Part shown: positions 1 to 7,350 of the stretch, in pieces | Numbering within the stretch: the stretch's first letter is position 1 | Layout of the letters: the number at the start of each line of letters is the position of its first letter | Virus record (IMG/VR): IMGVR_UViG_2698536628_000019 | Reading direction: 5' to 3' (one strand) | From: a virus | Lineage: Duplodnaviria; Heunggongvirae; Uroviricota; Caudoviricetes | Length of the DNA: 7,350 bases | Notes under the pieces: model-generated | Databases searched by the model: none | The model's input: only the letters and a program-made list of their open reading frames with translations | What the model was told of the DNA's origin: nothing | Position numbers and translations under genes: made by a program

Positions 1-688
1 CTGTTGAATTTTCAGTGTGCTGTTGATTGGCTCTGGCGCGGGCGAGATCAACAACAGACGTGTATTTTCCGGTTTCCTTGCGTTCACCTTCGCGACGTTT
101 TTTCCAGATGCGCATCTCTGCCTGAATTTCGGGCCATTTGGCACCTGGCTTACATTTATGCTTAACCCACCCGATGGCATGCAGCTTAAGCTCCGGATAC
201 ATGGCGTTAACTTCTGGCATTTTCATCAACGCTTCAACGATATGTCCGTCGAATGTTGCCATGTCTTCCTGCAACAGTTCCTGCGCGCTAATCACCATAT
301 CAACGGTGATGTTTTCACATGTGTCGAACTTAACCATGACAGCGTTCTGTACTTCAGGGGCCAGCTTGTCAAAAGTGACGTTTATCGGATCTGATTCAGT
401 CTCAACCGGGACAAAGGAAGCAGACTCCTCATCCCAGCGGTTTTCCTGCATATATTCAGCATCCCAGGAATCGAGGGCAGGGCGGGGAATACCGGGTTTA
501 TCCTCGCAAACAAGAAATTTATAAGCGCAGTCCTGAGCAGCCGGATAATGTTCCAGGAATTGCCAGTGAAATTTTGCGCGGGCGCGACGTTCATCACCGG
601 CTTCAATGGCAGTGGCTACAGCGACTGCACCTTCTTCCTTTATTGCCTGTTCGTCCGGAATGGCGGCGCAAATAAAGACTTTACTCAT
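1..688 (-). CDS. Uncharacterised prophage protein, N-terminal ~229 aa (C-terminus lies beyond the window start); positionally equivalent to the gene after ydfD in dicB-type operons
   Basis: Hand reverse-complement translation gives an uninterrupted frame from ATG at 686-688 down to position 2 (MSKVFICAAIPDEQAIKEEGAVAVATAIEAGDERRARAKFHWQFLEHYP...VVDLARARANQQHTENST). GAGGT Shine-Dalgarno-like motif ~9 nt upstream. Absent from the ORF track, presumably because it has no stop inside the window. Track ORFs 17-394, 138-524, 548-769 (+) and 382-606 (-) are antisense or out of frame to it. Confidence 0.6.
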   Translation of the reverse strand, partial: MSKVFICAAIPDEQAIKEEGAVAVATAIEAGDERRARAKFHWQFLEHYPAAQDCAYKFLVCEDKPGIPRPALDSWDAEYMQENRWDEESASFVPVETESDPINVTFDKLAPEVQNAVMVKFDTCENITVDMVISAQELLQEDMATFDGHIVEALMKMPEVNAMYPELKLHAIGWVKHKCKPGAKWPEIQAEMRIWKKRREGERKETGKYTSVVDLARARANQQHTENST

Positions 689-782
689 TTTGTTTTACCT
701 CATTACAGATTTCAGGGTGAACGAATCCCTGCCATTGCTGGCATTTTTAATCCGTTGGTATGGTGTTAATATGGCTGGAGGG

Positions 783-950
783 TTATCCAGCCGGTGTTTC
801 GTTATTCAGGTACAGCGATACTTTTTTTACCGGGAGGCATTCACCAGAAATTTTTTGCTCGTCTCTTGCCTGGAGGCAGGATTCTTTACTGGCATAAATT
901 CCGGTAATCACATTCTGTGATTCACCCGTTATAAGAAAAACCGTCATCAT
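783..950 (-). CDS. ydfD: YdfD-like small protein (55 aa), family reported as a prophage lysis/cell-wall-interfering protein
   Basis: Hand translation, codon by codon: MMTVFLITGESQNVITGIYASKESCLQARDEQKISGECLPVKKVSLYLNNETPAG, stop TAA at 783-785 (rc). Resembles my recollection of E. coli YdfD (TVFLVSGEP...QEC...EQKIPGNCYPVDKV...IEIPAG pattern) and sits 17 nt downstream of the DicB-like stop. Below the track length cut-off. Weak SD and tandem ATG ATG start lower confidence. Confidence 0.5.
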   Translation of the reverse strand: MMTVFLITGESQNVITGIYASKESCLQARDEQKISGECLPVKKVSLYLNNETPAG

Positions 951-967
951 CAGTGCAAATGCTGAAG

Positions 968-1096
968 TTATTGACGTTCTCCGAAAATACCAAGTTCAAG
1001 AAGAGCAATTCGGGAAAGTATGGAATTATCATTGAGCAGATAAGGCTCATATTTCCTCATATTAATGGCATCTTCAGTAAACTCCCGGTTACTGAG
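968..1096 (-). CDS. dicB: DicB-like cell-division inhibitor, C-terminal 42 codons only; 5' end lost in the N-run
   Basis: Reverse-complement frame ending in TAA at 968-970 reads ...LSNREFTEDAINMRKYEPYLLNDNSILSRIALLELGIFGERQ. This aligns without gaps to the recalled C-terminal 38 aa of E. coli DicB (VFTEDAINKRKQERELLNKICIVSMLARLRLMPKGCAQ). The expected ~20 N-terminal codons would fall inside 1097-1200. Directly downstream of the DicF homolog, as in the Qin dicB operon. Confidence 0.6.
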   Translation of the reverse strand, partial: LSNREFTEDAINMRKYEPYLLNDNSILSRIALLELGIFGERQ

Positions 1097-1200
1097 NNNN
1101 NNNNNNNNNNNNNNNNNNNNNNNNNNNNNNNNNNNNNNNNNNNNNNNNNNNNNNNNNNNNNNNNNNNNNNNNNNNNNNNNNNNNNNNNNNNNNNNNNNNN
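1097..1200. other. Assembly gap: 104 consecutive N
   Basis: Run of n from 1097 to 1200. True length unknown. Interrupts the DicB-like CDS and the DicF-DicB spacer. Track ORFs 953-1204 and 1065-1283 are artefacts of translating N. Confidence 0.99.
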
Positions 1201-1253
1201 TTAACTGTTCCGCGTGCGCTGAGCCGCATTCACCGCATCACAAAATTCACTTT

Positions 1254-1311
1254 AAAAAGGGCGGCAGAGCAGCCACGGAGTAAAACTGATACCGCCAAAC
1301 GTCACCAGAAA
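1254..1311 (-). ncRNA. dicF: DicF-type small regulatory RNA (Hfq-dependent sRNA processed from the dicB operon transcript) with 3' intrinsic terminator
   Basis: Minus-strand sequence tttctggtgacgtttggcggtatcagttttactccgtggctgctctgccgccc followed by ttttt matches the E. coli DicF sequence as I recall it, with about one mismatch. The GGCGG...CCGCC stem plus U-tract forms its terminator. Flanked by YdfC-like upstream and DicB-like downstream, the canonical order. Not verified by alignment. Confidence 0.75.
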
Positions 1312-1652
1312 ATTGATAACAGAGGGCGTTGCAGCGGGGTTGTCACTTAAGCGTATGGTCAACCTGACAACCCGGTGTCCTCAACTGGGGAAGGAATAAC
1401 CCCGCCATACTTACCGCCGCGCCATTTCGCGGATTGCCACAACCGGAAGCGCACGGTCGACGAAAATTTAACGACAGGCTATCTATGAACCAGCTACCTC
1501 GCCGTGCGCTTTCGCGTTATGGTCTGACTTTTCAGGGAAATATCCTTTCAGTAAACTGTCAGTGCCGGATGCTCACCCGTGTCCGGCGCACGCACTCCAC
1601 CTCACCCGTGGAGAACTCCTTAATTACCAACCTTAGCTTCGTTGGTTAGCTA

Positions 1653-1871
1653 TTAACGCGGGTATGTAATCATTCTGGCAATGCTTAATGCCGCTGCTTT
1701 TTCCAGATTGGTGATATCCTGCTCCAGAGCGGACAGATTTTCAGCCTGCTTAGCCCTGGCTTCATTGGCCCATTTCAGGTCCTGCGCTGCCTTAATTTTC
1801 TGGTGCATCCACTCATAAAGTTCATCATCGGTATAGTCTGGCGCGATGATGACGGGTTCTCGTTTCTGCAT
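1653..1871 (-). CDS. YdfC-like small protein (72 aa), predicted coiled-coil, dicB-operon member
   Basis: Track ORF 1653-1871 (-), MQKREPVIIAPDYTDDELYEWMHQKIKAAQDLKWANEARAKQAENLSALEQDITNLEKAAALSIARMITYPR. Strong SD AAGGAG 5 nt upstream of the ATG (rc of 1872-1886). Size and position upstream of dicF match ydfC of Qin-type prophages; name assigned by position and length only. Confidence 0.7.
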   Translation of the reverse strand: MQKREPVIIAPDYTDDELYEWMHQKIKAAQDLKWANEARAKQAENLSALEQDITNLEKAAALSIARMITYPR

Positions 1872-1942
1872 GTCGGCTCCTTGTGGTTAGCGCTGCCTGC
1901 TTTTAACCACGTCAGGCGAGGTGGTATCCTCTGAGGGGTCTG

Positions 1943-2299
1943 TTACTCGAGAGGAAATTGGTTATGAATACAATCAAGTTTTCTTGCCCAGAATGTGGTG
2001 GCGAAGTCTTTGACACATCCTTTAAACCGCATGGCTCTGACAGTTTCGCGGGAGCCATCTGCAAAAATTGTGGTCACCTTGTAACTGAAGATGAGTCCTC
2101 GCAGTTTGATGACGAAATCGTTGACAATATCTTCGGTGCACTCACCAGAGACTTTCTGAAGTAAAGGCGCATACCGCTTAGTTACCGCTCTGATAATTCT
2201 TACCTGTCCGGCAATGGCGCTGATATCAATATAAAGCGCCATCGCTGTTTCTTTGCTGATCCCTGGATGCCTTCCATTCTGATGTTTGACTTCGCCCAC
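1943..2299 (-). CDS. Alternative antisense ORF (118 aa, GTG start), probably a shadow ORF
   Basis: Track ORF 1943-2299 (-). GTG start with AGAGGA ~8 nt upstream and correct orientation for the left operon, but it contains five rare Arg codons (AGG/AGA/CGA) and no recognisable family features. Listed only because orientation fits the operon. Confidence 0.2.
   Translation of the reverse strand: MGEVKHQNGRHPGISKETAMALYIDISAIAGQVRIIRAVTKRYAPLLQKVSGECTEDIVNDFVIKLRGLIFSYKVTTIFADGSRETVRAMRFKGCVKDFATTFWARKLDCIHNQFPLE
1964..2164 (+). CDS. Small zinc-ribbon protein (66 aa, CxxC-x25-CxxC, acidic C-terminus), function unknown
   Basis: Track ORF 1958-2164 (+). Most plausible start is ATG 1964 with GAGGAAA SD at 1951-1957, spacing 6. 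Two CxxC pairs (CPECGG ... CKNCGH). Codon usage looks ordinary. Overlapped in antisense by the 118-aa ORF 1943-2299, so one of the two is probably not real. Confidence 0.45.
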   Translation: MNTIKFSCPECGGEVFDTSFKPHGSDSFAGAICKNCGHLVTEDESSQFDDEIVDNIFGALTRDFLK

Positions 2300-2480
2300 T
2301 GAGAAATCCTCTGTTTCCCCTTAACGCCGGGGTAGCGGAACAAAAAACCTGCTGCATAGTTAAACGTAATCCCCGCCGTCATGTTCATACGCCTCAGGCT
2401 GGCTACTTAACCCCTGACCACTGCCGGGTAACTCGAAGTATTGCCCTGCGTTCTGTGGGGCGGGGTGGGTTTATGGATAC

Positions 2481-2534
2481 AATTTACAAATTAAAATTTA
2501 ACTGGTCAACATGTTTATTATTAAATTTGTAATT
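2481..2534 (-). promoter_or_regulatory. Putative leftward (dicB-operon-type) promoter flanked by inverted operator-like half-sites
   Basis: On the minus strand: -35 TTGACC (plus 2504-2509) and -10 TAAATT (plus 2481-2486), 17-bp spacer. Inverted half-sites ACAAATT (2486-2492) and AATTTGT (2524-2530) bracket it. The 14-mer TTAAATTTGTAATT (2521-2534) is identical to 3762-3775 in the repressor/cro intergenic region. Promoter call is by eye against sigma-70 consensus. Confidence 0.4.
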
Positions 2535-2542
2535 GCGGGCTG

Positions 2543-2571
2543 TTGCATCAGTCCCAAAATGGGACTACTAT
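2543..2571 (+). promoter_or_regulatory. Putative higBA promoter with palindromic operator in the spacer
   Basis: -35 TTGCAT (2543-2548), 17-bp spacer, -10 TACTAT (2566-2571). Perfect inverted repeat AGTCCCA-AAA-TGGGACT at 2550-2566 lies within the spacer/-10. No SD upstream of ATG 2578, and the predicted transcription start falls at or near the ATG. Confidence 0.4.
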
Positions 2572-2577
2572 ACAGTT

Positions 2578-2880
2578 ATGAAGATTATCTCAGTTAAAAC
2601 ACTCAGGGATTTTTGGGCGGAGAATCCTGATGCAGAACAACCGCTAAGGGCATGGGTGGATGAGGCGGCAAAAGCTGACTGGAAAAGCCCAGCAGACATT
2701 AAGGCACAATACCGAACGGCCAGTATATTGAAAAACCGGCGCGTGGTATTCAACATAAAAGGTAATCATTACCGTTTAATTGTTGCAATTGCGTATCAGC
2801 GAGGATGGGTATTTGTTAAATTCATCGGAAACCACAAGGAATACGATGCTATTGATGCTGATACCATCGAACTGGAGTAA
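2578..2880 (+). CDS. higB: Type II toxin, HigB family (RelE/ParE-fold mRNA interferase), 100 aa
   Basis: Track ORF 2533-2880 begins at TTG; first ATG in frame is 2578 (MKIISVKTLRDFWAENPD...). C-terminal segment VVFNIKGNHYRLIVAIAYQRGWVFVKFIGNHKEYD matches the recalled E. coli HigB/YgjN motif (VFNVGGNELRVVAMVFF...HKEYD). Toxin-first order with antitoxin 2 nt downstream. Confidence 0.8.
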   Translation: MKIISVKTLRDFWAENPDAEQPLRAWVDEAAKADWKSPADIKAQYRTASILKNRRVVFNIKGNHYRLIVAIAYQRGWVFVKFIGNHKEYDAIDADTIELE

Positions 2881-2882
2881 GC

Positions 2883-3242
2883 ATGAACATCAAACCTATT
2901 CGTACAGAGCAAGATTATGAAGCCGCGTTGCGTGCTGTTGAACCCATGTTCGACAATGAGCCCGAAATTGACACGCCTGAGGGGGATTTTTTTGAGGTGA
3001 TGTGTTTGCTAATAGAGGAATATGAAAAAAAACATTATCCCATTGAGCCACCATCCCCAATTGAAGCTATAAGATTTCGCATGGAACAGCAGGGGCTGAC
3101 TGTGAAAGATTTGGAACCCGCAATTGGGAAAAAAAATCGGGTTTATGAGGTGTTGAATGGTACCAGAAGCCTTACGTTACCAATGATTCGCCGTCTTCAT
3201 AATCAATTTGGTATCCCCCTGGAAAGCCTGGTTGGATTATAA
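2883..3242 (+). CDS. higA: Type II antitoxin, HigA family (C-terminal XRE-type HTH), 119 aa
   Basis: Track ORF 2883-3242. SD GGAG at 2873-2876. C-terminal HTH region GLTVKDLEPAIGKKNRVYEVLNGTRSLTLPMIRRLHNQFGIPLESL resembles recalled E. coli HigA/YgjM. Starts 2 nt after the higB stop. Confidence 0.8.
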   Translation: MNIKPIRTEQDYEAALRAVEPMFDNEPEIDTPEGDFFEVMCLLIEEYEKKHYPIEPPSPIEAIRFRMEQQGLTVKDLEPAIGKKNRVYEVLNGTRSLTLPMIRRLHNQFGIPLESLVGL

Positions 3243-3258
3243 AATCTGCTAGTCATTT

Positions 3259-3306
3259 GCCTGATGCTCGTTCCAGAAAAGGAATGCATCAGGCAGTTTT
3301 GTTTTT
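3259..3306 (+). terminator. Rho-independent terminator for higBA, overlapping the stop codon of the convergent repressor gene
   Basis: Stem GCCTGATGC (3259-3267) / GCATCAGGC (3286-3294) with an internal UUCC/GGAA extension, then U-tract AGTTTTGTTTTTC (3295-3307). The minus-strand repressor stop codon (rc of 3289-3291) lies inside the right arm. Confidence 0.6.
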
Positions 3307-3681
3307 CTGCCGCAGTAACTCTTCAAGTTTCCGTTTATAGAAATCGCGTTTTTGCTCCATATCACGAATGATCTGCTCTGCGTCGCTTTGAGGTAACTCA
3401 TCTAAAAGCGATATGATTTTTCGTTGTTGTTCTGTAAGTTGCGGTTGGTTGTCATTACTGGATACAGCCATTTTATCGCCGAGAGTTTCTTCTTCCATAA
3501 AGAACCAATGGACGGGATGTTGTGAGAGCTCTGCTAATTTTTCCAGTTTATCCATTCTTGGCATCACGCCTTTCAACCAACCTTGCACGGATTGGGGTTT
3601 TACACCAAGACGTCTTCCCAGCTCTGACTGGTTTATATTCAATTCCTGCAACACCTGCTGAAGGCGTTTTACAAAGATCAT
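3289..3681 (-). CDS. DicA-like prophage repressor (XRE-family HTH with C-terminal helical domain), ~130 aa
   Basis: Track ORF 3289-3687 starts at GTG; likely start is ATG 3681 (MIFVKRLQQVLQELNINQSELGRRLGVKPQSVQGWLKG...), with GAGGGG SD upstream. N-terminal HTH and a C-terminal segment (LTEQQRKIISLLDELPQSDAEQ...KRKLEELLRQ) resembling recalled DicA (LSPKELELLELFNALPESEQDTQ...NKLFEELLKARQ). Divergent from a Cro-like gene. Confidence 0.8.
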   Translation of the reverse strand: MIFVKRLQQVLQELNINQSELGRRLGVKPQSVQGWLKGVMPRMDKLEKLAELSQHPVHWFFMEEETLGDKMAVSSNDNQPQLTEQQRKIISLLDELPQSDAEQIIRDMEQKRDFYKRKLEELLRQKNKTA

Positions 3682-3687
3682 CACCAC

Positions 3688-3807
3688 CCCTCGTAAACTA
3701 GTTCCGCGATCCTACAGAAAAAATTGATAAGTGGCATTACAAATAGAAGTTGAAATTTAAATTTAAATTTGTAATTATCGGTGTCATCGTAAAGTTCGGA
3801 GGGAAAC
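3688..3807. promoter_or_regulatory. Repressor/cro intergenic switch region: divergent promoters with operator-like inverted repeats
   Basis: 9-bp inverted repeat ATTACAAAT (3735-3743) / ATTTGTAAT (3766-3774) separated by 22 bp. Tandem AAATTT x3 (3752-3769). Rightward candidate promoter TTGAAA (3749-3754), 17 bp, AATTAT (3772-3777). GGAGGG SD before ATG 3808. Confidence 0.55.
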
Positions 3808-4068
3808 ATGCAAAAAAGTACTCAAGTGAAAATCCTGTCAATAATGAGCCAATCAGAATTAGGGCGTCGTCTTGGTAAAACACCGCAAACCATAAGTGGG
3901 TGGTTTAAAAAACGAGTGCCAGCGGAGGAGGTTATACCAGCATGTGAGGCGCTTGACTGGGGAGTAACTCCGCATGAATTGCGCCCTGATAAATACCCTA
4001 ATCCAACCGATGGTTTACCTGTTGAGTATCAGGCTAACGCACAAGCAGCGGCGGGAGTTGATTCATGA
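3808..4068 (+). CDS. Cro-like HTH regulator, YdaS/DicC family (86 aa)
   Basis: Track ORF 3808-4068. HTH segment SQSELGRRLGKTPQTISGWFKKRVP and ...GVTPHELRPD resemble recalled YdaS (Rac) / DicC (Qin). Divergent from the repressor. ATGA overlap with the next gene. Confidence 0.8.
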   Translation: MQKSTQVKILSIMSQSELGRRLGKTPQTISGWFKKRVPAEEVIPACEALDWGVTPHELRPDKYPNPTDGLPVEYQANAQAAAGVDS

Positions 4069-4502
4069 AAATCAAGCATGAGCACATCCGCATGGCGATG
4101 AATGCGTGGCTGCTTTATCCGAGGGTAGGGCGCAAAAAAATCGCTGATGATATAGCGACAGCATATTTTGAGCTTGAAATGACTTATCCACCAATGCATG
4201 ACACCTCTACGACAGAGGGTATTGGATTGAACATACAAAATATTTTTCGCTGGCTTGAAAAGGATACGCCTGATGCTGTTGAAAAAATTCAGGCACTAAT
4301 TCCAGCTATCCTGACTGTTCTTCCGCGTGAACTGCGTTATCACCTCAGTATTTTTGACACTGTTGAGCGCCGTGCATTACTGGCGGCCCAGGAAGCGTTG
4401 AGCACGGCAATTGATGCGCATGATGATGCAGTCCAGGCAGTTTACCGGAAAGCGTATTTCAGCGACGGCGGGTCATCCGGCGAGTCTGTTGTGGTGCATT
4501 GA
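4065..4502 (+). CDS. ydaT: YdaT-like protein (CII-like regulator family, 145 aa)
   Basis: Track ORF 4065-4502. Starts MKIKHEHI... and carries the segment KIQALIPAILTVLPRELRYHLSIFDTVERRALLAAQEALSTAIDAHDDAVQAVYRKA, which I recognise from Rac-prophage YdaT. Translationally coupled to the Cro-like gene (start overlaps stop). Confidence 0.75.
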   Translation: MKIKHEHIRMAMNAWLLYPRVGRKKIADDIATAYFELEMTYPPMHDTSTTEGIGLNIQNIFRWLEKDTPDAVEKIQALIPAILTVLPRELRYHLSIFDTVERRALLAAQEALSTAIDAHDDAVQAVYRKAYFSDGGSSGESVVVH

Positions 4503-4588
4503 TATTTATGCCAGACCCCTGCTGATTCTGTTGATTGGGGAATCACAGAATATCACCAGAGGATGGTTCGTCACAAGATGAGGCAATT

Positions 4589-5599
4589 ATGGCCGCATTA
4601 CCATACATGCAACTGTACATAGCTGATTACCTGGCTGACACCATGCATTTGTCCGCAGAGGAGCACGGTGCGTATTTGTTGCTGATGTTCAATTACTGGC
4701 AAACAGGGAAACCAATACCTAAAAACAGGCTGGCAAAAATTTCCCGTCTGACTAACGAGCGATGGGCTGATGTGGAACCATCCTTGCGGGAGTTTTTTTG
4801 CGATAACAGCGATGAATGGGTGCATCTTCGGATTGAGGAAGATCTGGCATCAGTCAGGGAAAAATTGACCAAAAAATCAGCCGCCGGAAAAGCATCTGTT
4901 CAGGCCAGAAGAAGCAGAAAGGAAGCATATGTTCAAACAAAACAAGAGAGAGATTTAACAGGTGTTCAAACAAATGTTGGTGTTGTGTTTGAACATGACG
5001 CAAACACAAAAGCAACTAATAAAGATACAGATCTAAAAGAATTAAACCCCACACATAACGTGCGTGAACGCGAGAGTATTCCGACCAGTGAGTCGCATGG
5101 TGCGCCGTTGCAGACAGCCGAACCTGAATACCTGGACGGCCTGAGCGAACCGATCGGGAAATTTTCGATGACTACTGTCTGGCAGCCGTCGCCGGATTTT
5201 CGACAACGGGCAGCAGTGTGGGGTATGGCTCTGCCTGAGCCGGAATTTACACCTGCTGAGCTTGCCGCATTCCGGGATTACTGGATGGCGGAGGGGAAGG
5301 TTTTCACGCAGGTTCAGTGGGAGCAGAAATTTGCCCGCCACGTGCAGCACGTCAGGGCACAGGTAAAACCAGTCAGCAAGGGGGTAAGCCATGCAGCATC
5401 AGGTGGCACGGCATCACGGGCAGTTCAGGAAATCCGGGCAGCACGCGAACAGTGGGAACGTGAAAACGGATTTATCAGCAACGGAAACGGCCTGGAAGCT
5501 GTGGGAGCTTATGGGGGAGGTGTATTCGAACCGCTGGACTCAGAAGAACGGGGCCGCACCTTCGAAGCTCTGGATTGCCCAGATTGGTGCGATGACTGA
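4589..5599 (+). CDS. ydaU: YdaU-like replication-associated protein: N-terminal DUF1376, C-terminal DnaT-like domain (337 aa from ATG 4589)
   Basis: Track ORF 4535-5599 begins at TTG; ATG 4589 with GAGG SD gives MAALPYMQLYIADYLADTMHLSAEEHGAYLL..., the DUF1376/YdaU signature. Segment GKFSMTTVWQPSPDFRQRAAVWGMALPEPEFTPAELAAFRDYWMAEGKVFTQVQWEQKFARH matches the recalled DnaT C-terminal domain ([29 protein letters not shown]...[20 protein letters not shown]). Confidence 0.85.
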   Translation: MAALPYMQLYIADYLADTMHLSAEEHGAYLLLMFNYWQTGKPIPKNRLAKISRLTNERWADVEPSLREFFCDNSDEWVHLRIEEDLASVREKLTKKSAAGKASVQARRSRKEAYVQTKQERDLTGVQTNVGVVFEHDANTKATNKDTDLKELNPTHNVRERESIPTSESHGAPLQTAEPEYLDGLSEPIGKFSMTTVWQPSPDFRQRAAVWGMALPEPEFTPAELAAFRDYWMAEGKVFTQVQWEQKFARHVQHVRAQVKPVSKGVSHAASGGTASRAVQEIRAAREQWERENGFISNGNGLEAVGAYGGGVFEPLDSEERGRTFEALDCPDWCDD

Positions 5600-6053
5600 A
5601 CAGCAAATCCGTCTGGTCTGCCGTCAGTGCATGGACCGCTGCCGGGCGGGTGAAACGTGGCCCCCGGACCTGGCTGAGTTTGTTGCGCTGATTTCGGAGA
5701 GTGGGGCAAATCCATTTGGTCTTACGGTGGATGCCGTGATGGAAGAGTACCGGCGCTGGCGCAATGAATCCTGGCGATACGACGGGAGTGATAAATACCC
5801 GTGGCCACAGCCTGTGCTGTACCACATCTGCCTCGAAATGCGTACCAGAGGGATTGAGCGCCAGATGACGCAGGGTGAGTTAAAACTACTTGCAGAACGG
5901 CAACTGACGAAATGGGCAAAGCATGTTGGTAACGGGATGAGTGTTCCGCCAGTGCGACGACAACTGGAAGGGGCGAAACACCCGCAAGGGCCAACGCCAA
6001 TTGAGCGGCTGAAACAGGAATACGAACGCCGGAAGGCAGCTGGTTTTATTTGA
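5391..6053 (+). CDS. Lambda P-like replication protein (helicase-loader family); start uncertain (ATG 5391 with strong SD, or ATG 5592)
   Basis: Track ORF 5391-6053. Segment WPPDLAEFVALI...VDAVMEEYRRWRNESWRYDGSDKYPWPQPVLYHICLEMR parallels recalled lambda P (FLPSPGQFVAWCRE...VDMVYEYCRKRGLYPDAESYPWKSNAHYWLVTNLYQNMR). AGGGGG SD 6 nt before ATG 5391. This start implies a 209-nt out-of-frame overlap with the YdaU-like gene; ATG 5592 would give an 8-nt overlap but has a poor SD. Confidence 0.65.
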   Translation: MQHQVARHHGQFRKSGQHANSGNVKTDLSATETAWKLWELMGEVYSNRWTQKNGAAPSKLWIAQIGAMTEQQIRLVCRQCMDRCRAGETWPPDLAEFVALISESGANPFGLTVDAVMEEYRRWRNESWRYDGSDKYPWPQPVLYHICLEMRTRGIERQMTQGELKLLAERQLTKWAKHVGNGMSVPPVRRQLEGAKHPQGPTPIERLKQEYERRKAAGFI

Positions 6054-6086
6054 ATCTGAGAAACGATTTTGTCGGAGGAAATTTTA

Positions 6087-6812
6087 ATGGAAACCGTATT
6101 TGACGCACTGAAAGCACTGAAAAGAGCCTCTTCACAGGTAGTGGCGGCCCGCCTTGGAATCAGCCGTGAAGATGCGGTCAACGAACTGTGGAAACTGAAG
6201 CGCCGCGGTGAAGCGGATAACAAGGGGTCGATGTGGTGGCTGATTCAGGCTGGTGAAAGTGAACCGGTGTCACCGGTACCGAAAGTGACAGCGCAAATGC
6301 TGACTGAGGCGATTGAACAACATGGCCCACAAACGGCGGATGAGCTGGCACTGATGTTCGGGATTACCTCCCGCCGGGCGAATTCATCGCTGGCCATGGT
6401 AATCAGCAAAGGGCGTCTGATTCGCGTGAATCAGGGCGGTAAATTTCGTTACTGCATACCGGGCGCTGATTTACCGGCAGAGCCGGAAGCTGCATCCGTA
6501 GCGGAAACCGATGGTAAAGCCTTTCCTCAGCCAGCAGGTGTTGCGTTACCAGTTCGGGAAGCAGAAACACAGGAAGAAATAAAAACGGAAAGTGTGGCGG
6601 TCACAGTGCAGTCACAGCCGTCGTTCACCAGAAAACATCCGGATGGTCTGATTTTACCATCGCTGCATGTGGCTAACCGCGAGCTGCGCCGGGCAAAAGG
6701 TCAGGTTCAGAAGTGGGAGCGAGTCTGCGCCGCGCTGCGGGAGCTGAACAAGCACCGGGATATTGTTCGACAGATTACTGATTCTTCCCGCCGTGTTGTA
6801 TCGGAAAAGTGA
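6087..6812 (+). CDS. Uncharacterised prophage protein with two N-terminal winged-helix-like segments (241 aa)
   Basis: Track ORF 6069-6812 starts at TTG; ATG 6087 preceded by GGAGG (6074-6078). Two HTH-like segments ([24 protein letters not shown]; [28 protein letters not shown]), then a low-complexity acidic linker and a basic C-terminus. Family assignment unverified (possibly a DUF1627-like prophage protein). Confidence 0.7.
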
Positions 6813-6827
6813 TTGCCGGAGGCGCTT

Positions 6828-7220
6828 ATGGCAAAAGAATTTACACCAGAAGAGCGGGAAGAAGTGAAGGCGCGCATTGTGGAATTCGTGCGCCTGAGCG
6901 GACGAGAAACTTTTCGACAACTGGCAGATAAAACGGGTGTCAGTAAGACCGCTATTCGTCGTTTATCTGGTGCGCTTGCGGCCAGTGGTGATGTCTGGCT
7001 CTCTGGTTGCGGGGTATTTCCATCAGAGCAGGCGTATCGCGTATGGCGTAAGACACCGGAGAAGGCTGCTGACCCGACACTGATTCGAAAGTTACCTGAC
7101 GGAGAAATACGTCGTTACAACAGACGGCAGAACATAATTTGTCGTGAGTGCCGCCAGAGCGAAGTTATGCAGCGTGTGCTGGCGTTCTATCGGGGAAACT
7201 TTCAGGAGGTGATGGAGTGA
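6828..7220 (+). CDS. Uncharacterised prophage protein (130 aa) with an HTH-like segment
   Basis: Track ORF 6813-7220 starts at TTG; ATG 6828 with CGGAGG SD 5 nt upstream (MAKEFTPEEREEVKARIVEFVRLSGRETFRQLADKTGVSKTAIRRL...). Stop overlaps the start of the next gene. Confidence 0.65.
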   Translation: MAKEFTPEEREEVKARIVEFVRLSGRETFRQLADKTGVSKTAIRRLSGALAASGDVWLSGCGVFPSEQAYRVWRKTPEKAADPTLIRKLPDGEIRRYNRRQNIICRECRQSEVMQRVLAFYRGNFQEVME

Positions 7221-7350
7221 GGGTGAGAGTTTATATTGCCGGTCCAATGACGGGATATGAAAATTTCAACCGTGAGGCGTTTCACAAGGCGGAAGAGGAA
7301 CTGAAACGGGAAGGGCATACCGTCTTAACTCCGGCAGTACTTCCGGACGG
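7217..7350 (+). CDS. DUF4406-like / nucleoside 2-deoxyribosyltransferase-like protein, N-terminal 44 codons (continues past the window end)
   Basis: Frame from GTG 7217 (GTGA overlap with the preceding stop; AGGAGG at 7204-7209) reads MRVRVYIAGPMTGYENFNREAFHKAEEELKREGHTVLTPAVLPD. The YIAGPMTG motif near the N-terminus is characteristic of the deoxyribosyltransferase-like fold. Partial, so low certainty. Confidence 0.5.
   Translation, partial: MRVRVYIAGPMTGYENFNREAFHKAEEELKREGHTVLTPAVLPD

Follow-up and report, generated by a model that had tools for sequence, protein, structure and literature searches.

The ydfC–dicF intercistronic region of a lambdoid prophage: a canonical DicF precursor region with a conserved, covarying RNA fold

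The interval at positions 1312–1652 (minus strand) of the window, by which we mean the whole 7,350-nt stretch of viral DNA analysed here (Caudoviricetes; IMG/VR record IMGVR_UViG_2698536628_000019), is the ordinary ydfC–dicF intercistronic region, or ydfC 3′ UTR, of a prophage dicBF-type early-left operon. It is non-coding and represents the canonical precursor region of the small RNA DicF, which has already been characterised. Within it lie a long duplex and a 116-nt structured domain, both of which are conserved and vary in ways that preserve pairing across related loci; this conserved fold is the sole new detail in an otherwise known region. Taking the evidence as a whole, we consider it highly probable that the interval constitutes the upstream half of a DicF maturation cassette, in which RNase III and RNase E would act in turn on either side of the folded domain.

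Sequence comparison matches the window at 100% identity to a lambdoid prophage of E. coli E2865. The transcript order on the minus strand is a cI/DicA-like repressor region, a PL/dicBp-like promoter candidate, ydfC, the spacer, DicF and dicB, the start of the latter being concealed by a run of N in the window. The ydfC CDS (1653–1871, minus), a 72-aa ORF that carries the ydfC annotation in K-12 as well as in the identical record from E2865, is the upstream cistron of the operon transcript. The 53-nt form of DicF, comprising the seed region and the terminator hairpin, occupies 1259–1311 (minus), with the 53-nt K-12 DicF equating to 1311–1259; the corresponding Rfam family, RF00039, matches at 1310–1259 (minus) with a score of 75 bits (E = 1e-15). 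The spacer between ydfC and dicF extends from 1311/1312 to 1652, approximately 342 nt. Compared with K-12 Qin, the window copy sits in a different lambdoid prophage, which is without ydfA or ydfB and in which a HigBA pair and a zinc-ribbon gene separate the repressor from ydfC; in some loci ydfC itself is swapped for another gene, with the spacer retained. A promoter scan gave TTGACC-17-TAAATT (2509–2481), which is PL/dicBp-like, as the sole minus-strand candidate and revealed no sigma-70-like site inside the spacer, in line with published work that found no internal promoter (PMC10448788). ARAGORN found neither a tRNA nor a tmRNA in the window, and no Rfam match other than DicF was obtained in 1201–2600, either at the gathering threshold or at E up to 5. 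The 52-nt RF00039 model covers no part of 1311–1652, the interval being flanking precursor.

The original prediction, made from the window alone, held that the ydfC–dicF spacer of K-12 is much shorter and proposed that extra RNA elements are present here. The first of these statements is wrong: with the ydfC end at 1649041 and the dicF start at 1649382 in NC_000913, the K-12 spacer measures 340 nt, and with it the 342-nt spacer of the window aligns colinearly from end to end with seven substitutions and one 1-nt indel. Since the spacer in canonical Qin is equal in length and sequence (approximately 97–98% identity) and the same interval is present in most E. coli, the idea of extra elements relative to K-12 is refuted. 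Of the counter-evidence named in the original prediction, the first half, a canonical Qin interval of matching length and sequence, is thereby borne out. Among 5426 complete E. coli genomes, 4592 match a 700-nt query around the spacer, 3002 of them with at least 80% query coverage; partial matches start at differing points within the spacer, indicating that the interval is mosaic.

Two DicF species are published for K-12, one of 190 nt with an RNase III-dependent 5′ end and one of 53 nt with an RNase E-dependent 5′ end (PMC10448788), and it is this published processing that identifies the interval as the known DicF precursor region. The 190-nt species is lost in the absence of RNase III and builds up on inactivation of RNase E (Ragunathan et al. 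2023, PMC10448788), and that study confirms the two DicF species of Faubladier et al. 1990. The RNase III cut was mapped ‘between positions 813 and 814’ (PMC10448788). Transferred to the window from the K-12 dicBp start, which was read by eye and set approximately 7 nt past TTGACC-17-TAATCT (2403–2431 in our K-12 locus, L001), this position corresponds to 1444–1448; counting 190 nt, itself a gel estimate, back from the DicF 3′ end (1259) leads to 1448. Both estimates put the cut approximately 137 nt ahead of the DicF 5′ end and halfway along the 3′ arm of a long duplex.

This duplex pairs a 5′ arm at 1499–1522 (minus; CCAUAACGCGAAAGCGCACGGCGA) with a 3′ arm at 1437–1460 (minus; UCGACCGUGCGCUUCCGGUUGUGG). 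It has 23 pairs and two one-base bulges, folds with z = -3.5 (none of 200 shuffles being equally stable) and exceeds every other helix of the interval in length and in support, though absent from the original prediction. An equivalent duplex is predicted in every one of 95 distinct upstream contexts, with energies from -22 to -38 kcal/mol, and exists in at least four sequence versions that preserve pairing (GAAAGCGCAC/GUGCGCUUCC; UGAGAGCAUU/AGUGCUCUCU; UGAGGGCAUUU/AAGUGCUCUCA; GUAAGAGCAUUCC/GGAAUGCUCUUUC). Because both estimates of the RNase III cut land in the middle of its 3′ arm, we infer that 1522–1499/1460–1437 is the likely RNase III substrate, with cleavage of the 3′ arm expected at approximately 1444–1448. 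The earlier suggestion of RNase III/E processing determinants, or of an additional RNA species, was right in kind and already published; the determinants are carried by features other than the two hairpins that had been flagged.

The conserved structured domain, defined by covariation and predicted fold, follows at 1328–1443 (minus) and makes up the body of the 190-nt DicF. Its helix P1 (1443–1437/1334–1328) pairs GUUGUGG with CUGCAAC, the 5′ strand being provided by the last 7 nt of the duplex 3′ arm. P2 (1432–1428/1421–1417) is a predicted helix; P3 (1403–1400/1390–1387) bears a pyrimidine-rich loop (1399–1391), and P4 (1373–1365/1345–1337, with a 3-bp extension) is the 9-bp inverted repeat reported earlier at 1337–1345/1365–1373, which is exact and ends 25–26 nt from the DicF 5′ end. 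A pseudoknot is predicted between GUAUGG (1410–1405) and CCAUAC (1358–1353), the latter lying in the P4 loop; all of these elements are on the minus strand. The minimum free energy structure of the isolated domain is P1–P4; its stability is not above that of shuffles (z = -0.35). The whole spacer with DicF is more stable than shuffles (z = -2.5).

Covariation analysis supports this fold. Across 30 variants aligned with MAFFT, pairing holds in 93.2% of cells, compared with 31–52% when the partners are slid, and ten pairs have changed on both sides compared with 3.1 +/- 1.3 in shuffles (0/500); in a model-based alignment of 40 variants, the corresponding values are 94.3% paired versus 36–61% slid, and eight double-change pairs versus 2.2 shuffled. 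The two alignments thus span 93–94% pairing-consistent cells and 8–10 double-change pairs, with shuffle statistics that are inflated because many of the sequences are closely related. Five double-change pairs fall in P4 (for example GGGUAACCA/UGGUUACCC in Izhakiella), and the P3 hairpin is maintained across at least eight different stems, its loop retaining a UCCUU/CUCC motif through many of these changes. One pseudoknot pair passes from U-A through U.G to C-G among the variants; covariation in the pseudoknot amounts to one independent double change (in the P1 phage lineage) with wobble intermediates. In all, 72 distinct variants of the domain were found, with one copy per locus (covariance model R1). 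Because the patterns used to retrieve homologs fix J2/3 and the P4 loop in part, the columns concerned are invariant partly by construction. Folding and covariation place the 9-bp inverted repeat of the original prediction in a conserved structure, and leave its two hairpins and duplicated 10-mer, considered below, outside any conserved element.

Between the domain and DicF lies a single-stranded, AU-rich linker (1312–1327, minus; GCCCUCUGUUAUCAAU), at the end of which the K-12 dicF annotation start aligns. The linker ends between 1312 and 1311, that is, at the DicF 5′ end and 17 nt past P1. The sequence AU↓UUU at 1313–1309 fits the RNase E motif RN↓WUU. A terminator is present within 150 nt after the domain in 134 of 138 loci, with the linker or seed differing among at least seven types; this is how one would expect a family of processed sRNAs to look if its members shared a 5′ chassis and varied in their seeds.

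These features can be assembled into a model of DicF maturation. In the long transcript, 1522–1499 would pair with 1460–1437 to give a duplex of approximately 23 bp, which RNase III would cut at approximately 1444–1448, generating the 5′ end of the 190-nt DicF. Since GUUGUGG forms the end of the duplex as well as the 5′ strand of P1, the two pairings are mutually exclusive; in the model, the RNase III cut would bring about a strand exchange, freeing GUUGUGG (1443–1437) to pair with CUGCAAC (1334–1328). Closure of P1 would then produce a compact, four-helix, pseudoknotted 116-nt domain forming the 5′ two-thirds of the 190-nt RNA, and cleavage of the AU-rich linker by RNase E between 1312 and 1311 would free the active 53-nt DicF. 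The domain most likely functions as a scaffold which, as modelled, would stabilise the long form and present the RNase E site between two stable structures. The near-invariance of its loops and junctions across distant phages, above that of the DicF seed, suggests that the domain does more than passive scaffolding, and its occurrence in the leader of the P1 ban operon, where an RNase III duplex is unneeded, counts against the model.

The domain is much more widely conserved than the rest of the interval. It is found at 79–90% identity in phages without a Rfam-detectable DicF (cdtI, Stx2c phages and P1/P7-like phages), and pattern scans located it in at least 120 viral contigs as well as in prophages of E. 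albertii, E. ruysiae, Shigella, Citrobacter, Trabulsiella, Erwinia and Izhakiella; about half of the pattern matches in genome contigs were set aside as coincidental, coming from GC-rich genomes. Actinobacillus phage pPE4, considered as a case of spread to the Pasteurellaceae, was dropped, as it looks like an Escherichia-type Rac/Qin-like prophage. The ‘dicF-like region’ of the P1 ban leader (NC_005856, 68791–68892) contains the same domain (90 bits with the covariance model) followed by a terminator, with compensatory changes in P4 and in the pseudoknot. This copy is promoter-proximal, approximately 30 nt past the C1-controlled Pban promoters; it differs from that of the window in being without the GUUGUGG strand, the RNase III duplex and a Rfam DicF match, and in having a different terminator.

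A second structured element, resembling STnc100, begins immediately downstream of DicF (1201–1258, minus) and runs on into the N-masked 1097–1200. No STnc100 (RF02076) match to 1201–2600 was obtained at E up to 5; in the unmasked sequences of E2865 (L002 7640–7849) and K-12 (L001 3433–3642) there is a full-length STnc100 match of 34–38 bits, short of the gathering score of 47. The slot that the domain fills here is taken by a different element in ST64B and a Klebsiella phage, with the same flanks (GUGCUCUCUUCGUUGUGGU...CACCACAAC) and then the same terminator region, and the ST64B element likewise gives a sub-threshold match to STnc100 (RF02076). Judged by inspection and by duplex prediction in seven of seven sequences, the STnc100-like ‘class II’ elements and the domain appear to have five features in common: a closing stem, then 4 nt of spacer with AAU at its end, a hairpin of 5 bp whose loop is 6 nt long, a hairpin that varies, and pairing of the junction with a later hairpin loop, this last being realised with different sequences. 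The CCNGG-AGGCA-CCNGG hairpin of STnc100 is missing in the domain, and the domain covariance model gives no match to the STnc100-like elements. On the basis of architecture and synteny, the domain is probably a distant relative of these elements and not a member of their family. The stem that closes the downstream element in K-12 is approximately 20 bp or more (GUGAAUUUUGUGAUGUGGUG with CACUGCAUCACAAAAUUCA) and sits where one expects the RNase III cut that, according to published work, makes the 3′ end of a 72-nt DicF. STnc100 has been tied to the PasD sRNAs in a 2026 preprint, in which DicF is unmentioned.

The hairpins on which the original prediction centred lie in the 5′ third of the spacer (1533–1652, minus), a variable, mosaic stretch that is replaced, rearranged or absent in related loci and that also contains a hairpin just past the ydfC stop codon (1649–1644/1632–1627, minus) and a weak hairpin at 1562–1558/1528–1524 (minus). 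Hairpin 1 (1595–1613, minus; CUCCAC-GGGUGAG-GUGGAG) is real, its stem (1613–1608/1600–1595) having a predicted energy of -10.3 kcal/mol and z = -2.9 relative to shuffles. For hairpin 2 (1562–1589, minus) the core stem stands (GCCGGA 1587–1582 with UCCGGC 1569–1564), but its outer part reduces to one flanking pair and a mismatch, and shuffled sequences fold equally well (z = -0.4). Exactly two copies of the 10-mer CTCACCCGTG are present in the window: at 1601–1610 in hairpin 1, as described, and in the loop of hairpin 2 at 1572–1581, one position off from the 1573–1582 given earlier. The duplication is non-random in the window (0.02 expected by chance), and this, together with the stability of hairpin 1 and the survival of the hairpin 2 stem in several alleles, is what favours the proposal that the repeats form a protein-binding element, an extra sRNA or a processing signal. 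We nonetheless regard it as very unlikely. Both hairpins and both exact 10-mers are retained in just 27 of 143 related loci; K-12 itself has one mismatch in the hairpin 2 copy; the hairpin 1 stem is broken in one allele (L166, 84% identical) and replaced by an unrelated hairpin in others; and where the hairpin 2 stem is kept, its loop varies (CACGGAUAAGAA among others). Two alleles are deleted for exactly the 29 nt between the repeats, and some have a wholly different upstream sequence with everything downstream kept. No covariation or conservation marking the hairpins and 10-mer as a functional unit was found across the 143 loci, and a protein-binding role for the 10-mer gains no support. Hairpins and 10-mer alike vary from allele to allele and are dispensable for the DicF maturation scheme. 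That the interval is a protein-coding gene, or one that has recently decayed, is extremely improbable, even though mechanical ORFs can be listed (71 aa with a TTG start on the plus strand, others of 31–37 aa) and hypothetical proteins are annotated over it in a few phage records. These ORFs are short and without a Pfam match, and RefSeq annotates ydfC alone under the matched stretch in nearly all genomes. Moreover, the frame is broken by indels, near-identical copies differing by one-base length polymorphisms inside the domain (CCCC, CCCCC, CCCCA) and by the 29-nt deletion, and substitutions track base-pairing, not codon positions. The original judgement that the spacer holds no credible ORF is thus upheld.

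Other readings concern what the conserved structure does. One is that the domain acts in cis as a leader controlling terminator read-through, either as a put-like processive antiterminator or as a ligand- or temperature-responsive attenuator, and so sets the expression of dicB and later early-left genes. The genes downstream are reached through the terminator that follows the domain in nearly all loci, both terminated and read-through transcripts exist in K-12 (PMC10448788), and in the Erwinia, Izhakiella and Trabulsiella types a tiny, non-conserved ORF has its Shine-Dalgarno sequence and start codon within the terminator loop, an arrangement resembling attenuation. Antiterminator RNAs of the put type make RNA polymerase resistant to terminators further downstream, and the order of domain and then terminator would be compatible with such an action. 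The put RNAs of HK022 are likewise structured, lie in lambdoid early transcripts and are upstream of terminators; they are, however, approximately 70 nt with two stem-loops, differing from the domain in size and topology, and the covariance model finds nothing in HK022 (putL, putR) or lambda. With no Rfam riboswitch or leader match at E up to 5, a domain–terminator distance and sequence that vary, no conserved alternative terminator pairing in P1, and a conserved RNase III stem that points to a released RNA, we consider control of read-through unlikely. A pairing of the GGCGGUA junction with the 3′ strand of the terminator, seen in the minimum free energy structure of the 193-nt RNA, was rejected as a general mechanism because the P1 terminator is unrelated. 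It is similarly improbable that the structure simply protects 340 untranslated nt from Rho and RNases so that transcription reaches dicF and dicB: the region is indeed untranslated, and the spacer with DicF folds better than shuffles, but passive protection leaves the sequence-invariant loops, the conserved pseudoknot and the promoter-proximal conservation in P1 unexplained, and the 5′ third, with an equal need for protection, is freely replaced. More plausible than either, yet still only a tentative proposal, is that the 116-nt domain is an autonomous functional RNA, binding a conserved host or phage partner or using the P3 loop as a second seed, to which the DicF seed is attached as exchangeable cargo. 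Selection would then act on the domain, and each phage could join its own linker-plus-terminator module to it. Its presence in phages with no Rfam-detectable DicF and in the Citrobacter, Trabulsiella, Erwinia and Izhakiella prophages argues for this, as do loops and junctions that stay near-invariant while the downstream linker or seed varies, and the persistence of the P3 loop motif through many stem changes. So too does the STnc100-like element of the same architecture, found downstream of DicF and, in ST64B and the Klebsiella phage, in the same slot; STnc100 and PasD have been reported as Hfq-associated sRNAs. On the other side, some of the column conservation is imposed by the search patterns, and published data present the domain as part of the DicF precursor alone. 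An autonomous role is, in any case, compatible with the maturation scheme and not exclusive of it.

As the standard DicF precursor, with processing known since 1990 and re-confirmed in 2023, the spacer itself carries modest weight. For those working on sRNAs and phages, the side result is that the non-seed part of the 190-nt DicF comprises a conserved, covarying fold and a processing stem, providing a structural model, with helices and a cleavage site, for DicF maturation. The same fold recurs in the leader of the P1 ban operon and in early-left leaders of other prophages, and it resembles the STnc100-like element beyond DicF, which raises the possibility that the long form of DicF has a role of its own. 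We would go further only speculatively: the domain with its RNase III stem may perhaps represent an unclassified phage RNA family that is older and wider than DicF, paralogous to the STnc100-like elements and endowed with its own function. If so, DicF would be one of several exchangeable 3′ seed-and-terminator modules carried on this chassis in lambdoid and P1-like early operons.

The long DicF described by Faubladier et al. 1990, Balasubramanian et al. 2016 and Ragunathan et al. 2023 derives from the same locus and has nearly the same sequence and length as the interval studied here, and the window copy is expected to give the same products, one of 190 nt dependent on RNase III and one of 53 nt dependent on RNase E. 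The published accounts of the 190-nt DicF that were examined give the cleavages but neither the duplex nor how the 137-nt 5′ part folds and is conserved beyond DicF loci. Searching full texts for the sequence of the P4 loop turned up no paper, and the fold, its spread beyond DicF loci and its resemblance to STnc100-like elements appear to be undescribed in the DicF literature examined. Among sRNAs that derive from operon transcripts or 3′ UTRs, SroC, CpxQ and SdhX share with DicF a common logic of early termination and 5′ trimming by RNase E, to which DicF adds an RNase III step and a large conserved 5′ domain ahead of the RNase E site.

The run of Ns at window positions 1097-1200 is not true to length, since the E. 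coli E2865 record, identical elsewhere, has 176 nt of real sequence where the window has 104 Ns. An STnc100-like structured element (7640-7849 of the E2865 locus, L002) has its core behind this mask; at 37.7 bits it falls short of the 47-bit gathering score. The E2865 record shows that the ribosome-binding site and the first approximately 20 codons of dicB are also concealed; the gene (minus strand) therefore starts within the masked stretch and extends to a stop codon at 971-969. In phage P1, the class I domain (the conserved pseudoknotted fold) is followed approximately 1.3 kb downstream by a second element, which is STnc100-like (class II) and lies between upl and tciA (L004 3342-3461; 33 bits, below threshold).

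Within the dicF-dicB spacer, GUGAAUUUUGUGAUGUGGUG pairs with CACUGCAUCACAAAAUUCA, closing a duplex of approximately 20 bp or more (window 1201-1258; K-12 locus L001, 3436-3612). This duplex, which partly covers the Shine-Dalgarno region of dicB, is probably the RNase III site behind the published 72-nt DicF 3′ end.

Upstream of DicF, in the ydfC-dicF spacer, two alleles from viral contigs (L006 and L117) lack exactly the 29 nt between both copies of the 10-mer (equivalent to window 1581-1610), a loss which is as expected for slippage or recombination between direct repeats. In several spacer alleles, the conserved leader is bounded on its upstream side by a 37-nt motif, GAUCCACCGAGCCUGAUGUGGUUAAAAGACAGGCACA, which shows 95-97% identity across lambda (NC_001416, 34394-34430), P22, HK620, the prophages with these leaders (among them Izhakiella L164, 2216-2252) and many others. 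The motif is probably the sieB promoter region, because sieB follows it directly on the opposite strand.

The long-type leaders contain two hairpins within the proposed RNase III duplex (Erwinia L161, 4390-4560; Izhakiella L164, 2253-2382; and L045). The two hairpins, GCAGG-UUCAAUU-CCUGC and GUCCG-UUCAAUU-CGGAC, look like tRNA T-arms, and the same piece of approximately 130 nt occurs at an unrelated place in Salmonella phage SPN1S (L172 2501-2630), adjoining a tRNA gene (2627-2700). In distant types the terminator that follows the domain is a long hairpin (L161 ~4690-4760; L164 ~2560-2640; also L155 and L045). A tiny ORF has its Shine-Dalgarno sequence and start codon in the hairpin loop and continues across the 3′ arm of the stem and the U-tract; its peptide is not conserved. 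The arrangement resembles a translation-sensitive attenuator.

Annotation of the identical E2865 record places a HigB-family toxin and HTH antitoxin pair on the plus strand (2578-2880 and 2883-3242) and a cI-like repressor gene on the minus strand (3687-3289). The pair is flanked by the repressor gene and a PL-like promoter, and runs opposite to the early-left transcript. AT-rich repeated motifs (ACAAATTAAAATTTA / TAAATTTGTAATT; AAATTTAAATTTAAATTTGTAATT) occur on both sides of the repressor region (2480-2540 and 3735-3785) and resemble two operator sets, a left and a right one; the left set overlaps with a candidate minus-strand promoter, TTGACC-17-TAAATT (2509-2481). A gene for an ECs_2282-family putative zinc-binding protein (1964-2164, plus strand) is antisense to the transcript from PL to ydfC; in its place the Qin prophage of K-12 has ydfA and ydfB.

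Follow-up and report, generated by a model that had tools for sequence, protein, structure and literature searches.

The stretch of DNA analysed here, 7350 bp long and referred to as the window, belongs to a lambdoid prophage of the Qin/dicB type, found in O26, O103, and related E. coli, and contains its immunity region. About 148 complete E. coli genomes have this immunity region, most of them from O26, O103, and related pathogenic strains. Two promoters stand back-to-back within 100 bp of this E. coli prophage DNA: one is the early-left promoter and the other belongs to a toxin-antitoxin system. Sequence features, conservation, covariation, gene identities, and positional equivalence were computed directly, and the coordinates of the features are collected in Table 1. 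The motifs of both promoters had been pointed out in an earlier note on this DNA, and on re-reading of the sequence all of their coordinates are correct; the gap between the two promoters, put there at forty bp, is slightly shorter, as 33 bp (2510-2542) separate the -35 hexamers.

The toxin-antitoxin system is a higBA operon flanked by the prophage operator on one side and the repressor gene on the other; it is convergent with the latter, being encoded on the other strand. HigB contains a HigB_toxin (RelE-like) domain and is homologous to the K-12 HigB structures. The start codon at 2578, as in the earlier note, is correct by both the homologues, for which 100 aa is the usual length, and the alignment to the solved K-12 HigB, in which Met1 falls on Met1; HigB contains no other Met. 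An in-frame TTG at 2533 was considered as the start of higB and was rejected because it lies in the most variable stretch, where one variant has a 1-nt indel, and because the homologues are 100 aa long. The higA gene follows the higB stop codon at a distance of 2 nt, in an arrangement with the toxin first (reverse order), and encodes an Xre-type HTH antitoxin homologous to the K-12 HigA structures 5YCL and 5IFG (E = 3e-9). Downstream of higA, a strong hairpin (-23.5 kcal/mol, z-score -3.6) and its U-run, AGUUUUGUUUUU, would end the higBA transcript.

The prophage repressor matches the DicA family NF007257 over its full length with a score of 49.9 bits, below the cut-off of 101, and is therefore described as DicA-like in architecture and role and not filed as DicA. 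The same repressor without higBA was not found among the 148 E. coli genomes or among 23 viral contigs, so the ancestral operator-to-repressor junction is not visible. Homology to chromosomal higBA loci stops at about 2533-2542.

Table 1. Features of the immunity region, with positions in the window.
Feature	Position	Strand	Remarks
dicB	968 into N-run	minus	annotated; leftward operon
DicF sRNA	1259..1310	minus	Rfam RF00039, 75 bits; downstream member of leftward operon
ydfC	1653-1871	minus	annotated; leftward operon
Conserved non-coding leader of early-left transcript	2314..2471	minus	
-10 hexamer TAAATT, early-left promoter	2481..2486	minus	predicted start near 2474
Promoter-proximal operator (OL), putative, TTACAAATTAAAATTTAA	2484..2501		overlaps leftward -10 and spacer
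-35 hexamer TTGACC, early-left (PL/dicBp-type) promoter	2504..2509	minus	
Distal operator copy, putative	2515..2532		TTACAAAT on minus strand at 2525-2532; mostly conserved in variants
Variable junction, prophage operator / higBA cassette	2533..2542		most variable among 12 variants, 1-nt indel
-35 hexamer TTGCAT, predicted higB promoter	2543..2548	plus	
Palindrome AGTCCCA-AAA-TGGGACT, presumed HigA operator	2550..2566		fills promoter spacer, touches -10
-10 hexamer TACTAT, predicted higB promoter	2566..2571	plus	6 nt before ATG
higB toxin gene (100 aa)	2578..2880	plus	PF09907, 113.7 bits (cut-off 27); PGAP annotated
GGAG Shine-Dalgarno of higA	2872..2875	plus	within higB 3' end
higA antitoxin gene (119 aa, C-terminal HTH)	2883..3242	plus	HTH_3 at residues 63-115
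Predicted intrinsic terminator of higBA	3257..3310	plus	hairpin + U-run, overlaps stop codon of convergent repressor gene
DicA-like prophage repressor gene (CI equivalent, without peptidase domain)	3289..3681	minus	HTH_3; annotated
Right operator and promoter region	3737..3778		TTACAAAT at 3737 and 3767; TTGAAA-17-AATTAT

The leftward promoter, its proposed operators, and the leader

The minus-strand pair TTGACC (2509-2504) and TAAATT (2486-2481) is separated by a 17-nt spacer, matches the consensus at 9/12 positions, and is listed by the promoter scan. Over 2.5 kb the scan lists 6 sites of this kind, and shuffles give 4.7 +/- 2.2, so that the 9/12 match alone is not significant. The bases of the promoter and operator are invariant in the 12 sequence variants of the region, apart from one variant in which TTGACC is replaced by TTGACT (11/12 unchanged) and a -10 hexamer of the form TA[A/G]ATT, while the junction with higBA varies.

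The half-sites ACAAATT (2486-2492) and AATTTGT (2524-2530) bracket this promoter and extend to TTACAAATT (2484-2492) and AATTTGTAA (2524-2532), respectively. Four exact copies of the 8-mer TTACAAAT are present in the 7350 bp versus 0.33 expected, a number reached by none of 200 shuffles. They start only at 2484, 2525, 3737, and 3767, two at the leftward promoter and two between the repressor and cro-like genes, and operator repeats are thus common to the left and right (repressor/cro) regions. At 17/18 positions the promoter-proximal operator is identical to the opposite strand of 3757-3774, which lies between the repressor and cro-like genes, and its positions 2485-2501 are unchanged in 12/12 variants. 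The distal copy is located upstream of the leftward -35 hexamer and 11-28 bp upstream of that of higB. The rightward promoter, TTGAAA-17-AATTAT, has an architecture like that of the leftward promoter.

Position provides a further line of evidence. The leftward -10 hexamer ends 15 nt before the box of a conserved leader. This leader occurs in roughly 3080 of the 5426 complete E. coli genomes and is nearly invariant from one immunity type to another, with homology that stops at ~2471, beside the predicted start. Among 74 distinct upstream regions of this leader, 65 have a -10 hexamer that ends 14-18 nt before the box, and these represent at least 10 operator types. PL933P, the promoter of the operator type with PaaR2-PaaA2-ParE2, is one of these positional equivalents; it is active and is repressed by PaaR2 and YdaS in experiments (PMC8630535). 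The leftward promoter also occupies the same place as an HK022-type PL operator set, and its position equals that of experimentally studied promoters (PL933P and the K-12 dicBp layout). It is of the sigma-70 type and points from the immunity genes into the early-left genes, with ydfC, DicF, dicB, and an exonuclease gene downstream on the same strand. As the early-left promoter of a DicA-like immunity region, TTGACC-17-TAAATT corresponds to lambda PL, to Qin dicBp, and to PL933P of CP-933P.

From features of this kind, we infer start sites, protein binding, and translational consequence. Transcription from the leftward promoter would start near 2474, cross the conserved leader, and reach ydfC, dicF, and dicB. 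In a lysogen, the DicA-like repressor would silence this promoter by occupying the putative 18-bp operator over the spacer and -10 hexamer together with the second copy upstream of the -35 hexamer, and an operator of the same 18-bp type would flank the rightward promoter. The proposal of the earlier note that this is the repressor-controlled promoter of a ydfC-dicF-dicB operon is upheld by the shared operator 8-mer, the positional equivalents, and the same-strand downstream genes.

The leader itself shows few recognizable features. A search of the whole window against Rfam (E <= 1) returns DicF only, with no match in the promoter region or leader. The leader fold is no more stable than that of shuffles (z = +0.84), and a consensus fold of 48 unique leader copies contains no compensatory changes, because variation is too low and the seed box is fixed by the search pattern. 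A relationship to HK022 putL was considered and rejected, as sequence similarity is absent. A conserved small ORF was likewise rejected because its ATG at 2388 is AAG in many copies.

The predicted higB promoter and its counterparts in other phyla

On the plus strand, TTGCAT and TACTAT are also separated by 17 nt, and the palindrome in this spacer is perfect. By consensus the promoter is weak (7/12) and is absent from the promoter scan list, being below the threshold. The window contains 9 perfect 7+7 palindromes versus 3.3 expected, and the one at 2550-2566 is not significant by itself. Six bases (ACAGTT) separate the -10 hexamer from the ATG at 2578, and a purine-rich Shine-Dalgarno (SD) sequence is absent. 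This spacing predicts a transcript whose first base is the A of the AUG; in that predicted higB mRNA, the first 11 nt are unpaired. Across the 12 variants, the TTG of the -35 hexamer is unchanged, the -10 hexamer reads TAnnAT, variation being confined to positions 3 and 4, and the 6-nt gap never changes; the palindrome core GTCCC/GGGAC is kept in 11/12.

The same layout recurs in homologous loci. A set of 52 non-redundant HigB loci from many phyla was compared, and the promoter model was scored on 51. In 26/52 loci, a TAnnnT motif is separated from the ATG by 6 nt, over a background of ~0-2 per offset; gaps of 4, 5, and 7 nt occur in 8, 11, and 5 of the 52, respectively. The full -35/17/-10 model reaches at least 8/12 at this place in 29/51 loci versus 1-2/51 at control offsets; the -35 element has the form TTGnnn, is found in most homologues only at this offset, and is nearly always spaced by 17. 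A perfect TATAAT at exactly this 6-nt distance from the ATG is seen in many homologues, and their palindrome lies another 4-5 nt upstream of it. Sequences upstream of the -35 element are unrelated between homologue loci.

An SD tetramer precedes higB in 1/52 loci, and GGAG precedes higA in nearly all of the proteobacterial and Chloroflexota homologues. Outside a mostly Bacteroidota group with TTG or GTG starts, the readable homologue starts are ATG with one GTG exception (L028). The AUG start without an SD sequence is as expected for a leaderless mRNA. Most homologue loci from SD-using phyla have an equivalent palindrome with its midpoint 18-31 nt before the ATG, and across phyla the palindromes in the spacer take the form xxCCC-N3-5-GGGxx. 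The arm sequence tracks the HigA recognition helix, a link that is confounded by phylogeny. Together, the palindrome and the -10-to-ATG layout occur in homologous loci far above background. A putative palindromic operator over the operon's own promoter is thus indicated by position and covariation.

This recurrence of the palindrome and the 6-nt gap makes a predicted leaderless, HigA-autoregulated higBA operon well supported. The earlier note had proposed this arrangement, and the -10/6-nt/ATG layout, the missing SD sequence, and a spacer palindrome kept across phyla all argue for it. The transcript would start at the AUG of higB and carry a leaderless toxin cistron, and HigA, alone or with HigB, would bind the spacer palindrome and repress the operon. 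Less favorable to this view is that leaderless mRNAs are rare in E. coli and poorly translated. Inefficient leaderless initiation on higB combined with SD-driven initiation on higA would yield antitoxin in excess even with the toxin gene first. A search of the literature found no paper on this HigBA subfamily and nothing specific on a leaderless higB or on the promoter of the subfamily.

Alternative readings and implications

Taken one at a time, none of the listed motifs is statistically remarkable, and both predicted promoters become convincing by comparison with other sequences. A reading in which the motifs arose by chance in intergenic DNA that is AT-rich, and play no regulatory role, is very improbable. 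A count of promoter-like sites no higher than in shuffles and the few 7+7 palindromes expected per window fit such a view, but TTACAAAT is enriched and confined to two regulatory regions, the features are conserved across immunity types and phyla, and the positional equivalent PL933P is experimentally validated (PMC8630535). Less remote, but still unlikely, is expression of higB from a leadered transcript that arises at an unrecognised promoter in 2165-2540 or by read-through from ECs_2282, with TAnnnT being either an extended part of the HigA operator or an A/U-rich element for SD-independent initiation. The plus strand has no predicted terminator from the ECs_2282 gene to higB (2164-2578), so that read-through transcripts with a long leader may occur; in addition, the higB promoter has only its 7/12 match, the K-12 relative seems to be leadered, and the hexamer directly adjoins the right palindrome arm, which makes the two signals not cleanly separable. 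Against these points stand the TTGnnn found 17 bp upstream of the hexamer only at this offset in most homologues, the perfect TATAAT 6 nt before the ATG in many of them, the TAnnAT pattern of variation, which is that of a -10 element, and the unrelated sequences beyond the -35 element.

A slightly stronger, though still improbable, alternative concerns the other promoter: it may be real while the majority of its transcripts terminate or undergo processing inside the conserved 160-nt leader, and the product would be a short RNA or a regulated attenuator/antitermination element. The ydfC-dicF-dicB genes would then need a further signal or internal promoters, and the leftward promoter would not simply be the operon promoter. 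In favor of this view, the leader is non-coding, hardly differs between immunity types, and starts where transcription is predicted to start. A GCAGCAGG-UUUUUUG stretch occurs in it, its place is that of putL in HK022, and in the window the opposite-strand gene ECs_2282 separates it from ydfC. However, no terminator is predicted in the leader, the fold statistics, covariation, and Rfam search described above offer nothing in favor of a structured element, and in K-12 the ydfABC-dicF transcript comes from dicBp with no other promoter found (PMC10448788).

We thus favor, with a probability of roughly 0.7, the joint reading of a repressor-controlled PL-equivalent promoter and a divergent, self-contained higBA cassette with a leaderless toxin cistron. 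Mutual interference of the leftward and higB promoters, also raised in the earlier note, is speculation. The analysis provides a coordinate-level regulatory map for an unstudied immunity region and, after paaR2-paaA2-parE2, a second case of a toxin-antitoxin system fixed between a prophage repressor gene and PL. Both promoter parts are of known kinds; a family-wide leaderless toxin cistron, as predicted, is the point of interest.

A broader proposal, which we advance tentatively and regard as doubtful, is that a leaderless toxin cistron followed by an SD antitoxin cistron is an old and required design of this HigBA subfamily, setting the ratio of the two proteins and tying the toxin to 70S-type initiation. 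Toxin-first operons must limit the toxin, and a leaderless toxin before an SD-driven antitoxin is a simple answer. If true, the design has been kept from Enterobacterales to Chloroflexota and Cyanobacteria, and the toxin:antitoxin ratio is set at translation initiation. Stress or phage attack that favors leaderless translation would then shift the balance to the toxin side without antitoxin proteolysis. A repressor bound at the distal operator, so close to the higB -35 hexamer, could also couple higBA to the lysogenic state. The layout is conserved across phyla, including hosts with rare leaderless mRNAs, and this conservation makes the idea directly testable.

Comparison with known systems

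The closest counterpart in arrangement is CP-933P of O157:H7 (paaR2-paaA2-parE2, PRM933P, PR933P, PL933P; PMC8630535). This prophage is also lambdoid; its repressor is short and non-cleavable, its Cro is of the YdaS type, and its CII is of the YdaT type. Between its repressor gene and PL it likewise has a toxin-antitoxin system. Its PL is equally far from the same conserved leader, and the PL operators repeat those of the right operator. The first cistron, paaR2, is leaderless, as mapped by 5' RACE. CP-933P differs in that PRM transcribes its toxin-antitoxin genes together with the repressor gene, which is the leaderless one, whereas here higBA is convergent with the repressor gene, has its own predicted promoter and operator, and has a presumed leaderless toxin. 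The operators are of the GTTTAGTAA type in CP-933P and of the TTACAAAT type here.

The K-12 Qin prophage (dicBp/DicA/DicC) has the same downstream genes ydfC, dicF, and dicB, which are 94-98% identical, and its dicBp has the same -35 hexamer TTGACC. DicA operator repeats are found around dicBp and again in the repressor/cro-type intergenic region, and the repressor described here has the DicA architecture. In K-12, DicA represses dicBp, and the polycistronic ydfABC-dicF transcript comes from this promoter, other promoters not having been found (PMC10448788). Unlike the present region, Qin has the operator TGTTAG...CTAACA, lacks higBA, and is missing most of the leader, of which 28 nt are shared.

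For the toxin-antitoxin genes, the studied relatives are K-12 HigBA (YgjN/YgjM; PDB 5IFG, 5YCL, 6KML) and Salmonella SehAB, which have a homologous PF09907 toxin, a C-terminal-HTH antitoxin, the toxin first, and a palindromic operator xxxCCA-N3-TGGxxx over the promoter. The K-12 HigBA proteins are distant (E-values 3e-7 and 3e-9), and the antitoxin is 119 aa here versus 138-142 there. K-12 HigBA has two palindromes, and its -10 hexamer lies ~30 nt before the ATG, which apparently gives a leader of about 25-30 nt; in the subfamily described here, the distance is 6 nt. SehAB and K-12 HigBA are a different, apparently leadered subfamily.

The lambda PRM-cI transcript is the textbook leaderless mRNA of E. 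coli. Its promoter, with the -10 hexamer TAGATT followed after 6 nt by the ATG of cI, has the layout of higB with its TACTAT. Both promoters are located in a prophage immunity region, both are weak, and both contain an operator. In lambda, PRM serves a repressor gene and is activated by the repressor, whereas the higB promoter serves a toxin gene and its operator is presumed to be purely repressive. In M. tuberculosis, toxin-antitoxin operons are reportedly over-represented among leaderless transcripts. In Synechocystis, three toxin-antitoxin loci have been suggested to be leaderless (PMC4963859). In M. tuberculosis and cyanobacteria, however, leaderless mRNAs are common and the first gene is usually the antitoxin, whereas here the predicted leaderless cistron is that of the toxin, in one HigB subfamily and in hosts with rare leaderless mRNAs.

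Prophage region and its motifs

The window belongs to a lambdoid prophage and forms its immunity and early region (Table). In E. coli O26:H11 strain 11368, positions 1201-7350 recur without a difference, and the stretch to the left of a run of N bases recurs with 99.8% identity. The run (104 N, 1097-1200) masks the spacer between dicF and dicB together with the 5' portion of dicB. Its counterpart in strain 11368 is 176 bp (positions 3226-3401 of comparison locus L001), so it is not length-true. The repressor's match to the DicA family is full-length, with a score under the cut-off. Two overlapping ORFs lie on opposite strands within the leftward operon at 1943-2299: on the plus strand a 66-aa CxxC zinc-ribbon gene (ECs_2282 family, NF047912, 57 bits), and on the minus strand a 118-aa ORF that starts directly after the leader and is the one annotated in phages Evi and 640R1. 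The close variants L085 and L086 have ydfA-ydfB in this slot. If the plus-strand gene is real, it would be antisense to the early-left transcript.

Features of the window in plus-strand coordinates
Feature	Position	Strand	Remark
Exonuclease gene, DUF1482 gene, dicB	left end, in that left-to-right order	minus	
DicF	1259-1310	minus	Rfam, 75 bits
ydfC	1653-1871	minus	
Small zinc-ribbon gene	1964-2164	plus	
Unannotated stretch	between zinc-ribbon gene and higB		413 bases
Early-left leader	2314-2471, reaching ~2300	minus	non-coding
Leftward promoter	2509-2504, 2486-2481	minus	TTGACC-17-TAAATT
higB promoter	2543-2548, 2566-2571	plus	TTGCAT-17-TACTAT
Spacer palindrome	2550-2566		AGTCCCA-AAA-TGGGACT
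higB	2578-2880	plus	
GGAG of higA	2872-2875	plus	
higA	2883-3242	plus	
HTH repressor gene	3289-3681	minus	convergent with higBA
Rightward promoter			TTGAAA-17-AATTAT, promoter scan
YdaS-type cro-like gene	3808-4068		divergent from repressor gene
YdaT-type gene, replication genes			

Each motif position listed in an earlier note, made from the sequence alone, was confirmed. The half-sites around the leftward promoter lengthen to TTACAAATT (2484-2492) and AATTTGTAA (2524-2532). The leftward promoter agrees with the consensus at 9 of 12 positions, and such sites number 6 per 2.5 kb in the scan against 4.7 in shuffles. The higB promoter (7 of 12) is absent from the promoter-scan output, and about three perfect 7+7 palindromes are expected by chance per window of equal size. 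Taken singly, the motifs are statistically unremarkable, so that the case has to be made from repeats inside the window and from other sequences compared with it.

The leftward promoter and its immunity cassette

The 7350 bases contain the 8-mer TTACAAAT exactly four times (0.33 copies in shuffles; none of 200 shuffles reaches four). These sites fall into two inverted pairs, of which one flanks the leftward promoter (2484 and 2525) and the other lies between the repressor and cro-like genes (3737 and 3767). An extended match of 18 bases, 17 of them identical, joins 2484-2501 to 3757-3774 on the opposite strand. Each read on its own strand, the leftward and rightward promoters are alike in build, with ATTACAAAT, the -35, a spacer of the TTAAATTT(A/T)AATTTG type and the -10 in that order. 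Lambdoid immunity regions typically have operators common to the left and right control regions. Among 12 distinct close variants of the region 2460-2600, the operator at 2485-2501 is unchanged throughout, the -35 is identical in 11 (TTGACT in the remaining one), the -10 reads TA[A/G]ATT, and the 10 bases 2533-2542 vary freely. Within the right operator, a self-complementary run, (AAATTT)x3, lies at 3753-3770 between the rightward -35 and -10, and a minus-strand candidate promoter for the repressor gene (ATGACA-16-TAAATT) overlaps it. The repressor gene differs from cI and paaR2 in having a leader with a GAGGGG Shine-Dalgarno (SD) sequence.

Downstream of the leftward promoter, ~3080 of the 5426 complete E. 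coli genomes, as well as several phages, keep the stretch 2165-2471, leader included. The homology ends near 2471, a mosaic boundary that lies a few bases away from where transcription is predicted to start (near 2474). From 113 viral contigs that carry the start of the leader, 74 distinct upstream regions with at least ten unrelated operator types were gathered; in 65 of them the -10 of the best TTGACx-16/18-TAnnnT pair stops 14-18 nt short of the leader box (15 nt in the window). In one operator type the operators are those seen in the HK022 left promoter region. Another has PaaR2 (N-terminus MQKKE), PaaA2 and ParE2 immediately upstream, which identifies it as PL933P of CP-933P, a promoter that in reporter fusions is active and is repressed by PaaR2 and YdaS (PMC8630535). 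The dicBp promoter of K-12 Qin shows the same layout, TTGACC-17-TAATCT amid DicA operator repeats; it is repressed 22-fold by DicA and is the start of the ydfABC-dicF transcript (PMC10448788). An ordinary member of this known kind, the leftward promoter is the counterpart of PL/dicBp in a distinct immunity type. The common operators and the equivalents, PL933P included, thus support the proposal of the earlier note that it is repressor-controlled and heads ydfC-dicF-dicB, with the repressor predicted to bind the operators around it.

The leader itself (~130-160 nt) begins at the predicted start and is near-invariant over at least ten immunity types; K-12 Qin retains only 28 nt of it. A search of the leader for a conserved ORF, an Rfam match, unusual fold stability and usable covariation found none of these. 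Its position is that of putL in HK022, with which no common sequence was found.

Every one of the 148 E. coli genomes and of the 23 viral contigs that carry this repressor has higBA as well. Since the two are never apart, the block from left operator through higBA and repressor to right operator moves as one immunity cassette.

The higB promoter and its spacer palindrome

The annotated ATG at 2578 gives a HigB of 100 aa, the usual length among thousands of homologues, and its Met1, the sole methionine of the protein, pairs with Met1 of the crystallised K-12 HigB. The only in-frame upstream start, a TTG at 2533, sits in the hypervariable junction, from which one variant lacks 1 nt. The ATG is therefore upheld as the start codon.

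The regions upstream of higB were compared in 80 homologue loci from species-representative genomes, where sequences are unrelated beyond the last ~50 bases. Of the 52 non-redundant loci whose higB starts with ATG, 26 have a TAnnnT box that ends 6 nt before the ATG, and 8, 11 and 5 have one that ends at 4, 5 and 7 nt, respectively, with other offsets at ~0-2 each. A full promoter model (-35 and -10, spacer 16-18 nt, the best nearly always 17) reaches at least 8/12 at the higB position in 29 of 51 loci, versus 1-2 of 51 at control offsets. Many loci of Chloroflexota, Betaproteobacteria and others have a perfect TATAAT with exactly six bases between it and the ATG. The 12 close variants keep the TTG of the -35 and a 6-nt gap before the ATG without exception, and their -10 is TAnnAT with only positions 3 and 4 varying. 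The lack of an SD noted earlier for higB is nearly general, with an SD-like tetramer in 1 of 52 loci, and in almost every proteobacterial and Chloroflexota locus the higA of the same operon follows a GGAG at normal spacing. This layout supports the earlier suggestion of a leaderless higBA transcript, whose predicted start would coincide with the AUG; nucleotides 1-11 of the predicted mRNA are unpaired. A strong hairpin (-23.5 kcal/mol, z = -3.6) with a U-run after it closes the operon at 3257-3310, between the convergent higA and repressor genes. It overlaps the repressor stop codon, with its tail within the repressor coding sequence, and looks like a one-way terminator for higBA because the U-run is on the plus strand only.

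The best inverted repeat of the homologues has the form xxCCC-N3-5-GGGxx. It is centred 18-31 nt before the ATG, within the promoter spacer, in SD-using phyla and ~36-38 nt before the start in Bacteroidota-type loci. Its arm varies by clade together with the start of the HigA recognition helix: GTCCC with NRVYE, GCTCCC with RARV[A/S]E, GTTACC with KERVSE and TTCCC with KSR[A/V]SE, a correlation that follows phylogeny. The residues concerned are HigA ~82-92 (window ~3126-3158) and their counterparts in homologues. Position and covariation fit the suggestion that higBA is autoregulated at the palindrome, which would be the HigA operator, and the pairing, confounded by phylogeny as it is, could act as a specificity code. 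In several enterobacterial relatives on chromosomes, a further palindrome lies upstream of the -35, and the window has a single one, in the spacer. Loci L005-L010, chromosomal relatives of this kind, carry two HigA-type palindromes (~2430-2500), one in each place, and L004 and the prophage copy carry the spacer palindrome alone. The pattern looks like that of a cassette cut back to the -35 upon joining to the prophage operator.

Proposed working and comparison with known systems

In the lysogen, a DicA-like repressor would sit on the operators around the leftward promoter and keep the dicB operon silent, while higBA would receive little transcription from its own weak promoter, restrained by HigA or HigB-HigA at the palindrome. 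With the higB AUG at the transcript start, the toxin would be made by an inefficient leaderless route and the antitoxin from a normal ribosome-binding site, so that antitoxin would stay in excess even though higA comes second. The two transcripts diverge from predicted starts ~104 bp apart and do not overlap, so collision is not expected. With only 11-28 bp between the distal operator copy and the higB -35 downstream of it, some repressor-mediated coupling is conceivable.

Autoregulated HigBA operons and leaderless mRNAs are both already known, and paaR2 has been shown to be a leaderless first cistron in a prophage toxin-antitoxin locus. No literature was found on the promoter of this HigBA subfamily or on a conserved leaderless toxin cistron, in a search whose coverage excluded most subscription journals; the family-wide leaderless layout is the part worth experiment. 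Lambda PRM-cI, the classic leaderless mRNA, has the same arrangement of TAGATT, six bases and ATG. In contrast, 22 loci, mostly Bacteroidota, start with TTG or GTG and have a TAnnTTTG-type box 15-20 nt upstream of the start, and K-12 higB, judged from sequence, appears to have a leader of 25-30 nt; the leaderless layout is thus a subfamily trait and not general to HigBA systems. In TTG/GTG-start loci (L041, L049-L051, L054-L055, L058-L061, L063-L068, L071, L073-L074, L076 and L078-L080; GTG only sometimes) the box comes after the palindrome, unlike the layout of other phyla. K-12 HigA has a related palindrome, CCA-N3-TGG. In the CP-933P type (L087, L118, L141 and others) the slot between repressor and PL holds paaA2-parE2, co-transcribed with paaR2, whereas in the window it holds higBA, convergent with the repressor. 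A toxin-antitoxin system thus occupies this slot in two unrelated immunity types, and in lambda the same slot holds rexAB.

Follow-up and report, generated by a model that had tools for sequence, protein, structure and literature searches.

The segment between positions 2578 and 3242 of the window (i.e., the whole 7,350-nt stretch of DNA that was analysed) is very probably an intact, presumably autoregulated, bicistronic type II toxin-antitoxin (TA) operon of the family of the HigB (PF09907)/HigA (XRE-HTH) pair of Escherichia coli K-12, as judged from sequence comparisons. The span consists of two coding sequences only, both read from the list of open reading frames and from the sequence itself: the toxin gene higB comes first (2578-2880, plus strand, ATG at 2578, TAA at 2878-2880, 100 aa) and is followed after 2 nt (GC) by higA (2883-3242, plus strand, ATG at 2883, TAA at 3240-3242, 119 aa), with the promoter/operator and the terminator lying just beyond the two ends. 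The pair is an ordinary one, already named in public annotation, given that the RefSeq record of the lambdoid prophage of E. coli O26:H11 11368, with which the window is 99.8-100% identical, already has a "HigB family toxin". The first-pass annotation of this DNA had described two plus-strand frames of these lengths and spacing and had placed them in the HigB/HigA family, and both points are borne out by the frames themselves and by the Pfam, PDB, PADLOC, and PHROG matches of the two proteins.

HigB matches the Pfam HigB_toxin profile (PF09907) over positions 1-74 of 74 with 113.7 bits (E=4.8e-33), against a cut-off of 27 bits, and also matches the PADLOC model PD-Lambda-2_A (E=1e-40) and PHROG 5734 (E=1e-46), while its residues 1-93 align, at the level of the sequence only, with the HigB chains 5ifg_A and 5ycl_B of the PDB (E=3e-7). 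The residues L9, F58, N59, G62, N63, R66, H86, and Y89, singled out by conservation, are invariant in 92 distinct homologues and all kept in HigB, which also retains D90 of the C-terminal H-x-x-Y-D block and departs from the columns that are at least 85% conserved at a single position (T85N). HigB is thereby classified as a RelE-superfamily toxin of the HigB (PF09907) family.

HigA has a toxin-binding part at its N-terminus and an XRE helix-turn-helix (HTH) at its C-terminus, the latter matched by Pfam HTH_3 at residues 63-115 (E=4e-6). This domain is complete and ends where the alignment with the K-12 HigA ends (5ifg_B, residues 6-112 of the window protein, E=3e-9). The length of the protein is the norm of its family, as the best 120 homologues, which are 74-99% identical to it, have 113-134 aa (nearly all 118-126), and it also matches positions 1-119 of the 402-position PADLOC profile PD-Lambda-2_B (E=2e-42). 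The NCBIfam models returned no match for HigB or HigA; the Pfam and PDB scores of the two proteins nevertheless place their identity as HigB and HigA far beyond chance. Compared with copies that are 82-99% identical, the dN/dS is 0.02-0.11 for higB and 0.02-0.04 for higA, values which indicate that both genes are under strong purifying selection, and this is consistent with function.

The first-pass annotation had also credited the pair with promoter-like signals and a terminator of its own, a view which is supported by conservation across loci and by folding. The predicted promoter (2543-2571, plus strand) is made up of a -35 element TTGCAT (2543-2548), a 17-nt spacer, and a -10 element TACTAT (2566-2571), and the spacer encloses the palindrome GTCCCAAAATGGGAC (2551-2565), which is found once in the window and represents a candidate HigA operator. 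This promoter/palindrome block is kept in copies that are only 73-80% identical and stand in unrelated contexts, with the conservation ending to the left of ~2541. Of the 86 distinct upstream regions of the family, 67 contain a perfect 5+5 inverted repeat that includes CC and has its centre 20-28 nt upstream of the start codon (1.7 expected from shuffles), 60 have a TAnnnT ending 4-9 nt upstream of the start codon (15.9 expected), and only two have a motif similar to a Shine-Dalgarno (SD) sequence upstream of higB. The predicted transcription start (~2578) is the A of the higB ATG, and the higB mRNA is probably leaderless; higB has no SD sequence, whereas higA has one, GGAG, read from the sequence at 2874-2877 (plus strand), inside the end of higB and 5 nt upstream of the higA ATG.

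Downstream of the pair, an intrinsic terminator (3257-3306, plus strand) is predicted from a hairpin (3257-3296) followed by TTTTGTTTTT, in a region that corresponds to the inverted repeat I14. With a dG of -23.5 kcal/mol (z=-3.58), the hairpin is more stable than any of 200 shuffles. The repressor gene is convergent with higBA, and its stop codon (3289-3291) lies within the terminator, which appears to be specific to the prophage context, given that the conservation with plasmid copies ends at the higA stop codon. A consensus promoter/terminator scan called neither signal of the pair, the promoter being missed because its -35 matches the consensus in only three of six positions, and the terminator because of the loop limit of the tool (3-8 nt).

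The K-12 HigB/HigA pair (YgjN/YgjM; PDB 5IFG, 5YCL, and 6KML) shares with the window pair the PF09907 domain, the toxin-first bicistronic order, an alignment over the full length, and the two-part build of the antitoxin with its C-terminal XRE HTH. On the other hand, the two HigB proteins are only 28% identical, HigA has 119 aa in the window and 138 aa in K-12, the K-12 operon is chromosomal and that of the window prophage-borne, and the subfamily of the window, in contrast with K-12, appears to be leaderless, with an operator of the TCCCA-N-TGGGA type. Cleavage by the K-12 HigB is limited to translated mRNA, and its operon has a single promoter, which HigA represses and which is induced through Lon (PMC2814082). 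By analogy with what is known of the family (Christensen-Dalsgaard 2010, PMC2814082; PMC11980606), the HigB of the window would cleave mRNA in the ribosomal A site, and HigA, as the labile partner, would bind and neutralise it, and would repress the operon through the palindrome. A leaderless mRNA of higB and the good SD sequence of higA may lead to an excess of the antitoxin despite the toxin-first order, and expression of the operon in the lysogen would not depend on the phage repressor. A literature search found no paper on this higBA pair.

By nucleotide identity, the host element is a near-complete lambdoid prophage, that of O26:H11 11368, and not Qin. It had initially been taken for an element of the Qin/DicA type, but its cI-like XRE-HTH repressor (3289-3681, minus strand, 130 aa; PGAP WP_000578360.1; HTH_3 E=7e-9), the open reading frame of which extends to a GTG at 3687 beyond the PGAP start at 3681, reaches 50 bits against the NCBIfam DicA model, below the cut-off of 101, and is not scored as a DicA orthologue. 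The nucleotide homology with the Qin-like locus L003 is limited to the leftward leader and ydfC-dicB. The neighbours to the left of the pair are ydfC (1653-1871, minus strand), the DicF RNA (1259-1310, minus strand; Rfam 75 bits), and, to the left of DicF on the same strand, dicB and a DUF1482/ydfD-like gene, with the 5' part of dicB masked by an N-run (1097-1200). The coordinates and strands agree with the description of higBA as separating the repressor gene from the ydfC-dicF-dicB operon, in the opposite orientation to both, and the order cited for canonical Qin is also correct, as dicA is followed directly by ydfA-ydfB-ydfC-dicF-dicB-ydfD in K-12 Qin. A minus-strand frame of 99 aa (PHROG 21318), antisense to the ECs_2282 gene, was considered as the first gene of the leftward operon and is disfavoured by the codon positions of the substitutions. 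Among isolated phage genomes, megablast found a single match, a 72-nt flank in phage Evi, and the protein-mode search found only relatives of ~42% identity.

The left side of higBA is bordered by an OL/PL-like leftward operator/promoter (2481-2532, minus strand) with two inverted copies of the 18-mer TTACAAATTWAAATTTAA (2484-2501 and 2515-2532) and, between them, a leftward promoter recovered by the promoter scan (TTGACC at 2509-2504, 17 nt, TAAATT at 2486-2481, minus strand); the repeats D1, D2, and I2 are also seen in this region. The 18-mer has four matches in the window, against 0.01 expected, and the other two (3749-3766 and 3757-3774) are found in the intergenic region of cI and cro, within an OR-like rightward operator (3737-3787), flanked by the repressor gene and, to its right, by the cro-like gene (3808-4068). 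In this operator, the promoter scan places divergent promoter-like sites (3750-3778, plus strand; 3787-3760, minus strand). The higBA pair occupies, by position, the slot equivalent to that of rexAB, between OL/PL and the 3' end of the repressor gene, with only 46 nt from the higA stop (3242) to the repressor stop (3289). The suggestion that the pair may alter the control of the dicB operon by the repressor is not supported by this geometry, as the operator 18-mers and the leftward promoter (2481-2532) are found on the operon side of higBA, in the same way as OL/PL relative to rexAB in lambda.

The homology with prophages of other immunities stops exactly at 2471/2472 and resumes at ~4053, and the divergent members of the same immunity type are homologous from 2314/2317 to 4013/4036. 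The segment delimited by these homology breakpoints is a mosaic immunity cassette which carries higBA (OL/PL, higBA, repressor, OR, and cro; 2472-4050).

The repressor is accompanied by higBA in each of the 148 complete E. coli genomes in which it occurs, a linkage established by comparing counts and identity bands and not full accession lists, and in all 23 viral contigs that have it, and no empty site, i.e., this repressor without higBA, was found in either set. The spacing of the repressor and higBA remains fixed despite differences in cro, ydaT, and the leftward operon, and an O121 variant keeps the linkage with a different leftward operon. [quoted passage not shown] The idea of an acquired cargo module stands in the evolutionary sense, since relatives with 82-91% protein identity are carried by plasmids and by other Enterobacterales with no phage repressor beside them, and sister prophages with the same flanks have relBE or nothing in the slot; it does not stand in the sense of a free or recent insertion, given that no empty site accompanies this repressor. 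Approximately 110 related loci, from many phyla, present the same toxin-first order, and the downstream gene has 116-153 aa in nearly all of them, with a single locus (L077) encoding a 401-aa protein with an HTH and a Peptidase_M78 domain.

Elsewhere, the slot contains relBE (O157:H7), nothing (K-12 Qin), or HigBAC (H-19B and Stx phages). The cI-N slot, which harbours rexAB in lambda and bstA in Salmonella BTP1, is recognised both as a hotspot at which the exclusion genes expressed in the lysogen show mosaic diversity (PMC8585504) and as a variable defence locus (PMC8585504; bioRxiv 10.1101/2024.02.24.581848). Both rexAB and bstA share the position of higBA, from the repressor gene to OL/PL, but their proteins and mechanisms are unrelated, and, unlike higBA, which is on the other strand, they are transcribed together with the repressor. 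The O157:H7 relBE locus is closer in its surroundings, in that its leftward leader, ECs_2282 gene, and ydfC-dicB operon are those of the window (97% identity as far as 2471), and, as in the window, a RelE-superfamily pair separates the leftward promoter region from the repressor. This pair belongs, however, to another TA family, with the antitoxin first, and follows directly after another repressor, downstream of it and in the same orientation.

The HigBAC system (E. coli NT1F31; H-19B and Stx1a/Stx2a phages) has the same Pfam HigB, with the HigB and the HigA core each 43% identical to those of the window, and shares the slot between cI and the leftward operon. Its HigA, by contrast, has 218 aa, with a chaperone-addiction tail (ChAD, residues 122-218), and the window HigA aligns to approximately residue 120 of the 218-aa HigA of Stx2a_WGPS9 and then stops, without a ChAD. 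HigBAC also needs the SecB-like HigC, a sensor of the lambda tail protein gpV, a gene with no counterpart in the window pair, as no open reading frame for a SecB-like chaperone is found downstream of higA; the third gene of the locus L118 does match PD-T4-9_C, the SecB-like model. In addition, HigBAC is co-oriented with cI, whereas the window higBA is convergent with it and has its own promoter. Membership of HigBAC is ruled out by the lack of both the ChAD and the chaperone.

One other relative is PD-lambda-2 (Vassallo et al. 2022, PMC9519451), in which protein A resembles HigB and protein B resembles HigA over its N-terminal 119 positions. In this system, B, which has a C-terminal ImmA/IrrE peptidase domain, is itself the toxic part, being toxic alone and rescued by the HigB-like A, and gene C is required for defence (PMC9519451). 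Given these unexpected roles, the parts of toxin and antitoxin in this branch are not to be presumed. PD-lambda-2B has ~400 aa, with an HTH and an M78 peptidase (cf. the fused form at L077), whereas the window HigA has 119 aa and no peptidase domain in the Pfam scan, and only 46 nt, with no gene C (P4 antitoxin-like), precede the repressor stop. Despite the strong PADLOC matches, membership of PD-lambda-2 is rejected, as the pair has neither the peptidase domain nor gene C. The characterised defence relatives need a third component (the HigC sensor, or PD-lambda-2C for defence), which the window pair does not have.

The benefit of the pair may be abortive infection or superinfection exclusion, an addiction which penalises the loss or replacement of the immunity cassette, or both; the stabilisation of the prophage and the abortive infection suggested by the first-pass annotation are likewise inferred roles. 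It is quite conceivable, if somewhat short of an even chance, that higBA is a purely selfish addiction module, in which the loss of the cassette kills the cell and no benefit of phage defence is provided. The perfect linkage with the repressor across divergent flanks would be expected of such a module, and members of the family are plasmid-borne, a setting in which HigBA modules stabilise replicons (PMC11980606), while the absence of a sensor component points in the same direction; the recognised defence hotspot in which the pair is found, where its relatives do defend, and the plasmid copy (pNE92-2) that adjoins tenpIN, which encodes the abortive-infection toxin TenpIN, argue against it, although neither is decisive.

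A broader proposal, put forward tentatively and judged rather unlikely, is that the chaperone-less HigBA is a device of both exclusion and addiction, expressed in the lysogen, which locks the host to this immunity cassette. Given that higBA is embedded between OL and cI, it would be removed whenever the cassette is cured or replaced, and curing, the replacement of the immunity region by a heteroimmune lambdoid phage, or the shut-off imposed by a phage in superinfected cells would deplete the labile antitoxin and lead to death or arrest, with a family-wide leaderless higB message and an SD-driven higA setting the ratio of toxin to antitoxin. Such a lock would explain the linkage of higBA and the repressor in 171 of 171 cases despite recombination on both sides.

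An improbable alternative is that the pair is wired into the lysis-lysogeny switch, with the operon modulated either by repressor bound to the neighbouring operator at 2515-2532, which is 10 bp upstream of the -35, or by convergent read-through from the repressor promoter, and with HigB acting in induction or establishment rather than against foreign phages. The spacing between promoter and operator is conserved (10 nt, and 9 in one variant) while the sequence of the linker varies, the phage operator stands here in place of the distal second HigA-type palindrome seen in relatives on plasmids and chromosomes, and the hairpin terminates the plus strand only. This geometry is, however, the sole basis of the idea, the operator does not overlap the -35 or the -10, and the retention of a HigA operator of the family type favours ordinary autoregulation. 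Finally, a decayed remnant of PD-lambda-2 or HigBAC, non-functional or tolerated after the loss of the antitoxin C-terminal domain and the third gene, would account for the PADLOC matches (PD-Lambda-2_A and the first 119 of 402 positions of PD-Lambda-2_B) and for the related HigBAC in the same slot, but is highly improbable, given the near-uniform short antitoxin among the closest 120 homologues and the ~110 loci, with their one fused exception, the purifying selection on both genes, the complete HTH domain, the lack of relic sequence in the 46 nt before the repressor stop, and a two-gene form that is seen as ancestral and widespread.

The reading of the locus as an ordinary, intact HigBA operon has little import beyond correct annotation. 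At the level of the slot, the cI-PL interval of lambdoid prophages collects TA modules of the RelE superfamily, with HigBA here, RelBE in O157:H7, and HigBAC in H-19B and the Stx phages. In STEC of the serogroups O26, O103, O45, O111, and O121, higBA marks an immunity type which always travels with a TA pair, and this constant companion could affect the stability of the prophage and the resistance to other phages. The apparent family-wide leaderless transcript of higB, with the operator inside the promoter, may be of interest to TA specialists, as may the fact that the HigBAC system is unannotated in the classic GenBank record of H-19B.

The two ORFs were recovered in the ORF list and in the sequence exactly where the first-pass annotation had placed them, with higB running on the plus strand from the ATG at 2578 to the TAA at 2878-2880 (100 aa) and higA following after a gap of 2 nt, from the ATG at 2883 to the TAA at 3240-3242 (119 aa, plus strand). 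The neighbours lie on the minus strand, which agrees with the described position of the pair between the repressor and the ydfC-dicF-dicB operon, opposite to both. The XRE-type repressor gene stands to the right (3289-3681, PGAP annotation), and to the left are ydfC (1653-1871), the DicF small RNA (1259-1310), which lies between ydfC and dicB as in Qin and has a full-length Rfam match (75 bits, E=1e-15; gathering score 48), and then dicB and a DUF1482/ydfD-like gene. An N-run at 1097-1200 masks the 5' part of dicB and the stretch upstream of it towards dicF; these 104 N stand for 176 nt in the otherwise identical E. coli O26:H11 11368 prophage (L001, 18626-18801).

The assignment to the HigB/HigA family was upheld by profile matches and by alignment to solved structures. 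HigB covers the whole Pfam HigB_toxin profile (PF09907) with 113.7 bits (cut-off 27 bits) and aligns over residues 1-93 to E. coli K-12 HigB (5ifg_A, 5ycl_B; E=3e-7), and HigA carries a C-terminal HTH_3 domain (Pfam, residues 63-115) and aligns over residues 6-112 to K-12 HigA (5ifg_B; E=3e-9). PF09907 toxins are ribosome-dependent mRNases with a toxin-first gene order (PMC11980606), and K-12 higBA has a single promoter, repressed by HigA, and shows Lon-dependent induction (PMC2814082). In an alignment of 92 distinct homologues from the fetched loci, the window HigB keeps all columns conserved at 85% or more except T85N, and the invariant L9, F58, N59, G62, N63, R66, H86 and Y89 are present. 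Against copies 82-99% identical, dN/dS was 0.02-0.11 for higB and 0.02-0.04 for higA, and these low ratios, with the conserved residues, indicate that both genes are intact and under selection. Two A8 runs occur in higA (3028-3035, 3130-3137); in one IMG/VR contig (L019, 4306-4494) the first is A7, giving a HigA of 62 aa beside an intact HigB, which may reflect either a sequencing error or a slippage-prone antitoxin site.

At 99.8-100% identity, the window matches E. coli O26:H11 strain 11368 (NC_013361.1) and likewise many O26, O103, O45 and O111 STEC genomes. The 11368 locus is a near-complete lambdoid prophage with the order integrase (frameshifted), exonuclease, DUF1482, dicB, ydfC, ECs_2282 zinc-ribbon gene, higB, higA, repressor, cro-like, YdaT-like, replication genes, nin-type region, lysis genes and terminase. 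This element is not Qin; its repressor reaches 50 bits against the DicA model, where the threshold is 101. A second toxin-antitoxin pair (RelE/ParE-family toxin, ParD antitoxin) lies outside the window, in the nin-type region (L001, 28405-28967). RefSeq names WP_000692026.1 “type II toxin-antitoxin system HigB family toxin”, and its partner is called HigA family antitoxin in some records; the pair is thus already annotated, and both its family and the hotspot that it occupies are well known.

Copies of the pair 73-80% identical at the DNA level are found on E. coli plasmids in unrelated contexts, and share with the window a -35-type block, TTGCAT (2543-2548), the palindrome GTCCCAAAATGGGAC (2551-2565) in the 17-nt spacer, and a TACTAT hexamer (2566-2571). 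Beyond ~2541 on the left and beyond the higA stop codon on the right this conservation ceases, and these two limits delineate the mobile cassette. The comparison extended to 86 distinct upstream regions within the family, whose carriers span Proteobacteria, Bacteroidota, Chloroflexota, Cyanobacteria and further phyla. In 67 of these regions (1.7 expected from shuffles) a perfect 5+5 inverted repeat containing CC is centred 20-28 nt ahead of the start codon, in 60 (15.9 expected) a TAnnnT hexamer ends 4-9 nt ahead of it, and only two show an SD-like motif upstream of higB. We infer that the family has an operator embedded in its promoter and that the higB message is leaderless or nearly so. Given that higA has a Shine-Dalgarno-type GGAG on the plus strand (2874-2877), 5 nt before its ATG, this arrangement would tend towards an excess of antitoxin despite the toxin-first order. 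Several enterobacterial relatives have a second palindrome ~30 nt further upstream, a place which is occupied in the prophage by the phage operator. Downstream of higA, a hairpin (3257-3296; dG -23.5 kcal/mol, z=-3.6), followed by TTTTGTTTTT, forms a plausible plus-strand terminator that overlaps the repressor stop codon and is absent from the plasmid copies. The proposal that the pair has its own promoter-like signals and terminator is therefore sustained by the conserved block and the folded hairpin, a simple consensus scan of the window having called neither.

The window contains four copies of the 18-mer TTACAAATTWAAATTTAA when up to 3 mismatches are allowed (0.01 expected), two on the left (2484-2501, 2515-2532) and two in the repressor-cro intergenic region (3749-3766, 3757-3774). 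The left pair brackets a minus-strand promoter-like site (TTGACC 2509-2504, 17 nt, TAAATT 2486-2481), and this pattern suggests that the sites are OL/PL-like and OR-like operators. In alignment, the leftward leader is common to three other prophages up to 2471, where homology ends exactly, and homology with other immunity types returns at ~4053, which places higBA inside an immunity-specific cassette (2472 to ~4050), between the predicted OL/PL and the 3' end of the repressor gene. The equivalent position in lambda is held by rexAB, and the slot has been described as a hotspot of mosaic diversity (PMC8585504) and a variable defence locus (bioRxiv 10.1101/2024.02.24.581848). An effect of the pair on repressor control of the dicB operon, as suggested in the first-pass annotation, is unsupported, since the operators and leftward promoter still adjoin ydfC-dicF-dicB.

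The non-coding stretch 2314-2471 lies immediately downstream of the predicted leftward promoter and is 90-100% conserved among lambdoid prophages that differ in immunity region and in first gene; the break at 2471/2472 falls approximately where the predicted leftward transcript would begin. The genes at 3808-4502 match Pfam YdaS_toxin and YdaT_toxin, names which suggest a toxin-antitoxin pair; their positions here are those of cro and cII. Within 1943-2299, the plus-strand ECs_2282 zinc-ribbon gene (1958-2164, NCBIfam 57 bits) overlaps an antisense minus-strand ORF of 99 aa that matches PHROG 21318 (E=8e-67). The plus-strand gene is favoured, as all four variable sites in the overlap, a small number, fall at plus-frame codon position 3, and the PHROG 21318 family may be an antisense artefact.

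In K-12 Qin, dicA is directly followed by ydfA-ydfB-ydfC-dicF-dicB-ydfD, and a Qin-like prophage of an O18:H1 strain has the same arrangement, which supports the first-pass annotation on this point. In O157:H7 prophages, the left flank is 97% identical up to 2471 and relB-relE lies downstream of a different repressor. The repressor-operator segment was found in 148 complete genomes and higBA with its flanks likewise in 148, in matching identity bands, the comparison being one of counts rather than accession lists. In IMG/VR, the same repressor accompanies every HigB of at least 97% identity at the same spacing (23 of 23 contigs), across a cro down to 83% identity, a ydaT down to 30% and a ydfC that is variable or absent, and in an O121 prophage the higBA-repressor unit is joined to a ydfA-ydfB-type leftward operon. 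An empty-site version of this immunity type was found neither among the 148 genomes, by count, nor among the 23 contigs. This constant linkage across varied flanks indicates that the pair is a fixed component of the immunity cassette. The claim of an acquired insertion can thus be accepted in the evolutionary sense, given Qin and the relBE of O157:H7, but not as a recent event, and under the refuting condition set in the first-pass annotation the gene order counts as standard among prophages of this immunity type.

The locus is very probably a canonical HigBA operon, intact and conserved, that sits at a defence hotspot. By analogy, HigB would cleave mRNA on the ribosome, and HigA would neutralise HigB and autorepress the operon, with abortive infection, exclusion or addiction to the immunity cassette as the possible benefit. 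As to the role, defence and pure addiction are given about equal weight. The relatives that have been characterised in this slot rely on a third component for sensing, which the window pair lacks; any defence would have to rest on decay of the antitoxin after shut-off. Coupling of higBA to the lysis-lysogeny switch is given a small probability.

One longer system of this slot is HigBAC. When phage genomes were searched at the protein level, H-19B and many Stx1a and Stx2a phages proved to have a HigB ~42% identical in their cI-N slot, with a HigA of 218 aa and a SecB-like protein after it (PADLOC PD-T4-9_C; Pfam). This trio is the HigBAC toxin-antitoxin-chaperone system, shown to protect against lambda-vir and Bas25 when the tail protein gpV is sensed by its chaperone (bioRxiv 10.1101/2024.02.24.581848). 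The chaperone-addiction tail of that HigA starts where the window HigA stops, and the window locus has no chaperone gene. A decayed remnant of a longer system is rejected because the two-gene form is the norm, with a downstream gene of 116-153 aa in nearly all of ~110 HigB loci and 113-134 aa (nearly all 118-126) in the closest 120 HigA homologues. PADLOC PD-lambda-2 components A and B match HigB (E=1e-40) and HigA (E=2e-42, only positions 1-119 of 402), but PD-lambda-2 has three genes, of which B, itself the toxic component, bears a C-terminal ImmA/IrrE peptidase domain and C is needed for defence (PMC9519451); the pair is ruled out as this system, as it lacks both the peptidase domain and a third gene, the distance from higA to the repressor gene being only 46 nt.

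A 401-aa HTH and Peptidase_M78 partner, typical of PD-lambda-2B, was seen at one of the ~110 loci (L077, a Planctomycetaceae MAG, 938-2143), directly after a HigB 59% identical to that of the window. The N-cI interval of the H-19B record (AF034975.3, 2625-4572) carries no annotation; the equivalent region of Stx2a_WGPS9 (L118, 3001-4342) encodes HigB, the 218-aa HigA and the SecB-like protein, and ~22 Stx1a-converting phage records show the same content. Finally, copies of the pair with a HigB ~91% identical occur on ~90-97 kb plasmids of many E. coli (L005), with 114 plasmid places counted, and the 38.8-kb O157:H7 plasmid pNE92-2 (L007, 2025-3706) has a copy with a HigB 82% identical and an adjoining tenpIN type III toxin gene.

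Follow-up and report, generated by a model that had tools for sequence, protein, structure and literature searches.

Gene organization of the immunity region

The window, by which we mean the whole stretch of 7,350 nucleotides that was analyzed, contained two AT-rich intergenic regions, named A and B here, within the following order of genes and features.

ydfC, minus strand
DicF RNA, 1259-1310, minus strand
Zn-ribbon open reading frame, plus strand
Region A, intergenic, 2472-2578
higB, 2578-2880, plus strand (Pfam HigB_toxin, 113.7 bits)
higA, 2883-3242, plus strand (Pfam HTH_3)
DicA-like repressor of 130 aa, 3289-3681, minus strand (Pfam HTH_3)
Region B, intergenic, 3682-3807
Cro-like YdaS-family regulator of 86 aa, 3808-4068, plus strand (Pfam YdaS_toxin PF15943, 34.6 bits against a threshold of 30 bits)
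YdaT, DnaT-like and P-like genes, plus strand

The dicB gene is also located on the left flank of the immunity region, together with ydfC and DicF. DicF was the sole match in the Rfam search, in which the conserved leader of the leftward promoter (PL) matched nothing. The repressor and cro genes were divergent and separated by a gap of 126 bp, as in the back-to-back promoter arrangement of lambdoid phages. An exact copy of TTGATTN6AATCAA, the published binding site of YdaT, was present at the cro/ydaT junction (4058-4075).

The window was 100% identical to a prophage in the STEC strain E2865 and is a Qin/Rac-like lambdoid prophage of non-O157 STEC. The same 1.5 kb was found in 148 of the 5426 complete E. 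coli genomes, mostly those of non-O157 STEC. More than 1000 other E. coli genomes and several heteroimmune phages matched the left side of the window only up to position 2471, and their similarity resumed on the right inside cro or ydaT. Because of these two breaks in similarity, which were observed directly, the segment from 2472 to about 3950 is to be read as a mosaic immunity cassette. Phage Tritos shared the common leader up to the junction and then carried its own leftward promoter and operators. In a collection of 50,697 phage records no record contained this immunity region and the flanks alone were matched, and a scan of genome contigs returned only five loci, all from Arsenophonus or Phlomobacter.

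The repressor and the Cro-like protein

The AlphaFold model of the repressor consisted of an N-terminal HTH_XRE domain of five confidently modelled helices, a disordered linker (residues 62-83) and long C-terminal helices (residues 84-129). The Foldseek comparison showed that the N-terminal domain matched the HTH fold of the DNA-binding domains of P22 c2 and of the 434 repressor and Cro at 1.2-2.0 Å over about 60 residues. In the sequence search of the PDB, the sole match at E ≤ 0.001 was 2kpj, an HTH protein of Eubacterium rectale annotated as LexA (E = 0.00048), and the phage 434 repressor and Cro were matched only without significance (E of 0.13-0.85). Pfam detected only HTH_3 in the repressor and no S24 peptidase domain. 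The combination of HTH_XRE with a short helical C-terminal part and no S24 peptidase is that of the DicA subfamily. Identity to DicA of E. coli K-12 was 22% over the full length, and the protein scored below the cutoff of the NCBIfam DicA model (NF007257, 49.9 vs 101 bits), so it is DicA-like in architecture only. Since the repressor has no peptidase domain, the prophage is probably induced through an antirepressor, as has been reported for DicA (bioRxiv 10.1101/2023.04.14.536235). The left operon of relatives contains genes of the Rha/Ash type, which are candidates for such a function.

Homologues of the repressor with 50-94% identity were found in Salmonella, Sodalis, Serratia, Arsenophonus and Phlomobacter. 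Their HTH (QSEL.RR..VKPQSVQGWL) was invariant across seven clades, and the homologues should therefore read the same DNA. The HTH of the Cro-like protein, which was kept across the clades as SQSELGRRLGK.PQTISGWF, was 58% identical to that of the repressor over 26 aa, and the recognition helices of the two proteins were nearly identical (PQSVQGW in the repressor and PQTISGW in Cro).

Repeated words in regions A and B

The following repeated words were present in the two intergenic regions.

ATTACAAAT, left 9-bp arm, 3736-3744
ATTTGTAAT, right 9-bp arm, 3767-3775
TTAAATTTGTAATT, 14-mer, 3763-3776 and 2521-2534
AAATTT, tandem copies, 3753, 3759 and 3765

These words had been described in an earlier note on this DNA, and all of them exist, with three of the four coordinates given there one base too low: the left arm had been placed at 3735-3743, the right arm at 3766-3774 and the proximal copy of the 14-mer at 3762-3775, and only the distal copy at 2521-2534 was located exactly. 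The arms ATTACAAAT and ATTTGTAAT form a perfect inverted repeat, and the gap of 22 bp between them had been given correctly. AAATTT does occur three times in tandem, but the run (3753-3770) overlaps the right arm and does not lie strictly between the arms, as had been thought.

The chance occurrence of the words was assessed with dinucleotide-preserving shuffles of regions A and B only. The longest word shared by the two regions after shuffling had 13 bases, and a shared word of at least 14 bases was obtained in 0 of 2000 shuffles; the 14-mer is clearly non-random. When region B was shuffled, a perfect inverted repeat with arms of at least 9 bases appeared 38 times in 2000 trials (1.9%), and for this reason the 9-bp inverted repeat taken alone was marginal as evidence against chance. 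When up to three mismatches were allowed, the 14-mer had 9 matches in the whole window against 0.98 expected, and 8 of these 9 were inside the two regulatory regions. Both regions have a G+C content of about 31-36%, and this composition, together with the frequency of the inverted repeat in local shuffles, would be in favor of an AT-rich coincidence or of a recent gene-conversion scar with no function. Against such an origin are the failure of the local shuffles to produce the 14-mer and the retention of the motif positions across genera in which the flanks have diverged to random levels, and we regard it as extremely improbable.

Two further repeats had escaped the first reading. Region A contained an inverted copy of the O1 region, with 2484-2501 complementary to 3757-3774 at 17 of 18 positions. 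The 7-mer TTTGTAA/TTACAAA was found in five copies in the 7350 bp, counting both strands, and four of the five were within regions A and B. The fifth (3669-3675, minus strand) falls in the first codons of the repressor gene (MIFVK) with no partner hexamer, and was treated as a coding coincidence.

The predicted right operator region

Region B contained several copies of one motif over the promoters of cro (PR) and of the repressor (PRM), as in a lambdoid right operator, with O3 being weak by score. The predicted elements are as follows.

O1, predicted operator, 3756-3774, TTTAAA-TTTAAAT-TTGTAA
O2, predicted operator, 3737-3755, TTACAA-ATAGAAG-TTGAAA
O3, predicted operator, 3712-3730, CTACAG-AAAAAAT-TGATAA
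PR, predicted cro promoter, 3750-3778, plus strand
PRM-like predicted repressor promoter, 3709-3737, minus strand

O1 was the top match to the position weight matrix (PWM) described below, with a score of 23.2, and its position was kept in seven clades. It spans the spacer of PR together with the first 3 nt of the -10, and the core of the right 9-bp arm is the outer, strong half-site of O1, TTGTAA (3769-3774). O1 directly abuts O2, the clearest palindrome of the set, the outer half of which is the core of the left 9-bp arm and the inner half of which, TTGAAA, is also the -35 of PR. On the other side of O2, 6 bp away, O3 reaches over the spacer of PRM into the first 3 nt of the -10; the position of O3 was conserved in all clades. 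In Serratia, O3 includes the perfect 17-bp palindrome TACAGAAATTTTCTGTA, and in Sodalis it reads CTACAG-N7-TTGTAA.

PR was predicted by the promoter scan, with a -35 TTGAAA (3750-3755), a 17-bp spacer and a -10 TAATTA/AATTAT (3772-3778) preceded by TG, and both elements were kept across the clades. The -10 of PRM, TAGGAT (3714..3709), was not picked up by the consensus promoter scan and was read from the seven-clade alignment, where it appeared as TAGGAT, TAGAAT, TAGTAT or TATGCT in all seven; the weak -35, ATGCCA (3737..3732), abuts O2. The candidate that the scan itself had proposed for PRM (-35 ATGACA at 3787..3782, -10 TAAATT) was rejected, its -35 being destroyed in the VL46 variant and not conserved elsewhere.

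Among the 12 distinct sequences of the E. coli group, O2 was invariant while its flanks varied, O3 had a single spacer change, and O1 varied at 3761, 3762 and 3765 and once at 3772 (giving TTGCAA); neighboring non-operator bases varied freely. Across the seven clades the sites followed the patterns TTRCAA-N7-TTGMAA (O2), TTTAAA-N7-YTGYAA (O1) and CTACAG-N7-TGATAA (O3). Outside the E. coli group both hexamers of O2 were kept, as TTGCAA or CTGCAA on one side and TTGCAA, TTGAAA or TTGTAA on the other, and its 7-bp spacer changed freely, with ATAGAAG, TTTTTAT, TTATGAA, TTAATAT, ATATAAT and ATATACC occurring across the clades. The threefold AAATTT was considered as a functional tandem in its own right, which was not supported: E. 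coli is polymorphic at positions 3761, 3762 and 3765 and the other clades have no such tandem, so that it appears to be incidental.

The predicted left operator region and the higBA cassette

A second cluster of predicted operators was found beyond the repressor gene at the leftward early promoter, where lambdoid phages have theirs. It comprised the following elements.

OL1, predicted operator, 2484-2502, TTACAA-ATTAAAA-TTTAAC
OL2, predicted operator, 2514-2532, TTTATT-ATTAAAT-TTGTAA
PL-like predicted leftward promoter of the ydfC-dicF-dicB operon, 2481-2509, minus strand

PL was predicted by the promoter scan and by cross-clade conservation, with a -35 TTGACC (2509..2504), a 17-bp spacer and a -10 TAAATT (2486..2481). 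The GTCAA of the -35 and a TAGATT-type -10 were conserved in all clades, and transcription is predicted to start at about 2474, which is also where the mosaic junction (2471/2472) lies. OL1, which scored 19.1 with the PWM, lies between the -35 and -10 of PL and is the reverse complement of the O1 region at 17 of 18 positions. Its conserved form in E. coli, Salmonella and Arsenophonus was YTACAA-ATTAAAA-TTTAAN, and Sodalis and Serratia had a looser version of it. OL2, which includes most of the distal 14-mer copy, is located upstream of two -35 elements, at a distance of 5 bp from that of PL and of 10 bp from that of higBA. Its pattern across the clades was TTTATY-N7-TTGTAR, and in Serratia the strong half was flipped (TTACAA-N7-TTAAAT), a change that would be tolerable for a pseudo-palindromic protein site but not for a directional promoter element. 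The gap between OL1 and OL2 varied from 11 to 13 bp between clades, which argues against strict helical phasing. Within the flanks retrieved, OL was not found in the two Salmonella loci L005 and L047.

The higBA genes converge on the repressor gene and fill the cargo position that separates it from OL; relatives had other cargo or none in this slot. Two elements in front of higB were predicted.

higBA predicted promoter, 2543-2571, plus strand (-35 TTGCAT at 2543-2548, -10 TACTAT at 2566-2571)
Putative HigA palindrome AGTCCCAAAATGGGACT, 2550-2566, common to the plasmid higBA homologues

The plasmid homologues (73-81% identity) lost their similarity to the window upstream of about 2550-2575, and their promoters carried GTCCCA-N3-TGGGAC once or twice between the -35 and the -10 TACTAT. 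In the VL46 variant, the higBA palindrome and -10 were unchanged. These features indicate that higBA is an independent cargo with its own HigA palindrome.

Since HigA is an HTH protein and the distal 14-mer precedes the higBA -35 by 10 bp, the word could be imagined as part of a higBA promoter or operator read by HigA or HigBA and unrelated to the phage switch. The 14-mer was, however, absent from the plasmid higBA loci L003 and L004, which had the GTCCCA-N3-TGGGAC palindrome instead, while prophages of Sodalis, Arsenophonus and Serratia with no higBA retained OL1 and OL2 around the conserved GTCAA. The 14-mer was accordingly rejected as a HigA operator, and such a role has scarcely any probability left. 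Because loci with no higBA keep the distal copies and the plasmid higBA cassettes have none, the copies are best regarded as part of the phage switch rather than of the TA cassette. The proposal of the earlier note that a second operator is located at the left operon promoter is supported by this distribution, and the motif search that it had suggested in homologous prophages found the motifs at matching positions, with higBA present or absent.

It is conceivable, though we consider it unlikely, that OL2 does double duty, with the repressor or Cro also modulating the transcription of higBA. OL2 stands where the plasmid homologues have their distal HigA palindrome, and its 10-bp spacing from the higBA -35 was the same in almost every E. 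coli variant and in one Salmonella relative, while the ten bases themselves varied freely. If this were true, the activity of HigB would depend on whether the prophage is in the lysogenic or the induced state, which could serve, for example, prophage stabilization or abortive defence.

Conservation and composition of the proposed operator unit

The best model of the operator unit, as far as sequence comparison can tell, is a 19-bp pseudo-palindrome, YTRCAA-N7-TTGYAR, with the core ACAA-N7-TTGT. Seven bases were the modal spacing between the CAR and YTG cores and the sole spacing common to OR and OL. In the seven-clade alignment of region B, the mean pairwise identity was calculated for each class of column. 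It was 0.81 for the hexamers, 0.68 for the N7 spacers and 0.51 for the gap between O3 and O2, and the flanking UTR columns had 0.30-0.37 against 0.33 expected from composition. The motifs were thus observed to hold their positions while the flanking UTRs were saturated with change, and the HTH of the regulators was invariant in the same clades; both findings bear out the earlier suggestion that the words are half-sites for the regulators of the switch. Taken together, the words probably represent the operators, in a right and a left set, through which a Qin/Rac-like lambdoid prophage controls its immunity region.

A PWM was built from the sites of the non-E. coli clades only. In the window, the five proposed sites were among its six best matches, and all of the 14 best matches were within the two regions; this test was not fully independent, because the sites in different clades are orthologous. 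With a PWM restricted to the hexamers, the scores were 16.3 for O2 (the best), 14.7 for O1, 10.8 for OL1, 8.8 for O3 and below 7 for OL2, and a chance match elsewhere, at position 256, scored 10.0. O3 and OL2 were not separated from the background by the hexamer-only PWM, and their status is therefore derived from positional conservation. A convincing palindrome was formed by O2 alone in every clade and by O3 in three clades; O1, OL1 and OL2 each consist of one strong half-site and a weak half resembling TTTAAA.

The two arms of the 9-bp inverted repeat had been taken as half-sites, and this part of the proposal stood. Their pairing into one operator did not: they are the outer strong halves of the abutting O2 and O1, and in each of these the outer half-site has its own inner half-site at the fixed N7. 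One could still consider both 9-mers as the half-sites of a single long operator, covered by one oligomer over three to four helical turns. The arms are perfect, the segment 3736-3775 is an imperfect palindrome of 40 bp with arms that are 80% complementary, the centre-to-centre distances are 31 bp on the right and 41 bp on the left, and the outer spacings of OR and OL differ by about one helical turn. However, the outer-to-outer spacing was 26 bp in OR and 37-40 bp in OL and varied between clades, every strong half-site had its own partner at the constant N7, O2 by itself was a full palindrome in all clades, and the HTH domain of the repressor resembles those of repressors that bind sites of 14-18 bp as dimers. 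A single long operator is consequently a poor candidate in our judgment, and the abutting 19-bp units are preferred.

The promoters themselves could also have produced part of the pattern. At three of the five sites, the first three bases of a -10 element fall within the strong half-site, each time in one register (TG-TA...), and promoter constraint accordingly accounts for part of the conservation. Carried further, the repeated word might be mainly a promoter signature, a TG-extended -10 with an AT-rich spacer that is reused at sigma-70 promoters, and not an operator. The identical register of half-site and -10 at PR (TTG|TAATTA), PL (TTG|TAAATT) and PRM (CTG|TAGGAT) is consistent with this, as are the resemblance of the TTGYAA half-site to a -35 and the use of the inner half of O2 as the PR -35. 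Nevertheless, the left half of O2 (3737-3742) and the strong half of OL2 (2527-2532) lie outside the predicted promoters and have no usable -35 at a suitable distance. In the flipped OL2 of Serratia no TGTAAT is left, yet the TTACAA half-site was kept. Paired hexamers that are held at N7 while the spacer changes freely are what one would expect of a dimer site, and the recognition helices of the repressor and Cro were invariant across the clades that keep the operators. We judge a pure promoter signature improbable and retain the operator model.

Proposed mechanism of the switch

In the model that we propose, a dimer of the DicA-like repressor would bind the 19-bp unit through its HTH, and the Cro/YdaS-like protein, the recognition helix of which is nearly identical, presumably would bind it too. 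O1 would act over the PR spacer and -10, O2 over the PR -35 while abutting the weak PRM -35, and O3 over the PRM -10. Repressor at O1 and O2 would then keep cro and the replication genes off and may aid its own promoter, and PRM would be turned off once Cro, or repressor in excess, filled O3. At OL, about 1.24 kb away, repressor on OL1 and OL2 would silence the ydfC-dicF-dicB left operon. The 9-bp inverted repeat would correspond to the outward-facing pair of strong half-sites of O2 and O1, and the distal 14-mer to the spacer and strong half-site of OL2. By analogy with characterized switches, we infer binding, an order in which the two proteins would take the sites, activation of PRM and any looping between OL and OR.

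Relation to described switches

The closest described system is the prophage CP-933P (Sp12) of E. coli O157:H7, in which PaaR2 is the CI analogue, YdaS is Cro and YdaT is CII (PMC8630535, PMC9986795). PaaR2 and YdaS footprint overlapping OR operators, and a PL with matching -35 and -10 and three similar operators is located beyond the TA module (PMC8630535); YdaT binds TTGATTN6AATCAA at the ydaS/ydaT junction (PMC9986795). Like the window, CP-933P has a repressor divergent from a YdaS-family cro that is followed by YdaT, repeated operators over PR and PRM, a second operator set with PL beyond the cargo on the repressor side, a TA module between the repressor and PL, and a repressor with no RecA-cleavage domain. 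Unlike the window, it has a repressor of another family and operators that are 18-bp palindromes with the half-site GTTTAGTAA. Its TA genes are in the repressor operon and depend on PaaR2, whereas higBA in the window converges on the repressor gene, with a promoter and a HigA palindrome of its own. Binding was shown for CP-933P, while the operators of the window are predicted from the DNA.

The Qin prophage of E. coli K-12, in which DicA acts on the same layout with dicCp and dicBp (PMC3441716; bioRxiv 10.1101/2023.04.14.536235), also resembles the window. DicA shares with the repressor of the window the HTH followed by a helical C-terminal part, a length of about 130 aa and the 22% identity noted above, and the left operon is ydfABC-dicF-dicB. 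The dicBp promoter has the -35 TTGACC of PL, and its two operators are placed alike, the first in the spacer and the second upstream of the -35. In contrast, the operator words of Qin are unrelated (Oc is TTGTTAGTCATAACTAACAA, a 20-bp site), there is no cargo between dicA and dicBp, and the window's repressor is below the NCBIfam DicA cutoff.

Textbook lambda has the same plan of three right operators, two over PR and one over PRM, a left operator set at PL, cargo between cI and OL (rexAB in the place of higBA) and an imm cassette with mosaic boundaries. It differs from the window in the distance between O1 and O2, which is 19 bp centre to centre in the window and 23-24 bp in lambda, and in the left set, of which the window has only two recognizable operators. 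The S24 peptidase domain of the lambda and 434 repressors is missing from the repressor of the window. The core ACAA-N7-TTGT resembles the operator of phage 434, which we take to be ACAA-N6-TTGT, and the repressor domains of 434 and P22 were those matched in fold.

Biological implications

The finding is best read, on the evidence of the alignments, as an ordinary lambda-type OR/OL operator system belonging to an uncharacterized immunity type. It provides a testable operator map for this type, with five sites, three phage promoters and a consensus half-site, and the type occurs in about 150 complete E. coli genomes, with relatives in Salmonella, Sodalis, Serratia and Arsenophonus. To its left the switch governs the cell-division inhibitors dicF and dicB, and to its right the replication genes; the HigBA TA cassette sits in the cargo slot equivalent to that of rexAB. 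After CP-933P, the window is the second natural case of a TA module inside a YdaS/YdaT-type immunity region; unlike that of CP-933P, its TA module is predicted to have its own autoregulation. CP-933P and the window thereby form a useful pair for asking whether TA modules stabilize immunity cassettes.

Divergent regulators and the cro/ydaT junction

The genes of the DicA-like repressor and the YdaS-family Cro contained a 48-nt inverted repeat (3589-3636 and 3844-3891) with 71% complementarity, whose arms were the HTH-coding segments of the repressor and cro. Because each arm corresponded to the HTH-coding segment of one gene, the DNA-binding helices of these divergent regulators are paralogous. 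Downstream, the window sequence TTGATTCATGAAAATCAA (4058-4075) matched exactly the published operator consensus of the CII analogue YdaT, 5'-TTGATTN6AATCAA-3' (PMC9986795). This match lay at the cro/ydaT junction, which is the position of OM in the O157:H7 prophage CP-933P.

Ends of the higBA cassette

At the start of the higBA toxin-antitoxin cassette (2566-2580), the -10 element TACTAT ended 6 nt ahead of the annotated higB ATG (2578) and no Shine-Dalgarno sequence preceded this codon, so the prophage higB mRNA may be leaderless. A normal leader with AAGGAA was present in one plasmid higBA homologue (L003). At the other end, where higA and the repressor gene converge, TGCCTGATGC...GCATCAGGCA formed a perfect inverted repeat of 10 bp that was followed by GTTTTGTTTTT (3258-3295) and overlapped the stop codon of the repressor. 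It looks like a terminator for higBA, and it was not called in the terminator scan owing to its loop of 18 nt.

Predicted PL leader and left operon

The following features were located on the left side, beyond the predicted leftward promoter PL:

2340-2471, minus strand, leader of the predicted PL transcript
1964-2164, plus strand, ECs_2282-family zinc-ribbon ORF, antisense to the predicted PL transcript
1259-1310, minus strand, DicF sRNA gene within the left operon (Rfam RF00039, 75 bits)

The PL leader was shared with more than 1000 E. coli genomes of other immunity types and with heteroimmune phages, and pieces of it (GCTGGCTACTT..., GGTAACTCG.GGTATTGCC) were found again in Sodalis and Arsenophonus. 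No annotated gene and no Rfam match were present at 2340-2471. The leader may represent an RNA or antitermination-type element. The zinc-ribbon ORF took the position held by ydfA/ydfB in K-12 Qin and in the VL46 variant. A 104-base run of N (1097-1200) was present just upstream of DicF in the window.

Putative operators and cargo in relatives

In the repressor-cro intergenic regions of the Phlomobacter and Arsenophonus endosymbiont loci (L013 and L016), 7-bp deletions within the spacer of O1 and the cro promoter PR cut the distance from -35 to -10 to about 10 bp, which suggests that these endosymbiont prophage switches have decayed. In another relative, L005, an additional operator-like palindrome, CTACAG-TTTTTTG-TTGTAA (807-825, window orientation), was located about 3 kb from the repressor, directly 5' of a small ORF that precedes a DUF2335 gene, and may be a further target of the same repressor family.

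Contents of the slot that separates the repressor gene from the left operators (OL)
E. coli and one Salmonella: higBA
S. diarizonae: PLD-family gene
S. Javiana: PaaA2-like gene and TM2-domain gene
Serratia: two small ORFs
Sodalis and Arsenophonus: empty

This slot, located at 4506-5780 in L005, 3454-4049 in L047, 3414-4038 in L049 and 4536-5203 in L007, is a cargo hot spot among the relatives.

Follow-up and report, generated by a model that had tools for sequence, protein, structure and literature searches.

A probable case of dual coding: a conserved 209-nt same-strand overlap between a YdaU/DnaT-like gene and a lambda-P-type helicase loader gene in lambdoid prophages

In phage lambda, the initiator gene O is followed directly by the gene for a P-type helicase loader, and the pair lies in the operon after cro and cII. 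The replication origin is inside O, the C-terminal domain of O recruits P, and the N-terminal half of the modular initiator can be exchanged. Lambda P has a flexible N-terminal "lasso" (residues 1-29) followed by a compact domain II (residues ~30-119) (PMC12661323). The Rac prophage of Escherichia coli K-12 has a different pair, ydaU-ydaV, in a context of racR/ydaS/ydaT-like genes; ydaU is followed, after a 6-nt gap, by a gene for a DnaC-like ATPase instead of P, and there is no long overlap.

The window, meaning the whole 7,350-nt stretch of viral DNA analysed here (IMG/VR record IMGVR_UViG_2698536628_000019), belongs to a Rac-like lambdoid prophage of E. coli, in which it is the immunity and early-right region. 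Its genes are, in order, HigB/HigA, a cI-like repressor (minus strand), Cro/YdaS-like, YdaT/cII-like, a YdaU/DnaT-like gene (4589-5599, here called Y), a lambda-P-like gene (here called P), DUF1627, and DUF977. Positions 4500-6100 are 100% identical to E. coli strains 12689 and 7_26_9A, and the RefSeq annotation referred to below is that of the strain 12689 locus. Y-P shares with lambda O-P the operon position and the order of initiator and P-type loader, and with ydaU-ydaV of K-12 Rac the regulatory context. A repeat-bearing AT-rich stretch lies inside Y, as the lambda origin lies inside O. However, Y is not O-like, having DUF1376 and a DnaT-like domain instead, and P is only ~15-17% identical to lambda P. 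The lambda O/P overlap is only 4 nt while that of Y and P is 209 nt, so the long overlap is the distinctive feature of this locus, and no paper describing this gene pair or its overlap was found in the literature. An earlier note on this DNA, made from the sequence alone, had called a DUF1376/DnaT-like protein followed by a P-like loader, with no lambda-O-type initiator in the window, an unusual replication module. Y is the probable counterpart of O, and the module is common, since 1842 of 5426 complete E. coli genomes have DNA matching positions 4500-6100; at least 80% of this query is carried by 197 complete E. coli genomes, and O157:H7 prophages are among the E. coli sequences that match the module.

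The overlap spans 5391-5599 on the plus strand, with P in the +1 frame relative to Y; re-reading both frames bore out these coordinates, which the earlier note had given. Y starts at ATG 4589 as in RefSeq (the earliest possible start is TTG 4535) and stops at TGA 5597-5599. The P frame is closed upstream by TAA 5385-5387, has its first ATG at 5391-5393, and ends at 6053 after 220 codons. The putative ribosome-binding site of P, AAGGGGGT (5378-5385, plus strand), is embedded in the Y codons for Lys-Gly-Val, with 6 nt between its last G and ATG 5391. At the other end of the overlap, the ATGACTGA junction (5592-5599, plus strand) holds both the Y stop and the internal Met68 codon of P. The preferred reading, with a probability of roughly 0.85, is that this is a genuine conserved same-strand overlap in which ribosomes would start the 220-aa P at its own ATG 5391, on a binding site written into Y codons; it is drawn from sequence comparison and structural models. 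GTG 5403 and GTG 5460 were also considered as P starts and rejected, as neither is kept in every one of the close copies described below and both are missing in the Klebsiella copy. RNA structure around the P start (5340-5440) is not beyond that of shuffled sequences (z = 0.33), and a search for an internal promoter found none.

Y (4589-5599, plus strand) is a predicted 336-aa replication initiator or replisome organizer, based on Pfam and PHROG matches and on a RefSeq gene with the same coordinates. It has DUF1376 at aa 5-87, a linker, a DnaT-like ssDNA-binding domain at aa 192-258, and a C-terminal helix and tail (aa 268-336) within the overlap. The Pfam matches are PF07120 (90.6 bits) and PF17948 (62.6 bits), and PHROG 3992, "primosomal protein," spans aa 1-336. 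Sources name proteins of this type "phage replisome organizer," and PHROGs name them "primosomal" or "replication initiation protein." A Pfam scan at E <= 0.01 gives only DUF1376 and DnaT, with no Phage_rep_O, the lambda O-type initiator domain. Positions 80-156 of E. coli DnaT match Y aa 183-260, in addition to the PF17948 match; however, DnaT does not have the extra N- and C-terminal parts of Y, and Y sits in a phage replication operon. Y was rejected as a DnaT equivalog (NCBIfam NF002770), with 94.7 bits against a cut-off of 201 and only the ssDNA-binding domain shared. A protein search with the C-terminal half of Y returned mostly partial proteins, and was used only for names and for the alignment of tails.

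K-12 YdaU shares only aa 1-148 with Y (94% identity), has a different C-terminal half, and is paired with a DnaC-like loader, so the C-terminal half of Y and P travel together. The O157 and other prophages share only ~5019-6100 of the window and have different N-terminal halves, which are HTH_36/DnaD_N or domains without a Pfam match. These exchanged halves, in K-12 as in the other prophages, indicate that the initiator is modular. The homology breakpoints lie at ~5019-5036, which puts the mosaic boundary of the module at the AT-rich repeat stretch. This stretch (4929-5016) has inverted and direct repeats of 10-16 nt of the TGTTCAAACA type in an AT-rich dip between the Y domains, with a GC content of 0.33 at 4950-5049. 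By analogy with the lambda origin inside O, it is a candidate replication origin. Y is a putative origin-binding analogue of O.

P (5391-6053, plus strand) matches Pfam PF06992 over aa 58-187 (56.1 bits, cut-off 26) and PHROG 109, "P-like helicase loader," over aa 11-220 (E = 7e-62), while no NCBIfam model matches. In the AF2 model, residues 1-24 are disordered (pLDDT < 50 for aa 1-28), and helices at 25-53, 59-66, 70-85, and 94-103 are followed by domains matching lambda P. Foldseek aligns the model with the lambda P chains 9oa1_Y/Z/V of the DnaB-lambda P complex at probability 1.0 (E = 2-7e-5, 199-213 columns), and P residue 69 falls opposite lambda P residue 81. The domain order is that of lambda P: a disordered N-terminal segment, compact domains II and III, and a C-terminal segment. 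The AF2 models are of moderate confidence, with a mean pLDDT of 70 for P and 69 for the C-terminal half of Y. Together with the conserved ATG, these matches indicate that P is a 220-aa protein collinear with lambda P domains I-IV and a predicted DnaB loader.

Annotated P homologs fall into three classes by length: 214-223 aa, 177-181 aa (from Met41), and 153 aa (from Met68), the differences being due to different gene callers. The 214-223 aa forms are widespread, and in some public records a 221-aa form is already annotated as "replication protein." The shortest form is the 462-nt gene beginning at ATG 5592, annotated at nine loci (by RefSeq at seven E. coli loci and in two GenBank phage records). 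A third GenBank phage record has a P start even later than 5592. The long forms have ~27 variable residues followed by the conserved sequence AW(K/R)(L/F)WE.M.EIYS.RW..KNG..PS.LWIAQ.G, and M1, W38, W49, K52, N53, G54, P57, and W61 are invariant in 29 homologs. The earlier note's claim that similarity to lambda P extends upstream of 5592 therefore holds: the PHROG match begins at residue 11, the Pfam match begins at residue 58, and the invariant residues include M1 and W38. Met68, on the other hand, is replaced by Leu in distant homologs.

Relatives of the locus were compared in a close and a distant set. The close set was made by extracting 5100-6060 from the fetched loci, which include 80 viral contigs, and has 63 distinct copies; the E. 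coli copies are 86-100% identical and one Klebsiella phage is 69% identical. A scan of genome contigs with the single P protein gave only one locus, and the diversity was obtained from viral contigs, genomes of E. coli, and look-ups of exact proteins. In all 63 copies no stop interrupts the P frame over at least 204 nt upstream of the junction, the P ATG is at -201, -204, or -207 from the junction, and the Y frame reaches the same TGA. In the alignment of the E. coli and Klebsiella copies, indels come in multiples of three; the sole exception is a single-base gap, which is outside the overlap and affects one sequence. The distant loci (P identity 50-72%) are from Salmonella, Enterobacter cloacae, E. 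cancerogenus, Pantoea, Brenneria, Symbiopectobacterium, and three Logan assemblies; a tenth, from Pectobacterium, was left out as the P anchor motif was not found there. In eight distant loci Y and P overlap by 203-224 nt, with the two frames in the same relation as here. The homologous ATG is present in all eight overlap-keeping distant loci, with GAGG, GGAGG, or GGGAGG 5-8 nt upstream. At the Symbiopectobacterium locus, an early Y stop shortens the overlap to 113 nt and the tail is lost.

In the distant loci, the Y residue that supplies the "AT" of the P ATG varies (His, Asn, or Tyr) and so does the next residue (Ala, Glu), but the bases AT-G are always kept, which points to selection on the start codon itself. 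A GAGG, GGAGG, or AGGGGG motif is found 5-8 nt 5' of the homologous ATG in 12 of the 12 lineages inspected. In one Logan contig (L099), the gene upstream is a different one that stops 68 nt short of P and there is no overlap, while P is full-length at 217 aa. L099 was considered as a decayed overlap, but a comparison of its Y-like frame past the stop of the upstream gene with Y tails gave nothing significant (E = 0.17), and it is treated as non-overlapping. The conserved ATG and ribosome-binding site, together with a locus that keeps the full N-terminus without any overlap, argue that the long form is native P.

To gauge the part of chance, one frame's codons were redrawn synonymously, using codon usage from the non-overlapping parts, and survival of the other frame was scored. 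When the P protein was fixed, only 1-7.5% of trials per lineage left the Y frame free of stops throughout the overlap; when the Y protein was fixed, 5-16% of trials per lineage gave an open P frame that still had its ATG. Both results hold in all of ~six well-separated lineages, and the joint chance probability over these is very small, although the lineages are not strictly independent. Both frames are thus open beyond chance, and the start codon and ribosome-binding site of P are kept inside Y.

The two frames are not equally constrained throughout. Codon-position diversity peaks at Y position 3 (0.145) in Y-only sequence and at P position 3 (0.094) in P-only sequence. Within the overlap, sites that are both Y position 2 and P position 1 are variable in only 2 of 64 cases, and in 60-nt windows the peak moves from Y position 3 (0.110 at 5420-5479) to P position 3 (0.088 at 5465-5524). 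Variants at 5394-5465 are synonymous in Y and non-synonymous in P in 11 cases and the reverse in 5, while those at 5466-5596 are synonymous in P and non-synonymous in Y in 20 cases and the reverse in 6. No variant creates a stop in either frame, and variant density per 100 nt is 21-26 in the overlap and 30-39 in the flanks. The selected frame switches at ~5465-5480, from Y upstream to P downstream; purifying selection has a Y signature at 5391-5465 and a P signature at 5466-5599, and the tests described below for the Y tail gave no clear sign of simultaneous constraint on both proteins at the same codons. The earlier note had found both frames protein-like; this picture has to be qualified, as Y dominates the first part and P the second.

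The switch coincides with predicted structure. In the AF2 model, the C-terminal half of Y begins with a confidently modelled DnaT-like domain, and this is followed by a disordered linker, in which the ribosome-binding site and ATG of P are written, a helix (nt 5417-5464), and a disordered tail (nt 5474-5599; pLDDT < 50). The 5' part of the overlap (5391-5465, plus strand), where Y is dominant, has the end of the Y linker and the helix ASRAVQEIRAAREQWE; in the P frame it corresponds to the variable, disordered N-terminal ~24 residues, the equivalent of the lambda P domain I "lasso." The 3' part (5466-5599, plus strand), where P is dominant, has P helices 25-53 and 59-66, the first half of domain II, and includes the peptide DLSATETAWKLWELMGEVYSNRWTQKNGAAPSKLWIAQIGAM, which hardly varies in the E. 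coli representatives shown; in the Y frame it reads as a Gly- and acid-rich, predicted-disordered tail ending in DCPDWCDD. The end of the Y helix (5464), the start of the first P helix (nt 5463), and the codon-position switch are at the same point, so that what is ordered in one frame lies over what is disordered in the other. In the proposed mechanism, the last Y helix would be encoded opposite the variable P N-terminus and the first conserved P helices opposite the disordered Y tail, and the overlap would work because ordered and disordered segments alternate between the frames.

It is unlikely, though far from negligible, that the overlap is real but only its first ~80 nt are functionally dual-coding, with the last ~42 Y codons (5474-5599) being tolerated as a run-on that has no function in itself. 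The tail is predicted to be disordered, is absent from the Symbiopectobacterium locus, and tolerates many changes that are non-synonymous in Y; the identity of P third positions between lineages shows no excess in the overlap (0.426, compared with 0.453 outside), and Y-frame identity exceeds simulation by z = 4.1, hardly more than it does in control blocks (z = 1.1-3.4). However, the chance of an open Y frame in the P-dominated part alone is 0.13-0.49 per lineage and ~1e-3 jointly over six groups, and the Y stop is in the same alignment column in five of the six. P third positions in codons that are at least four-fold degenerate are enriched for G in the overlap (63/112, compared with 169/459; p = 8e-4), and the ending EP(L/V)D.EERG...D..DW recurs in Y down to 50% P identity. 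These sequence patterns support selection on openness of the Y frame over the tail, while selection on the exact sequence of the tail is unproven.

A shorter overlap of only 89 nt would result if P began at the internal ATG 5511 (Met41, 5511-5513, plus strand; 180 aa), which is improbable. This is the annotated start (177-181 aa) in many records from Salmonella, Klebsiella, Citrobacter, and others, Met41 is at least 90% conserved, and GGGAG is 3 nt upstream. Against this, the motif AW(K/R)(L/F)W on the 5' side of Met41 is kept down to 45-50% identity and its W38 is invariant, Met41 is in the middle of predicted helix 25-53, and the ATG and ribosome-binding site further upstream are universally conserved. 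In addition, codon periodicity switches at ~5470, upstream of 5511, and this switch and the variant classes together place the beginning of P-frame selection ~40 nt upstream of 5511 and ~120 nt upstream of 5592.

The latter position, 201 nt downstream of ATG 5391, is the database start, and it is very improbable that the database is right in having a 153-aa P begin at ATG 5592, coupled to the Y stop by ATGACTGA, with an untranslated open reading frame upstream. Annotation at nine loci and conservation of ATGA(C/G)TGA in the E. coli and Klebsiella copies favor this start, as does the 8-nt overlap that it gives, the commonest kind of gene junction; but the sequence has no Shine-Dalgarno motif before 5592, the invariant residues from W38 to W61 are all upstream along with the P-frame selection, and the Met68 codon itself gives way to Leu in distant homologs. 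The 153-aa product would not have helices 25-53 and 59-66, and the lambda P domain map indicates that a Met68 start would delete the lasso and two of the four domain II helices. Minor isoforms from Met41 or Met68 may exist alongside long P, but they cannot be the sole products given the conservation upstream of both.

The earlier note had left the choice between a genuine overlap and a frameshift, either biological or a sequencing error. The first stands with the 63 close and eight distant conserved copies, and the second does not. A programmed +1 ribosomal frameshift, joining Y to P as an initiator-loader fusion in addition to or in place of the separate proteins, would agree with P being in the +1 frame of Y and with PHROG 15931 (482 positions), which has a fusion-like profile matching both Y and P; it is extremely improbable, as P comes with a conserved ATG and ribosome-binding site for itself, the 150 best P-family representatives have 270 aa at most and so include no Y-P fusion, and the GAC before the Y stop cannot re-pair in the +1 frame, unlike the case of prfB. 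The only fusion seen (P0106, 333 aa) is an internal deletion in a single contig, the region 5340-5440 has no significant predicted RNA structure, and PHROG 15931 is taken to be a mixed family that matches Y and P over a shared profile stretch. That the overlap is an artefact of sequencing error, recent frameshift mutation, or pseudogene formation can be dismissed, for while long out-of-frame overlaps often signal indels and PHROG 15931 looks as if some deposited sequences were fused, the same arrangement in the close copies and in distant genera, with indels in threes and complete genomes identical to this DNA, excludes it.

If the genuine overlap is accepted, its most immediate consequence is for annotation. 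The RefSeq 153-aa record and the 177-181 aa records lose the N-terminal segment of P and part of domain II, and would mislead cloning, structural, or functional work. By analogy with lambda O's C-terminal domain, the C-terminal helix and tail of Y may recruit P; if so, the overlap would keep the cognate surfaces of initiator and loader on one recombination unit. Making the C-terminal segment of Y and the loader inseparable by recombination suggests how cognate replication partners could stay together in mosaic lambdoid phages. A stronger version, that the 209 nt encode surfaces of Y (C-terminal helix and tail) and P (N-terminal segment and domain II) that touch and so act as a lock forcing co-inheritance of cognate pairs during mosaic recombination, with the nested starts 5391, 5511, and 5592 perhaps adding isoforms, is speculative and rather doubtful. 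If it were true, loader isoforms shortened at the N-terminus might tune assembly of the DnaB-loader complex.

Long same-strand overlaps are known in phages, with each frame having its own start and the constrained frame lying over a disordered, variable segment of the other. The Y/P overlap is dual coding of this known type, newly described, and not a new kind of biology. Unlike a short novel open reading frame placed within an old one, Y and P are both old and widespread genes that overlap at their ends, and dominance passes from one frame to the other midway. The 209 nt may therefore serve as a teaching case, in which the swap of the dominant frame can be located within about 10 nt.

In numerous distant proteins, 120-260 aa long, the match to P, the lambda-P-type helicase-loader gene product, is confined to its N-terminal domain II region (profile positions ~20-100, with the domains named after those of lambda P) and sits near their own N-terminus; domain II may occur widely as an independent module. 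One protein from the P homolog search, P0106, joins parts of both replication genes in a single protein of 333 aa, in which the DUF1376 half of Y, the YdaU/DnaT-like initiator, is fused directly to domain III of P, the Y-like part ending in ...AALWGAALPE and the P part beginning with SGANPFGL.... This arrangement looks like an internal deletion within one assembly rather than a fusion family.

In the Logan contig L099, which has a full-length P and no Y/P overlap, the gene upstream of P encodes a different type of initiator and ends at a stop codon at 2256-2258. Past that stop the same frame stays open for 267 nt more (region 2256-2525), covering the first 200 nt of P. Comparison of this open frame with Y tails gave no significant similarity, and it could be chance or a relic. 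The E. coli-type Y-P module described here is found at 87% identity in L091, record PP818812.1, named "Actinobacillus phage vB_Apl-pPE4"; the host assigned to this record looks doubtful.

Elsewhere in the window, a full-length DicF sRNA (1259-1310, minus strand; Rfam RF00039, 75 bits versus a gathering score of 48) adjoins the dicB-like gene of the prophage. At 1097-1200 the two are separated by 104 consecutive N, bases either masked or unknown, and ORFs called through this stretch are meaningless. A HigB/HigA-type toxin-antitoxin pair (2533-3242) is located directly upstream of the prophage repressor gene.

Within the Y gene, an AT-rich dip at 4929-5016 (GC 0.33) separates the two domains of Y, carries direct and inverted repeats of the TGTTCAAACA type, and coincides with a mosaic breakpoint common to K-12 Rac and O157 prophages. 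This segment is a candidate replication origin. In lambda, ori lies within O; here the candidate origin likewise lies within Y.
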